NCBI GenBank assembly: GCA_910586565.1
Contig: CAJUIT010000012.1
Location: 7,768 to 71,767, forward strand
From: an uncultured Muribaculaceae bacterium
GTDB taxonomy: Bacteria; Bacteroidota; Bacteroidia; Bacteroidales; Muribaculaceae
Direction of reading: 5' to 3'
Length of the DNA stretch: 64,000 nucleotides
The translations under genes and the position numbers were made by a program. The notes under the pieces were generated by a model, which worked only from the letters and a program-made list of their open reading frames with translations, did not search any database and was not told the DNA's origin. Positions 1-64,000 of the stretch are shown piece by piece. Numbering within the stretch: the first letter of the stretch is position 1; each line of letters begins with the position of its first letter.

Positions 1-1
1 T

Positions 2-2143
2 ATGACAAAATCATTATCAATCACAGCAATGGCACTTGTTACAACAGCAGCCATCACAGGATGCGCAGGTTCAAAATACCCCAAAGCGCCATCTGACAAC
101 ACTGTTGACGAATATTTCGGCGTGAAAGTGGCCGACCCCTACCGCCCGCTTGAAAACGACACCTCGGCAACAACCCTCAAATGGGTGGAGGAGCAACGAG
201 CCCTCACCGAGGATTATCTCGCCGCCATCCCGTTCAGAGGTGCGCTGCGCAACCGCATTGCCCGTTTCAACAACTATGTGAAGCAGGGCGCTCCCTGGAA
301 AGGTGCCGACGGCCGCTACTACTATTTCAAAAACGACGGATTGAAAAACCAGTCGGTTCTCTACCGCACCGACGACCTTGCTAAAGAGGGTGACGTGTTC
401 CTCGACCCCAACACCCTGTCGGACGACGGTACTGTGGCACTCACAGGCATCTCCATGTCGAACAACGGCAAACAGATGGCCTACACCATCTCACGCAGCG
501 GCTCTGACTGGACCGAGATTTTTGTGGTTGACACCGAAACCGGCAAATTGCTCGACGACCACATTGAATGGGCCAAATTCACCGATGCCGCATGGTGGAA
601 AGACGGCTTTTTCTACAGCGCCTACGACCGTCCCGAAGCCGGCAAGGAATTTTCCAACGCCAACGAAAACCACCGCATCTACTATCACCGCCTCGGCACT
701 CCGCAAACCGATGACAAGGTGGTGTTTGAAGATAAGGAAAATCCGCTCCACTTCCACACCGCCTTCGTGCCCGACAATGAGAAATATATTTTCGTGTCGG
801 TAGGTGGTCAGGGATTCGGCGAAGGGCTGCTCATGAAAGACCTCACCAACGAAAATGCCGAATGGATAACCATCGAACCCTCGCAGGATTTCGCCAACAG
901 CGTTATCGATGTGATTGGCGACGACATCTACATTCTCACTTCGGCCGACGCCCAGCGCAACCGCATTGTGAAAGTTTCGGCAAAGAATCCTCAGCGTGCC
1001 AATTGGCAAACCGTTGTTCCCGAAGCCGAAGGGGTGCTCTCGTCGGCAACCCGCTCGGGCAACGACCTTGTGCTCAACTATGAGAAAGATGCTTCGGCTC
1101 ACCCGGCCATCTATTCCCTCTCGGGCACAAAACTCACCGACATCACTCTCCCCACCTACGGCACCGTGGGAATTTCGGCATCGGCTAAAAACGATGATAT
1201 TTTCTACACATTCTCATCATTCCTCTACCCCGCAAGCATCTACCGCTTCGACAAGAAAACCGGCGAGAGCACCCTGGTGGCCACTCCCGAAATTGAGGGT
1301 TTCAACGCTGCCGACTACGTGACCGAACAGGTGTTCTACCCCTCGGCCGACGGCACAAAGATTCCCATGTTCATAACCTACAAGAAAGGGCTTGAACGCA
1401 ACGGTGAGAATCCCGTTTACCTCTACGGCTACGGAGGCTTTGACATCTCCCTTCCCCCCTCCTTCTCCCCCAACCGACTGGTGTGGCTTGAGAATGGCGG
1501 CATCTACGCACAGGCCAACCTGCGCGGCGGCGGCGAATATGGCGAGGCATGGCACGAAGCCGGCACAAAAATGAAAAAGCTCAATGTGTTCAACGATTTC
1601 ATCGCCGCTGCCGAATATATGATTGGCGAAGGGTGGACATCGCCCGAACATATCGTGATTGAAGGTGGCAGCAACGGCGGTCTGCTCGTGGGTGCAGTCA
1701 CCAACATGCGCCCCGACCTCTTCAAGGTTGCAATTCCCCGTGTGGGCGTTATGGATATGATGCGCTATCACCTGTTCACCATCGGGTGGAACTGGGCTTC
1801 TGACTACGGAACAAGTGCTGACTCCCCCGAGATGGCCAACTATCTGCTCGGTTACTCGCCCGTTCACAACATAAAGAACGACGGCACACCCTACCCCGCC
1901 ATCATGGTGACCACCGCCGACCACGACGACCGCGTGGTGCCCGCCCACTCATTCAAATATGCTGCGGCATTGCAGGCTGCCAACACCGGCGATGCGCCCA
2001 AAATCATTCGCATCGACAGCAAGGCCGGCCACGGTGCAGGCAAACCGATTGCCAAGGTTATCGATGAGTATGCCGACATCTACTCGTTCATTTTCCACAA
2101 CCTCGGCATCACACCCGACACCGGCGATACCGCAGGAGAATAA
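2..2143 (+). CDS. Prolyl oligopeptidase (peptidase S9A family), exported or lipoprotein
   Basis: 713-aa ORF. N-terminal signal with lipobox-like AITGC. C-terminal alpha/beta-hydrolase half with GGSNGG nucleophile elbow, DHDDRV and GHGAG catalytic contexts typical of S9A prolyl endopeptidases. Confidence 0.9.
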
Positions 2144-2176
2144 CTGCTTGTTTAACACCGAAAAAAGCAACCCGAT

Positions 2177-3115
2177 TTGCACGGATCAAAGAAACTACTG
2201 ACACTTTTCTGGCTCCCGGCGCTTCTTTCATCATGTTTCACGGGGATTGAATCAACCCCGAAGATAACGTTGAAAGATGCCGGGAGCCGGCAAAATGTAG
2301 CGGCATCGCCCGAGGATGAGCTTGCCGCCACCTTTTCGTTCGCCCCGTTCAGCCGATGGAGCGAAGGGAAACAGCTTTTCGTGACCTCGCCGCGGATATC
2401 ACTCGCGCTATCCACCCTCCCCGGCTCAACAGCTGAGATGCCCCAGATGGGGGATACCATAACCTTCGCCGGCACGCACACATCGGTGTCGCTCACCGGT
2501 GAGGAGGTGGTGGAGCTGCTTTTGGTTCCGCAACATTCGGCCGACACGCTGGTGTATCGCACCAACGCAACTGCCGCCGAACTTGAAAAACGAAGTGCCG
2601 ACGCCATTCCCTTTACTGTCGACCTCGATTTCATCAGCAACGTAGGGGAAGCCCTAAAAGGGAAAACGCTGTTTATTAAAACCCCGTTGTGGTATGACCG
2701 CTCGGGGCGTCAGGTTTCCGGCCGCAAATTCGTGGCGGTGAAAGTTGTTGAGGTTCTCCCCGCCAATGAGGTCAACCCTGCGCTGGTGGTTTTCACCGAT
2801 GATGCCGGCGCAGAACACGCCGTGTTCATGGCGCCCGGAGGTGAAAGCAAATCAACACCCCGCACATTCTCATCGCTGTTTTCATTCACCGACCCGCGCC
2901 GTGGCTATCCCGGCATAAAGGATGCTATCTGGAACGACATAGTGCACTCACGCGCAGCAGCCGGAATGACGAAAACCGAAGCCATGCTTGCGATGGGAGC
3001 TCCCACAAGCATCGACCGCGGGCACAATCACTCGGCAACCTACGAGCGATGGAGCTACCCCGACGGAGTCTATCTCATTTTCGAGGATGGATTGTTAGTG
3101 CGCTTCAACCGCTGA
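2177..3115 (+). CDS. Hypothetical lipoprotein
   Basis: 312-aa ORF 34 nt after the peptidase stop. Lipoprotein-type signal (LPALLSSC). The only in-frame start is TTG at 2177. No family recognised. Confidence 0.55.
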   Translation: MHGSKKLLTLFWLPALLSSCFTGIESTPKITLKDAGSRQNVAASPEDELAATFSFAPFSRWSEGKQLFVTSPRISLALSTLPGSTAEMPQMGDTITFAGTHTSVSLTGEEVVELLLVPQHSADTLVYRTNATAAELEKRSADAIPFTVDLDFISNVGEALKGKTLFIKTPLWYDRSGRQVSGRKFVAVKVVEVLPANEVNPALVVFTDDAGAEHAVFMAPGGESKSTPRTFSSLFSFTDPRRGYPGIKDAIWNDIVHSRAAAGMTKTEAMLAMGAPTSIDRGHNHSATYERWSYPDGVYLIFEDGLLVRFNR

Positions 3116-3170
3116 TTGCAACCAACAGTTCGCTTACGCCCTCTAAAACCGCTACTTAACGTTTCTCACT

Positions 3171-3956
3171 ATGCGACTCACTTTTTTAGGAACCGGAACC
3201 TCAACCGGAGTGCCCCAATTGCGATGTGATTGCCCGGCTTGCACTTCAACCGACCCGCGCGACCGCCGCATGCGCTGCTCGGCACTCGTTGAATGCAACA
3301 ACCGGAATCTGCTCATCGACTGCGGCCCCGATTTCCGCACACAGATGCTGTGCTACCACAAAGGTGATATCGACGCTCTGCTTGTAACTCATCACCATTA
3401 CGACCATGTGGGGGGTGCCGACGACCTCCGCCCCTATTGCCGCGGAAAAGAAGCATTCCCCATTTGGTGTCTCGCCGAAACCGCAGCCGACCTTCACAGG
3501 CGTATGCCATACTGTTTTGCAGAGAAACCCTATCCCGGGGTGCCGCGGTTTGATGTTCAGGAGCTGCAACCGCTGAAACCGGTGGATGTGTGCGGCATTG
3601 AGGTGTTGCCACTCCCCGTGAATCACTACATGCTTGAAATCGTGGGATTCAAGATAGGGCAATTAGCCTATATCACCGACGCAAAACACATCCCCGAAGA
3701 GACCATCAATGCCATCAGGGGTGTAGACACACTGGTGATAAACGCCCTGCGCAGGGAAACACATGTGTCGCACATCACTCTCGCCGAGGCATTGGAAATT
3801 ATCAAGGAAACACAACCGCGTGTGGCCTATCTCACTCACATTAGCCACGACATGGGGCTGACCGCCGATCTCGTGAAGGAATTGCCGCCGAATGTGCATC
3901 CCGCTGTCGACGGGCTCACTATCACCATCCCCGACCCTGTGAGCTCAACAAAATGA
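3171..3956 (+). CDS. MBL-fold metallo-hydrolase (PhnP/PqqB-like)
   Basis: 261 aa. Starts MRLTFLGTGTSTGVP, has CxxC pair and HHHYDH (HxHxDH) metal motif. Confidence 0.8.
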   Translation: MRLTFLGTGTSTGVPQLRCDCPACTSTDPRDRRMRCSALVECNNRNLLIDCGPDFRTQMLCYHKGDIDALLVTHHHYDHVGGADDLRPYCRGKEAFPIWCLAETAADLHRRMPYCFAEKPYPGVPRFDVQELQPLKPVDVCGIEVLPLPVNHYMLEIVGFKIGQLAYITDAKHIPEETINAIRGVDTLVINALRRETHVSHITLAEALEIIKETQPRVAYLTHISHDMGLTADLVKELPPNVHPAVDGLTITIPDPVSSTK

Positions 3957-4140
3957 AAATCGCGAAAGGGAGCAACCGCTTCAACAGATTTTAACCGCCA
4001 CTGCAACAACATTACCATTTGACCGGATGTTGTTTTGATGTAGCTGACCACTCAGTCACTCCCCGCTGTGGCTGTTAAAAACAACGGATCAACCGACTAA
4101 ACAAAACTGACACAAACACTACAATATAACTTTCGTTCTC

Positions 4141-5154
4141 ATGGAATTTTTAACTGACGAAAAACTCGTGATTGTCGGCGCCGCCGGCATGATTGGCTCC
4201 AACATGGCGCAAACTGCCATTATGATGGGCCTTACCCCTAACATCTGTCTTTACGACCCCTATGGTCCCGCCCTCGAAGGTGTGGCAGAGGAACTGCTCC
4301 ACTGCGGTTTTGAAGGGGTGAACATCACTTGGACAACCGATGTTGCCGAAGCTTTGAAAGGTGCGAAATATATCGTCAACTCAGGTGGCGCAGCCCGTAA
4401 GGCCGGCATGACCCGCGAGGATCTGCTGAAAGGGAATGCCGCCATCGCCGAACAGTTCGGTAAGGATGTGCGCACCTATTGCCCCGACGTGAAACATATC
4501 ACCGTGATTTTCAACCCTGCCGATATCACCGGCCTCATCACCCTGCTCTACTCGGGATTGAAGCCCTCGCAGGTGACCACTCTCGCAGCCCTCGACAGCA
4601 CCCGCCTGCGCAGCGAGCTTTCCAAACAGCTTGGTATCCCTGCCGACAAGATTGAGAACTGCCGCACCTACGGTGGTCACGGCGAGCAGATGGCTGTGTT
4701 CGCATCCACAACAAAAGTCGACGGCCGTCCACTCACCGAAATCATCGGCACCGAAGAACTGCCCGAAACAGAATGGGAAGCGCTCAAAACCCGCGTAATT
4801 CAGGGTGGCAAACATATCATCGACCTGCGCGGCCGCTCCTCGTTCCAAAGCCCGGCCTACGTCTCGATTGAAATGATTGCTGCCGCAATGGGTGGCAAAC
4901 CGTTCCGCTGGCCTGCCGGCGTTTATGTCAACAACGACCGTTTCAGCCACATCATGATGGCGATGGAAACCACCATCACAAAAGATGGCGTGAAGGTGAA
5001 ACCCGTCGACGGCACTCCCGCCGAAGAGAAGGAACTCGAACAGAGCTACCGCCACCTTTGCCAGCTGCGCGACGAGGTTATCGAACTCGGCGTGATGCCT
5101 CCCATCGACAAATGGGGTGAACTCAACCCCTACCTCAATGAAAAAACCTGCTGA
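4141..5154 (+). CDS. mdh: Malate dehydrogenase (LDH/MDH superfamily, long Bacteroidales type)
   Basis: 337 aa. N-terminal Rossmann motif IVGAAGMIGSN. Overall LDH/MDH-like layout. Isolated highly expressed-looking gene. Confidence 0.75.
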   Translation: MEFLTDEKLVIVGAAGMIGSNMAQTAIMMGLTPNICLYDPYGPALEGVAEELLHCGFEGVNITWTTDVAEALKGAKYIVNSGGAARKAGMTREDLLKGNAAIAEQFGKDVRTYCPDVKHITVIFNPADITGLITLLYSGLKPSQVTTLAALDSTRLRSELSKQLGIPADKIENCRTYGGHGEQMAVFASTTKVDGRPLTEIIGTEELPETEWEALKTRVIQGGKHIIDLRGRSSFQSPAYVSIEMIAAAMGGKPFRWPAGVYVNNDRFSHIMMAMETTITKDGVKVKPVDGTPAEEKELEQSYRHLCQLRDEVIELGVMPPIDKWGELNPYLNEKTC

Positions 5155-5162
5155 AAAGCACT

Positions 5163-5330
5163 CGTTGAATTAACGGAACACTAACTGCACAGCCTCCTCA
5201 TACTTCGGTAGCGAGGGGGCTTTCTTTATCGCTTTCCAGCACTTCCGGACAATCTCATCCTCCACATATTACCAAAATGCTGACGCCTCATAGTTTCAAG
5301 CCGCGAGGCCCATCCCTCCCTTATCAAAAT
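5163..5330 (-). pseudogene. Fragment duplicate of the 3-prime end of the dus gene
   Basis: 5163-5270 matches 7719-7826 (108 bp, 8 mismatches by hand). 5271-5330 continues to match 7897-7953 after a ~70-bp deletion. No intact reading frame. Confidence 0.7.
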
Positions 5331-5437
5331 GCCATAAAATTCCCCAAAAGCAAATCCACAAGCTGTACAAAACCGAATTTAAATAGAATTTTGACAACAA
5401 AATACCCGATAAGCTTGCACGGATAATTTATTGATTG

Positions 5438-5445
5438 TACTTTTG
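5438..5445 (+). promoter_or_regulatory. Bacteroidota -7 promoter box TACTTTTG
   Basis: Matches TAnnTTTG consensus, 35 nt upstream of the ATG at 5480. Confidence 0.4.
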
Positions 5446-5479
5446 CGCATTCATCACTCCCATCTTCGGGATAAAAATA

Positions 5480-7684
5480 ATGCGTATGAAAAAAATCTTT
5501 ACTCTTGCGCTTTCCGCAACACTGCTTGCCGGCACATCGTTGTCGGCAATAGCCGAAACAACCACTGCCTACGGCTACACGTGGGGCGAACGTAACAATT
5601 ATTCCTGCGGCTTCATATCATTCGATGCAAGTGCTCCGCAAACTATCAAACGTATTAAAACCATCTACAGCGATTACCACGTGTCGGCCGGCGAATACAT
5701 CGACGGAAAGCTTTACACCTTCAGAGTGGAAGTCGACGATTTCGGCAATGTTCTCCCCTATTCCTACACCATCTATGACGGCACTACCTACGCAGAGGAG
5801 AGCGACATCAAGAAATACGACGAATCGCGCGTTGTTGACATGACATTCGACTACACAACCAACACGCTATATGCGTTGGCAGAAAATGCTGTGACGAGCG
5901 GTTCGGTTGTCCCGACCAACCTCTATAGCATTGATATGGCAACCGGCAACAGAACCCTCATCGGCTCTCCCGGCGCACTAATTGCCATCGACGGGTATGG
6001 CAACCCCGACAATGACGGCCTCATCACATTGGCATGCGACGCCGAAGGGCAGCTCTATGCCATGTCGGCTTACCGATATTTTTACAAAGTTGATAAATTC
6101 ACCGGCAAAGTTACCCAGATTGGGGAACGTCATAACCTCGGCACCCGTGCCGACTTCCAGTCGATGGCATTCACCGCCGACGGAAAACTCATGTGGGCTC
6201 AGAACCATCCCAGCTACGGGCACTTTGTTGAAATAGATCTGAACACCGGAAATCCCGGAGGTTTCGTAGATTTCAAAACCGATTACGACAAACTCAACAA
6301 GCTCGGCAACGATGCACAGGTGACAGCCCTCAACTTCCGCGACCGCGAAATCAACCGCCAGGCTCTCAAGGCCGTTGACAAGCTGTCGGCTGAAGTCAAT
6401 ATTCCTGAGGTACACTCCGTTACACTTTCGTGGGAGTTGCCATCTGCCGACATCAGCGAACAGGCAGCGGCTCCAAATACCATAAAGGTTTACCGTCTGG
6501 GCACTTCTCTGCCAATTGCGGAACTTGACGGCTCGGCCACCTCTTTCACCGACACTGAAGCCCCCGACGGCACAGTGGGCTACGAAGTCATTGCCGAAAA
6601 CGAAGCAGGATTCGGCTATCCGGCATTCACTGACGTTTTCGCCGGTTTCGACATGCTCTCGGAAGTGACTGACCTAACCCTGTCGGTTGAAGGACGCACT
6701 GCAACAATAACATGGACGGCACCCACATACACCCTCAACGGAGGTTACGCCGACTATGAAAACATCACCTACAACATCTACCGCCTCCGCGGCACTACCG
6801 AGGAAATCGTCAAGTCAGGTCATGAAGATACCGAGTTCACCGAAACTATCGATGCCGACGGCAACTACAGCTATATGGTAGAACCGGTATCGGGTACCGT
6901 TGTCGGGAAGCGGGCTCAGTCGGAATCATTCCTACTGCAGTCATCAGCCTCACTGCCCTACTTCACCGGGTTCGAGGATGATGAGGATAACTCTCCCTGG
7001 AGCACTATCAACAATAACCCCAACAACCCCGGCTGGACTATCGGAAAGGAATACACCCAATATGAAGGTAAATGCGCCAAATCCTATCAGGGAGCCAAGG
7101 CCGAACCTGCCAATTGCTGGCTCATATCGCCGGCATTCAACCTCGATGCGGGACGATACACCATTGACTACTACGTGAACGGTTCGAGCTACGACACACA
7201 CTCCTACGACGTTGCTGTCGGTACAAACGCCGACGATGTGGAAAGTTTCTCACAAATGTTATACTCCATCGACGATGCCATAGAATATGATGCCAATGCC
7301 ACACCCAAGGGATGGAAACATGTTGAGCTCGAATTCAGCATCCCAACAGCTGGAACATATCACATCGGATTCCACGACCGCACACAAGCTCCTTATGGCT
7401 ACGCATCGCTCTATCTCGACAACGTGAGCATCGACAGCAAGAGCTCGTCGATAGAGAATGTCAACGCTGAATCTGAAGCTGGAATATCCATAAGCGTCGC
7501 CCGCGGCGTAATCACGGTTGCTTCTGCTTCGGCAATAGCATCTGTGGAACTCATCGACATGCAAGGTCGCACCGTAAAAGCAAGCACGACAGCCGTTCTC
7601 GATGCCACAAGCAATCGCGGTGTCTACATCGTGAGCGCCACCACCGTTGACGGAGTCCGAACCATTGCCAAAATCGCGCTCTGA
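5480..7684 (+). CDS. Secreted multi-domain protein with T9SS C-terminal sorting domain (FN3-like repeats, choice-of-anchor/MAM-like module)
   Basis: ORF-track ORF 5435-7684 trimmed to the ATG at 5480 (MRMKKIFTLALSATLLAGTSLSAIA signal peptide), because the -7 box lies inside the longer ORF. The C-terminal ~80 aa ending GVYIVSATTVDGVRTIAKIAL resemble a Por-secretion CTD. Confidence 0.8.
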   Translation: MRMKKIFTLALSATLLAGTSLSAIAETTTAYGYTWGERNNYSCGFISFDASAPQTIKRIKTIYSDYHVSAGEYIDGKLYTFRVEVDDFGNVLPYSYTIYDGTTYAEESDIKKYDESRVVDMTFDYTTNTLYALAENAVTSGSVVPTNLYSIDMATGNRTLIGSPGALIAIDGYGNPDNDGLITLACDAEGQLYAMSAYRYFYKVDKFTGKVTQIGERHNLGTRADFQSMAFTADGKLMWAQNHPSYGHFVEIDLNTGNPGGFVDFKTDYDKLNKLGNDAQVTALNFRDREINRQALKAVDKLSAEVNIPEVHSVTLSWELPSADISEQAAAPNTIKVYRLGTSLPIAELDGSATSFTDTEAPDGTVGYEVIAENEAGFGYPAFTDVFAGFDMLSEVTDLTLSVEGRTATITWTAPTYTLNGGYADYENITYNIYRLRGTTEEIVKSGHEDTEFTETIDADGNYSYMVEPVSGTVVGKRAQSESFLLQSSASLPYFTGFEDDEDNSPWSTINNNPNNPGWTIGKEYTQYEGKCAKSYQGAKAEPANCWLISPAFNLDAGRYTIDYYVNGSSYDTHSYDVAVGTNADDVESFSQMLYSIDDAIEYDANATPKGWKHVELEFSIPTAGTYHIGFHDRTQAPYGYASLYLDNVSIDSKSSSIENVNAESEAGISISVARGVITVASASAIASVELIDMQGRTVKASTTAVLDATSNRGVYIVSATTVDGVRTIAKIAL

Positions 7685-7725
7685 TTCAGGAACGGCAACT
7701 TAGCTTTAGGCAAATCCCCGTTGAA

Positions 7726-8667
7726 TTAACGGAAAACTGACTGCACAGCCTCCTCATACTTCGGTAGTGAGGAGGCTTTCTTTATCGCTTTCCAGCTCTT
7801 GCGGCCAATCTCATCCTCCATATATTCCCAGAACGGTTTGATTTTTGCGAGCACCTGCGCATCGCCGCACAAACAATCGGAATAATGGGCGTAGATGCCG
7901 GAATGCAGACGCCTCAGCGCCTCAAGCCGCTCACCGCGGCTCCATTCCCTTCCGTCGCGCCATTCGGCGATAAGTGACGGGCGGGCAAGCAGGCCACGCC
8001 CCACCATCACTCCATGCAACGCGGGATAACGCTCGAGAACCGAACTAATGTCGGCAGTAGAGCGCAAATCGCCGTTGAACACAACAGGGTGGCGGCTCTC
8101 ATTCAACACCCCCTCAAAAGCTTCGATATGCATGTCGCCGGCATATTGCTGCGCGGCTATCCTCGGATGAACCGTGATGTGCGTGAGTGGCAACCTGTTT
8201 AAAGCTTCCACAGCCGGTTTCCATTCATCGGCATCAGTCACACCTACGCGCATTTTTGCCGAAACAGCAACGCCCTCGCCAATAAGTGGCAACAGCGCCT
8301 CGAGCAGTTCGGGCCGACGGAGTAAGGCGGCCCCACGACCGTGCAACACCTGTGGCTTGAAAGGGCAACCCATGTTAATGTCGAGGCAATCATACCCGTT
8401 TTGCAACACCGCTTCCTTCAGAAGCGTGAATTCGGCCTCATCCTTGAAAATAACCTGCGGCACAACTCTGTGGTTGGCGCATAGCGGGGAGGTTATGTTG
8501 CGGATATCGCGCTGACGCACCACCCCTTTCTCCACCCTCATGAACGGGGTGAAATAGGCATCGGCACCTCCATATACTTCGGCATGGAAATGGCAAAAAG
8601 GGGCATCGGTAAAGCCCTGAAGAGGAGCTGCGAAAATCTTATATGACATAACCTGTGATAATGACAC
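7726..8667 (-). CDS. tRNA-dihydrouridine synthase family protein
   Basis: 313 aa. N-terminus KIFAAPLQGFTDAPF, DINMGCP catalytic Cys context, TIM-barrel Dus layout. Confidence 0.85.
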   Translation of the reverse strand: MSLSQVMSYKIFAAPLQGFTDAPFCHFHAEVYGGADAYFTPFMRVEKGVVRQRDIRNITSPLCANHRVVPQVIFKDEAEFTLLKEAVLQNGYDCLDINMGCPFKPQVLHGRGAALLRRPELLEALLPLIGEGVAVSAKMRVGVTDADEWKPAVEALNRLPLTHITVHPRIAAQQYAGDMHIEAFEGVLNESRHPVVFNGDLRSTADISSVLERYPALHGVMVGRGLLARPSLIAEWRDGREWSRGERLEALRRLHSGIYAHYSDCLCGDAQVLAKIKPFWEYMEDEIGRKSWKAIKKASSLPKYEEAVQSVFR

Positions 8668-8907
8668 TTATAAACGGTTCTAAAATTGTTGTCACCACAA
8701 AATTACATAAATACTTCTTCAACAGTTGAGCTCATGGCACAAGATTATTTCATCAACGAAGCTCAACCGCATCCCATTTCGCAACAGCATCAAACATTTA
8801 AGAAACTAAATATAAGTTTACCAACGAATTTATCAACAACAATAAAAGCGATATACCAAATCCATATACATTTGACATATCGCTTTTGTGATTATTTTAA
8901 TAGAAGG

Positions 8908-9294
8908 TTAATGCCTGAGTTTATCGGCGAGATTTGAAGCTGCATTGGCGCCTGATTCGAGGGTATCGGCAGTGAAATCCTTCACTTTCTCCAATATCGA
9001 AGCCCCTTTTTCGGCAGCTTTGTCTTTCAAATCGGCAGCCTTGTCGGCCAGGTCACCGGCTTTCTCCTTGGCAACCTGAGTTGCATCGGCAAGCTTCTCC
9101 TTAGCGGCAGCAGCCATGTCGGCAGCATGCTCTTTGGCACCTTCAACAGCCTGTGCAGCTTTGCTCTTCATCACTTCCATTTCCTCGCTTGCGGCCACTT
9201 TGGCTGCACCGGCACTCACACGTGCGGCATCTTTCGAGATATTAGCCGCTGCATCGGCAATCTGTTGTTTATTTACGTTGGTTTCCATAGTCAT
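8908..9294 (-). CDS. Ala/Lys/Glu-rich LEA-like or YtxH-like protein with 11-residue amphipathic repeats
   Basis: 128 aa. Has repeats KEKLADATQVA / KEKAGDLADKA / ADLKDKAAEKG. No signal peptide. Flanked by AT-rich spacers. Confidence 0.6.
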   Translation of the reverse strand: MTMETNVNKQQIADAAANISKDAARVSAGAAKVAASEEMEVMKSKAAQAVEGAKEHAADMAAAAKEKLADATQVAKEKAGDLADKAADLKDKAAEKGASILEKVKDFTADTLESGANAASNLADKLRH

Positions 9295-9495
9295 ATAATT
9301 TTTAATTGTTAAGTAGCTTTTTGGGGGTTATGTTTTAATAACAGACTGTTCAACTTAGTGGTTTACCTCTATTCCTGAAATATCCTTAACAAACGGCAGT
9401 GGGTCTGTACAAATACCAAACAATGCACATTCATCATTCTTCCGCCACGATTGCAGACTACTGATTCATAGTTTGTTTTGCACACCTTAAATTCC

Positions 9496-9503
9496 TATCT
9501 TTG
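9496..9503 (+). promoter_or_regulatory. -7 promoter box TATCTTTG
   Basis: TAnnTTTG match 58 nt upstream of the antiporter ATG. Confidence 0.4.
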
Positions 9504-9560
9504 TATAACAACATTCACACCCGAGGCAAATAAGCCTTCAAAACGGTCACTAAAGATTAC

Positions 9561-11069
9561 ATGGCACTGCTCACATCCGAAAACATTCTACTTGTAGGTT
9601 CACTGATTATAATGGCCGGCATAATGCTGGGTAAATCGGCCTATCGCAGCGGACTCCCGCTTCTGCTCATCTTCCTTTTGGTGGGAATGGCTTTCGGCAC
9701 CGATGGTGTGGGGGTTCAGTTCAGCGACATGCACTCGGCCCAGTTCGTGGGAATGATTGCGCTGTGTGTGATTCTGTTCTCCGGCGGTATGGGCACGAAA
9801 TTGTCGGCTATCCGCCCTGTTATTGTGCCCGGATTGCTGTTGTCGACCGTTGGAGTGCTGCTCACCGCGTTGCTGACCGGAGGTTTCATCTGGTGGCTCT
9901 CGGGAATGAGCTGGACTAACATTCATTTCGCTTTCATCCCCTCTCTGCTGCTTGCGGCAACAATGTCGTCGACCGATTCGGCATCGGTATTCGGCATCCT
10001 CGGCAGTCAGAAAATAGGGTTGAAACACAATCTGCGCCCAATGCTTGAACTTGAAAGCGGCTCTAACGACCCGATGGCCTACATGCTCACCATCCTGCTC
10101 ATCGAAGCACTGCAAACCGACCGTTCACTGTCGGCAGGAACCGTAGCGCTACAACTGCTGCTTCAATTCGGCATCGGCGGCGCAGCGGGATTGATAATGG
10201 GAAAAGTCACATCATCGCTCGCCAAGGCCTACATGCGCATAGGAGGTACAGGGCAGCAAACCGAGGATTCAGGGCAGGCCACCGCCATGATTTCAATCCT
10301 CATCACCGCATCGGTGTTCTTCACCTTCTCCCTGGCAACCACCCTGAACGGAAACGGCTACCTCGCAGTGTATCTTTGCGGCATCATGTTGGGGAATGCA
10401 GCCGTCCCCTGCCGCCGTGGCATATCAAAATTTATGGACGGACTCACATGGCTGGCACAGATTGTGGTGTTCCTGATGCTCGGCCTACTGGTCAACCCTC
10501 ATGAAATGGTGTCAGTGGCCGCTGTGTCGCTGCTCATAGGTGTGTTTATGATTCTTGTGGGCCGACCACTCAGCGTGTTTCTATCGCTGCTTCCATTGCC
10601 ACGCATCCCGTTCAAAGCCAAAATGTTTGTGTCGTGGGTGGGGCTGCGTGGCGCCGTGCCCATCATCTTCGCCACCTACCCCGTTGTGGCACATATTGAG
10701 GGAGCATCACAAATTTTCAACATAGTGTTTTTCGTAACGCTGCTGTCGTTGCTTGTGCAGGGCACAACAGTGGTTGCCGCAGCCCGACGCCTCAAACTCA
10801 CCTCCGACCTCCCCGTCGACAGCGATGATTTCGGCGTGGAACTCGACGAAAATCTCCCCACCACCATGCACACCCTTACCCTCACGAGTCACCATCTCGA
10901 AAGCGGTAACACCCTGCGCCAGATGCAACTCCCTGCGGGTTCGCTTGTGATGATGATTAAACGCGGCGAACGCTACATCGTGCCCAACGGCACCCGCAAA
11001 CTCCATCCCGGCGACACCCTGCTTATCATTCAGGAAAACGACGGCGATAATATCCCTGCGAAAAGCTGA
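9561..11069 (+). CDS. K+/H+ antiporter, CPA1 family (NhaP2/CvrA-like) with C-terminal TrkA-C domain
   Basis: 502 aa. About 12 predicted TM segments, then a soluble C-terminal RCK-C-like domain (LRQMQLPAGSLVMMIKRGERYIVPNGTRKLHPGDTLLII). Confidence 0.85.
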   Translation: MALLTSENILLVGSLIIMAGIMLGKSAYRSGLPLLLIFLLVGMAFGTDGVGVQFSDMHSAQFVGMIALCVILFSGGMGTKLSAIRPVIVPGLLLSTVGVLLTALLTGGFIWWLSGMSWTNIHFAFIPSLLLAATMSSTDSASVFGILGSQKIGLKHNLRPMLELESGSNDPMAYMLTILLIEALQTDRSLSAGTVALQLLLQFGIGGAAGLIMGKVTSSLAKAYMRIGGTGQQTEDSGQATAMISILITASVFFTFSLATTLNGNGYLAVYLCGIMLGNAAVPCRRGISKFMDGLTWLAQIVVFLMLGLLVNPHEMVSVAAVSLLIGVFMILVGRPLSVFLSLLPLPRIPFKAKMFVSWVGLRGAVPIIFATYPVVAHIEGASQIFNIVFFVTLLSLLVQGTTVVAAARRLKLTSDLPVDSDDFGVELDENLPTTMHTLTLTSHHLESGNTLRQMQLPAGSLVMMIKRGERYIVPNGTRKLHPGDTLLIIQENDGDNIPAKS

Positions 11070-11179
11070 CCGCCTCTATCCCGCTCTTTCCCCACCCACA
11101 GCCAACACTTTTGCCAACACTTTTCACGTCAACCCTCACATTTTCGGCAAAACCGCTTGCATATTAAAAAAAAAATGCC

Positions 11180-11187
11180 TACCTTTG
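11180..11187 (+). promoter_or_regulatory. -7 promoter box TACCTTTG for tRNA-Cys
   Basis: TAnnTTTG match 16 nt upstream of the mature tRNA 5-prime end. Confidence 0.5.
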
Positions 11188-11203
11188 CAATCGCAAAACC
11201 AAT

Positions 11204-11274
11204 GGTACCATGGCCGAGTGGTTAGGTAACGGTCTGCAAAACCGTCTACAGCAGTTCGATTCTGCTTGGTACCT
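11204..11274 (+). tRNA. tRNA-Cys (GCA)
   Basis: Folded by hand. Acceptor GGTACCA/TGGTACC, anticodon stem ACGGT/ACCGT with loop CTGCAAA, T-arm AGCAG-TTCGATT-CTGCT. 71 nt, CCA not encoded. Confidence 0.9.
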
Positions 11275-11339
11275 CCCCCTGAATCCCGCCCCCGGCGGGA
11301 TTCGTTGTTTAAGAAGGCCGCAGGCAAACACACATTGCT

Positions 11340-12161
11340 ATGAATACCGAGAAACAAAGAAACGCTGAAGCGATTGAAATTGAGGGCACTAAACCCGATG
11401 AGGGGATTGTGTGCCTGAATTGCGGGGCCGTGTGTCATTCAAAATTCTGCCCCGAATGCGGCCAGCCTACATCCACCCCACCCCGCATCACCCACACATC
11501 TCTCGCCATGACGGTTGCCATGAGCTATGCGCGACTCACGCCCGGCTTCTGGCCTACACTGATTGGATTGCTAAGAGCGCCGTGGAAAGTGATTGCCGAT
11601 TATGTGAACGGAAAACGCATCACTTATTCGCCTCCGGTGACGATGCTGATTCAGACGGTTCTCTACGTAACATTGATTCTAACGGTAATCAAAGAAATCA
11701 CCGGGGTTGATTTCAGTTTCATCGCCGATGATTCAACCGACGAGACCATCTATGCCAACTGGATTGAAAGGGCATTGGCCGAATCGGATGTGTTCGTGTG
11801 CCTCGTAACGGTCACCCCCATTGCCCTGGCCGGCTTTCTGACTTACCGCAAACGCAGCCGTCTACGTTACAATTTTGCCGAATTCATGGTGGGAGCCATC
11901 TATATGGCCAACCTTTTCATTATTGTGGACATTCTGTGCATACCGATAGAAAAACTCATCAGCGACACAGTTTCCGATTTGGTTCTCTATGCCGTGATGA
12001 GTTTCTATTCTTTACGCACCATTTCCAAGGCTTTCCCCATCAAATCGAGGTGGGTGCGCATGCGGTGCCTGTTTCAGATGACGCTGCTCACCATTATCGG
12101 CTTCGCCATTCTGTGCGGACTGCTTGTAATGCTTTTCTGGCACCAACAGGTAAATGTGTGA
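11340..12161 (+). CDS. DUF3667-like membrane protein with N-terminal zinc ribbon
   Basis: 273 aa. CLNCG...CPECG zinc-ribbon followed by several TM helices. Confidence 0.7.
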   Translation: MNTEKQRNAEAIEIEGTKPDEGIVCLNCGAVCHSKFCPECGQPTSTPPRITHTSLAMTVAMSYARLTPGFWPTLIGLLRAPWKVIADYVNGKRITYSPPVTMLIQTVLYVTLILTVIKEITGVDFSFIADDSTDETIYANWIERALAESDVFVCLVTVTPIALAGFLTYRKRSRLRYNFAEFMVGAIYMANLFIIVDILCIPIEKLISDTVSDLVLYAVMSFYSLRTISKAFPIKSRWVRMRCLFQMTLLTIIGFAILCGLLVMLFWHQQVNV

Positions 12162-12174
12162 GCGGGTGACGGTT

Positions 12175-13884
12175 CTATAATTTTCTTCGCGCTATCACTG
12201 CCACATTGTTTTTATATTCTGGAAATTCCACAGCTCCGTTGCTCACAGTTGCCGATTGCCCGCTGTAAAGCTCCGTCACAACTTCTCCATCGTTAAACCC
12301 GCTCCCTGCAACTGCTATTGAACCGGTAAGCTGCGGCACAAGACGTATAAGCAACGTGTCGGAGTCGTTGTAGCACAGACTTGTGTGAGTGTCAAGAGTT
12401 TTGCGTCGACCGGTTCCAATCACCGGATGCTGTTGGCGAATCTGCCCAAGGCGACTGAAATGATGCAACAGCTCCTTATTCATATTGCCCCAGTTCATAT
12501 CCGAACGGAAAGCCTGGTTGCTGTCGACATTAAACCGGGCATCGCTAAGTTCGCGCCCTGTCTCATCGCCGTAAAACACCTGCGACACCCCCGGCGCGAG
12601 AAGCAATGTTGTGGCACAATCAATCATGTTATCCATGTTGGCATCGCGGTGATAGGAATTGTTCAGGTAGTTGAAGGGGAACCATCCGGGGTAAGCAGCA
12701 ACCGAATCGGCATAGGCCTGCCATGTGTAGACAATGCCGTCGAGGTCGCCTGTTTTCGGAAAATTGCAGTTCACCATATTTGAAAAGCCTGCTGCGGCAT
12801 AACCGGGTTTATATTCAATTCCGGCCGGTTCGCAGTCACCGGTCATGAAAAAGCGGTCAGTCCAGCCGGCTCCCGGTTTGTCGGGATTGTTCTTGCGCCA
12901 TCGGTCGAGCGCATCGTTGCATGCTTGGTTGAGCTCTTTCCATCGGTTAAGACGCACATTCTCCACAATGTCGCAGCGGAACCCGTCAATTCCAAATTCC
13001 TCAACCCACGATGCAATCCATGCAATGACATATTGCATTGGGCTCCAGGCCCTGTTTTCACGCAATTTGCGAGCCGAGGGATTCACCCACGCATCGTTTG
13101 CAGTTCCCTCCATGTGCCATTTCCGGTGCAGGAATTCGGGGATAGCTACCGGCGCATCGCTTTCATCCTTGAAATCGGGCATGCCATAAAGTGTGGCTTC
13201 GAGGGGATTCGACTCATCCCAACCTTCGTCGGGCATCCTTATCCACTCGCGTCCCCACCAACCGTTCCATCCGGCACGCCCTGCATAGAAATCGTCGAAA
13301 CTCCATTCACGGATATGATTTGAGGCCTCATCGGCTGTCAACCCCGTGTTGGCAAAGCCATATTGCACCGCATCGAGAAGCGTGGGGTAACCGGGGTCGT
13401 TGAGATTGGCTCCGAGCATAACCCTTATACCCTGCGCATGGAGAGTGTCGACCAATTCACGGAATTCCTCAACCGTGCCATAATTCTTATCAATCTGCGT
13501 ATAGTCGAGCGGATAATAACCGTGGTAGCCGTAGTGAGGAAAATCGTTGATGCTTCCGCTGCCGCTCATCCATCCGTGAATCTGTTCGTAAACGTCGGTC
13601 ATCCACACAACGTCCACACCCAGATTTGTGAAATATCCCTCGCGTGCTTTTTCAAGCATCCCCTTGAAATCGCCACCGTGGAAAGTTGCGGCATTGAGTT
13701 GCTCGCTCCCGTAATCGACTTTGCGGCCGTAGTTTATATCGTTGGATGTGTCGCCGTTGCTGAAGCGGTCGGTAATAACAAAATAGACATTTGCATTCCC
13801 CCATTGGAATGTGTCGGTGCCTGCGGCGCCGGCTCCAAGAGCCGCTAATGCCAGGGCTGAGGTAAATAAAAGGTGTTTCATCAT
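12175..13884 (-). CDS. Alpha-amylase, glycoside hydrolase family 13, secreted
   Basis: ORF trimmed to MMKHLLFTSALALAALGAGAAG signal. GH13 region motifs (DVVWMTDV..., GIDGFRCDIVENV, FYGDETG). Confidence 0.85.
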   Translation of the reverse strand: MMKHLLFTSALALAALGAGAAGTDTFQWGNANVYFVITDRFSNGDTSNDINYGRKVDYGSEQLNAATFHGGDFKGMLEKAREGYFTNLGVDVVWMTDVYEQIHGWMSGSGSINDFPHYGYHGYYPLDYTQIDKNYGTVEEFRELVDTLHAQGIRVMLGANLNDPGYPTLLDAVQYGFANTGLTADEASNHIREWSFDDFYAGRAGWNGWWGREWIRMPDEGWDESNPLEATLYGMPDFKDESDAPVAIPEFLHRKWHMEGTANDAWVNPSARKLRENRAWSPMQYVIAWIASWVEEFGIDGFRCDIVENVRLNRWKELNQACNDALDRWRKNNPDKPGAGWTDRFFMTGDCEPAGIEYKPGYAAAGFSNMVNCNFPKTGDLDGIVYTWQAYADSVAAYPGWFPFNYLNNSYHRDANMDNMIDCATTLLLAPGVSQVFYGDETGRELSDARFNVDSNQAFRSDMNWGNMNKELLHHFSRLGQIRQQHPVIGTGRRKTLDTHTSLCYNDSDTLLIRLVPQLTGSIAVAGSGFNDGEVVTELYSGQSATVSNGAVEFPEYKNNVAVIARRKL

Positions 13885-13954
13885 GCTGATTTTTTGCGGC
13901 AAATTTAGCCACAATACACCCTCGCCGCAATGCTGATTTATAACCATGCCACCC

Positions 13955-14731
13955 TCACAGCAGCTTCATCGCCCGGGCCGCCACCACCGCCTCAACCGAG
14001 TTGCCAACACTGAGTTTCTCCAGTATGTTCTGGCGGTGCCTGTTCACTGTGTTGATGCTTATTTCGAGCTTCGATGCAATCTGCTTGCTTGCCATTCCGA
14101 GTTGAATCAACTGCAATATCTCCTTCTCCCTGTCAGTGAGGATTGCTGCACGTTTAGCCGACAAGCGATATTCAATCACCTCCCCCGTGGCCATATTGAC
14201 GATGCGCGGCATTATGTCGACGCCGGGGGCGTTGTCCGACGCCACGCTGTAGCAACAGAGAATGAGCCACATTCGTCCGCCCGGCGACAAGCGCGCAATC
14301 CGAGTTGAATTTTCCACATATATGTAGTTGCCCTCGCGGTTTTTAATGCGGAATCGGCATGTGGCCTTGTAGTTGAGCTTCATCCCCGGTGGAACACCAT
14401 CCACAAATTTGAAAAACTCATATTCCAACATGCGTTTCTCCACCAAATCCTCTGGATGAATGCGCACATAAATCAAATCCTCGTCGCTCGAATCAAACCT
14501 CCCCACAAGCGTTCCATTACCGTTGCCGATGCCGAGCAGAGAGGCGAAACCGCCGTCATAAATCCAGCAAGTGTCGGTTGCGGCATCGGTTATCACCCGG
14601 CAGTCGTTCTCCACAGCCACGCACAGCTCGGCCTGACGTCGGCATTCCTCCGTTTCACGCTGCGAAAGCTCCTCGCAATGCAGCTTCTGCTTTCTGTAGA
14701 GTTCATTTATTTCTTTTCGCAGAACGTCCAT
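13955..14731 (-). CDS. LuxR-family transcriptional regulator with N-terminal PAS-like sensor domain
   Basis: 258 aa. C-terminal HTH LTDREKEILQLIQLGMASKQIASKLEISINTVNRHRQNILEKL. Confidence 0.8.
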   Translation of the reverse strand: MDVLRKEINELYRKQKLHCEELSQRETEECRRQAELCVAVENDCRVITDAATDTCWIYDGGFASLLGIGNGNGTLVGRFDSSDEDLIYVRIHPEDLVEKRMLEYEFFKFVDGVPPGMKLNYKATCRFRIKNREGNYIYVENSTRIARLSPGGRMWLILCCYSVASDNAPGVDIMPRIVNMATGEVIEYRLSAKRAAILTDREKEILQLIQLGMASKQIASKLEISINTVNRHRQNILEKLSVGNSVEAVVAARAMKLL

Positions 14732-14778
14732 TTCTAACTTCTATTTGTTTACTAATCATTTACCGCTCCGCACGGGTT

Positions 14779-15543
14779 TTAAACAATGAGTTTGAGCTGA
14801 CGGGCTATGCGGCATGCTTCGGTTGAGTTTCTCACCTGCAATTTGCCTAAAATCTCCTGACGGTGTCGGCTGACGGTGTGCTTGCTGATGCATAGCTCAT
14901 CGGCAATGCGGGTGCTGGTGAATCCCTTGTCGATTAATGCGAGCACCTGCTGTTCACGTTTCGACAAAATCCCTGCGTCGTTCTCCCCCGTAAGAGCCTC
15001 CATTTGGCCGGTAACTGCATTTACCACCACACTTTTTGCCGGAAGCGGATAGAGTGCCGGCCCATACAGACAGATGCCGTAGAGCACCGTCTCCATCGAC
15101 TCGTCATACCAGTAATACATTCGGTGGAGCACATCAACGTCGCTTCCCCCGGGGGAGTTGCAACGCAATTGAGTCAACAGATAATGTTGGCTGCGGCGTT
15201 GGCGGGGAAGCCGCCGCAAATGATTGAAGAACCTCAGTTCCGCGATGAATTTCGCCTCGCGTTCGGCTTCGGACATGCGGTTGAGAATATCCGACTCCCA
15301 TATCGATTCTTCATGCGAATAACCTGTCAAGCCAAGCACATCGGCAAAACCGCCGCAATAGATTGTGCTGAAATCGGATTGCAAATCGCTGACCACGGCG
15401 ACGCAATGCTCCATCGCGGCCATACTTTCGGCATATTTATACACGGTGTCGCACCTTCCGAGATTTTGAGGAAACTCCTGAGTGCGCAAAAGTGAGTGCA
15501 GGTCTTTTCGGTTGGTCATGCAAAATTGGTTATTTATAATCAT
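14779..15543 (-). CDS. LuxR-family transcriptional regulator, paralog of the preceding gene
   Basis: 254 aa. C-terminal HTH LSKREQQVLALIDKGFTSTRIADELCISKHTVSRHRQEILGKL. N-terminal domain alignable to its neighbour (GGFA..LG motif). Start could be the ATG at 15519. Confidence 0.8.
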   Translation of the reverse strand: MIINNQFCMTNRKDLHSLLRTQEFPQNLGRCDTVYKYAESMAAMEHCVAVVSDLQSDFSTIYCGGFADVLGLTGYSHEESIWESDILNRMSEAEREAKFIAELRFFNHLRRLPRQRRSQHYLLTQLRCNSPGGSDVDVLHRMYYWYDESMETVLYGICLYGPALYPLPAKSVVVNAVTGQMEALTGENDAGILSKREQQVLALIDKGFTSTRIADELCISKHTVSRHRQEILGKLQVRNSTEACRIARQLKLIV

Positions 15544-15565
15544 TGCCCCTGCCGAGGCAAGCAGT

Positions 15566-15573
15566 TACCTTTG
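15566..15573 (+). promoter_or_regulatory. -7 promoter box TACCTTTG
   Basis: TAnnTTTG match 18 nt upstream of the ATG at 15592. Confidence 0.45.
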
Positions 15574-15591
15574 CAAATATAACAAAAACCT

Positions 15592-16248
15592 ATGAAAGCT
15601 TTAACCATTGCACTCACACTCTCGGCCTCGGCCGCATTTAACACTGCCGCTCAGACTCTTGATAAAATGAATTGGTTCAACGAGCCTGAGCAATGGGCTG
15701 TAACCGACAATGCCCTAACGATGTTTGTAACGCCCCACAGCGACTACTGGCGCATATCACACTACGGGTTCACCGTTGACGACGCGCCGTTCTATTACGC
15801 TGAATACGGCGGAGAATTTGAAGCCAAACTGAAAGTTTCGGGCGACTACAAAACTCGCTTCGACCAAGCCGGAATGATGATTAGAATCGACCACGAAAAC
15901 TACATAAAAACCGGCATAGAGTTCGTTGACGGTAAATACAACCTCAGCACGGTTGTTACCCACACCACATCCGACTGGAGTGTCATTGCCCTTGACAAGC
16001 CCGTTGACCACCTGTGGATTAAGGCAGTGCGTCGGCTCGATGCGATTGAGATTTTCTACTCATTCGATGACAAGGAGTACATTCTCATGCGCAACGCCTG
16101 GATGGAGGCCAACCGCCCCGTGAAAATCGGCATGATGGCGGCGTGCCCCGACGGAGAAGGGTTCAACGTCAGCTTCTCAAACTTCTCGGTTAAACATCTG
16201 CCCGACAAGGTGCGCTCCGAATGGCTTAAAAACAACGCCGCAGAATAA
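15592..16248 (+). CDS. DUF1349 (concanavalin-like, Ree1-type) protein with signal peptide
   Basis: 218 aa. WFNEP..W....L.....DYWR and FDQAGMMIR motifs characteristic of DUF1349. Confidence 0.7.
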   Translation: MKALTIALTLSASAAFNTAAQTLDKMNWFNEPEQWAVTDNALTMFVTPHSDYWRISHYGFTVDDAPFYYAEYGGEFEAKLKVSGDYKTRFDQAGMMIRIDHENYIKTGIEFVDGKYNLSTVVTHTTSDWSVIALDKPVDHLWIKAVRRLDAIEIFYSFDDKEYILMRNAWMEANRPVKIGMMAACPDGEGFNVSFSNFSVKHLPDKVRSEWLKNNAAE

Positions 16249-16267
16249 GAGGTTACACAACTTTACG

Positions 16268-16275
16268 TAACTTTG
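16268..16275 (+). promoter_or_regulatory. -7 promoter box TAACTTTG
   Basis: TAnnTTTG match ending 7 nt before the ATG at 16283, suggesting a leaderless or near-leaderless mRNA. Confidence 0.4.
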
Positions 16276-16282
16276 CAAGACC

Positions 16283-16837
16283 ATGACTGAATTAGAAAAA
16301 ATGCGGGCAGGCATGCTCGCCAATATGGATGACCCCGAAATTCAACAGAGTTTCATCCACGCCAAACATATGGTGGCGCGATTACGCACCATGTGCACCT
16401 ACGACACCGACTTCCGCGCGGTGCTTGAGGAGCTTGTGCCCGGCATACCTGCAACGTCAATCATCTGCCCGCCGTTTCACTGCGACCACGGCCACGGCAT
16501 AAAGCTCGGGCAACATGTGTTTATCAACGCCAACTGCACATTTCTCGACGGAGCCGAAATTACCATCGGCGATCATACCCTCATCGGTCCCGACGTGAAA
16601 ATCTACACACCCCACCATCCGCTCGACTATGTTGCACGGCGCGAGAACCGGGAATATGCCTACCCCGTAGCCATCGGCTGCGACTGCTGGATTGGCGGTG
16701 GCACCATCATCTGCCCAGGCGTAACCATCGGCGACCGCTGCGTAATTGGAGCCGGGAGCGTAGTAACCAAAAACATCCCCTCCGACACCATCGTTGCCGG
16801 TAATCCCGCACGCCCCATCCGCACCTCCAAACCTTGA
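16283..16837 (+). CDS. maa: Maltose/galactoside O-acetyltransferase (hexapeptide-repeat sugar O-acetyltransferase)
   Basis: 184 aa. N-terminal Mac domain followed by left-handed beta-helix hexapeptide repeats (IGDHTLIGPDVKI, IGGGTIICPGVTIGDRCVIGAGSVV). Confidence 0.85.
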   Translation: MTELEKMRAGMLANMDDPEIQQSFIHAKHMVARLRTMCTYDTDFRAVLEELVPGIPATSIICPPFHCDHGHGIKLGQHVFINANCTFLDGAEITIGDHTLIGPDVKIYTPHHPLDYVARRENREYAYPVAIGCDCWIGGGTIICPGVTIGDRCVIGAGSVVTKNIPSDTIVAGNPARPIRTSKP

Positions 16838-16875
16838 GTAGGGGCAGACTTTGGTGAATCTTAATTAAAATGATA

Positions 16876-16927
16876 GAGTCGTTAAGGTCATTAGGGTCGT
16901 TAGGGTCCTTAAGGTCTTTAACGACTC
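16876..16927 (+). terminator. Hairpin with 10-bp stem (GAGTCGTTAA / TTAACGACTC) enclosing four tandem 9-mers (nTTA[A/G]GGTC); probable maa terminator
   Basis: Read directly. 9-mers GTTAAGGTC ATTAGGGTC GTTAGGGTC CTTAAGGTC at 16881-16916. The same structure is repeated at 19818-19869. Confidence 0.45.
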
Positions 16928-16999
16928 AATTTGTCTCTCGGGGGCTTGATTGATGAAACGGAGAGTGGAGGGTGGGAGAGTGATTTTATGGAAAGAATG

Positions 17000-17761
17000 T
17001 CAAAGGGCTCTGGCCGGGCGATTGCACAGGGGGAGGGTTCGGAAGAACCGGGAGCCTGTGATTGGGCGGAGTCCGGCACACCGCATGCTTCGGACGAGGG
17101 CGAGGGGTGGGCCCTCACGGGTGGATTCTAATAATGGCGGGGGATTGGGTGAAGTGTGGGTGATGAAGGGGATGATGAGGTAGGTGGTTGCATTGCGGAG
17201 GATGACACGCGGGGAGGGATTGGGTGTGATGCGCTGCAGCTGCAGAGGGAATTTGCGGCCTTTGGAAGTGTCTTGATAGTGGAGGATGATAAGGCCGCTG
17301 CCGACGTAGGGGAAGATGGCCCTGCAGATGTCAAGGAAATTGAGATGGTTTCTACGGAAGGGACTGTAACGGCGGAAGTTCTGCATGTTGAGCAGCAGAG
17401 CAAACTCGGGGTTGCAGCCGCGCAGCCGGGAGGGGTTGCGGGGTGAGATGTTCCACAGCGCCTTGTGGCCGGGGAGGTGGGTGCGGGTGCTACCGGTTGC
17501 ACCCTCGCAGATGATGGCGAGGGTGTGTGGAAGGGAGAGTGAGAGGCGGTAGTGGAGATAGCTGCGAAGGATTGGGGTGGAGTCGATGCCCGGAGGGTCG
17601 ATGATGAGGAGGGGTGAGGATGTGGATGCGCGCTCAAGGCGTGATATGACGATGCGCTCGGGCCGTGTGAGTGGACGGCCGAGGAAGCGTGCGAAGCCAC
17701 GAGAGACGGGCATCGGAGGTCGCAACGACAGTGAGCGGGATGAGGTGATGAGCTTGCGCAT
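17000..17761 (-). CDS. Conserved protein of unknown family (ORF253, copy A)
   Basis: ORF-track ORF 17000-17833 trimmed to the conserved MRKLIT start. About 85% aa identity to 62146-62910. Nucleotide differences between copies are almost all third-position in this frame (10 of 11 synonymous in one 30-codon stretch). Confidence 0.8.
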   Translation of the reverse strand: MRKLITSSRSLSLRPPMPVSRGFARFLGRPLTRPERIVISRLERASTSSPLLIIDPPGIDSTPILRSYLHYRLSLSLPHTLAIICEGATGSTRTHLPGHKALWNISPRNPSRLRGCNPEFALLLNMQNFRRYSPFRRNHLNFLDICRAIFPYVGSGLIILHYQDTSKGRKFPLQLQRITPNPSPRVILRNATTYLIIPFITHTSPNPPPLLESTREGPPLALVRSMRCAGLRPITGSRFFRTLPLCNRPARAL

Positions 17762-17768
17762 CAAGGCG

Positions 17769-17776
17769 CAAAGATA
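17769..17776 (-). promoter_or_regulatory. -7 promoter box TATCTTTG for ORF253 copy A
   Basis: Reverse complement of CAAAGATA. Ends 7 nt before the ATG at 17761. Conserved at 62918-62925 in copy C. Confidence 0.5.
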
Positions 17777-17924
17777 AAAGGGCGCCCCGCGAAGAGTGGG
17801 CTTAAAAGGCGCGAAATTTTGAGGGGAGGACAAAAGTTTTCAACTTTTCACGGCTCCAAAAAGAGTTCAAACCACCGTTATATCGGATTCTTGGCTTTTT
17901 TCATATGTCAATTTAATCACAAGC

Positions 17925-18830
17925 TTGAGGCTCACGACTTCACGCCGTGAGCCTCAGGCACTCTTTATGTTCACAAAATCAGATTCAACAGTCAATTTGT
18001 TTGCTCTCACCGATGAAGAGCTTGCTGCAATCATGGCTTTTCCGACACATCGTGCAGCGATTGACCGTGCAAGAGATATATTTCTGTTCTCTTGCTTTAC
18101 CGGATTGCGGTTTTCGGATGTAATAGGATTACGCTGGTCGAATATAGATAGAGATATGCTCGACTGCACAGCTCAGAAAACCAACCATCGCCAACGGTTT
18201 GCGTTGGCTACGGAAGCCTTGCGCATCATCGACAAATATCCAAAGTCACCAGATGAACCCGACCCTCGCGTTTTTCCTCAAATCTCCAATCAGAAATATA
18301 ACGCACACTTGAAAGAGGTTGGTAAGTTGGCAGGTATGACGGGCGATTGGATTACCGAGAAACAAAGCGACAGGGAAAAGACAAGAGAAGTGCGCCCAAA
18401 ATATGAGCTGCTTACTTCTCACGTTGCCCGGCGCACATTTGTGACGATGTGTCTGCGAAAAGGTATGTCACCCGAAGATATACGCGCCGTCACAGGACAC
18501 ACCACCGCCGACATGATGATGAAGTATGTGAAGTTCGACGATGAAAGCAAGCGCGAGAAGATGAGCATACTTAATGAAGCTCGTCAACAAGAGTGCGAAA
18601 CCGTATTTGATTATGAGATTGGCAGCGAGGAGCGAATGAAACTCGGCATACCGGAACAGTCAGCCTACTTTGAAATGTTTGAAGGTGATACTGCATCAGT
18701 CACCGCACACCACGCATTGCTATTTCATCTTCGCCATGACTTTGACCACCGAGCTACATACATGAAGCGTTTGCCAAATGACAGATTCAATGATACTATT
18801 GATGTGCTAATTAGAATAAAGGAATACTGA
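17925..18830 (+). pseudogene. Tyrosine recombinase (phage-integrase family) lacking its N-terminal DNA-binding domains
   Basis: Catalytic-domain motifs are present (FTGLRFSDV, LTSHVARRTF, GHTTADMMMKYV). Only ~20 codons precede the catalytic domain, and these lie in the repeat block. No ATG start. An unrelated ~100-aa C-terminal tail follows. Confidence 0.75.
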
Positions 18831-18988
18831 CGACCAATTATATTTCGTTTTTTTATACTGCACAAAAGGGAGGCGATGATGCTGTCGGTCTTGCCGGTGC
18901 GTCGTCCTGCGACTATAATGGTGGTGTTCGCGCCGATAAGCTGCGTAAGTCGTTGGGACTTGTTAAAGTAAACTTTATTGTCGGCCAT
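18725..18988 (-). pseudogene. Possible 5-prime fragment of a P-loop NTPase gene
   Basis: The first ~40 aa contain Walker A AGRRTGKT. The remainder is low-complexity read-through overlapping the integrase 3-prime end. Confidence 0.3.
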
Positions 18989-19024
18989 TGGGTTTTATAT
19001 TAAAGCATTTATGTACCTTATTTT

Positions 19025-19255
19025 ATGACAACCGGACGTTGGATATTTGTAATACTGTTTTGGGGATATGGAATTTATGCCCTTATAAGAGGTTTTTGGC
19101 TCAAAAAGCATCTAAATCTTGCTCCCGGGGATTTTATGTTTGAGCAAGAACAAATGGAGTGGAAGCGAAATATAAAATCAGGGGTATTATGTATTATCCT
19201 TGGATTTGTAATATTCTTTTTTCGCCACATCATTTTTCCCTCCATTTTGAATTAG
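19025..19255 (+). CDS. Small hypothetical membrane protein (2 TM)
   Basis: 76 aa, two hydrophobic helices, AT-rich relative to surroundings. Confidence 0.4.
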   Translation: MTTGRWIFVILFWGYGIYALIRGFWLKKHLNLAPGDFMFEQEQMEWKRNIKSGVLCIILGFVIFFFRHIIFPSILN

Positions 19256-19360
19256 CGAGTCAAATTGAGAAAGGCTCGCCGTCAGGCGCACCAGCCTCCG
19301 GCTGACGTCCGCCGTCTTGGCCGGCAGTGCGTTTCACTACGTTTAGGTTTTAAGTTTAAG

Positions 19361-19676
19361 TTATGAGTGACGAGGTGATTTTTTGCGTGAGGTCGTCTTA
19401 CCTTTTACCTTGTCACTCTGCCCTATGACGTATGTATCGTATGCCTCCCAGTTGGCGTGCAGCTTCTTGTCGAGCGATATAAGTTCTTTGAGGAACGGGT
19501 AACGCTCGGAGTCGGGGCAGGTGGCGCTGTCGAGCGAAAGCGAGCGGAGGCGCAGATGCAGTTCGCGCATACGTTGGAGGATAGAGAGGTTTTCAACGTA
19601 TTTCGCCTTGATGTCGTCGGGCAGTGCGTCGTGGTCGGCACGTTTGCCTTTTGGCTGCTCGTCGGCTTTAGCGGCG
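19361..19676 (-). pseudogene. 5-prime-truncated gene fragment of unknown function
   Basis: The ORF 19361-19777 only obtains a start codon by reading antisense through the duplicated maa fragment. The plausible coding part (…DALPDDIKAKYVENLSILQRMRELHLRL…) begins at the repeat boundary. Confidence 0.4.
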
Positions 19677-19780
19677 ACCGATGCGTGATTGGAGCCGGAA
19701 GCGTAGTAACCCAAAACATCCCCTCCGACACCATTGTTGCCGGCAATCCCGCACGCCCCATCCGCACCACCAAACATTGA
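19673..19780 (+). pseudogene. Duplicate of the last 35 codons of maa
   Basis: Translates GDRCVIGAGSVVTQNIPSDTIVAGNPARPIRTTKH*, against GDRCVIGAGSVVTKNIPSDTIVAGNPARPIRTSKP* in the intact gene. Confidence 0.85.
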
Positions 19781-19910
19781 GAGGGGCAGACTTTGGGGAA
19801 TCTTAATTAAAACGATAGAGTCGTTAAGGTCATTAGGGTCGTTAGGGTCATTAAGGTCTTTAACGACTCAACTTGTTTCTCTCGGGGCTTGATTGATGAA
19901 ACGGAGAGTG

Positions 19911-19999
19911 GAGGGTGTGGGAGAGTGATTTTATGGAAAAGGTGCGAAATTTTGAGGGGGGAAAACAAAATGTTTTCAACTTTTCACAGCTCCAAAAAG
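19911..19999 (-). repeat. Copy B of the repeated unit: shell only, ORF253 cassette absent
   Basis: GAGGGTGTGGGAGAGTGATTTTATGG-AAAAGG-TGCGAAATTTTGAGGGG...TTTTCAACTTTTCACAGCTCCAAAAAG. Both shell halves are abutted. Confidence 0.65.
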
Positions 20000-20141
20000 A
20001 TTCAACAAACCGTTATCTCAGCTTTTTGGAGTTTGCGACAGGGTGGTGTTGGCTATTGTAGATTAAACACACGGCTGAGGCTCACGACTTCACGCCGGGA
20101 GCCTCAGGCACTCTTTATGTTGATTTGCGGTTTGCTGATTG

Positions 20142-22226
20142 CTATTTCAGGATGCCGGAATTGGCGCCCGATTGCTGAGAGGCTTCGTTGCCATGCTGCA
20201 CTTTCTTTCCGAAACCGAACGTGTAGGTAACGGAAAGCTTTGCTATTGCGTGGTCGTCGGTTGAATAAGCCTGCTCAATTTTATCGTAGCAGGGACTGCG
20301 CATAACGCTTTTGTCGCCTTCCCAATTCCAACGTGCAAAATCGAAAAGTTGCAATTGCAGGTTCCACACGGAGTTTGACCATCCCGCTTTAAGCATGTAG
20401 AATGACTTTGTTTTCACCCAGGTTCCCACCATGCAACCGTCGGGATATCCCATAGGGGTGTAATAGAGCCCCGAAAAGGTCCAGTTGTTGAGATAGAAAT
20501 TTGCCATTATTGCATACTCAACATGTGTTTTGTTTAAATTGTAGGGAGCACCATTGCAAACGGAAGTAGCGTTAACCTGCGCCGTCAGTTGTAACTTGCT
20601 GTCGAACAGGCGCAGCGTTGCGTATGCGCCGTAATTCCACTGTGAATAATTTCCGCCCGGCTGCTTTATTGTTCTCAATATGCCGGCGGGGGCTGCCTCA
20701 TAGTCATACACATACCTGTTATCCACAATCCATGTTGATGCAGAGGCGGATAAACTGAACCTGTTGTTGGGGATATAGGTGTAGCTGACGCCGACATCAT
20801 AGCTCCCGTATGACACGAGATTGGGATTTCCCGTGTAGCTCATCAACGGATTGCTTTGAATCACGGCCGCAGAGCGATAGGCCGACGACGGGATTGATTT
20901 CATGTGATGAAATTCGCCACTCACCGAATGACGGTCATCGGGAGAATATTGTAGGGAAACATCAACCCACGGCGCCGCAGAGGTCTCCTTCCAATCAAGA
21001 TATTCCTGCCGGTCGTAATGAAACCCGAAACCGGCCATCGCATACACTTTCCCTGTGGAAAGACTATATTGAATGCCGGGGCCCACGCGATAGGTGTGGG
21101 CATTGTCGGCCGTAGTGGCTGTGCCTGAATAGCATGTGTTATTAGATGTGATGATGGTTTGAAGCATGGCATTGAGGGTTCCCCATTTGCCGAAAGAATG
21201 TGAGTAGGTCAGGTTTCCGCTGAATTGGTGAGAGTCATCTTTGGCGGCGTTGTAATATTCCCCGACGTTCTTTTCAACATAGAGACTGTTGGTGCAGGTG
21301 TGGGAATAAGCATAACGGGGAGAGAAAGTTATAGTGTTTTTGTCGTTGAGAATGAAATTCCAATAGCCGTTATATGACACCGAATTGATTCGGTTAGCCG
21401 ATTGCGCCGAGTAATCCGTACGCGGGGCAACTTCGGGCGAATAGTAAACATATCCGGCCTGATTGCTTAACGGCGTGTGGTTGAAGTTTGCCCCGACTAT
21501 GTTTTGGATTGTAATTTTGTCGGAGGAATACAACGCCTTGAATGTGGGCCAATAGTTGCGGCTGCGCATTGTTCCCTCCTGTTGGATGGAGTTGCGTTGA
21601 AAGAGCTTCAGCGTGCCGTCGGGCTGCGGCAGACGATATGTTTCATACGTGTCGCTCCCCGCATGGTTCTGATTCATATATAAAGCTCCGGCTGCGACGT
21701 CGAAGGTCATGCGGCGGTATTGCACTTTACCGTAGAGGTTTATTTGGCCGGCATTTGCGGTGGTCTCCCACCCATAGGCCTTGACATATCCGCCATATTC
21801 ATATTTCTGCATGACGAAATTAACCACATGCGCCTTTCCCTGAAAACGGGGGTCGGTTGGAAAATCGTAGTACTCCACCTTTTTCACATCCTGCATCCTC
21901 ATCCCCTCCATGTCTTGTTGCGATGCCGGGAGAAAATCAATGAACAGATCCACACTCTTTCCCGAGGGGGTGGTTATTTTATCATCGGAGGTGATTCGGA
22001 GTTGCGGAATCGCCATCCGGCTAAGTAGCTCACCGGCAGTCTGCGCCGCATTTTTTTGCTTTGATGAGGGGATGTAGGTGGAAACTTCCGCCCCCAGATG
22101 CGCGCGGCGTGCTTCCACAGTCACTTCGTTGAGTTCCTGAGTTTTGATGGTGTCGCTTACTGCGGTCTGCCCCGCCAACCCGGCAAATGTGCAGGCACAT
22201 AACACCCCTGTAGCCAATCGTTTCAT
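20142..22226 (-). CDS. Outer-membrane beta-barrel protein, TonB-dependent-receptor-like
   Basis: 694 aa. Signal peptide, N-terminal plug-like region (ELNEVTVEA..., QTAGELLSRMAIPQL), aromatic-rich beta-strand pattern, C-terminal aromatic-rich strand (SVTYTFGFG). Last gene of the ECF sigma operon. Confidence 0.75.
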   Translation of the reverse strand: MKRLATGVLCACTFAGLAGQTAVSDTIKTQELNEVTVEARRAHLGAEVSTYIPSSKQKNAAQTAGELLSRMAIPQLRITSDDKITTPSGKSVDLFIDFLPASQQDMEGMRMQDVKKVEYYDFPTDPRFQGKAHVVNFVMQKYEYGGYVKAYGWETTANAGQINLYGKVQYRRMTFDVAAGALYMNQNHAGSDTYETYRLPQPDGTLKLFQRNSIQQEGTMRSRNYWPTFKALYSSDKITIQNIVGANFNHTPLSNQAGYVYYSPEVAPRTDYSAQSANRINSVSYNGYWNFILNDKNTITFSPRYAYSHTCTNSLYVEKNVGEYYNAAKDDSHQFSGNLTYSHSFGKWGTLNAMLQTIITSNNTCYSGTATTADNAHTYRVGPGIQYSLSTGKVYAMAGFGFHYDRQEYLDWKETSAAPWVDVSLQYSPDDRHSVSGEFHHMKSIPSSAYRSAAVIQSNPLMSYTGNPNLVSYGSYDVGVSYTYIPNNRFSLSASASTWIVDNRYVYDYEAAPAGILRTIKQPGGNYSQWNYGAYATLRLFDSKLQLTAQVNATSVCNGAPYNLNKTHVEYAIMANFYLNNWTFSGLYYTPMGYPDGCMVGTWVKTKSFYMLKAGWSNSVWNLQLQLFDFARWNWEGDKSVMRSPCYDKIEQAYSTDDHAIAKLSVTYTFGFGKKVQHGNEASQQSGANSGILK

Positions 22227-22298
22227 AAATTGTCATCATTGATAACCCTTCGCCGCGCGAATCTTCAATGCGGTTGGGGGAAGGTATGTAAAATGGAT

Positions 22299-23162
22299 TT
22301 ACTTAGTATTACTTAAAGCTACAAGGCACTGGTTCAGAAGCGCACTCAGAACCGACTCTGAATATTTTTTATCTGAAATCATCCCAGCCAGAATTTCGCG
22401 CACCGCTTCTTTATCGGCTTCGGTAACCTCGGAATAATAACCGGTCTTTTTTATCACATTGAACGCTTTTGTGGCAAGGGCAATTCGCGTCTGTGTATTG
22501 GCTGAAGTCATCCCCTGGAAATAGGACATGAGTGTGTCGAACCATGTTTCCTGCGAGGTTTGTGTTGACGATGGCAACACACTCACCCCGTTGGAGAACG
22601 ACCGCAACACATCGAATTGGCGCTCTCTCTCGGCTTTCTGGCGATATTGCAAGGTTGTGGCGTAGGTGATTATAAGTTTGCCGGCCAACTTTCCGTTTGC
22701 AGTTTCCTTGAAGTTCATGCCATAGGCATAGCGGTAGATTCCATTGGGGTCCTCGGACGGGGGCGCGAGGTAGAGCGAATAGATATATTCGCAATCAGCA
22801 GGGGAAGATATGTACACCCCGTCGTTGCCGTTATTTCCAACCGTCAAAACAATGTCACTCTCAGTGTTAACGGATTTACCGCGGTTTACACTGTAGGCCA
22901 TGTCGGCATCTTTTTCAAACGCTGAAACCACATTTTTCAGCAGCGATAATTTGCCGGCAGGGAGCACGTAACGATACACATCGCTCTGGCCGGTCTTTAT
23001 TCCGGTGACAGGATCCCTGTCGAGCGTGTGGCTCTCTGTGATTTCTGCGTCGGGGCACTTGATTATGGCATCGAATGCAGCCTTTATGTTGGACTGTGCT
23101 GCGGCCATTAACGGCATGACTGCGAGCGCAAGGCTGAAAAGTCGGATAACTGAGGTTTTCAT
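22299..23162 (-). CDS. Hypothetical secreted protein
   Basis: 287 aa. Signal peptide MKTSVIRLFSLALAVMPLMAAAQS. No family recognised. Confidence 0.6.
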   Translation of the reverse strand: MKTSVIRLFSLALAVMPLMAAAQSNIKAAFDAIIKCPDAEITESHTLDRDPVTGIKTGQSDVYRYVLPAGKLSLLKNVVSAFEKDADMAYSVNRGKSVNTESDIVLTVGNNGNDGVYISSPADCEYIYSLYLAPPSEDPNGIYRYAYGMNFKETANGKLAGKLIITYATTLQYRQKAERERQFDVLRSFSNGVSVLPSSTQTSQETWFDTLMSYFQGMTSANTQTRIALATKAFNVIKKTGYYSEVTEADKEAVREILAGMISDKKYSESVLSALLNQCLVALSNTK

Positions 23163-23183
23163 ATCTTACAGGGGGGATTAGAG

Positions 23184-23906
23184 TTATTGCATTGTTACTT
23201 TTATAATCGCGCTCTCGACAACATCGTCGTTCAACCCGACGAGGTCATAGATTTGCCGAATGGCTGCAAGTTCATCGGCCATCACTTCGGCATTCTGCAT
23301 TGCCAAATCGTTTTCAACGCGCGCCTGCTGAATGCGGAGAAATTCGTCAACATCCACGTCAATGCCATCGGCAACAGCAAGCGCATCATCAACTTCTGTT
23401 GTCTCAACCTTTGCAATGCTTCGTTTCGCCGAGACATTACGCTTTTGTTTTATAATTGCAGGGGTGATTACCTTACATTCTTCAACACTATCATGAATTA
23501 TCGTGACATCATCAACTTCAGGAATTGACAATGTGTTGTTTCCGGCAGTTCTCCCCTGCTCCAACATTGCCAGTTGCAAGGGTTGATCAGTAGTGGCGAG
23601 CTTGTCAATTATCTTAACCGTTACGCCAGAAGCTATCACTACGCCTATGAAAATCGCGGCTACCCGCATAACCCGGCGCATAGGCGAGAGTTTGCGCGGA
23701 ATGTGGAGGCGGGTGCTGAAACGCGCCCACTCATCAGCCATATTTATCTCAGGTTGCCGCACACACGCGCCGCTCACCGATGCGGAGATTTCATAAATGT
23801 CGCGGAGTTCCTCATCGTGCGTTATCATCTCAAGCTCCTCGGCCGACAAAGAGGAAGGAGCATCGAGCATCTTGGCTATCAATTTTTCTTTCTGTTCTTC
23901 TGTCAT
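23184..23906 (-). CDS. Putative anti-sigma factor (single-pass membrane protein)
   Basis: 240 aa. One TM (VAAIFIGVVIASGVTV). ATGA start/stop overlap with the upstream ECF sigma gene. Confidence 0.6.
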   Translation of the reverse strand: MTEEQKEKLIAKMLDAPSSLSAEELEMITHDEELRDIYEISASVSGACVRQPEINMADEWARFSTRLHIPRKLSPMRRVMRVAAIFIGVVIASGVTVKIIDKLATTDQPLQLAMLEQGRTAGNNTLSIPEVDDVTIIHDSVEECKVITPAIIKQKRNVSAKRSIAKVETTEVDDALAVADGIDVDVDEFLRIQQARVENDLAMQNAEVMADELAAIRQIYDLVGLNDDVVESAIIKVTMQ

Positions 23907-24388
23907 GATCTACCGGATTTGAAATGGTTTCTCAATTTTTTCAATGCTGAAACTATATTCTTGTTCACTGCCGACACCGACACCTCAAGGGTTTCAGCCG
24001 TTTCCTTGTAGCTAAGTCCGTCGGTGTAGATTTTGCCAACAACATCACGCTCGCGTGGCGTAAGCAGGCGTTTAACAGCCGTTCTGACTTCTTCGTGATA
24101 CTCTTCGAGGTTGAAATCTTCATCGGGCGAGTCGGTTGATATTCTCCGGCGAATCTTCTCGCGGGTCTCAAGCGTGCTTATCCTGTTGAGGCACGCATTG
24201 CGAACAGCCCTTACGGTAAATGCCTGCGGATTCTCCGCCCTGACGCCCGACTCCCAAAGCCTGAGAAACACCTCCTGCACCACATCGCGGGCCTCATCCT
24301 CATCATGAAGCATGCTCATAGCCAACCTCATTGATGGGGGGAAGCATTGGGTGTAAAGAGTTTCAAACTCAGCTTTTGAATATCTCAT
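23903..24388 (-). CDS. RNA polymerase ECF-type sigma-70 factor
   Basis: 161 aa. Region 2 (DVVQEVFLRLWE) and region 4 HTH (LSYKETAETLEVSVSAVNKNI). Confidence 0.85.
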   Translation of the reverse strand: MRYSKAEFETLYTQCFPPSMRLAMSMLHDEDEARDVVQEVFLRLWESGVRAENPQAFTVRAVRNACLNRISTLETREKIRRRISTDSPDEDFNLEEYHEEVRTAVKRLLTPRERDVVGKIYTDGLSYKETAETLEVSVSAVNKNIVSALKKLRNHFKSGRS

Positions 24389-24542
24389 TCCGAAGTCGTT
24401 TTATATAGTAGACAGCTGAACCATTGAAATCATCACCCCAAGTTAGCAAAATTTTTCCAACCGACGTAACTCTTAGCGTAATTCGACGACTAATTAGGGT
24501 GTGACATACAGCATTCTGACACAGCCTAATGAAAAAAGTAAT

Positions 24543-24731
24543 ATGCTACGCTACATCCCAGTTATCGCCATTGTCGGCGTAATTTTTGCCATCGTATTTG
24601 CAGCCGCTGATAAACTGATTGCCAAAGTGGACGATCCGAAAAAGCGCAAATACCTTAAGATTGCCGTCTACGCAGTTATCTACTTCTGCATGGGTTGCAT
24701 CTCAACCGAGGTGGTTCTGCGGCTGAAATAA
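24543..24731 (+). CDS. Small hypothetical membrane protein
   Basis: 62 aa from the ATG (the ORF-track start at 24501 is GTG). Two hydrophobic helices. Confidence 0.35.
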   Translation: MLRYIPVIAIVGVIFAIVFAAADKLIAKVDDPKKRKYLKIAVYAVIYFCMGCISTEVVLRLK

Positions 24732-24772
24732 CCATCTTGAATACCGAGGTTGATTATCTGCCAATCATTTAG

Positions 24773-24780
24773 TAATTTTG
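24773..24780 (+). promoter_or_regulatory. -7 promoter box TAATTTTG
   Basis: TAnnTTTG match 70 nt upstream of the SMR gene. Confidence 0.4.
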
Positions 24781-24850
24781 CAGTGTGATATGACCTTAGA
24801 AGGAGACGCCGGGTATTGCTGCAGCCCTCGATAGGACATCTGTTTGAGAT

Positions 24851-25174
24851 ATGAATTGGGTTCTCCTAATCATCGCCGGGTGCTTTGAAACGGGTTTTGC
24901 GTTTTGCCTCGGCAAAATGAAAGGATTGTCAGGAACGCCGTGGTGCCTTTGGGGCACGGGATTTCTGTTCTGTCTAATCCTCAGCATGGTTTTACTTGCA
25001 AAATCGGTGCAAACAATCCCCATCGGAACGGCTTATCCGGTTTGGACCGGCATTGGTGCGATCGGCACCGTAATAGTGGGAATTTTGTTCTTCAATGAAC
25101 CCGCCACTTTCTGGCGGTTATTTATCGTTACCACTCTAATCCTCTCGGTTGTCGGACTTAAAATTTTGCACTGA
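24851..25174 (+). CDS. sugE: SMR-family transporter, SugE/Gdx subtype
   Basis: 107 aa, 4 TM. Conserved Glu in TM1 (AGCFETGFA) and PIGTAYPVWTGIGA motif, closely paralleling E. coli SugE. Confidence 0.85.
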   Translation: MNWVLLIIAGCFETGFAFCLGKMKGLSGTPWCLWGTGFLFCLILSMVLLAKSVQTIPIGTAYPVWTGIGAIGTVIVGILFFNEPATFWRLFIVTTLILSVVGLKILH

Positions 25175-25659
25175 TGGAAAGAAAGATGCGCCGTTTCAAA
25201 CAACAGCTCACCAATGAGCAAAGCATTGAAATTCTCAGCAATACCACCTCGGGGGTCTTGGCACTGTGTGACTCAGACATGCAGCCCTACGGAGTTCCCT
25301 TGAGTCATGTCTATGCCGATGGGAAAATATATTTTCACTCAGCCCTGAAAGGCCACAAGGTGGATGTTTTGAAGTTCAATAACAAGGCTTCGTTTACAGT
25401 CATATCTCAAGATGAAATACATCCTGAAAAATACACCACCTATTTCCGCAGCGTAATTGTGTTCGGCTCCATAAGGATTATTGAGGATGAAGCCGAAAAA
25501 AGGCGGACGCTTGAGATTTTGGGACGCAGATGCAATCCCGATGATGCAGAGGGATTGGAGAAAGAGATTGCAAGCGGTCTGTCGCGTTGCCTGATGCTCG
25601 AAATGAGCATCGACCGCCTCACCGGAAAACAATCAATCGAACTGGCAAATCTGCAATAA
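25174..25659 (+). CDS. Pyridoxamine 5-prime-phosphate oxidase family protein (Nim-like)
   Basis: 161 aa. TGATG stop/start overlap with sugE. N-terminus MRRFKQQLTNEQSIEIL and split-barrel pattern as in Nim/PNPOx proteins. Start may be 25186. Confidence 0.75.
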   Translation: MERKMRRFKQQLTNEQSIEILSNTTSGVLALCDSDMQPYGVPLSHVYADGKIYFHSALKGHKVDVLKFNNKASFTVISQDEIHPEKYTTYFRSVIVFGSIRIIEDEAEKRRTLEILGRRCNPDDAEGLEKEIASGLSRCLMLEMSIDRLTGKQSIELANLQ

Positions 25660-25784
25660 ACTCGCTACACCTCCCTACGCCACCTACCCTGCCCGCTCAA
25701 ACGCCCAAAGCATCTGAACATCGCAAATGGATTGAATGAATAATTATATGATGATTGCGGGCGGCTTCTTAAACCTCTATAACG

Positions 25785-25815
25785 CAAAAAAGCAACCCGA
25801 TTGGGTTGCTTTTTT
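25785..25815. terminator. Bidirectional rho-independent terminator
   Basis: AAAAAA-GCAACCC-GATT-GGGTTGC-TTTTTT. Confidence 0.7.
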
Positions 25816-25897
25816 GCGGAGAGAGGGATTCTTTCTCCGCTTCGCTACGAAAGCGCTTCGCGATAACGAACCTGAGGGTTCTCATCCCTCTCTCTCT
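25816..25897 (-). repeat. tRNA-Ser-derived relic (pseudo-tRNA-like hairpin)
   Basis: On the minus strand both ends resemble the adjacent tRNA-Ser (GAGAGAGAGGGATGAG... and ...GGAGAAAGAATCCCTCTCTCCGCA). An 11-bp terminal stem forms. The interior is unrelated. Confidence 0.4.
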
Positions 25898-25939
25898 AAA
25901 CGCAAAAGAGCCGCAAGTCATTGACTTACAGCTCTTTTG

Positions 25940-26024
25940 CGGAGAGAGAGGGATTCGAACCCCCGGAGGTGTGACCCTCAACGGTTTTCAAGACCGCCGC
26001 AATCGACCACTCTGCCATCTCTCC
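25940..26024 (-). tRNA. tRNA-Ser (UGA)
   Basis: Folded by hand. Acceptor GGAGAGA/TCTCTCC, anticodon loop CTTGAAA, long variable arm, T-loop TTCGAAT. 85 nt, CCA not encoded. Confidence 0.9.
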
Positions 26025-26248
26025 AAAAGTTCCTGTTTACCGAGGGATTAAATGAGCGTGCTCACTCAGCCCGGATTGAGGAAATGTCGTTTGTCAAAGA
26101 ACGCGTTGTTTTTTAACGACGTGCAAAGGTAAGAGTTTTTTTTGATTTGTGCAATAGGGTTTGGCGCCGGAAGGCTATTTTTTTGTCGCCGATGTGAGTT
26201 TTTTCCATCTGATGAGCGGCTCAAGGGGTTAAAGCGAGAGGTGAAAGG

Positions 26249-27046
26249 TTAAAACGGAAGGCTTAGCACCACCCACAGGGGGAGGTTGTCGGTGGAGATC
26301 AAACGAATCCACAGTGTTTCGGCGGATGCCTGCGACTCATGTTCCGCAGTTTCTGCCGCTGCATGTTTCATCACTTTTGCCGACGAAAGCTCCACCTCAG
26401 TGGAATTGACGAAAAATTGAGGTTGTGGAATATCGACCGGGGATGCGCCTTCAGCAGGGAGTGATTGTCGAGAAATTCCGTCGGAAAATATCACCGAAAA
26501 CTCCCTGCCGGTGGATATGTCGATGGCTTCTATAACACAGCCCGGGGTGAGAACAAAGGCATCGGCCGGGCGCATGTCAACCGAAAAGATTGTTCCAGGC
26601 ACGGAATAGCGCAGCGCTTGCTCTCCGGCCGTAATGCGCATTGACGCATCTTCCAACCGGGCGGCGATTTCACCGGGGGCCTCGGGGTCATCGTCAACGG
26701 GCGTATCAACCCCTATCACCTCCACGGGGCACCGCAGGCGCTTTCCGTCGGCACTGACCAACAGTTCGCCCACCCCGGCCACAAGCCCGGTGACGTGAAG
26801 TGTGAGCCCGTCGGTGGCCACCTCCACACAATCGGGAACAGAGACCACACTCACCTCGGTGGCATTCAGGATGCGACAGCTTATAGTCTCACCCGTGCGC
26901 ACCGACAGGCGGGTCACTGAAAATGAGGGGCGGAGCTGCGCCTGCGGCTCCTCTTCGGAGCCTTTGCAACCCACGGCAGCGAGCAAAACCACGATAGTAC
27001 ACACCAATGCGACCAAGCGGTTAAGTGAGCAGATGCGTAGAAACAT
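26249..27046 (-). CDS. Hypothetical lipoprotein (Ig-like domain?)
   Basis: 265 aa. Lipobox LLAAVGC. 5 nt downstream of the endonuclease I gene, so likely co-transcribed. Confidence 0.55.
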   Translation of the reverse strand: MFLRICSLNRLVALVCTIVVLLAAVGCKGSEEEPQAQLRPSFSVTRLSVRTGETISCRILNATEVSVVSVPDCVEVATDGLTLHVTGLVAGVGELLVSADGKRLRCPVEVIGVDTPVDDDPEAPGEIAARLEDASMRITAGEQALRYSVPGTIFSVDMRPADAFVLTPGCVIEAIDISTGREFSVIFSDGISRQSLPAEGASPVDIPQPQFFVNSTEVELSSAKVMKHAAAETAEHESQASAETLWIRLISTDNLPLWVVLSLPF

Positions 27047-27051
27047 AATCC

Positions 27052-28119
27052 TTATTTTATGATTTCAATGAGAAGTTTTCCAACCTTGTCACCCTTTCGG
27101 TAGCAAAGTTCATGCATCCCCGTTCCCAACACCGACGGCAGCAGATAATCCCCCTCAACAGCCTTGCCGTCGACGCTCCACTCGGCATCGGATGGCACGA
27201 ATGGCGATGACAAGTTGATGCGCGAATCGGAAAGCCGATAGGATGCCCGCAAGGGGGAGGTGTCAGTTTCAGAGTCGCCTCCGGTTTCGGCCGACGGGTC
27301 GAAACCACTCCCCTTTTCCGAGCCCCACAAAAACTCTACGAGCGCCGGTGTATCGACAAACGGATTGCGGTTGCCCTGCACCGTCTCAATCAAATCGTTG
27401 CGTCGCAACTCGCGTTCATCAACAGCATCGGCTCGATGCCACACAAGCAGCTGCCTCACCGCCTCATCGGATATGCCGGGATAGTAGCTCCGCTCAACGT
27501 AAGGCGCGCCGTAACCCACGGTCTGTTCCAGACCATCGGGATAGACGGTGAGCATGTAGAACATTACCCTCGCGAAATCCCCCTCATATCCCCGCGGCGG
27601 CTGCCATGCATGGCGCACACCGTCGGCGAAAAACCAAGTTCCCACGCTCCACGTTCCATTATCATATTCGGGAGTGTCAACCGTGCCGGGGCCATAACTG
27701 CCTTTGAGCTTCAAAACATTAAGCAATCCCGGCCAAAAATTGTAGAGGTCAACTTTCGCAGCCTCATAGCCCGGAGCAACCGATTTCCACCACACATTGG
27801 GGAGAAGCGGCACCAACGTGGCAGCCGCCGGAGGGAGGTCGGGCGACACGGGAAACTCCAGACTCTCGTTGCCGAAACGGTTGAGATAGCCTGTATTTGA
27901 CTCATTGGCATCGGATTTGCGCAGCAGACTCCACACCCCGTTTTCGCCAAGCATAACGGTGTGATAAGTCTGCGGGGTCGACGCGGAGGCCACGGCACGT
28001 TTCAATTCCTCCCCCTCCAATCCGGCCCACGCCGAACTGCGGGGAGCCACCGCTTTCATCGGTAATGCCACCAACAGGACCGAGGACAACCCGATTCCAA
28101 ATTTTCTTAAGCTACTCAC
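27052..28119 (-). CDS. Endonuclease I family extracellular nuclease
   Basis: 355 aa. Signal peptide. GDFARVMFYM and GNRNPFVD motifs typical of the EndA/NucM endonuclease I family. Confidence 0.75.
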   Translation of the reverse strand: MSSLRKFGIGLSSVLLVALPMKAVAPRSSAWAGLEGEELKRAVASASTPQTYHTVMLGENGVWSLLRKSDANESNTGYLNRFGNESLEFPVSPDLPPAAATLVPLLPNVWWKSVAPGYEAAKVDLYNFWPGLLNVLKLKGSYGPGTVDTPEYDNGTWSVGTWFFADGVRHAWQPPRGYEGDFARVMFYMLTVYPDGLEQTVGYGAPYVERSYYPGISDEAVRQLLVWHRADAVDERELRRNDLIETVQGNRNPFVDTPALVEFLWGSEKGSGFDPSAETGGDSETDTSPLRASYRLSDSRINLSSPFVPSDAEWSVDGKAVEGDYLLPSVLGTGMHELCYRKGDKVGKLLIEIIK

Positions 28120-28138
28120 CTTAGAAGTTATTTAAAAC

Positions 28139-28176
28139 AAAAGGTTGCGCTGAAATAACTTCAGGCAACCTTTTGT
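28139..28176 (-). terminator. Rho-independent terminator after pfp
   Basis: CAAAAGGTTGC-N16-GCAACCTTTTG followed by a T-run on the minus strand. Confidence 0.7.
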
Positions 28177-28208
28177 GGGTTTATACTACAAAGTTATGAA
28201 AATCGGGA

Positions 28209-29858
28209 TTACTTGCCCTGATGCTCATATTTGAGTGTGAGAGTGGGTTGGTCGCAAACCTCTGCCGGACCAAAATACTGGATGGGGCCGGGATAGATGT
28301 AGCAGGTGTTGAGAGCCCATTCATCACGCTTTGAAGCGAATTTCAGGAAGGGTGCACCATCGAGACGCACGAGAGCTTTTTGGATAACAGGCTTCATCTT
28401 GCCGTGGCGACGTTCCATGTTCATCATCATAGTGATGGGGATACCGCCGGCAACCCACTGCACCGAAGGTTTGGTGAGGTTGCGCACCGACGACATGTAG
28501 CCGGTCACGCCGCAACGGATGAGGCAAGCGGCATTGAAACCAAGTGCGTAGCAGTAGTCGGCATCGAAGTTGGAGGGGTCGGCGCAACGGCCTTCGTAAC
28601 CGAAGAAGTGGTGAAGAGCCGAGAATTTGCCGTTATATTTGCCTTCAGCCTTCCACTGAGCGAGACGCTTGCCAACCATTTCGGAGAGGAGCTTATCGGT
28701 TTCGATGAGCGACACCTGAACGTTGCCGTGGGGGTCGCGGTCGAGGCTGAGCTGACGTGCAACACCTTCGGGAAGCGATGCGTAGACAGCGGCGTTTTCA
28801 GCCGAAAGGTGATCGATGATATATTTGCGCTGGTCGGCGGGAGCAACAGCTGCAAATTCCTCGCCGTTCTTTGCCAGAAGGTCGTTGAGCTCGGCGATGA
28901 GACGCTTCATTGCGGGGATGAACTCGATGAGACCTTCGGGGATGAGCACGGTGCCGAAGTTCATGCCCTTGTTGGCACGCTCGGCAACAATGCCTGCGAT
29001 GTAGTCGACAACCTGGTCGAGTGTCATATCTTTCTCCTCAACTTCCTCGGAGATGATGCACACGTTGGGCTGGCACTGAAGCGCGCACTCCAGAGCGATG
29101 TGGCTTGCCGAGCGACCCATCAGTTTGATGAAGTGATAGTATTTCTTTGCCGAGTTGCAGTCGCGCTGAATGTTGCCGATAACTTCGGAGTAGACTTTGG
29201 TTGCGGTGTCGAAACCGAAGGAGGTTTCAATCACATCGTTCTTGAGGTCACCGTCGATGGTTTTGGGGCAACCGATAACCTGAACGCCTGCGTCGATGCT
29301 CTTGTAGTATTCGGCGAGCACTGCGGCGTTGGTGTTGGAGTCGTCACCGCCGATAATAACGAGAGCCTTAATGTCGAGTTCCTTGAGGATTTCCAGACCC
29401 TTGTCGAACTGCTCCTTGGTTTCGAGTTTTGTGCGGCCTGAGCCGATGATGTCGAAACCGCCGGTGTTGCGGAATTCGTCGATAATCTGCGAGGTGAGCT
29501 CAACATAGTTGTGGTCAACGAAACCGCCGGGGCCCATGAGGAAACCGTAGAGACGGCTGTCGCGGTGCACCTTCTTGATGCCGTCGAACAGACCGCAGAT
29601 TACGTTGTGACCGCCGGGAGCCTGACCGCCCGACAGAATCACACCCACGTTCATGGGTTTGGAGGGGGTGGGAGTTGAGTTCTTTTCAAACTTCAGTTCG
29701 GGAAGACCATAAGTATTGGGAAAAAGCTGTTTGATATCTTCCTGATCGGCAACCGACTGAGTTGCATGACCTTCAACAGCTTTCACTGCACCGGTAAGCA
29801 CGATGGGCAACTTGGGCTGATAAGTTGCGCGGGCTTTTTGCAGAGCACTCTTTTTCAT
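28209..29858 (-). CDS. pfp: Diphosphate--fructose-6-phosphate 1-phosphotransferase (PPi-PFK)
   Basis: 549 aa. N-terminus and GGDDSNT / PKTIDGD / MGR motifs of long-form PPi-dependent phosphofructokinases. Confidence 0.9.
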
Positions 29859-30235
29859 GAATGTTAAAAACTTTATTTATTACGTTAGAAATTATAGCAA
29901 ATCAAGTGCGAAACCGTTTCGGTTTCAAATCCCTCTATCTCCCTGTAACTGAATGCAACAGCCAACAGCTATGTTGCATGCCGCCTAATCTCTGCGACAC
30001 TACAAAGTTACGCATAATTCACCGTTTTTTAGTGTGAATTAATTTTAACGAAGTTTCGCATGAGATTGCCCGAACAGTGGCATCACTAATGGCAAAAGGG
30101 AATTTGCAGTATTACCGCAACGAGCCACATACCCACTCTACGCAAACAGCTAATAATAAACAAATTCGGCGCAAAGTCCGGCAATAGCAAGAGTAGAAAT
30201 CGCTGAATTTAAAATAGACCTTGGCATAATATAAA

Positions 30236-30262
30236 TTGCCCGACGCTAAAAACATCGGGCAA
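30236..30262 (-). terminator. Rho-independent terminator after tatD
   Basis: TTGCCCGA-N11-TCGGGCAA followed by TTTAT on the minus strand. Confidence 0.55.
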
Positions 30263-30294
30263 CAAAATGCAAACTAATGTTAACAAGGCTTACA

Positions 30295-31077
30295 TCAGCC
30301 GAGATGATAAAGCCCGATTGCCGAGCGGGAGGTGACAGCCGCCACCTCTTCAACCGATTTTCCGAGAGTCTGCGCGATTTGCGCGGCTATAAGCGGAATA
30401 AAAGAGCTGTCGTTGAGCTTTCCGCGGAAGGGAACCGGGGCAAGATAGGGTGAATCGGTTTCAAGCACAATGCGCTCAAGCCCGATTGCGGGGAGTGTTT
30501 CCCGCAATCCCGAATTTTTAAAAGTCACAATGCCGTTGATACCGAAGTAGAAATCGCCAACACGCCTTATACGCTCCACATCGGCCGCAGAACCGCCGAA
30601 ACAATGGAATGTGCCGGCAGGAACCTCGGGAAGCCCCGACAGCACCTCGAGTGTCTGATCGAGCCCGTCGCGGCAATGGATATTAATCGGCAATCCGAAC
30701 TCCAATGCCATGCGGCATTGCGCGTCAAAAGCCCGCATCTGGCGCTCTACACCATCGGCATCCTCATGCAGGTCAATGCCAATCTCCCCCACCCCTACAT
30801 AGAGCGGTCGGTCGGCGCCGGTGAGTTCGGCACGAACACGAGCCACCGCCTCCTCAGGATTATCGGTGAGCTCAGTGGGATGCAGACCTGCGAACATACG
30901 CAGGTTGTCGGGAAACTTCTTAGCCAGGGTTTTCATCGCGTCGAGCTCATCGAGCGACGTGCCGGGCAGAATCATCCACTTTATCCCTGCGGCAATAGCT
31001 TTTTTAACCACATCTTCGCCACCGTTTTCATAAACATCGTCGCTGAGATGGGTGTGAGTATCGATAAATTCAATCAT
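30295..31077 (-). CDS. TatD-family metal-dependent hydrolase
   Basis: 260 aa. Starts MIEFIDTHTHL. HCF and ETDSPYL motifs. Confidence 0.85.
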   Translation of the reverse strand: MIEFIDTHTHLSDDVYENGGEDVVKKAIAAGIKWMILPGTSLDELDAMKTLAKKFPDNLRMFAGLHPTELTDNPEEAVARVRAELTGADRPLYVGVGEIGIDLHEDADGVERQMRAFDAQCRMALEFGLPINIHCRDGLDQTLEVLSGLPEVPAGTFHCFGGSAADVERIRRVGDFYFGINGIVTFKNSGLRETLPAIGLERIVLETDSPYLAPVPFRGKLNDSSFIPLIAAQIAQTLGKSVEEVAAVTSRSAIGLYHLG

Positions 31078-31107
31078 CCGATTTTCAACAAATCAACCGT
31101 TGTTATT

Positions 31108-32067
31108 TCAATGGCTTCGCGAAACCGATTTTCCGGCGAGCGAAGTGAAGAACGCGCGGGCTTCGGCAGGAATCCCGGCCTCCGACAAAGCATTGATAGC
31201 CATGTCGGTGTAGCGCGTAATCAGCTCATGCGAGCGGGCAGGAAGGTCGAGCGAGTCGTATACCTCCTTTATCTCCTTCACCTTCAGATAATCGGTGAGC
31301 TTCCTGTCGAGGATTTTCTCCATCCGCTCGCGCGCCTCGGCCATAGCGTTAATCCACAGCCATGTTTTCTTTTCATTTATAATGTCGCCCCCGATTTCCT
31401 TTCCGAAAAGCGCCGGGTCGCCATAGGTGTCGAGATAATCATCCTGCAACTGGAATGCCAGCCCAAGCAATTCGCCGTAGCGATACATGGCATCGGCCGA
31501 TTTCTCATCGGCACCGGCAAGCATGGCGCCAATGCGGCATGCACATGCCAACAACACCGATGTTTTAAGGCGAATCATCTCAAGGTATTCATCAACCGTC
31601 ACATCATCGCGGTGCTCGAAATCCATGTCGTATTGCTGACCCATGTAGATTTCCATCGCGGTTTTGTTGAACATCGCCATCACATCGGGCATCAGCGACT
31701 TATCGCAGTCGGCCATGAATTGGGTGGCCATCGTGAGCATTGCATCACCCGAAAGGATTGCCGTGGAGCTGTTCCAGCGACGGTGCACAGTGGGGCGCCC
31801 GCGCCTCACATCGGCGTTATCCATCACATCATCGTGCAGCAAAGTGAAATTGTGGAACATCTCAATCCCCACAGCCTGCGGCAACGCCACTTCGGGGTTG
31901 CAGCCGAAAGCCTCGGCCGAGGCGAGCAACAGAACCGGGCGCAACCGCTTGCCGCCACCTTCGAGCGTGTAGCGGATGGGGGCAAACAAACCGGCCGGTT
32001 TGGCGGGATAGACAATGTCGGATATGCCGCGTTCGATAATCTCGGCAAAATAATCGGTTGTGAACAT
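31108..32067 (-). CDS. Polyprenyl diphosphate synthase
   Basis: Trimmed to MFTTDYF. The longer ORF-track start would leave no promoter space and overlap the divergent gene. First and second Asp-rich motifs LLHDDVMD and QLQDDYLD are present. Confidence 0.85.
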   Translation of the reverse strand: MFTTDYFAEIIERGISDIVYPAKPAGLFAPIRYTLEGGGKRLRPVLLLASAEAFGCNPEVALPQAVGIEMFHNFTLLHDDVMDNADVRRGRPTVHRRWNSSTAILSGDAMLTMATQFMADCDKSLMPDVMAMFNKTAMEIYMGQQYDMDFEHRDDVTVDEYLEMIRLKTSVLLACACRIGAMLAGADEKSADAMYRYGELLGLAFQLQDDYLDTYGDPALFGKEIGGDIINEKKTWLWINAMAEARERMEKILDRKLTDYLKVKEIKEVYDSLDLPARSHELITRYTDMAINALSEAGIPAEARAFFTSLAGKSVSRSH

Positions 32068-32213
32068 AAGGGAAAAATAATTTGAATCATCGCAGAGGAG
32101 TGGAAACGCCAACTTCACCGGGCGCATCGCGAGTCCTCTTAAATTCACAACAAAGGTACGAATATTTGGCAATAAAGCGCTAAATTTGTAATCTAAAACA
32201 TAATCGCACCATA

Positions 32214-32399
32214 ATGACATTCGATACACTTCCCAACGATCCTATCATACTGCTAAGTTTCATCAACACAAAGCTGCGCGACGATTACCCGTCGCTGGCA
32301 GCCCTGTGCGACGACCTCAACGTCAACGCCGACGAAATCAAAGCAAAGCTGGCAAGCGTGGGCTACATCTACGACGCCAACCTCAACAAATTCATCTGA
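32214..32399 (+). CDS. DUF4250 family small protein
   Basis: 61 aa. LPNDPIILLSFINTKLRD...L..LCDDL pattern characteristic of DUF4250. Confidence 0.65.
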   Translation: MTFDTLPNDPIILLSFINTKLRDDYPSLAALCDDLNVNADEIKAKLASVGYIYDANLNKFI

Positions 32400-32405
32400 C
32401 CACGG

Positions 32406-34760
32406 TTGATGGAAAACTATCTTTCACAACTCAACAGGCAGCAGCGCGAGGCTGTTGAATATCTCGGCGGGCCACAGCTTGTAATCGCAGGAGCCGGTTC
32501 GGGCAAAACCCGCGTGCTCACCTACAAGATTGTGCACCTCCTTGCCCACGGCTACGAGCCCTACCGCATAATGGCCCTGACGTTCACCAACAAGGCCGCC
32601 CGCGAAATGCGCGAGCGCATTCAGGCACTTGTGGGAGCCGGCATCGCCAACAAACTCTGGATGGGCACATTCCACTCCATATTCGCCCGCATCCTCCGCA
32701 ACAATGCCGAGCGCATCGGCTTCAAGCCATCATTTACAATCTACGACTCGGCCGACTCGAAAGCCTTGATAAAAACAATCATCAAGGATTTGGAGCTTGA
32801 CGATAAAATCTACAAACCGTCGGCCGTGCAGAGCGCCATCTCAATGGCCAAGAACGCATTGATAAGCCCTCAGCGCTACGCCGCCGACAAAGACCTCATG
32901 GAGGCCGACAAGCGCTCGCGCCGCCCGATGATTCACGAAATCTACCGCATCTACCGCCACCGCTGCTTCGTGGCGGGAGCGATGGATTTCGACGATTTGC
33001 TCTACTATACCAACGTGTTGCTGCGCGACAACCCCGACATCCGTCACCACTATCAGGAATTTTTCCGCTATGTGCTTGTCGACGAGTATCAGGACACCAA
33101 TTTCGCCCAGCACTGCATCGTGTCGGAACTCTGCCGCGACAGCAACAGCCTCACGATGGTGGGCGACGATGCCCAGAGCATCTACTCTTTCCGCGGAGCA
33201 AACATCAAGAACATCCTCAACCTCAAGAAGGCCTACCCCACCCTCGGCATCTTCAAGCTTGAGCAGAACTACCGTTCCACCCGCAACATCGTAGATGCCG
33301 CCAACTCGCTGATAGAGAAAAACCGTGAGCAGATTCGCAAACAGGTGTTCTCCGAAAACGACGCCGGGTCGAAAATCGAAGTCATAAACTGCTCAACCGA
33401 CTATGAGGAGGCATTCCTCGTCGCCAACCGCATCGCCCAGCTCCACCGGCAAACCCACGACAGCCTTGATGAATTTGCCGTGCTCTACCGCACCAACGCC
33501 CAGAGCCGCCGTCTGGAGGAATCGCTGAGAAAACGCAACATCTCCTATCGCATCTACGGCGGTCTGTCGTTCTACCAACGCAAGGAGGTGAAGGATGCCA
33601 TCGCCTACTTCCGCCTCTCGGTCAACCCCGACGATGACGAAGCGCTGCGCCGCGTGATAAACTACCCGGCCCGCGGAATCGGCGAAACAACCGTTGCCAA
33701 GCTCACCCGCTGCGCAATGGAGCACCGCGTGAGCATCTGGGCGGTGCTCAACGACCCGGTAGCCTACGAGCTCGCCGTGAATGCCGGAACGCTGAAAAAG
33801 CTCGATGCATTCCGCACCCTCATTCAGGGCTTTATCGACATGAACACCGGCGGTGCCGATGCCTACACCCTCGCCACAGCCGTGATAGCCCGCACCCGCC
33901 TGCTGTCATCGCTCATCACCGACAACACCCCCGAAAGCATTTCAAAGCAGGAGAACCTTCAGGAAATCCTCAGCAACGTGAAAGATTTTGTGGATGAGAA
34001 AACCGAAACGGGTGAGGGCGATTCGGCCCGCATGGAGGAATTCCTTGCCCAGGTTGCGCTCGCAACCGACCAGGATGAGAAAGACACCTCCGAACAGCGC
34101 GTCACGCTCATGACCGTTCACGCCGCCAAGGGTTTGGAATTCAACAACGTGATTGTTGTGGGTGTGGAGGAGGAGCTGTTCCCGTCGGCAATGGCTTCGG
34201 GCTCAACGAGCGAGATTGAGGAGGAGCGCCGCCTGCTCTATGTAGCCATAACCCGCGCCAAGCGGTTTTGCATGCTTGCCTATGCCTCGTCGCGCTTCAA
34301 AAACGGACAGACCCATCTCTGCCAGCCGTCGCGCTTTCTCCACGACATCGATCCGCGCTACATCAAGCTGATGCAGGGCACCGAGCTGGGAGCGGAACCA
34401 TCGGGGAGCAACCCCTACGAGCGCTACCGTTCGTCGTTCCACTCGGCTCCCGTTGCCTCGCGGAGTCAGCAGCAGTCACCGCAAATCAACCGCCCGTCGG
34501 GCATATGGCGTCCGTTGTCGGTTTCCCCCGCTCCGGGCACAAGCGCCGCTCCGGCCAATCCGGGAGCCGGCTCGGGAGAATTCCGCCTGCACACCGTTGA
34601 CGAGGTGGCCGAAGGGTTGGAAATCATGCACGAACGCTTTGGCCGCGGAACAATCAAAGAGGTCGACACCGACCCCACAGGCGCCCGCATCGTGGTGCTT
34701 TTCTCAAATGTGGAGCAACGCAAACTAATGCTCAAATATGCCAAATTCCGGATTCTATGA
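32406..34760 (+). CDS. ATP-dependent DNA helicase, UvrD/PcrA/Rep family
   Basis: 784 aa. Walker A AGAGSGKT, DEYQDT, further SF1 helicase motifs, C-terminal extension. Confidence 0.9.
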   Translation: MMENYLSQLNRQQREAVEYLGGPQLVIAGAGSGKTRVLTYKIVHLLAHGYEPYRIMALTFTNKAAREMRERIQALVGAGIANKLWMGTFHSIFARILRNNAERIGFKPSFTIYDSADSKALIKTIIKDLELDDKIYKPSAVQSAISMAKNALISPQRYAADKDLMEADKRSRRPMIHEIYRIYRHRCFVAGAMDFDDLLYYTNVLLRDNPDIRHHYQEFFRYVLVDEYQDTNFAQHCIVSELCRDSNSLTMVGDDAQSIYSFRGANIKNILNLKKAYPTLGIFKLEQNYRSTRNIVDAANSLIEKNREQIRKQVFSENDAGSKIEVINCSTDYEEAFLVANRIAQLHRQTHDSLDEFAVLYRTNAQSRRLEESLRKRNISYRIYGGLSFYQRKEVKDAIAYFRLSVNPDDDEALRRVINYPARGIGETTVAKLTRCAMEHRVSIWAVLNDPVAYELAVNAGTLKKLDAFRTLIQGFIDMNTGGADAYTLATAVIARTRLLSSLITDNTPESISKQENLQEILSNVKDFVDEKTETGEGDSARMEEFLAQVALATDQDEKDTSEQRVTLMTVHAAKGLEFNNVIVVGVEEELFPSAMASGSTSEIEEERRLLYVAITRAKRFCMLAYASSRFKNGQTHLCQPSRFLHDIDPRYIKLMQGTELGAEPSGSNPYERYRSSFHSAPVASRSQQQSPQINRPSGIWRPLSVSPAPGTSAAPANPGAGSGEFRLHTVDEVAEGLEIMHERFGRGTIKEVDTDPTGARIVVLFSNVEQRKLMLKYAKFRIL

Positions 34761-35968
34761 CCTCAACATCACCCGAAAATATTGAAAAGATAAACGAGCG
34801 TCTCGCACAACTCCCCACACCATTCTATGTGGTGTATGAGGATAAGATGCGCGCCAACCTCAACCTTATCACCGACGTGGCCTCCCGCGCCGGAGTGAAA
34901 ATAATAATGGCGTTCAAAGCCAACGCCCTTTGGCGGACATTCCCCATTTTCCGCGAATACGGAATCGACTGCACCGCCTCCTCGCTCAACGAGCTGCAGC
35001 TCGGGCGCGAGGAGCTGAAAGCCCGTGTTCACTCCTATTGCCCGGCCTACACCCCGCTCACAATCGGAAAATATCTCGAAGGGAGCACCCACATCACCTT
35101 CAACTCGCTGGGGCAGTGGGAGCAGTTCCGCAACGACGTGGAGAGTTGGAACGCTTCGCACGATGCCGACGGCCACGTTTCCCCCGGGTTGCGCGTCAAT
35201 CCGCAATGCTCCGTCATAGAAACCGACATCTACAACCCTGCCCTCCCCGGCAGCCGTTTCGGTGTAACGGCCGAACAGATAGGAGACCGTCTGCCCGACG
35301 GCATCGAGGGTTTGCACTTCCACGCGCTGTGCGAATCAACAAGCCACGACCTCGCCAAAGTGCTTGAAGCTTTTGAGGCTCAATTCGGCAAATACCTCGC
35401 TCAGGTGAAGTGGGTGAACATGGGTGGCGGCCATCTCATGACACGCGAGGGGTATGACACCGACCACTTAGTGGAACTCCTGCGGGGATTCCGCAGCCGT
35501 TATCCGTGGCTCGAAGTGATTCTCGAACCCGGGAGCGCTTTCACATGGCGCACTGGCGACCTCATCGCATCGGTTGTCGACACCGTTGAAAACCAGGGCG
35601 TAAAAACAGCGATAGTCGACGTTTCATTCGCCTGCCACATGCCCGACACCCTTGAAATGCCCTATCAACCCGCCATCACCGAAAGCGTTGCCGAAAACCA
35701 CCCGATGCCCGGCGGTGCCACCCCGCTCCGCTACCGCCTCGGCGGGAACTCTTGCCTTAGCGGCGATTTCATGGGCGACTGGTTCTTCACAGCCCCCCTC
35801 AAACCGGGAGACCGCCTCACCTTCGAGGATATGAACCACTACACCACGGTGAAAACCAACATGTTCAACGGCATCAGCCACCCCGACATCGTGTTCGTCG
35901 ACAGCGACGGCCTCCCTTCCTATCTGCGCCGCTACACTTATCAGGATTATAAGTCGCGCATGTCGTAA
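34757..35968 (+). CDS. nspC: Carboxynorspermidine decarboxylase
   Basis: 403 aa. PLP-dependent alanine-racemase-fold decarboxylase layout (TPFYVVYE..., MAFKAN, EPGSAF) matching NspC. 4-nt overlap with the helicase gene. Confidence 0.8.
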   Translation: MTSTSPENIEKINERLAQLPTPFYVVYEDKMRANLNLITDVASRAGVKIIMAFKANALWRTFPIFREYGIDCTASSLNELQLGREELKARVHSYCPAYTPLTIGKYLEGSTHITFNSLGQWEQFRNDVESWNASHDADGHVSPGLRVNPQCSVIETDIYNPALPGSRFGVTAEQIGDRLPDGIEGLHFHALCESTSHDLAKVLEAFEAQFGKYLAQVKWVNMGGGHLMTREGYDTDHLVELLRGFRSRYPWLEVILEPGSAFTWRTGDLIASVVDTVENQGVKTAIVDVSFACHMPDTLEMPYQPAITESVAENHPMPGGATPLRYRLGGNSCLSGDFMGDWFFTAPLKPGDRLTFEDMNHYTTVKTNMFNGISHPDIVFVDSDGLPSYLRRYTYQDYKSRMS

Positions 35969-36003
35969 AACTCCACTTCACCCAACCTGACAACATCGGC
36001 ATC

Positions 36004-37002
36004 ATGGAAAAATTCTCAGTCATAGTTCCGGTTTACAACCGCATCGACGAAGTAACCGACCTGCTCGAAAGCCTTGCATCACAAACAGCCAAGAATTTCG
36101 AGGTAATCATCGTGGAGGATGGCTCAACAGCGCCCTGCCTCGATGCCGTGCGCCGTTACGAGCAACAGCTCGACCTCAAATATTTCTTCAAGGAGAACGA
36201 GGGGCGTTCAATCGCGCGCAACCACGGCATGGAACATGCCACAGGGTCATATTTCATCTTTTTCGATTCCGACTGCGTTATCCCGGCCGACTATTTCGCC
36301 AAACTTAACGAGATGCTCGCCCTGCGGCCGCTCGACTGCTTCGGCGGCCCCGATGCCGCCCACAGCTCATTCACAACAACACAGAAGGCCATCAACCACG
36401 CCATGACCTCCTTTCTAACCACCGGAGGGATTAGAGGCGGGAAAATCAGCCTTGAAAAGTTCACTCCCCGCACCTTCAACATGGGCTTCTCGCGCAAAGT
36501 CTATGAAAAGGTAGGCGGTTTCCGCGAGATGTTCTCCGAAGACATCGACATGAGCACACGCATAAGGTTGGCCGGATTCTCGATATCTCTCTACCCCGAC
36601 CTTCCGGTCTATCACAAGCGGCGTGTGGATTTCAAAAAATTCCTGCGTCAGGTTTATGTGTTCGGCATGTCGCGCATCACTCTCCAATTGCTCTATCCGG
36701 GCTCGATGAAGGCAGTGCATTGGCTGCCGGCAATTTTTGTAGCTGGCGTTGTGGCGATGATTCTCCTTGCGGTGTTCGTGTCGCCTTGGTGGCTGCTTCC
36801 GCTCGCGGTTTATCTGGTAGCCATTTTTGTGGCTGCACTGGCGGCCACCCGCTCGCTGACAATAGCCCTGAAAGCTGTGCCGGCATCGGTGATTCAGCTC
36901 GGCGGATATGGCTGCGGATTCATCAAGGCATATTTTCTGAAAATAATATTGCGCCGCGGCCGCAACGAGGCTGAGGAAATATCAATGCGAAAAGGTAAAT
37001 GA
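36004..37002 (+). CDS. Glycosyltransferase family 2 with C-terminal TM segments
   Basis: 332 aa. FSVIVPVYNR start and DSD motif of GT2 enzymes. Confidence 0.8.
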   Translation: MEKFSVIVPVYNRIDEVTDLLESLASQTAKNFEVIIVEDGSTAPCLDAVRRYEQQLDLKYFFKENEGRSIARNHGMEHATGSYFIFFDSDCVIPADYFAKLNEMLALRPLDCFGGPDAAHSSFTTTQKAINHAMTSFLTTGGIRGGKISLEKFTPRTFNMGFSRKVYEKVGGFREMFSEDIDMSTRIRLAGFSISLYPDLPVYHKRRVDFKKFLRQVYVFGMSRITLQLLYPGSMKAVHWLPAIFVAGVVAMILLAVFVSPWWLLPLAVYLVAIFVAALAATRSLTIALKAVPASVIQLGGYGCGFIKAYFLKIILRRGRNEAEEISMRKGK

Positions 37003-37766
37003 GCGAGTTTTTCAACATAGAGCCGACAGAGCCGGGCAACGGCACCAACACCAAACAAAACGCCGTCAACACCCCTAACGCCGCCCCTCTCATGCGCGAC
37101 CTCGGAGAGGAGGATAAGCCCCGCGAAAAAGCATCGCGCCTGGGGATTGATTCGCTGACCGACACCGAATTGCTGGCACTCCTGCTCGGGTCGGGCTCAA
37201 CGGGGAAATCGGTGCTCGAACTGAGCCGCGAGATTCTCGCCGATTGCAATGGGCGCCTGCGTGTGCTGTCGCGCATGTCGATTGCCGAGCTCAAAAAGAA
37301 ATATAAAGGTGTAGGCACCGCCAAAGCCACACTCCTTGTGGCAGCAATGACATTCGGAAGCCGCGTTCAGGCCAGCCAGGCGATAGAGGACCCTCAGATG
37401 CGGTCGAGCGAGGATGTGCATGCATTCATGCGTCCCAAGCTGGCGAGCCTCAACCACGAGGAATTCTGGGTGCTACACCTCAACCGCGCAAACCGCGTGA
37501 TGTTTGCCGAGCGCGTGAGCAAAGGTGGAACATCAAGCACCGCCGTCGACATAAAACTGATTGCGAAAAGCGCCATCGACCACATCGCCTCAGGCCTCAT
37601 AGTGGTTCACAACCACCCGTCGGGAACCATGAACCCGTCGGCACCCGACGATGCCCTCACCCGTCGCATCGCCGAAATCTGCAAAATCATCGACATTCCG
37701 CTCCAGGACCACGTAATCATAGGCCCTTCGACCTACTATTCCTACCGCGACAACGGGCGCCTATAA
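36999..37766 (+). CDS. radC: RadC-family JAB/MPN domain protein
   Basis: 255 aa. HhH region then JAMM motif VVHNHPSGTMNPSAPD. Confidence 0.85.
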   Translation: MSEFFNIEPTEPGNGTNTKQNAVNTPNAAPLMRDLGEEDKPREKASRLGIDSLTDTELLALLLGSGSTGKSVLELSREILADCNGRLRVLSRMSIAELKKKYKGVGTAKATLLVAAMTFGSRVQASQAIEDPQMRSSEDVHAFMRPKLASLNHEEFWVLHLNRANRVMFAERVSKGGTSSTAVDIKLIAKSAIDHIASGLIVVHNHPSGTMNPSAPDDALTRRIAEICKIIDIPLQDHVIIGPSTYYSYRDNGRL

Positions 37767-37792
37767 TCCACGTAATCCGTGAGAAAAAGCAA

Positions 37793-37920
37793 GAGGGTGT
37801 GTCAGAATGGCTCGTCTGGGTCGTCGCTTGCGGGATTCGGTCTCGGTCACGTACTTCAGTACGCTCCCATCGACCTCACCCACAAGCTCCTACCATCCAA
37901 ACCATTCTGACAGCACCCTC
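37793..37920 (+). repeat. 128-bp intergenic element with ~18-bp terminal inverted repeats (copy 1)
   Basis: TIRs GAGGGTGTGTCAGAATGG / CCATTCTGACAGCACCCTC. High identity by eye to the reverse complement of 50002-50129. Confidence 0.8.
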
Positions 37921-37938
37921 ACACCTTAGACCAAAAAG

Positions 37939-37974
37939 GCGGCGTGTCATAATTCTGGAATTATGACACGCCGC
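37939..37974. terminator. 16-bp-stem hairpin, probable bidirectional terminator (radC / beta-barrel gene)
   Basis: GCGGCGTGTCATAATT-CTGG-AATTATGACACGCCGC followed by TTTATTTTA. Confidence 0.7.
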
Positions 37975-38004
37975 TTTATTTTAATACGGATGGTGAGGGT
38001 GTTG

Positions 38005-38769
38005 TCAGAAGTTATATCCGAGGGTGATGGAGAAGAGATTGCGGCGAAGGTCGCGGGGAAGCATCTCGGTGCCGCTCTTCATGTCGGAGAGGCCCCATGA
38101 GCCGCTGAGCGACATAGTGTAGGCCTGATAAGTCACACCAACGCCGAAATTCCATTGGATATCGAAATGCTTGAATCCGTTTGTGCCGAACAACGAGCAG
38201 CTTTCAGCCGGAGTGGCAGCTTCGGGCACTCTCACCTCATTCTGATGATAACGGGCGAGCAGACTCATGTTGAGCTGCGGACCGGTGAACACACTCACCT
38301 TGATATCCTCGGTGAAATCGAAGTGGTAGCCCACGATGAGAGGGATGCGGAAGCCGAAGTTGCGGATTGAACCGTCAACCTGATAAGCCATATCGCGTTC
38401 CTCAACAACGGGATTACCCGCAGGATCGACAACGGGAAGCCCCGCGCCGTCAACAACAGGCACCGAAACCGAGTAGGAATCCCAATAGGTGGTGCCGAAT
38501 GTGTTGTAGAAAATTGAAACGCCCGGCTCGAAATAGAGATTCATCCACAGCGGAATGTTGTAGACTGCCCCGAGCGAAAAGCCTGCCTTATTGTTATAGA
38601 AGCCGCCGCCATTGGCTGCCGAACTGATGTCGAGCGATGCGCGCGCTCCAAGAAAAGCCTTGTTTTCGGGATTGTCAAACAGATAGCTCGATGCTGCCTG
38701 TGAAGTTGACACGCTCGCAGCCACCATTGCGCCAACGAGACAGATGTTTTTCAAAATCTTCATATTCAA
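38005..38769 (-). CDS. Outer-membrane beta-barrel protein (small porin/OmpW-like)
   Basis: 254 aa. Signal peptide, alternating beta-strand pattern, C-terminal ...ITLGYNF. Confidence 0.65.
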   Translation of the reverse strand: MNMKILKNICLVGAMVAASVSTSQAASSYLFDNPENKAFLGARASLDISSAANGGGFYNNKAGFSLGAVYNIPLWMNLYFEPGVSIFYNTFGTTYWDSYSVSVPVVDGAGLPVVDPAGNPVVEERDMAYQVDGSIRNFGFRIPLIVGYHFDFTEDIKVSVFTGPQLNMSLLARYHQNEVRVPEAATPAESCSLFGTNGFKHFDIQWNFGVGVTYQAYTMSLSGSWGLSDMKSGTEMLPRDLRRNLFSITLGYNF

Positions 38770-38820
38770 GAGGGTGTTTTAATATTATAATCGTGTAAAC
38801 GTGAGTTGCTGCCTGCGGGT

Positions 38821-40446
38821 TCAATAGTCATAGAGCAACTCGAGGTCATCAATATAGAGCACACTGCCGTTTCCACCGGTGAAATAGTCGCCATATTTGC
38901 TGGCCGATGCCACAATGAGAATGTAGCGGGGCACGCGGTTTGTGGCCTTGTAATCCAACTCAATTTCAAAGGGGATGTACTGCGGAATTGTCTGCCCGCT
39001 CTGGAAGTTTCCGTAGGCTATCACCTCGCTCCCGGCAGGGTCGAACAGCTGCCTGTTCGACGGATTGGTGCGGATTTCAAACGGCTCGGGGCTGTCAATA
39101 AGTGCCGTCCACACAATGCATGTGTCGGGCTCACCCTTCAGTGAGGCAAATTCAGAGGTGGTGTTTGAAATCGGGGTGGAGGTATATTTGAGGTAACCGC
39201 GCAACTTGGTGGGACGCTCGGTGAAAGGTCGGCCGAAGCTCAACACGCCGTTGGTGCCGTCGGTGCGCACATAGCTCCCGGCAAAAATATTGCCTGCGGC
39301 AATCTTTCCGAGAAGTCCGATACCCACAAATTTTGTTTCAAGACGCGCAGCCTGCCCGCTGCCGCTCGAAGTGTCGTCGGTTGGGGTGGTGTTGCTGTCG
39401 CCCAAAGTGGTGGCACCCTTGTTGCCGGTGTCCCAATAGGGGGTGGCTCCTTCAGCCCACGGATTCCACACCTTGCCGGCTTTGCTCCATTCGCTGAGCG
39501 ACGAGTTGGGCACCTGCACAACCGAGCCGGTGGTGAACGAGAGGGTCACACCGTTTTCAGAATCGGAATAGGCACGGGCCTCGTAGGTGGTTCCGGGATT
39601 GAGGTTTACCAGACGCGCGTGGAATGTGCCGCCTGTGGTGGTGATCCATGATGCGGGAGCCTTTATCCATTCGTCGGTGCCGGCAACACGATATTCCACA
39701 CCGTTGTCGCGCCCTTCGATTGCCTCGCCGTAAACCCATGCCACCTGCGTCCACGCATCGGCGCGTGTGGTCGACACAGTGCTTTCAACCGTCTCTCCGT
39801 GAATCGACCACTCCTCGGTGCGGCCATAAGCCTCAACCGTCACCTCAACCGGAGTTGTGAGGTCGATTTCGGTGCCCTCAAGCAGGGGCGACATTGTGCT
39901 CCCCTCGGGACCGAGCTTGCACGAAAGAACCTTCACATGCTCCAGCCCGATTGCCTGGGGCAATGTGACCACAACACGGCGCCCGGTAACGTCGATTATC
40001 GTAGCGCCGATTTGATTGTCGACCGTGAAGTAGCGGTTGATGTTCTGAATGCCTTGAATCACCCAATCATAGCTTTGATAGAGGCGGAGGGTTACAATAT
40101 AATATTTCGACAAATCGAGCGGCTGAGTCAAATCACCTTTTTCAATCTCGGCACCCTCCGACAGGCGATAGGATGTGATTTTAACCGAGGTGATGTCGAC
40201 CGATTCGTCGAACGTCATTTTAACCATGCGCGTCGCCGAATCGATTTCGGCAGGCTTCAGCAGCCCGTCGGCTTCAATAGCCTCGATGTTGGGCTGGATG
40301 CGCGGATAGGGTATGTCGTTCTTGATACATCCCGACAGGGCGCACACGGCTGCAAACAGCAACGCCAGCACCGGCACCGCAGCCATTCGCCGCGATGAGG
40401 CCGGAATGAAGGATGATATTTTCAGGTTATATCTTGAGGAAAACAT
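38821..40446 (-). CDS. PCMD-domain lipoprotein (putative carbohydrate-metabolism domain)
   Basis: 541 aa. Lipobox LSGC. The C-terminal ~230 aa (…WNPWAEGATPYWDTGNKGATTL…KLRGYLKYTS…) resemble the PCMD domain. Confidence 0.65.
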   Translation of the reverse strand: MFSSRYNLKISSFIPASSRRMAAVPVLALLFAAVCALSGCIKNDIPYPRIQPNIEAIEADGLLKPAEIDSATRMVKMTFDESVDITSVKITSYRLSEGAEIEKGDLTQPLDLSKYYIVTLRLYQSYDWVIQGIQNINRYFTVDNQIGATIIDVTGRRVVVTLPQAIGLEHVKVLSCKLGPEGSTMSPLLEGTEIDLTTPVEVTVEAYGRTEEWSIHGETVESTVSTTRADAWTQVAWVYGEAIEGRDNGVEYRVAGTDEWIKAPASWITTTGGTFHARLVNLNPGTTYEARAYSDSENGVTLSFTTGSVVQVPNSSLSEWSKAGKVWNPWAEGATPYWDTGNKGATTLGDSNTTPTDDTSSGSGQAARLETKFVGIGLLGKIAAGNIFAGSYVRTDGTNGVLSFGRPFTERPTKLRGYLKYTSTPISNTTSEFASLKGEPDTCIVWTALIDSPEPFEIRTNPSNRQLFDPAGSEVIAYGNFQSGQTIPQYIPFEIELDYKATNRVPRYILIVASASKYGDYFTGGNGSVLYIDDLELLYDY

Positions 40447-40467
40447 TGTCAGTTAACTTGGTAGCAA

Positions 40468-41373
40468 TCAAATGAACACGGCCATGCCGAAGTTGATGTT
40501 GAAGATGTTGAATTTGAAATTGGCACCCGATGAGAAACGCGAGCCCTCGTCAACACCATCGGTCGATTGGCGTTCGTTGTGAACCTTCACACCAAACACG
40601 CCGAACGACACGTTGAAGCTCACATAATCCATGATGAACACACACAGCCCCGGCGAAAAATTCAGCGCGGCGGTCATGCTGTTGGTTCGTGTGTCGCGCG
40701 GAACGCCGTTGTAGTTTCGCTTGAATCGCGACGAACCCGCCCCGAACGACAGCTCCACCTCATTGAACACGCTGAAACGGCGGTCGCGCCCGAGTCCCAC
40801 ATAGTTGCGGTAGGCGATGGCGGTGCTGAACGTTTTTGAATAATAGCTCACATCGGAGAGTTTGAAACTCATGTCGGAATCGAAGTCAAAGCTGAGTCCT
40901 TCGAGGTCCACATACATGCGGGTGTAGTTGAAATTGATGCCAATCGACTGGTTGTTGCCGAAGAAGTAGGCAATGTAGGGTTGCAACGAGTAGGCCTTGA
41001 CCTTTATGTTGAAATCCTTCAGAATCGAGAGCAGCTGAAAATCGTCGGTGTTGAACTCGCCATAGGATGCCTGCATGCCAAACGACCACTGCCCTTTGGG
41101 AATGAACAGGAAGTTGTAGAGGCCGCGGTCGAAACGGCCGTAGTTTTTTTGGGGAAGAACCACGCTTACCGTGTCTCCGCCAACTATCACCGTCTCATCG
41201 AGCACGGCATCGTTCACGGCTGCCGAGTCAAGGGGAATCTTTTCGCCGCGGGCAAACCGCTCCAGCAAATTTATGTTGATGCCGTCGTCGGGCATCTCGC
41301 GGGCCTCGGCCCGCATCGCCGTGATGTTTAACGCCATCACAAGCGTGAGCAATATGCTGTAGATTTTATGCAT
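40468..41373 (-). CDS. Hypothetical outer-membrane beta-barrel protein (paralog 1)
   Basis: 301 aa. Signal peptide. FIPKGQW motif and C-terminal NFKFNIFNINFGMAVFI shared with the next gene. Confidence 0.55.
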   Translation of the reverse strand: MHKIYSILLTLVMALNITAMRAEAREMPDDGININLLERFARGEKIPLDSAAVNDAVLDETVIVGGDTVSVVLPQKNYGRFDRGLYNFLFIPKGQWSFGMQASYGEFNTDDFQLLSILKDFNIKVKAYSLQPYIAYFFGNNQSIGINFNYTRMYVDLEGLSFDFDSDMSFKLSDVSYYSKTFSTAIAYRNYVGLGRDRRFSVFNEVELSFGAGSSRFKRNYNGVPRDTRTNSMTAALNFSPGLCVFIMDYVSFNVSFGVFGVKVHNERQSTDGVDEGSRFSSGANFKFNIFNINFGMAVFI

Positions 41374-41501
41374 CTTTGATTCGGGGGATGAGTTAAGAGT
41401 AAGTTCTTAAATATTTTTTGTAGCTGTTTCCACGTTCCGGGCCTGCGGGTGCCACCGGTCAACTGCATCGTTGGCAGCACCGGGAGTGCGCACAAGTGCC
41501 A

Positions 41502-42236
41502 TCAGAGATAGAATGCCACGCCGAATGTAATCGAAAAAAGATTGATTTTGAAATTGGCCGATTTGCTGTCGCGATGGGCAACATAAATCTGGTCGGTGGT
41601 TGATTTGGTGGTGGTGTAGGAAAACCCGAGCACACCCACATTCACCTCTATGGCCGAGTAGTTGTTGAGAAACATAATCATGCCCGGAGCAAGACCCACA
41701 TGCACATCCCACGAGCGCTCGAAAGTGCCGGTGAGGTCTTTGCCGCGCCCTGTGCATATTTTCGACTCACCGCCGCTGAGCTGCAGCTGTGTTTCGTTGA
41801 AAAAGCCGAAACGGCGGTTGTTGCCCAAACTGATATAGTTGCGGAACACGGCCATTGCCGAGTAATTCTGTGAAATGTTGTAGAGATTCTCAACCGAATA
41901 GTCGGTTTCGGAGTCGATGACAACGGTGGCATTGTCAAGGCGGCTGCGCGAACGGGAATAGGAGAACTTTCCACCCGCGGCCAGATTATCCTTGAAGCAA
42001 TACATCAGCATGGGGCTGACTTTGAACGTGTAGGTGTCGCCTCCGATGTTTTCAACTATCAGAAATTGGTAATTCTTTTGATTCGACTGCGAGAAACTGA
42101 CGCTCACACCCGTGATCCATTGCCCTTTAGGAATGAACGACACCTGCTCCAAACCTCGCTTGAACTCCACCTGGGCATGCCCGGTGGCTACAAATCCAAG
42201 CAGGATTGCAAGAAATGTGACTGCTTTCTTTATCAT
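41502..42236 (-). CDS. Hypothetical outer-membrane beta-barrel protein (paralog 2)
   Basis: 244 aa. Signal peptide. FIPKGQW motif and C-terminal NFKINLFSITFGVAFYL. Confidence 0.55.
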   Translation of the reverse strand: MIKKAVTFLAILLGFVATGHAQVEFKRGLEQVSFIPKGQWITGVSVSFSQSNQKNYQFLIVENIGGDTYTFKVSPMLMYCFKDNLAAGGKFSYSRSRSRLDNATVVIDSETDYSVENLYNISQNYSAMAVFRNYISLGNNRRFGFFNETQLQLSGGESKICTGRGKDLTGTFERSWDVHVGLAPGMIMFLNNYSAIEVNVGVLGFSYTTTKSTTDQIYVAHRDSKSANFKINLFSITFGVAFYL

Positions 42237-42719
42237 ATTTTGCTCGATTCAGACGTGGCCTCATACATAGCATTTAAACACAGGCTTCTGTCTGTCATTA
42301 TGTTACGCCCCTGCACGTGAGTTGGGAACACCCCCGCGGAGCAATTGCAAAAATTTTTGTAAAGTTACACTATTTTTCACATTTGCGAAAAGATTTCATC
42401 GGTTAAAATTTTTAACACCCTCTATATTCGATAAATTACATGCTTCCCGATGCAGAATGGCTGCCAGCAATCCTATCGGCGTGAATACGAGCGGTTTTTG
42501 CATGCCGATTTTTTTCGCTAATTTTGTTGACTAAAGTGAAAAACGGCACACCGCATTAATTAACCGCGCTACGCAACCCGATTCAGTGCCTTAACTTTTT
42601 GCTCTGAATTTTGTCTTATCTTTAAGAAACTGTTTAAATAATCAACCCTCGACTTCGGGTTAAAGACGGCAACGGCCGACAAAAAACGCACACCGCAGTC
42701 GAACAACTCACAATCAACA

Positions 42720-43415
42720 ATGAAAAAAATCTTTTCTGCAATCCTCTCCGCTCTCGTTCTGGCTTGCGCTCCCTGCGCCCATGCCAATCCCGATATCACC
42801 GACCTGCTTAAAGGAGCTGCAAGTGCATTGAAAGGCTCAGGCTCCGATTCAGGTTCAAGTTCAAGCACCGGTTCAACTGCGTTATCGGGCCTCAAAGGAA
42901 TGATTGAGGGGCTTATCTCCAAGAGCGACCTCACCGAAGCCGACCTCGTGGGGTCATGGCGCTATTCGGCTCCGGCCGTAGCTTTCAAGAGCGACAACCT
43001 GCTGCAGAAAGCCGGCGGCGCGGCAGCTGCCGGTGTAATCACCGAGAAACTTGCCCCATTCTATGCCAAAGCCGGTATCACCAACCTCACGGCTACATTT
43101 AACGAAGACAAGACTTTCACTTTCAAAATCAACAAAATAAGCCTCTCGGGCACCTTTGAGAAGGATGCCACCTCCGAAACCGGCGATTTCACTTTCAGCT
43201 TCAAGGCTGCCGGCAAAATCCCCGTAGGCAAATTCAAAGCCCATGTTGAGAAAGTCGGCTCGAAACTCACCATCACCTTCGACGCCTCGAAGCTCATCAC
43301 GCTTGTCAACACCATTGCAAAAATCAGCGGGCAGAGCACACTCCAGTCGGTTGCCACCCTGCTCAACTCCTACGATGGCCTGAATTGCGGATTTGAGCTG
43401 ACAAAAGCAAACTAA
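42720..43415 (+). CDS. DUF4923 (lipocalin-like) secreted protein
   Basis: 231 aa. Signal peptide, Ser/Gly linker, LVGSWRYSAPAVAFKSDNLLQKAGG pattern typical of DUF4923. Confidence 0.65.
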   Translation: MKKIFSAILSALVLACAPCAHANPDITDLLKGAASALKGSGSDSGSSSSTGSTALSGLKGMIEGLISKSDLTEADLVGSWRYSAPAVAFKSDNLLQKAGGAAAAGVITEKLAPFYAKAGITNLTATFNEDKTFTFKINKISLSGTFEKDATSETGDFTFSFKAAGKIPVGKFKAHVEKVGSKLTITFDASKLITLVNTIAKISGQSTLQSVATLLNSYDGLNCGFELTKAN

Positions 43416-43461
43416 ACACGCAACCGGCTGCTAACCAAACCATTTCAGAAAGGCATTTAAA

Positions 43462-45324
43462 TTGACCCGCAGCTCTCTGAAAGAACGTGTTGCCGCGCGT
43501 TGGCGCATAATAAAACATGCCCACGCGCGGCTTACCACACGGTTCGTTCCCACAATAAGGCTGATATCAACCGTGTTGGGAATTGCAACGGTGGTGGCGT
43601 CGGCGGTGTGTCTGATTTGCCTGTTAATACACTTCGGGTTCGACCGTTCCCCGCAGGAAACGAAAACCCTCGCCCGCATTCTGCGCGCCATCCAGATTCT
43701 CTTTGCCACGGGAATTATTTTCAACCTCCTTTTCAACTTCAAGGAAACCGTAGGGCAAACGAAAATCATAAAATGGATAACCGACGCGGGGATTCTGATT
43801 ACGCTGCTCCCGCTGGCCTATCCGCGCCCCGACAGGCCGTGGATTCCTCTGCTTGAACAAATCCTCTACAACCGTGCATTTCTCTTCTCGGTGCTGGCCG
43901 CCTACTCGGCTGTCGACCTCAGCTACGGTGTGATTAAGATGATTGGGAAACGCACCAACCCGTCGCTGATGCTGTCGGTGAGTTTTCTGTTTTTCATAAT
44001 AATAGGGTCGTTTCTGTTGATGATGCCCCGGTGCACGGTCACACCCTTGAATTATATCGACTCACTTTTCGTTGCCACATCGGCAGTGTGCATCACCGGG
44101 CTGACCACCATCGACATTTCACAAACATTCACACCGTCGGGACTGATTGTGCTTGCGCTCCTGATTCAGATAGGAGGACTGGGGGTTATGACTTTCACCA
44201 GTTTCTTCGCACTGTTTTTCAGCGGCAACACATCCATCTACAGCCAGCTGATGGTTAAGGATATGATTTATTCTAAAACCATCAACGCACTGCTTCCCAC
44301 CCTGCTCTACATTTTGGGGTTCACACTTTTAATCGAACTTCTCGGAGCCGTGGCCATATTTTTGTGCGTGCACGGAACGCTCGGAATGTCGTTGCAGGAC
44401 GAGATTGTGTTCTCGGCGTTCCATTCACTGTCGGCATTCTGCAATGCCGGCTTCTCCAACATCGAGGGGGGATTGTCGAACCCTCTGCTGCTTCACTCCA
44501 ACCAGTCGGTCTATCTTGTGGCGAGTGCCCTTATTTTTGCCGGAGGTATTGGATTTCCGCTGCTTGTAAATTTCAAATCGGCACTGGGGCGCTACATGCA
44601 ACGCATCTGGCACTGGCTGCGCGGAAAAGGGGTGCTCCATCAAGCCTACCACGTCTACGACCTCAACACAAAGGTTGTGCTCGTTACCACATTGTGGATT
44701 TTCGGCGCGAGCACAGTGCTGTTCTTCCTGTTTGAATATGACAACTCACTCGCGCAATTCTCCTTTGGCGACAAGATAATCCAGTCGGTGTTCAATTCGT
44801 TTGTGCCACGTTCGTCGGGTTTCTCGTCGGTCAACCCTGCGGGGTTCCTCAACATCACGCTGCTGATGTTTGTGGTGCTCATGTGGATTGGCGGCGCCTC
44901 GCAGTCAACTGCCGGCGGTATCAAGGTCAACACCTTCGCCACGATGATTCTCAACCTGCGCGCCGTGGTGCTCGGGCGCGACCGCATCACCGCCTACGGG
45001 CGCACTATCTCCGTGCCGTCGCTGCGCAGAGCCCACGCTGTCATCGGTCTGTCGATAGTTTCTTTCATTTTCTATGCCATCGCGCTTGTGGGACTCGAAC
45101 CGAATCTCAGCACCCGCGCCCTGCTCTATGAGGCTGCCTCGGCACTTTTCACTGTCGGCTCCTCGCTCGGGGTCACCCCGCTGCTCGGCACTCCGGCAAA
45201 ACTGCTGCTGTGCACCGCCATGTTTCTCGGACGTGTAGGAATCATTTCCCTGCTCGTCGGCATAGTCGGCACCCACAACGATTCCCCTGCAAAATTCCCC
45301 ACCGACAATATCATCATCAACTAA
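43462..45324 (+). CDS. trkH: TrkH/KtrB-family potassium uptake protein
   Basis: 620 aa, polytopic. Repeated selectivity-filter-like TGL/GGxG segments (CITGLTT, GGLGVMT, NAGFS, GGASQSTAGGIKV). The start is TTG in the ORF track and is uncertain. Confidence 0.85.
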   Translation: MTRSSLKERVAARWRIIKHAHARLTTRFVPTIRLISTVLGIATVVASAVCLICLLIHFGFDRSPQETKTLARILRAIQILFATGIIFNLLFNFKETVGQTKIIKWITDAGILITLLPLAYPRPDRPWIPLLEQILYNRAFLFSVLAAYSAVDLSYGVIKMIGKRTNPSLMLSVSFLFFIIIGSFLLMMPRCTVTPLNYIDSLFVATSAVCITGLTTIDISQTFTPSGLIVLALLIQIGGLGVMTFTSFFALFFSGNTSIYSQLMVKDMIYSKTINALLPTLLYILGFTLLIELLGAVAIFLCVHGTLGMSLQDEIVFSAFHSLSAFCNAGFSNIEGGLSNPLLLHSNQSVYLVASALIFAGGIGFPLLVNFKSALGRYMQRIWHWLRGKGVLHQAYHVYDLNTKVVLVTTLWIFGASTVLFFLFEYDNSLAQFSFGDKIIQSVFNSFVPRSSGFSSVNPAGFLNITLLMFVVLMWIGGASQSTAGGIKVNTFATMILNLRAVVLGRDRITAYGRTISVPSLRRAHAVIGLSIVSFIFYAIALVGLEPNLSTRALLYEAASALFTVGSSLGVTPLLGTPAKLLLCTAMFLGRVGIISLLVGIVGTHNDSPAKFPTDNIIIN

Positions 45325-45337
45325 CACACCCACTCTC

Positions 45338-46027
45338 ATGCGCTACCTTATAATTGGACTCGGAATCTACGGCACCAATCTCGCCAAGGACCTCACCGAC
45401 ATGGGTCACGAAGTTATAGGCGCCGACCGCCTCGCCGCCAACGTCGATGCCATAAAGGATTACATCGCCACGGCCTATATCCTCGATTCCACCGACGAGG
45501 TTGCAATCGGGGCATTGCCGCTGAAAAATGTCGATTTGGTTATCGTTGCCATCGGTGAGAATTTCGGGGCAAGCATCAAAACGGTGGCACTCCTTCGCAA
45601 ACTCGGCGTGCGTAAAATCTATGCCCGCGCCATCGACGAGCTTCACCACGCCATTCTCGAAGGGATGAAAGTGGAGCGCATCCTCAACCCCGAGCAGAGG
45701 GCGGCCGCCGACCTTGTCAACGAGCTCGAGCTCGGCACCCATGCCGAAACTCTGAGAGTGGATCGCGAGCGCATGGTGATGCGCTTCAAGGCTCCCGAAT
45801 ATTTTTTCAGCATGCGCTATGCCGACATGACCCCCGACAACACTTTCGGCATGCAACTCATCGCCGCCTCACGCCCTAAACCGACCACCAACGTTCTTGG
45901 TGTGGACGCATCGGAATTCACTCCGCTTGAAATCGGTCCCGACTCCCAGCAGCGTGTGGTAGCCGGTGATGTGCTCACCTGCTTAGGCACACGCAAGGAC
46001 TACCGAGCCATGTTCCGCCACCTGTAA
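45338..46027 (+). CDS. trkA: TrkA/KtrA-family potassium uptake regulatory protein
   Basis: 229 aa. RCK N-domain Rossmann motif IIGLGIYGTNLA plus C-terminal RCK-C. Confidence 0.85.
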   Translation: MRYLIIGLGIYGTNLAKDLTDMGHEVIGADRLAANVDAIKDYIATAYILDSTDEVAIGALPLKNVDLVIVAIGENFGASIKTVALLRKLGVRKIYARAIDELHHAILEGMKVERILNPEQRAAADLVNELELGTHAETLRVDRERMVMRFKAPEYFFSMRYADMTPDNTFGMQLIAASRPKPTTNVLGVDASEFTPLEIGPDSQQRVVAGDVLTCLGTRKDYRAMFRHL

Positions 46028-46078
46028 AAGGGTGTGCATCATAACGGCCCGGGGTGCTGTGTCGCGTAGGGTTCGGTC

Positions 46079-47404
46079 TTATTTTCCTTGCAGAAACAGG
46101 TGGTCGGTGAGTGCGTTGAGAGCCCTCACCTTATCCTCTTTCTTCACGAGGAATGAGATGTTGTAGTTGGAACCGCCGTAGGAAATCATGCGCACGGGCA
46201 CATCACGCAATGCGTCGATGGCACGGGCCTCGAAACCGCGGTTGTGCCATTCGAGGTCACCTACCACACAGATTATCACCATGTCGTAGTCAACGGCCAC
46301 GGTGCCGAATTCCTTCAGCTCGTCAATGATATGTTCAAGCTTCAGGGGGTCGTCGATAGTTACCGAAATCCCCACCTCCGATGTTGCAATCATGTCGATG
46401 GGGCGGTTGTAGTTGTCGAAAATCTCAAACACACGGTGAATGAATCCCGAGGCGGGAAGCATGCGCGACGACTTAATCTTTATTGCAATCACGCCGTCCT
46501 TGGCAGCCACGGCTTTTATCGACCGCGAGTGCACGGTGTTGTAAATCAGCGTGCCGCGTGCTTCGGGCTCCATTGTGTTGAGCACTCTGATGGGGATGTT
46601 GTTCACCTTTGCCGGCATCACGCAGGTGGGGTGCAGAATCTTCGCCCCGAAATAGGCCAGCTCAGCCGCCTCGTTGAAATGCAGCTCATGCACCGGCTCG
46701 GTTTTCTCAACATAACGGGGGTCGTTGTTGTGCATGCCGTCGATGTCGGTCCAAATCTCAATCTCCTCGGCATTGATTGCCGCACCGATGAGAGAGGCTG
46801 TGAGGTCGCTGCCGCCGCGCAGCAGGTTGTCGGTCTCTCCGCGATGGTTGCGGCAGATGAATCCCTGGGTGACGAACAGGTCGGCATCGCCATGCTGCTC
46901 AAGCATGGGGGTGAGCTTGAGGGTGATGTAGTCAACATCGGCCTCGCCGTTATGGTCGGTGCGCATGAATTCGAGCGCCGGGAGCCACACCGAATTATAG
47001 CCCTGCTCATGGAGATAGATATCCATGAGGTTTGTCGACATCAGTTCACCCTGGGCAAGGATTGCCTTCTCCTCAACCTGTGAGAATTCACCCTCGTGGG
47101 TAAATGAACGTATATGGCTGAAAATGGAGCCTATGCACTCGCGGGCACGGCTGCGCGAGCTGTCGGAGGCCAGCAGCTCGTCAATCACATCGAAATATTT
47201 TTTCTCAAGGCTATTGATTGTCTCCTTGGCTCCGTTCACATTGTGCTTGTAGAGATAATCGGCGATTTCAACCAAAGTGTTGGTGGTGCCCGACATTGCC
47301 GAGAGCACAATGATGTTGGCTCCGCGGTCGGTTATCAGTTTGGCCACCTCCTTGATGCGCGCAGCGCTTCCAACCGAGGTGCCTCCGAATTTCAAAACTT
47401 TCAT
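46079..47404 (-). CDS. lysC: Aspartate kinase
   Basis: 441 aa. MKVLKFGGTSVG start, amino-acid kinase fold, tandem C-terminal ACT domains. Confidence 0.9.
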   Translation of the reverse strand: MKVLKFGGTSVGSAARIKEVAKLITDRGANIIVLSAMSGTTNTLVEIADYLYKHNVNGAKETINSLEKKYFDVIDELLASDSSRSRARECIGSIFSHIRSFTHEGEFSQVEEKAILAQGELMSTNLMDIYLHEQGYNSVWLPALEFMRTDHNGEADVDYITLKLTPMLEQHGDADLFVTQGFICRNHRGETDNLLRGGSDLTASLIGAAINAEEIEIWTDIDGMHNNDPRYVEKTEPVHELHFNEAAELAYFGAKILHPTCVMPAKVNNIPIRVLNTMEPEARGTLIYNTVHSRSIKAVAAKDGVIAIKIKSSRMLPASGFIHRVFEIFDNYNRPIDMIATSEVGISVTIDDPLKLEHIIDELKEFGTVAVDYDMVIICVVGDLEWHNRGFEARAIDALRDVPVRMISYGGSNYNISFLVKKEDKVRALNALTDHLFLQGK

Positions 47405-47505
47405 TTTGCGGTGAAAAAATGTGGAATAATGCGTTGGTGATGATTGGAGAGAACTGAGGGATTGTGTGAACGCCGCCGTGCAGGAGCCGCCGTAGAGCGA
47501 GAGCG

Positions 47506-48201
47506 TTACCGGAGGTCGTCGGGCAGTTCCGCGCCGTAGTCAACAAGCTGCTTGTCGGCACACTGCATCACACGGGCGGGATATTGCTCAACGAGCTGCA
47601 GGTTGTGGGTGGCCATTATCACGGCTGTGCCCTGCTCGGAGATTTCGCGCAGATGCTTCACAATGCGGTCGCCGGTGGCGGGGTCGAGATTGCCGGTGGG
47701 CTCGTCGGCCAGAATGAGTTTGGGTTTGTTGAGAAGCGCGCGGGCAATGACGATGCGCTGCTGCTCACCACCCGAGAGCTCGTGGGGCATCTTGTAGGAT
47801 TTTGTGGCCATACCCACATGACGCAACACCTCGTCGATGCGCTCATCCTTTGCGTCGCGGTCTTTCCAGCCGGTGGCATCGAGCACAAATTTGAGGTTCT
47901 CATACACATTGCGGTCGGTGAGCAGCTGGAAATCCTGAAACACAATGCCTATCTCGCGACGCAACATTGGAATATCCTTGCGGCGGATACCCACAAGGTC
48001 CACATCCATCACACGGGCCTCACCCGATGTTACAGGAATCTCGGCATACATTGTTTTGAGCAGACTCGATTTGCCGCTTCCCACCTTTCCGATAAGGTAG
48101 ACGAACTCACCTTCCGAAAGGGTGAAATCAACGTGCTTGAGCACCACAAGTTCCTTGCGGAGAATCTCAACGTCGCGATATTGAACTATATTCATTGCCA
48201 T
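47506..48201 (-). CDS. ftsE: ABC transporter ATP-binding protein, FtsE-like
   Basis: Trimmed to MAMNIVQY. Walker A GKVGSGKSS, signature LSGGEQQR, Walker B ILADEPTGNLD. Confidence 0.8.
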   Translation of the reverse strand: MAMNIVQYRDVEILRKELVVLKHVDFTLSEGEFVYLIGKVGSGKSSLLKTMYAEIPVTSGEARVMDVDLVGIRRKDIPMLRREIGIVFQDFQLLTDRNVYENLKFVLDATGWKDRDAKDERIDEVLRHVGMATKSYKMPHELSGGEQQRIVIARALLNKPKLILADEPTGNLDPATGDRIVKHLREISEQGTAVIMATHNLQLVEQYPARVMQCADKQLVDYGAELPDDLR

Positions 48202-48492
48202 GAATTTGTGCTGTTTCCTGCGGCCGCTCCACCTTTCGCTGCCGGCAAGCGGGCTTACCATGCATGATGCGGTTGATTCTACAGGCCTACGGGCAGGTTG
48301 TTCCAAATAATTTCAATAAGGGCCGTTTATGTTCACAGCCACTTATTATTAAACATGCAAAGTTAACCAATGCTTCCCAACAGAGGGGGCGAGGTGCCGC
48401 AGTTAACAAAATTTTAACAATATCAGCCCCTTCCCCACCCCGTTTTTGCATAAAATTTGCACCTTTGGGTTGATTTATAAGATTTTTCCCAC

Positions 48493-48500
48493 TAATTTTG
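48493..48500 (+). promoter_or_regulatory. -7 promoter box TAATTTTG upstream of tig
   Basis: TAnnTTTG match 52 nt upstream of the ATG. Confidence 0.45.
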
Positions 48501-48552
48501 CACCTTGAAAATTACGACTAAACTAATAACAACATAAAAAACTGTTCATTTT

Positions 48553-49911
48553 ATGCAAGTTACGCTTGAAAAGACCGGCGACCTTCAGGGCCGCATCAAG
48601 GTTGAAGTAACCCAGAACGATTATCTCGACAAGGTTAACAAAGAACTCAAAGAAATAGGCCGCACACGCGCTATCCCCGGCTTCCGCAAGGGCCATGTAA
48701 GCACCGAGCAGCTCCGTCGCCGCTTCGGCAAGGATGTTAAAAGCCACGTTCTCAACGAAGAAGTTTACCGCGCTGTGATTGAATACATCCGCGAGAACAA
48801 ACTCGACGTGCTGGGCGAACCCCTCCCCGTTGAAGTTAAGGAAATCAATCTCGACGACCAGGACTACACCTTCGAATATGAAGTTGGTCTGGCTCCCGCC
48901 ATCGACGTGAAACTCGACAAGGATGTGACCGTTCCCTTCTACACCATCGCCGTTTCCGACGAAATGGTGAAAGATCAGGACACCGCTCTGTGCGAACGCT
49001 TCGGCGCTCAGGTGCCCGGCGAGGAGGTTGACGCCAAGGCTCTCGTCAAGGGCGCAATCATGCAGCTCAACGAGGACGGTACCGTCAACACTGCCGAAGA
49101 TGCCATTCAGGTTGTCGACGGCATTGTCGCTCCCATGTACTTCACCGACAAGGACCAGGCTGCCCTCTTCCTCGGCAAGAAAGTTGGCGACAAGGTTGTG
49201 TTCAACCCCTCGAAAACCTGCAACGGCAACGCCGCTGAAATGGCTTCGATGCTCCACATCGACAAGGAGAAAACCGCTGCCGTTACCGGCGACTTCGAAA
49301 TGGCTATCTCTGAAATCATCGTGCTCAAGCCTGCCGAACATGGCGAGGAATTCTACAAGGAAGTGTTCCCCGGCAACCAGGTGACCACCGAAGAGGAATA
49401 TTTCGAAGGCCTCCGCAAAATGATTGCATCGCAGCTCGCCCCCAACAGCGAACACATGTTCAACCGCGACGCTCAGAAAACAATCATGGATAAATTCGGT
49501 AACTTCGAGCTCCCCGCCGAATTCCTGAAAAAATGGCTCGTTGCCCGCAACGAAGAACTCACCCCCGAAAACGTTGGTGAGGAATATGAAAAGATGGTTC
49601 CCTCAATCAAATGGGAACTTCTCCGCGGCAAGCTCGCCGAGAACCTCGACATCAAGGTTACCGAGGACGACATGCTCCAGTTCGCCAAGGCTATCGCCAT
49701 GCAGCAGTTCGCCCAGTATGGCATGCTCAACATGGACGACGAAACCATCACCAACTATGCCCGTCGCATCCTCGAGGATAAGAACTATGCATCACGCATG
49801 CGCGAGGACGTTGGCAACGGCAAACTCTTCAACGCAATCAAGGCTCTTGTGAACCTCGACTCCAAGGAAGTTTCACTCGACGAGTTCAAAAAGCTCGCTC
49901 AGGCTGAATAA
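48553..49911 (+). CDS. tig: Trigger factor
   Basis: 452 aa. N-terminal ribosome-binding domain with GFRKGHV motif. Conserved position upstream of clpP-clpX. Confidence 0.9.
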   Translation: MQVTLEKTGDLQGRIKVEVTQNDYLDKVNKELKEIGRTRAIPGFRKGHVSTEQLRRRFGKDVKSHVLNEEVYRAVIEYIRENKLDVLGEPLPVEVKEINLDDQDYTFEYEVGLAPAIDVKLDKDVTVPFYTIAVSDEMVKDQDTALCERFGAQVPGEEVDAKALVKGAIMQLNEDGTVNTAEDAIQVVDGIVAPMYFTDKDQAALFLGKKVGDKVVFNPSKTCNGNAAEMASMLHIDKEKTAAVTGDFEMAISEIIVLKPAEHGEEFYKEVFPGNQVTTEEEYFEGLRKMIASQLAPNSEHMFNRDAQKTIMDKFGNFELPAEFLKKWLVARNEELTPENVGEEYEKMVPSIKWELLRGKLAENLDIKVTEDDMLQFAKAIAMQQFAQYGMLNMDDETITNYARRILEDKNYASRMREDVGNGKLFNAIKALVNLDSKEVSLDEFKKLAQAE

Positions 49912-49944
49912 TAACCTACAGGTTACATAAACCCCACAAACCAC

Positions 49945-49982
49945 GGCGGTGTGTCAAAATGCAGCGATTTTGACACACCGCC
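49945..49982. terminator. 16-bp-stem hairpin terminator after tig
   Basis: GGCGGTGTGTCAAAAT-GCAGCG-ATTTTGACACACCGCC followed by TTGATTTA. Confidence 0.7.
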
Positions 49983-50001
49983 TTGATTTAATCAGGATGG
50001 A

Positions 50002-50129
50002 GAGGGTGCTGTCAGAATGGTTTGGATGGTAGGAGCTTGTGGGTGAGGCCGATGAGAGCGTACTGTAGTACGTGACCGAGGCCGAATCCAGCAAGCGACG
50101 CCCCAGATGAGCCATTATGACACACCCTC
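50002..50129 (-). repeat. 128-bp intergenic element with terminal inverted repeats (copy 2, inverted)
   Basis: The reverse complement aligns end to end with 37793-37920. Confidence 0.8.
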
Positions 50130-50311
50130 GTGCAGTTTTGCAGCAAATCCGTCGGGGAGAGCCTGCAGCATCGCCTCAAGCCTGATAGCAGCCGGCGTGG
50201 CACACCCGTGCTCAAAACATGAAACGAAACTCATTGTCGGCTCTTCACAAACTCTTTCCCGAGGAAGCAAAAAAATCTGCAATGTTTGCTTCATGTCACA
50301 AAAAATTTTAC

Positions 50312-50319
50312 TATCTTTG
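50312..50319 (+). promoter_or_regulatory. -7 promoter box TATCTTTG upstream of clpP
   Basis: TAnnTTTG match. Followed by a 5-prime-UTR hairpin GTTTGCCGC-N8-GCGGCAAAC. Confidence 0.45.
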
Positions 50320-50410
50320 AATTAAGTTTGCCGCGACATCAAGCGGCAAACCGAAGCAGCCCCGCGACCTCGGGCCTGCACAAAACAACATGCATAATCA
50401 CAACAACACA

Positions 50411-51142
50411 ATGAATAATCTCAAAAACGATTTTCGCAACTATGCGGTGAAGCACCTCGGCATGAACGGCCTCGCTCTCGACCAGTTCACCTCCGCCACC
50501 GACAACGCCATCCGTTCGAGCTACATCTCCCCCACCATCATTGAGGAACGTCAGCTCAACGTGGCCCAGATGGATGTGTTCTCCCGCCTGATGATGGACC
50601 GCATCATCTTCCTCGGCACCGACGTGAACGACTACACCGCCAACGTCATCCAGGCCCAGCTTCTCTATCTCGACTCGGCCGACCCCGGCAAAGATGTGTC
50701 AATCTACATCAACTCCCCCGGCGGCTCGGTCTACGCCGGCCTCGGCATCTACGACACCATGCAATACATCAGCAGCGACGTTGCAACCATCTGCACCGGC
50801 ATGGCTGCCTCGATGGCTGCAGTGCTCCTCGTTGCCGGCACCACCGGAAAGCGTTTCGCCCTCAACCACTCGCGCGTGATGATTCACCAGCCGATGGGCG
50901 GCGCTCAGGGGCAGGCTTCCGATATTGAAATCACAGCCCGCGAAATCCAGAAGCTGAAGAAGGAGCTCTACCACATCATCGCCGAACATTCGGGTCAACC
51001 CTTCGAAAAAGTTGAGCGCGACTCCGACCGCGACTATTGGATGACCGCCCCCGAGGCTCTCGACTACGGCATGATCGACAAGGTGCTTGCCAAACGTCCC
51101 GCACCTTTCACCACCGACAGCACTCCCCTCCGTCAGGACTAA
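50411..51142 (+). CDS. clpP: ATP-dependent Clp protease proteolytic subunit
   Basis: Trimmed to [12 protein letters not shown] by analogy with Bacteroidales ClpP N-termini. Catalytic contexts [12 protein letters not shown] and VMIHQP. Confidence 0.9.
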
Positions 51143-51266
51143 CACCAACCACAACCACGAATGCGACGTTGCCGGATGAGGCGGAGGAACCACCCTCACA
51201 AAGCCGGCCAAAGGCTCTCAACCGCCTGCTCACGGCTTCATCCGTCAACACGCCCAAATAAAAACA

Positions 51267-52532
51267 ATGGCAAAGAAAAAAGCTGATTGCTGTTCATTCT
51301 GCGGCCGCCCCGGCAACCAGTCGGAGGTGCTGATACCCTCGGGTATCAACCCCGACATATACCTCTGTGCCGAATGCGCCGACTCAATCCACGAAATCCT
51401 CCAGGATTTCCGCGGCATCGAGCCCGGCAAAAAGAAAGGGGCAAAGGGGGGCGACACTCCCGATTTGGCAAAGATTCCCAAACCCAAGGAAATCTGCCAA
51501 TACCTCGACCAATATGTTATCGGGCAGGATAGCGCCAAGCGCTACCTCTCGGTTGCAGTCTACAACCACTACAAGCGCCTTGCCCAGCCCGAAGGCGACG
51601 ATGTTGACATTGAAAAGAGCAACATCGTGCTCGTGGGCCCCACAGGCACCGGCAAAACCCTCCTGGCCAAAACCATCGCGCGCATGCTCGATGTGCCCTT
51701 CACCATCGTCGACGCCACAGTGCTCACACAGGCCGGATATGTGGGCGAGGATATCGAAAGCCTCCTCACCCGCCTGCTTCAGGTAGCCGACTACGATGTG
51801 GCAAAAGCCGAGCGCGGCATTGTGTTCATCGACGAAATCGACAAAATTGCCCGCAAGGGCGACAACCCCTCGATAACACGCGACGTGAGCGGCGAAGGTG
51901 TGCAGCAAGGCTTGCTCAAGCTCCTCGAAGGGTCGGTGGTTAATGTGCCCCCACAAGGCGGACGCAAACACCCCGAGCAGCGCATGATTCCCGTCGACAC
52001 CAAGAACATCCTCTTCATCTGCGGCGGAGCATTCGACGGCATCGAACGCAAAATAGCCCAGCGACTCAACACCCATGTGGTGGGCTACGCCACCGATGCA
52101 ACCCGTCAGCGCATCAACAGCGACAACTATCTCAGCTTCGTGGCGCCTCAGGACTTGAAATCGTTCGGCCTGATTCCCGAAATCATCGGCCGTCTGCCAA
52201 TCCTCACCCACCTCAACCCGCTCGACCGCGATGCCCTGCGCCGCGTGTTGACCGAGCCCAAGAACGCCATCACCCGCCAGTATGAAAAACTGTTCGCGAT
52301 GGACGGCGTGAAGCTCACATTCGAACCGGCCGCGCTCGACATGATTGTGAACAAAGCCATCGAATACAAGCTCGGAGCCCGCGGATTGCGTGCAATCGTG
52401 GAAACGGTGATGATCGACTCCATGTTCGAGCTCCCCTCGGCCGATGCCAAGGAATTCACCGTAACGGCCGACTATGTGCTCGCCAAGCTCCGCCAATCGC
52501 ACTACGAACTCAACAAAACCGACGCGGAATAA
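51267..52532 (+). CDS. clpX: ATP-dependent Clp protease ATP-binding subunit ClpX
   Basis: 421 aa. N-terminal C4 zinc finger (CSFCG...CAEC), Walker A GPTGTGKT, Walker [10 protein letters not shown]. Confidence 0.95.
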
Positions 52533-52609
52533 CCCCTCGCCACGGTTCTCTCTCCGCCCCCATCGGGGAAAATCTCTCCAATTTAAAAGTTAACCTCTCT
52601 TACCACACC

Positions 52610-56490
<3,881 letters not shown>

Positions 56491-56496
56491 ACGTTT

Positions 56497-56532
56497 GCGG
56501 AGACATCCCTGCGGGGTGTCTCTGCGTTTTTT
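56497..56532 (+). terminator. Rho-independent terminator
   Basis: GCGGAGACATCCC-TGC-GGGGTGTCTCTGC followed by GTTTTTT. Confidence 0.8.
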
Positions 56533-56567
56533 AACACCCGTTCCGACATAACACAAACCAATCACCA

Positions 56568-56861
56568 ATGGTAAAACATATCGTAACATTCAAGCTTTCG
56601 GGCACACCCGAAGAGCGCCTCAAGGTAGCATCGCAATTCCGCGACGCCCTCCTCGCCCTCCCCTCGCAAATCGACGTGCTTGAGTCGATGGAGGTCGGCA
56701 TCAACGAAAATCCCGCCGAAGATTGGGACGTTGTGCTCACCGCAGTGGTGCCCGCTATGGCCGACGTTGCAACCTACGCCAACCATCCAGCCCACGTGGC
56801 GGCAGCCTCGCTGCTCGCCGGCCACAAGGAAGCGCGCGCATGCGTTGACTACGAATTCTGA
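56568..56861 (+). CDS. Dabb (stress-responsive alpha/beta barrel) family protein
   Basis: 97 aa. MVKHIVTFKL start and YANHPAH motif. Confidence 0.75.
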   Translation: MVKHIVTFKLSGTPEERLKVASQFRDALLALPSQIDVLESMEVGINENPAEDWDVVLTAVVPAMADVATYANHPAHVAAASLLAGHKEARACVDYEF

Positions 56862-56902
56862 AAACACCTGTCTCACCCACCAATATCCCCCAAACCGACC
56901 CA

Positions 56903-59900
56903 ATGGTTCAATTCTTCAAAAAAGGAACTTCAACAATCTTTGCCGTTGAAACCGACCATCGCCTCGACCAGAGCGAGAAAGAGAAATTAATGTGGGCGTT
57001 TTCCGACGCAAAACCCCTCAGTGCCACTTCGCTTAAAGGCCGCTTCATCGGTCCGCGACGCGAAATGATTACCCCCTGGAGCACCAACGCCGTGGAAATC
57101 ACCCAGAACATGGGTCTCAAGGGGATAAGCCGCATCGAGTGCTTCGAGCGTGTGCCCGAGGGTGTGGAACCCGTCTACGACCGCATGCTCTCGCGCCTTT
57201 ACGACGGGCTCAACAGCCGCGTGTTCAAAATCGACCGCAAGCCCGACCCCATCGTGAAGATTTCCGACATCCACGACTACAACCGTGCCGAGGGTCTGGC
57301 ACTCAGCTCCGACGAGGAAGCCTACCTCGACGGTCTGGCAAAAAAACTGGGCCGCCCCCTCACCGACTCCGAGGTGTTCGGCTTCTCTCAGGTGAACTCC
57401 GAGCACTGCCGCCACAAAATTTTCAACGGCACCTTCATCATCGACGGTGAGGAGAAACCCCTCTCGCTCTTCAAACTCATCAAGCGCACATCGCAGGAAA
57501 ATCCCAACGGACTCGTTTCGGCCTATAAGGATAACGTTGCATTCGTCAACGGCCCCACAGTCGACCAATTCTATCCCGTCAACCCCGACCGTCCCGACTA
57601 TTTTGAAGTCAAGGACCTCGACACCGTGATTTCGCTCAAAGCCGAAACCCACAACTTCCCCACAACCGTCGAGCCATTCAACGGGGCTGCCACCGGCACC
57701 GGCGGTGAAATCCGCGACCGCCTCGGCGGCGGCCGTGCATCGCTCCCCATCGCGGGCACAGCCGTCTACATGACCTCCTACCCCCGCCTGAGCGAAGCTC
57801 ATCGCTGGGAACTGATGATGAACCCGCGCGTGTGGCTCTACCAGACACCCGCCGAAATTCTCATCAAGGCCTCGAACGGTGCCTCCGATTTCGGCAACAA
57901 GTTCGGCCAGCCACTCATCTGCGGTTCGCTGCTCACCTTCGAGCACGACGAAAACGGCCGCATGTATGCCTACGACAAAGTAATCATGCTTGCCGGCGGC
58001 GTTGGCTATGCAGCCCGCAAAGATGCCCTCAAGGGTGAACCCGTTCCGGGTGAGAAAGTTGTTGTCATGGGTGGCGACAACTACCGCATCGGTATGGGTG
58101 GCGGAGCGGTTTCGTCGGTCGAGACCGGCCAATATGCCAACGCAATCGAGCTCAACGCCGTGCAGCGCGCCAACCCCGAGATGCAGAAACGTGTTGCCAA
58201 CGTTATCCGCGCCCTCGCCGAAGGCGACAGCAACCCCGTTGTGTCTATTCACGACCACGGTGCCGGCGGCCACCTCAATGCCCTCTCCGAGCTCGTTGAG
58301 ACCACCGGCGGACGCATCGACCTCGATGCCCTCCCCGTTGGCGACCCCACACTTTCGGCAAAGGAAATCGTGGGCAACGAGAGCCAGGAACGCATGGGCT
58401 TCGTTATCGATGCAAAGGATATCCCGTTTGTTGAACGTGTGGCACAGCGCGAACGTGCACCTATGTATGTTGTGGGTGAAACCACCGGCGACAACCGTTT
58501 CGTGTTTGAGGATGCGAAAGGACGCAAGCCTATCGACCTCGAGATGGCCGACATGTTCGGCAACTCCCCCAAAACCGTGATGCGCGACAACACGGTTGAG
58601 ACAACCTACAAGGAACCCGTCTACACCCCCGACAATCTCAGCCAATACGTGCGCGACGTGCTTTCACTCGAAGCCGTTGCCTGCAAGGACTGGCTCACAA
58701 ATAAAGTCGACCGCTCGGTGACAGGCCGTGTTGCCCGCCAGCAGTGCCAGGGCGAGATTCAGCTCCCGCTTAGCGACTGCGGCGTTGTTGCCCTCGACTA
58801 CACCGGCCGCTCGGGCATCGCAACCTCCATCGGCCACGCACCTCAGGTGGCGCTCGCCGATTCGGCCAAAGGCTCGGTAATAGCCGTTGCCGAAGCCCTC
58901 ACCAACATTGTTGGTGCCCCTCTCAAAGATGGCCTCAAGAGCGTTTCGCTCAGCGCCAACTGGATGTGGCCCTGCAAGAATCCCGGTGAGGATGCCGCTC
59001 TCTACAAGGCTGTTGAGGCTTGCAGCGACTTCACCTGCGCCCTCGGCATCAACATCCCCACCGGCAAGGACTCACTTTCGATGACCCAGAAGTATGGCGA
59101 CGACAAAGTGTTCGCCCCCGGCACCGTAATCATTTCGGCTGCGGGTGAAACATCCGACGTTCGCCGCACAGTGAGCCCCGTTCTGCAAAAGAAGAAAAAC
59201 TCCGAGCTCTACTACGTTGATTTCTCGGCCGACGCCCTGCGCCTCGGCGGCTCGGCACTTGCCCAGACCCTCAACGCCATCGGCTCCGACGCTCCCACGG
59301 TGAAAGATGCCGATTACTTCAAGCGCGCATTCGCAGCTGTTCAGAGCCTCGTGAAAAACAACCGCCTCCTGGCCATGCACGACGTTTCGGCCGGAGGTCT
59401 GGTGACAACTCTCCTCGAAATGGTGTTTGCCAACACCGACGGCGGCCTCAGCATCACCACCGAAGGCTTTGTAGCCGACGGCGAGACCGACCTCGTTAAG
59501 ATTCTGTTTGCCGAGAACCCCGCTGTTGTAATCCAGGTTGACGACGCCAAACGCCCCGTTGTGGAAAAAACTCTTGCCGACGCAGGTGTGAAATTCCACA
59601 TCCTCGGCCGTCCCGCCGAAGAGCGCGTGCTGCTCCTCGAGCATGAAGGTGCCGAACGCCTCATGGGCATCGACCACCTGCGCGATGCTTGGTTCGAGCC
59701 CTCCTATCTGCTCGACCGCATTCAGAGCGGTGCCGACTGCGCCGCACAGCGTTTCGAAAACTACCGCAAACAGCCCCTGCGCTATGCCATCCCCGCATCG
59801 TTCAACGGCTCGCTTGCTTCGCGCGGCCTCAGCTTCCGCCACGAAGTGGGAAAAGGCGCGCCCCGCGCTGCCATCATCCGCGAGAAGGGTGTGAACGGCG

Positions 59901-60634
59901 ACCGTGAGATGGCCTATTCGCTCTATCTCGCAGGCTTCGACGTGAAGGATGTGCACATGACCGACCTCATGAGCGGCCGCGAGACCCTCGATGATGTGAA
60001 CATGATTGTGTTCTGCGGCGGTTTCTCCAACAGCGACGTGCTCGGCTCGGCCAAAGGTTGGGCAAGCGGATTCCGTTGGAACGAAACAGCCAAGGAAACC
60101 CTCCGCCGCTTCTACCGCCGCAACGACACGCTGAGCCTCGGCATCTGCAACGGTTGCCAGCTCATGGTTGAACTCGGCCTGCTCAACGAGGGTGGAATTG
60201 ATGCCGAAGTGCCCGCAGCCAAACGTGTGCGCATGGAGCACAACATCTCCCACAAGTTCGAATCGCAGTTCGTGGGTCTCACCATCCCGGCCAACAACAG
60301 CGTTATGCTCGGTTCACTCGCCGGCATGAAGCTCGGCATCTGGGTGGCTCACGGCGAGGGACGTTTCATGCTCCCCGGTAGCCTGAAAGACTATAACATC
60401 GCGGCTAAATACAACTACACTGCCTACCCGGCCAACCCCAACGGCTCTCGTGGCGCGGTTGCGGCACTCGCATCGGCCGACGGCCGTCACCTCGCGATGA
60501 TGCCCCACCTGGAGCGTGCAATCTTCCCCTGGCAGTGCGGCTTCTACCCCGCCAACCGCCGCAAGGAGGATGTCACCCCCTGGCTCGACGCCTTCATCAA
60601 CGCCCGCCGCTGGGTGGAAGAGCACACCGCATAA
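56903..60634 (+). CDS. purL: Phosphoribosylformylglycinamidine synthase, single-chain large form
   Basis: 1243 aa. FGAM synthase N-domain, duplicated AIR-synthase-like domains, C-terminal glutaminase (GICNGCQ, HGEG). Confidence 0.95.
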   Translation: MVQFFKKGTSTIFAVETDHRLDQSEKEKLMWAFSDAKPLSATSLKGRFIGPRREMITPWSTNAVEITQNMGLKGISRIECFERVPEGVEPVYDRMLSRLYDGLNSRVFKIDRKPDPIVKISDIHDYNRAEGLALSSDEEAYLDGLAKKLGRPLTDSEVFGFSQVNSEHCRHKIFNGTFIIDGEEKPLSLFKLIKRTSQENPNGLVSAYKDNVAFVNGPTVDQFYPVNPDRPDYFEVKDLDTVISLKAETHNFPTTVEPFNGAATGTGGEIRDRLGGGRASLPIAGTAVYMTSYPRLSEAHRWELMMNPRVWLYQTPAEILIKASNGASDFGNKFGQPLICGSLLTFEHDENGRMYAYDKVIMLAGGVGYAARKDALKGEPVPGEKVVVMGGDNYRIGMGGGAVSSVETGQYANAIELNAVQRANPEMQKRVANVIRALAEGDSNPVVSIHDHGAGGHLNALSELVETTGGRIDLDALPVGDPTLSAKEIVGNESQERMGFVIDAKDIPFVERVAQRERAPMYVVGETTGDNRFVFEDAKGRKPIDLEMADMFGNSPKTVMRDNTVETTYKEPVYTPDNLSQYVRDVLSLEAVACKDWLTNKVDRSVTGRVARQQCQGEIQLPLSDCGVVALDYTGRSGIATSIGHAPQVALADSAKGSVIAVAEALTNIVGAPLKDGLKSVSLSANWMWPCKNPGEDAALYKAVEACSDFTCALGINIPTGKDSLSMTQKYGDDKVFAPGTVIISAAGETSDVRRTVSPVLQKKKNSELYYVDFSADALRLGGSALAQTLNAIGSDAPTVKDADYFKRAFAAVQSLVKNNRLLAMHDVSAGGLVTTLLEMVFANTDGGLSITTEGFVADGETDLVKILFAENPAVVIQVDDAKRPVVEKTLADAGVKFHILGRPAEERVLLLEHEGAERLMGIDHLRDAWFEPSYLLDRIQSGADCAAQRFENYRKQPLRYAIPASFNGSLASRGLSFRHEVGKGAPRAAIIREKGVNGDREMAYSLYLAGFDVKDVHMTDLMSGRETLDDVNMIVFCGGFSNSDVLGSAKGWASGFRWNETAKETLRRFYRRNDTLSLGICNGCQLMVELGLLNEGGIDAEVPAAKRVRMEHNISHKFESQFVGLTIPANNSVMLGSLAGMKLGIWVAHGEGRFMLPGSLKDYNIAAKYNYTAYPANPNGSRGAVAALASADGRHLAMMPHLERAIFPWQCGFYPANRRKEDVTPWLDAFINARRWVEEHTA

Positions 60635-60656
60635 AGCGATAAAAATACCACAACCG

Positions 60657-60695
60657 AACCGGAGCAGCCTCAAACTGTTCCGGTTTGTTTATTTT
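60657..60695 (+). terminator. Rho-independent terminator after purL
   Basis: AACCGGA-N15-TCCGGTT followed by TGTTTATTTT. Confidence 0.6.
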
Positions 60696-60736
60696 AAAAA
60701 TTTCAGTTATTTTTGCCAACAGCTAAAAAACAAATC

Positions 60737-61924
60737 ATGACAACACCGACCAAAATTCAATCGATTATTCTTTCAACATTTTTGATGACGATTTTTGCCT
60801 ACGCCCAAGGCTCGTCATTCTGCATTAGCGGTTCCGCCGACAGCTCTCTTGACGGAAACGCTATGAGCCTGATAGCTTTTGATGGAAAAGTAGGCACTTA
60901 TTTAGGCATCGACACAATCACCGACGGAACTTTCTCGTTCAACTTCACAATTGAAGATGAGTCGGATTACAAGAGCTTCGCCCTGCGATGGGAAAATATG
61001 GGAGGTCTGCCGGTTTACTTTTATGCCGAACCCGACTCGCGCGTTGTCATCAACGGAACCGGTAGAGGCTCCAACCTCGCCACATGGAAGATTGAGAGCA
61101 GCGACCCGCGACAGCTTGTGAGGAACAGGTTGGCCGACGCAACTAAAGCTCAACTCGACCGCATAAATGAATTGTACATCGAGACACACAATTATTCCAA
61201 TCAAATGCGCAACGCCCCCGACGAAGAAACACGCAACGCACTACGGCGCAGCATGGACTCTGCCTACAATCTCATCGACAGCGTCCAAATCAGCGCCGAC
61301 AGCATCCTGATTGGGTTGATGCGGCAAATGACTCCAGACAGCAGTTACCTGGAACAGCTTTTGAGTATGTCGCGAAATTTGAAAAACATCGACACCTACC
61401 CCTACCGCAACGAAATTATTGAGTTTTTCGATAGATTGCCCGACGATTTAAAAACAACCGATGAGGGAGAGACTATTTCTCTCGCTCTCTACCCTCCGAA
61501 AGTTCTGGCTCCTGGCGATACTCTACCCACCCATTCATTGATTGATTTGGATGGAAACACGCATCAGCTCTCAGAGTTCCGGGGCAAATACATTCTGGTT
61601 GACTTTTGGAGTGTCGGGTGCTATCCTTGCGTCATGTCGTTTCCCGAGCTCAGCGAAATCGCCGAAACCTACCGCGACAAGGTTCATGTGGTGAAAATTA
61701 ACGTCAATCCCGACAAAACATGGAGGGAGGCGACAACATTCTATGGCCTCACCGGCAATAACTTCCGTGATTCAAAAGAGATGAATGGCCTTTACACCAA
61801 CGCAGCGCAAAATGCCGTGCCCACCTACATGCTCATCAACCCCGACGGAACCGTTCATTCAACATGGTCAGGCTACGTCGAAGGAAGCCTGAAAGCCACC
61901 CTCCTTGAATCCATCCCCCAATAA
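60737..61924 (+). CDS. TlpA-like thiol-disulfide oxidoreductase with N-terminal DUF4369-like domain
   Basis: Trimmed to the ATG (MTTPTKIQSIILSTFLMTIFAYAQG). The thioredoxin fold has a CYPC active site (FWSVGCYPC). Confidence 0.8.
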   Translation: MTTPTKIQSIILSTFLMTIFAYAQGSSFCISGSADSSLDGNAMSLIAFDGKVGTYLGIDTITDGTFSFNFTIEDESDYKSFALRWENMGGLPVYFYAEPDSRVVINGTGRGSNLATWKIESSDPRQLVRNRLADATKAQLDRINELYIETHNYSNQMRNAPDEETRNALRRSMDSAYNLIDSVQISADSILIGLMRQMTPDSSYLEQLLSMSRNLKNIDTYPYRNEIIEFFDRLPDDLKTTDEGETISLALYPPKVLAPGDTLPTHSLIDLDGNTHQLSEFRGKYILVDFWSVGCYPCVMSFPELSEIAETYRDKVHVVKINVNPDKTWREATTFYGLTGNNFRDSKEMNGLYTNAAQNAVPTYMLINPDGTVHSTWSGYVEGSLKATLLESIPQ

Positions 61925-61933
61925 CCCACTCCA

Positions 61934-62112
61934 TTCGGCGTAGCCGCACGTAGAGCCGCCATACATGGCGGCTTGTAACATTTCCGTAAGCGTGGCGGTA
62001 GCGAGTGGCCGGAGACCACTGGTGGATGTAAATTCGTGAGTAAGTGGATGATCGGGGAAGCGCTAAGATACAAGCCGCCATGTATGGCGGCTCTACGTGC
62101 GGCTACGCCGAA
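61934..62112. repeat. Perfect 44-bp inverted repeat separated by a 91-bp spacer
   Basis: Arms 61934-61977 (TTCGGCGTAGCCGCACGTAGAGCCGCCATACATGGCGGCTTGTA) and 62069-62112 (exact reverse complement). Each arm contains the sub-palindrome GCCGCCAT-AC-ATGGCGGC. Confidence 0.9.
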
Positions 62113-62145
62113 GGCAGCAAGGTGGGGTATTTAATGGAAAGAATG

Positions 62146-62910
62146 TCAAAGGGCTCTGGCCGGGCGGTTGCACAGGGGGAGGGTTCGGAGGAACCGGGTG
62201 CCTGTGGTTGGGCGGAGTCCGGCGCACCGCAAGGTTCGGACGAGGGTGTGGGGCGGCCCCTCACGGGTGGATTCTAATAGTAGCGGAGGCGGTTGCGGTG
62301 AGGTGTAGGTGATGAATGGGATTATGAGGTAGGTTGTGGCGTTGCGGAGGGTGATGCGAGGGGAGGGATTGGGTGTGATGCGCTGTAACTGCAGGGGGAA
62401 GTTTCGGCCTCTGTTGGTGTCTTGATAGTGGAGGATAATCAGGCCGCTGCCAACGTAGGGGAAGATGGCCCGGCAGATTTCCAGGAAGTTGAGGTGGTTC
62501 CTACGGAAGGGGCTGTAACGGCGGAAGTTCTGCATGTTGAGCAACAAGGCGAACTCGGGGTTGCAGCCGCGCAGGTGGGAGGGGGTGCGGGGGGAGATGT
62601 TCCACAGCGCCTTGTGGCCGGGGAGGCGGGTGAGGGTGGCGCGGGTTGCGCCCTCGCAGATGATGGCGAGGGTGTGTGGGAGAGAGTGCGAAAGGCGGTA
62701 GTAGAGATAGTTGCGGAGGATTTCGGTGGAGTCGATGCCGGGAGGGTCGATGATGAGCACGGGGGAGGAGGTGGATGCGCGCTCAAGGCGGGATATGACG
62801 ATGCGCTCGGCCCGCGTGAGGGAGCGGCCAATGAAGTGTGCGAAGCCGCGTGAGACGGGCATGGGTGGACGCAACTTGACGGGGCGGGATGTGGTGATGA
62901 GTTTGCGCAT
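62146..62910 (-). CDS. Conserved protein of unknown family (ORF253, copy C; 254 aa)
   Basis: Trimmed to the conserved MRKLIT start. Paralog of 17000-17761 with a synonymous-biased substitution pattern. Confidence 0.8.
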   Translation of the reverse strand: MRKLITTSRPVKLRPPMPVSRGFAHFIGRSLTRAERIVISRLERASTSSPVLIIDPPGIDSTEILRNYLYYRLSHSLPHTLAIICEGATRATLTRLPGHKALWNISPRTPSHLRGCNPEFALLLNMQNFRRYSPFRRNHLNFLEICRAIFPYVGSGLIILHYQDTNRGRNFPLQLQRITPNPSPRITLRNATTYLIIPFITYTSPQPPPLLLESTREGPPHTLVRTLRCAGLRPTTGTRFLRTLPLCNRPARAL

Positions 62911-62917
62911 CGAGGCG

Positions 62918-62925
62918 CAAAGATA
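62918..62925 (-). promoter_or_regulatory. -7 promoter box TATCTTTG for ORF253 copy C
   Basis: Same motif and same 7-nt spacing to the ATG as in copy A. Confidence 0.5.
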
Positions 62926-63046
62926 AAAGGCTCGTTGGTGGGGAGGGGGCTTAAAAGGCGCGAAATTTTGAGGGGGCGGCAAAAGTTTTCAACTTTTCAC
63001 AGCACCAAAAAAAATTGGGGGAGAGAAGAGTGGGGAGCTATGATAC

Positions 63047-63158
63047 AATCGGCGGGCTTCGCACGCCTGTCTTTTTGCGAGCGGTAGAATACCCCCGACG
63101 CCTACGCTCCGCTACGGCAGCGGGGGTTACGAAGAAATCGGCGGGCTTCGCACGCCTG
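63047..63158 (+). repeat. Two exact 23-nt direct repeats AATCGGCGGGCTTCGCACGCCTG, 89 bp apart
   Basis: Copies at 63047-63069 and 63136-63158. The spacer contains a 7-bp-stem GC hairpin (ACCCCCG...CGGGGGT). Confidence 0.85.
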
Positions 63159-63302
63159 CTACGCGCGACGCACCACGCCCCCACATAGCGCGAAAATCAA
63201 AACATGAGATAAGTTAGTCATGAAATTTTCCACGACAAAATTTCCACGACTTAGTTATACAAAAAAATTTAAACAATCTTTTTGTATATTTAAACTTTTA
63301 TA

Positions 63303-63310
63303 TATCTTTG
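63303..63310 (+). promoter_or_regulatory. -7 promoter box TATCTTTG upstream of the C10 peptidase gene
   Basis: TAnnTTTG match in an AT-rich spacer, 80 nt upstream of the ATG. Tandem 14-mers AAATTTTCCACGAC/AAAATTTCCACGAC at 63223-63250 lie further upstream. Confidence 0.4.
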
Positions 63311-63389
63311 CCATTGAACAGGTAATCCTAATCTTAGGAATCAATTCATTTAATCTTTCTCAGAACGCTTACTTAAAAACTTTAACCTT

Positions 63390-64000
63390 ATGAAAAAGTT
63401 ATTCACCTATCTTGGCGTAGCGGTTGCACTATCGGCATGCACCGACAACGCTCCGTTGCCACAGCTCAACGAGTCGCAGCAAACGTCAACCGAAAGCAAT
63501 TCATCAGTGCGTTCAATCAACGATGCCATCAACATTGCAAACACCCTTGCCGAAGCCATCGACGGCAGCACTAACTCACGTGCTACTCACCGCCGGGCAA
63601 GCACAGCAAAGTCTGTATTCACCTACGGTGGCCACCGCAGCCGCGCAAACTCCGACACGCTAATCTATATTGTAAACTACGACAACAACAACGGCTACGC
63701 AATCATAGCCGCCCCCGATGCCGTCAACCCCATTCTCGGTTTTGTGGAAGAGGGCACATTCGGCGATTTTGAATCTGCCAATAACGACGGACTCCAAATG
63801 TTCCTCTCATCCGCCGAAAACTACGTCAGCACCCAAGACCTCAAACCAATCGACCCTGACAGACCTATAATAAAACCTCTTTACACAGAATGGACAACAG
63901 AAGTAAACGACACTGTCGCTCCAAGAGTAACCGTAAAATGGGGTCAGCATCTACCGGAAGGATATTACTTTCCAAATAAACTTGCCGGATGTAGCCAAGT
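63390..64000 (+). CDS. Peptidase C10 (streptopain-like) family lipoprotein, 5-prime partial (runs off the window)
   Basis: Not in the ORF track because it has no stop in the window. I translated it by hand: MKKLFTYLGVAVALSAC (lipobox), Spi-like prodomain (LIYIVNYDNNNGYAIIAAPD), then VKWGQHLPEGYYFPNKLAGCSQ, which matches the catalytic-Cys region of C10 peptidases. No in-frame stop over 203 codons. Confidence 0.75.
   Translation, partial: MKKLFTYLGVAVALSACTDNAPLPQLNESQQTSTESNSSVRSINDAINIANTLAEAIDGSTNSRATHRRASTAKSVFTYGGHRSRANSDTLIYIVNYDNNNGYAIIAAPDAVNPILGFVEEGTFGDFESANNDGLQMFLSSAENYVSTQDLKPIDPDRPIIKPLYTEWTTEVNDTVAPRVTVKWGQHLPEGYYFPNKLAGCSQ

Follow-up and report, generated by a model that had tools for sequence, protein, structure and literature searches.

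Two minus-strand open reading frames (ORFs) in the window, the whole 64,000-nt stretch of Muribaculaceae DNA analysed here, are genuine protein-coding paralogs belonging to a small, unannotated gene family. Copy 1 occupies 17000-17761 and copy 2 occupies 62146-62910, as first noted in an earlier reading of the sequence, and the MRKLIT start chosen there is the one common to homologs. The pair is supported as old (dS about 0.44) and under purifying selection, rather than as a fresh insertion sequence (IS) copy, in agreement with that reading. We give slightly better than even chances to the whole explanation that these are selected paralogs coding for a terminase-like pseudo-ATPase, with a 3' stem-loop, in a cassette that is gained and lost. 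The coding regions are as follows.

17087..17761, minus strand: copy 1 core coding region (codons 1-225), from a dN/dS of 0.17, the 22/16/55 codon-position bias, AF2 and Foldseek; predicted layout of an N-terminal basic peptide, an ASCE/terminase-ATPase-like domain (~residues 20-165) and a Pro-rich disordered region
62233..62910, minus strand: copy 2 core coding region (codons 1-226), from sequence, BLASTP and dN/dS

BLASTP aligns the two proteins with 219/254 residues identical (86%) and one 1-residue gap, close to the ~85% that had been estimated by hand. The gap in the DNA alignment is exactly 3 nt, confirming the single LL/LLL indel, and the alignment returns the same counts as the earlier note, with 11 differences, 10 of them synonymous, in EFALLL...ICRA, and three of three synonymous in IFPYVGSGLIILHYQD. 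Differences between the copies affect 14% of core sites (93 nt in 17087-17761); first, second and third positions of minus-frame codons account for 22, 16 and 55 of them (chi-square p=6.6e-7), with Nei-Gojobori estimates of dN 0.075 and dS 0.437 (ratio 0.17); the full-alignment and dN/dS checks that had been proposed both bear out the coding call for the core. The third-position bias claimed for the whole gene stands for the core and fails for the last 28 codons, which lack it and have dS 0.084 and dN/dS 0.85. The reading frame is intact in 18/18 close homolog clusters, and among the frames of the locus the gene's own is the only one intact in all homologs. The ORF-bearing DNA is open in several frames and has the strong strand composition remarked on before, with a GC skew over the locus of +0.35 to +0.42 on the plus strand; third-position C is 59-65% in the gene pair and 28-53% in its neighbours, which have 27-39% G at first positions where the pair has 16%.

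The family is tiny, with 59 clusters out of 1.84 billion representatives; all members with a source name are from Muribaculaceae and are labelled "hypothetical protein." The 59 remote homologs are of the same size and have in common the motifs F..LGR.L, E..VI..LE, DPPGxDS, RG...LLL(N/D), SP, FP, and GF.IIH; family proteins are 200-280 aa long, with a core of ~225 aa, and one homolog (L007) keeps the motifs without the C-rich composition. Cultured type strains also carry homologs (WP_300972732.1 in Muribaculum intestinale and WP_280122083.1 in Duncaniella muricolitica). Each gene copy is present in 56-99 contigs, and the cluster tables suggest that a genome carries several paralogs, diverged from one another and at unrelated sites. 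The family is as unrecognisable as first proposed: neither window protein matches a family in Pfam, NCBIfam, PHROGs, or PADLOC, even with the cutoff relaxed to E<=1-10, and the sequence libraries give no transposase profile for either. With 37 family members, the same four libraries yield scattered single-member matches only (E of at least 0.007), to unrelated or unnamed families. The family profile has one spurious match among PDB sequences (bL21), a second word-index search with broad alignment recovered one remote member and no others, and a literature search turned up no account of a family like this. There is no relative by tblastn among 50,697 phage records, no match in plasmid records, and no relative in IMG/VR. 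A protein pattern and a 21-nt DNA pattern found no relatives in GTDB genome contigs, and the 47 matches to the 5' palindrome in metagenome contigs are due to chance, none encoding a relative; these collections, IMG/VR included, apparently lack the relevant genomes.

At 13 distinct family loci from other genomes, the neighbours are unrelated housekeeping genes, with none called at L061; the gene that follows is convergent in most cases, and there is no phage, satellite, or defence-island context, nor any small terminase, portal, or capsid gene nearby. The neighbours at L001, L003, and L008 include no gene in common with the window, so these loci gave no orthologous empty site for comparison. 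One family copy adjoins a truncated phage-type integrase, a remnant, and the gene copies lie in intergenic regions dense in MITE-like repeats. Each gene appears to be a self-contained transcription unit.

The predicted fold of the protein resembles the ATPase domain at the N-terminus of phage large terminases (TerL), within the ASCE P-loop class. An AF2 model from 37 sequences has a pLDDT of 75 overall and >90 for residues 20-165, and the region beyond ~residue 165 is Pro-rich with pLDDT <50. Foldseek searches of a viral structure library give best matches that are nearly all large terminases (prob about 1.0, at modest E-values of 1e-4 to 1e-2), and in the PDB the ATPase domains of the T4 gp17, P74-26, and D6E terminases are found among other ASCE ATPases, with a RuvB-like helicase, thymidine kinase, and PilT scoring similarly. 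The structure-prediction and Foldseek check suggested in the earlier note has given a confident core with matches to terminase ATPase domains and other P-loop ATPases; "terminase-like" denotes the best structural match in these models, its ancestry being unproven. The DPPG motif forms the loop that joins strand 1 to helix 1 in the model, that is, the P-loop position. The Walker A position reads D-P-P-G-x-D-S in nearly all of 98 tabulated sequences, departing from the canonical G-x4-G-K-[ST], and the sole canonical GK[ST] is in P0091 (DPPGKSS); homolog variants at DPPG are DRPG, DNEG, DSGH, and DYPD. The Walker B position in the same 98 is LLLN-M/A/V or LLLD-A/C/T, the second residue never being acidic. 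We infer from these motifs that the protein lacks ATP hydrolysis, and the conserved D55/D60/S61/N125/H161 could constitute a different active site.

The likeness to phage and herpesvirus TerL (T4 gp17 2o0h, P74-26 4znk, and D6E 5oeb) extends over ~160-200 aligned columns and follows the order of the TerL ATPase domain: N-terminal helices, strand 1, loop, helix 1, an "RG" plus hydrophobic strand where Walker B would lie, and one last strand. The family protein differs from TerL, however, in having neither the Walker A lysine nor the catalytic glutamate. It has no C-terminal RNase-H-like nuclease domain, the fold ending at ~residue 165, and terminase sequence profiles (Pfam Terminase_* and PHROGs) match neither the two window proteins nor the 37 family members. 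It also differs in its high pI (about 11.6, with 13% Arg), in its chromosomal, solitary genes outside phages, and in its dedicated putative 3' RNA structure. The Elongator Elp4/5/6 ring, made of RecA/ASCE pseudo-ATPases that serve as a nucleic-acid-binding scaffold, offers a parallel in its ASCE fold and in degenerate nucleotide-binding motifs retained under selection, and Elp456 binds tRNA; the fold matches are nevertheless weak (8asv_H and 8at6_E, E 0.03-0.3) with no sequence relation, and the Elp proteins form eukaryotic multi-subunit complexes whereas here there is a bacterial single gene. We note that a PP-loop ATP pyrophosphatase (S-G-G-x-D-S) was considered for its similar G-x-D-S and was rejected, the fold being absent from the best 50 Foldseek matches listed and Pfam giving no match; a HAD-like reading of DPPGxDS was ruled out on fold in the PDB and viral searches.

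The 3' ends of the two genes have a different character, and the features there are as follows.

16991..17086, minus strand: copy 1 putative 3' stem-loop (CM R1 match, 104.6 bits)
62137..62232, minus strand: copy 2 putative 3' stem-loop (CM R1 match, 108.7 bits)
17003-17086, minus strand: copy 1 predicted read-through, codons 226-253; TGA stop at 17000-17002, within an invariant TTGAC
62149-62232, minus strand: copy 2 predicted read-through, codons 227-254; stop at 62146-62148

A conserved stem-loop of ~65-120 nt comes after an ancestral TAG stop. Remote homologs have TAG at the position of codon 226, with the element following this stop in five remote loci, and the window genes have ATG or TTG there. 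The TAG has mutated to ATG/TTG in the window lineage, and the ORF therefore continues 28 codons further, through the element. Identity between the copies is 93.8% in the element versus 86.2% in the core, and dS falls fivefold over it. In the stem, 96% of cells are paired versus 23-40% with partners slid, and six of the 13 stem pairs show compensatory change, with about four to six independent lineages behind the covariation; the outer stem reads CGAC/GTCG in L058 and ACATC/GATGT in L062. A covariance model run over 199 kb matches only behind family genes, the untrained L058 included, and the thermodynamic z-scores are weak (-1.3 to -2.0). The stem-loop is previously undescribed, and it is absent from Rfam: Rfam 15 returns two tRNAs only in the whole window at the gathering threshold, and nothing meaningful in 16850-17900 at E<=5. 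The G-U wobbles in the stem fall on the mRNA strand and favour RNA over DNA pairing, and the element could also act as DNA. Its conserved unpaired stretches are CUCC, CCCAA, and AAACC. A terminator was rejected, there being no U-tract directly following the stem, as was an attC site, since the R'' box GCCCAAC has no GTTRRRY (R') partner. We note that the first reading missed that the C-terminal 28 residues are read-through of a conserved 3' stem-loop.

Upstream, each copy has its own promoter box, and the gene together with its control elements makes up a compact module.

17769..17776, minus strand: copy 1 -7 box TATCTTTG, Bacteroidota-type, ending 7 nt before the ATG
62918..62925, minus strand: copy 2 -7 box TATCTTTG, ending 7 nt before the ATG
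17753..17772, minus strand: copy 1 palindrome TTTGCGC-N6-GCGCAAG, spanning the end of the -7 box and the start codon
17807..17870, minus strand: copy 1 upstream P block (GTGAAAAGTTGAAAAC...CTCAAAATTTCGCGCC), from repeat and sequence comparison
62943..63016, minus strand: copy 2 upstream P block, from repeat D7
16995..17806, minus strand: 812-nt module (promoter core, ORF, and 3' element), from repeat families D2, D5-D8, and D10, bounded by a 3-nt AAA repeat at 16992-16994 and 17804-17806
19923..20000, minus strand: "empty" version, with the P block joined straight to the post-gene tail CCATAAAATCAC, from repeats and sequence

The claim that each copy carries its own -7 box ending 7 nt before the ATG is correct for both, and the arrangement is conserved over the family, with TAnnTTTG lying 7-17 nt upstream of the start in 12/14 family loci. 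The palindrome is invariant in eight close loci, and other lineages pair the same box differently (GCCGCAAAG/CTTTGCGGC in L058 and CGGCAAA/TTTGCCG in L061). A sigma-ABfr-type -7 box in this position predicts a leaderless mRNA; the box consensus is as reported in PMC7366714, where 5' UTRs of <10 nt are described as rare for Bacteroides, several transposase mRNAs being among the examples listed. The P block is common to both copies, the empty site, and close homolog loci. The empty site lies within a 92%-identical duplicate of the gene flanks, from which the 812-nt module is absent (at 19937-19940), and the ends of the module lie within ~10 nt of the limits of family-wide conservation. The single pairing of a filled with an empty site shows a 3-nt AAA repeat and no terminal inverted repeats. 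All filled sites carry the P block and a CCAT tail, which fits insertion and deletion alike, and because these are common to all filled sites the empty site could be a simple deletion instead of a pre-insertion site. We note that the first reading also missed the gene as a cassette-like module, absent at 19937-19940 where its own flanks are duplicated. An insertion sequence or transposon recognised by a transposase and near-identical copies was rejected, given the lack of a transposase profile and the 14% divergence of the core (dS 0.44), and so was an integron gene cassette, with no GTTRRRY partner, its own promoter, solitary units, and, as the only nearby integrase, the truncated phage-type one at a single locus.

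Our best guess is that the family codes for a nucleic-acid-binding pseudo-ATPase carried in a cassette that is gained and lost. The protein, if devoid of ATP hydrolysis, would act by binding nucleic acid, and the stem-loop on its own mRNA would be the most economical partner, with the unpaired CUCC, CCCAA, and AAACC stretches as the recognition surface; protein and stem-loop together might serve autoregulation or form an RNP. The 812-nt module would be gained or lost whole, and would have spread in this way to several unrelated chromosomal sites per genome. There are architectural precedents for such pairing. TnpB and IscB pair with an omega-RNA that comes from the 3' end of the gene for the protein itself, and ribosomal-protein operons carry autoregulatory mRNA structures. 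The likeness to these systems is in architecture only, with a covarying structure at or overlapping the ORF 3' end that occurs strictly with a single protein family, and the 3' element here ends where family-wide conservation ends; the family differs in lacking transposon ends and any nuclease domain, RuvC included, and Rfam gives no match to omega-RNA or to RNAs of HEARO type. More tentatively, and as a rather unlikely proposition in its full form, this could be a new kind of minimal module, made of a protein and an RNA (or a hairpin DNA) and confined to Muribaculaceae, in which a leaderless gene codes for an ATP-independent, rewired terminase-fold protein that binds its own 3' stem-loop specifically, the 0.8-kb unit propagating from one chromosomal site to another, perhaps only in the past, as a cassette by a mechanism unrelated to known transposases.

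Other explanations place the emphasis on mobility or on phages, and we consider both improbable, to a similar degree. The unit might be a minimal mobile or selfish DNA cassette, whose 3' stem-loop and perhaps promoter palindrome are DNA sites for recombination or transposition, with the protein binding these sites or a host recombinase moving the cassette in trans. The module missing from duplicated flanks, the agreement of its ends with the conservation limits, the 3-nt repeat, the diverged paralogs at unrelated sites, the MITE-like surroundings, and the rare short 5' UTR seen also for transposase mRNAs are all in keeping with this. However, the copies are old and each is present in many contigs, so that nothing points to current activity, there is no transposase, recombinase, HUH motif, or terminal inverted repeat, the empty site may be the simple deletion noted above, and T-G wobbles favour pairing as RNA. 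Alternatively, a dead terminase ATPase domain of phage origin, kept by a host or satellite, might be a decoy that poisons or redirects the phage packaging motor via the small terminase, the portal, or the large-terminase ring. This would account for large terminases being the best fold matches, for the loss of catalytic residues under purifying selection, for the accessory, lineage-restricted, multi-copy distribution, and for the copy next to an integrase remnant, although it sits poorly with the 13 distinct loci free of phage, satellite, and defence-island context, the absence of relatives from the phage records and IMG/VR, and the lack of a PADLOC match, and it leaves the pI of 11.6 and the conserved 3' RNA element unexplained.

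Two further readings are already contradicted and are far less probable still. The impression in the earlier note of a degenerate permuted (beta-class or MT-A70-like) N6/N4 DNA methyltransferase, with DPPG as motif IV and FPYVGSG as motif I, draws on the order of these segments in both window proteins and does not survive comparison with the homologs. Motif IV, (D/N/S)-P-P-(Y/F/W), never has its aromatic at position 4 among them, and the GSG of the F-x-G-x-G AdoMet loop is confined to close relatives, remote homologs having FP-x3-5-GF without FxGxG (FPILDASGF, FPMLSDGF, WPLSHPWGF, and similar). Moreover, Pfam N6_N4_Mtase and MT-A70 give no match even at E<=10, no methyltransferase is among the best 50 Foldseek matches listed for the PDB or viral libraries, and DPPG takes the place of the P-loop in an ASCE ATPase fold. 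That the ORF is no protein gene at all, and arises incidentally in an RNA gene or non-coding repeat that is rich in C and poor in stops, would fit the several open frames, the extreme composition, and a 3' end constrained at the nucleotide rather than the codon level; for the core it conflicts with the codon-position bias and low dN/dS, the single frame intact across all homologs, the confident globular fold, and the motifs kept in homologs at about 25-39% identity, one of them with ordinary composition, and there is no Rfam match.

Muribaculaceae are dominant, poorly characterised gut bacteria, and this lineage-restricted, multi-copy, selected gene family has been missed by every annotation library; its homologs in cultured type strains make direct testing feasible. 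It would illustrate cleanly how a packaging-ATPase fold of viruses can be maintained outside any virus with its catalytic motifs lost, and it supplies a new structured-RNA candidate strictly tied to a single protein family. If the protein and hairpin form a functional pair, or if the unit is mobile, it would represent a new class of small genetic element. The loss of a stop codon, pulling a non-coding structure into an ORF, is a warning for gene callers. An antisense plus-strand ORF in the same region, at 16988-17131 (MERMSKGSGRA...), was rejected as a gene, with no codon-position signal in either frame, and it is alike in both copies because it overlies the conserved 3' element.

The window carries two paralogous genes of one family:
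17000-17761, minus strand, copy 1 (253 aa), with a core at 17087-17761 (codons 1 to 225) and a 3' stem-loop element at 16991-17086
62146-62910, minus strand, copy 2 (254 aa)

The two proteins are 86% identical with one single-residue gap, which in the DNA is exactly 3 nt. Within the core, 93 sites differ and are distributed 22/16/55 over the three codon positions (chi-square P = 6.6e-7), and Nei-Gojobori estimates between the copies (dN 0.075, dS 0.437, ratio 0.17) point to purifying selection, as the earlier note had proposed from local substitution counts that are correct in the alignment of both copies. The third-position bias and this ratio lead us to reject the view that the core is not a gene, and the plus-strand frame with shared third positions does not stay open from end to end. 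Both copies are old and look fixed, so that any mobility would be historical.

The proteins had been described as unrecognizable, and Pfam, NCBIfam, PHROGs, and PADLOC indeed give no credible match; PDB sequences yield one spurious bL21 match and nothing else, and phage records, plasmid records, and IMG/VR yield none. Only 18 of 5.8 billion clusters match in a word-index search, and none has a name; 15 are 72 to 100% identical, from NCBI or ENA assemblies, and three are 55 to 57% identical, all from one JGI metagenome. When 1.84 billion representatives are searched exhaustively with a profile, 59 proteins match at E≤1e-3, including 27 at E≤1e-10, and almost all of the 59 have lengths of 150 to 300 aa. 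Family motifs are F-x-R-(F/Y)-L-G-R-x-L, E-x2-V-I-x2-L-E, and (I/V)-D-P-P-G-x-D-S; further motifs are R-G-x5-7-L-L-L-(N/D), S-P, F-P, and G-F-x-I-I-H, and then comes a variable Pro-rich tail. Source-named members (Duncaniella muricolitica, Muribaculum intestinale, Duncaniella sp., Muribaculum sp., and a Muribaculaceae MAG) are all "hypothetical protein." This is a real gene family, so far found only in Muribaculaceae. Each window paralog recurs in 56 to 99 contigs, one 1.70-Mb contig carries two divergent family paralogs, and a single metagenome holds three.

AlphaFold gives a pLDDT of 57 with 18 close sequences and 75 with 37 diverse sequences; in the latter model residues 20 to 165 exceed 90, and those from ~170 to the C-terminal end are disordered. 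Among predicted viral structures, nearly every Foldseek match is a large terminase (E 1e-4 to 1e-2, probability ~1.0), and matches in the PDB include the terminase ATPase domains of T4 gp17, P74-26, and D6E and, at similar E-values, a RuvB-like helicase, thymidine kinases, PilT, and other ASCE ATPases. In the model, the loop that joins strand 51-55 to helix 62-75, which is the P-loop position, contains DPPGxDS, and RG...LLLN is on the Walker B strand. The P-loop lysine is missing across 98 sequences with the sole exception of P0091, a remote homolog with DPPGKSS, and the residue following the Walker B N/D is acidic in none of the 98. The predicted fold is thus ASCE and terminase-ATPase-like without catalytic motifs. 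The family shares the ATPase-domain fold of large terminases, but their catalytic motifs are lost and their nuclease domain is missing; it departs from them in every sequence and context criterion of membership, and the fold alone matches. It is a new, unannotated variant within a known fold class. We note that the DPPGKSS of P0091 (a protein with no locus) is a canonical G-K-[ST], unique in the family, and may be an ancestral Walker A relic or chance.

The earlier note's impression of a permuted N6/N4 methyltransferase (DPPG, FPYVGSG) is rejected: the GSG is not conserved, the residue after DPP is never aromatic, the fold is wrong, and neither a methyltransferase nor a PP-loop enzyme is among the top-50 Foldseek matches listed. 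The observations in that note are otherwise confirmed, and its interpretation is supported in part.

Plus-strand GC skew is +0.35 to +0.42 at both genes, and their coding strands are 44 to 45% C; third-position C is 59 to 65% versus 28 to 53% in 25 neighboring genes, and first-position G is 16% versus 27 to 39%. This unusual base composition reflects proteins that are rich in Arg (13%), Leu (14%), and Pro (11 to 12%) and poor in acidic residues (pI 11.5 to 11.7). The 4.6-kb Logan contig from SRR30592896 (locus L007), which bears the remote homolog P0066, has a strongly skewed strand (G 32%, T 30%, A 19%, C 19%) and lacks two features of other family loci, the C-rich bias of the coding sequence and the 3' element.

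A -7 box had been noticed before each copy, and TAnnTTTG, the Bacteroidota sigma-ABfr -7 consensus (PMC7366714), ends 7 to 8 nt before the ATG in 11 of the 14 loci compared, and in another locus the distance is 17 nt; no such box is obvious at L059 and L007. The spacing predicts a leaderless or near-leaderless mRNA; 5' untranslated regions of <10 nt make up only ~3.7% in B. thetaiotaomicron (PMC7366714). The family gene is an independent transcription unit and is probably leaderless. An inverted partner of the TTTGC(G/C) in the -7 box is always nearby, at a location that differs by lineage: in the close family, a TTTGCGC-N6-GCGCAAA palindrome that spans the start codon; at locus L058, GCCGCAAAG-N9-CTTTGCGGC; and at locus L061, CGGCAAA...TTTGCCG. 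This pattern hints at a putative operator or hairpin.

The copies share 93.8% identity over the final 96 nt of the unit, versus 86.2% in the core and 48% just beyond, and across this 3' element, which the earlier note does not mention, dS drops to 0.084 and dN/dS climbs to 0.85.

Parts of the 3' element, in order
Outer stem, 5 bp
Bulge, (A/G)CUCC
G-C/G-C step
Internal loop, CCCAA / AAACC
Inner hairpin, variable, absent to ~60 nt
Tail, YAAGMG-N4-TTGAC

The nucleotide blocks are retained in the 55%-identical JGI relatives, even at places with a different reading frame. At five remote loci they follow the stop codon, which is always TAG with CGGTA immediately next; at this position copy 1 has ATG (codon 226, 17084-17086) and copy 2 has TTG (62230-62232), and the window reading frames continue to a TGA within the invariant TTGAC. 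The outer stem covaries (GCCGG/CCGGC, GCCGA/TCGGC, ACCGT/ACGGT, and GCCGT/ACGGC; two further lineages have CGAC/GTCG and ACATC/GATGT), and the inner stem changes between CACAGG/CCTGTG and GATAA/TTATC. In a 10-sequence alignment 96% of cells pair, versus 23 to 40% with partners slid by 1 to 3 columns, and compensatory change is seen at 6 of the 13 pairs; the mRNA strand has three G-U cells, which favor a sense RNA. A covariance model matches only directly behind family genes (199 kb searched) and finds the L058 element, which was not in its training set, at E=0.016. Rfam has no match to the element, and its folding energies, taken by themselves, do not stand out (z -1.3 to -2.0). The structure is supported though not proven, since independent lineages are few. 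This family-specific covarying structure, partly taken into the reading frame by stop-codon loss, is a candidate for a new RNA structure associated with the family.

At 13 distinct family loci from other genomes the neighbors are unrelated (e.g., L31/RF-1/NusB, trigger factor, biotin genes, glycoside hydrolases, and an RND pump), with no called neighbor on the short contig of L061, and the downstream gene is usually convergent. Copy 1 adjoins an integrase remnant, which separates it from a duplicate of its own flank:
16729-16994 and 17807-17971, duplicated pieces, the first made up of intergenic DNA and the 3' end of a gene for a hexapeptide acetyltransferase
17807-17870, upstream block (P block)
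19672-20121, second copy of the flank (~430 nt, 91 to 95% identity)

The duplicate is without exactly 16995-17806 (812 nt), reading ATGGAAAAGGTGCG where the filled site reads ATGGAAA|GAATG...GCTTAAA|AGGCGCG. This difference covers the promoter core, the gene, and the 3' element, and ends within ~10 nt of the conservation limits in the distant JGI relatives. The empty site retains the P block and the CCATAAAAT tail, and copy 2 and the loci of close homologs in other places have both as well. Such a sequence may be the insertion target of the module, or a larger unit may have lost its interior. The 812-nt module shows cassette-like presence and absence.

From the pI of 11.6, the lost motifs, and the continued selection, we infer that the protein would be a nucleic-acid-binding pseudo-ATPase; its most likely ligand would be the 3' structure on its own transcript, giving autoregulation or a ribonucleoprotein. 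The fold would also suit a decoy against phage packaging, although the context, charge, and RNA element do not fit and make this role unlikely. It is similarly improbable that the unit is a mobile cassette at the DNA level, as the empty site and repeat-rich surroundings might suggest, given that the copies are old, there is no recombinase, and the 3' element has wobble pairs.

Several repeats lie near the family genes. Between the ~430-nt direct repeats (16729-20121) lie two small unannotated open reading frames and the tyrosine integrase (17925-18830, Pfam Phage_integrase), which is truncated at its N terminus; the region resembles what is left of an element that had integrated at the 3' end of the acetyltransferase gene (16283-16837), a 3' fragment of which is duplicated at 19672-19780. 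Just past the 3' end of copy 1, the intergenic DNA has a short motif, tandem or palindromic (GTCGTTAAGGTCATTAGGGTCGTTAGGGTCCTTAAGGTCTTTAACGAC; 16860-16935), that is duplicated with the flank (19803-19878). Of the nine arms seen of MITE/REPIN-like elements, whose interiors vary between terminal inverted repeats of ~49 nt (TTCGGCGTAGCCGCACGTAGAGCCGCCATACATGGCGGCTTGTA), seven are no more than 600 nt from a family gene; the window has a single copy (61929-61977 and 62069-62117), ~20 nt past the 3' end of copy 2, and others flank the L008 homolog on both sides (~5430-5865 and ~6815-6990) or lie at locus L001 (~5790-5840). Upstream of copy 2 are two direct copies of ATCGGCGGGCTTCGCACGCCTG (63046-63067 and 63137-63158) and a GC-rich hairpin (63091-63127, ACCCCCG...CGGGGGT), and related sequence is also upstream of the L001 homolog. 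Elsewhere, a 137-nt inverted repeat (37784-37920 and 50002-50138, 92% complementary, arms 12 kb apart) could mark an invertible or mobile segment, and a 115-nt direct repeat (91%; 5163-5277 and 7719-7833) brackets a 749-aa open reading frame at 5435-7684.
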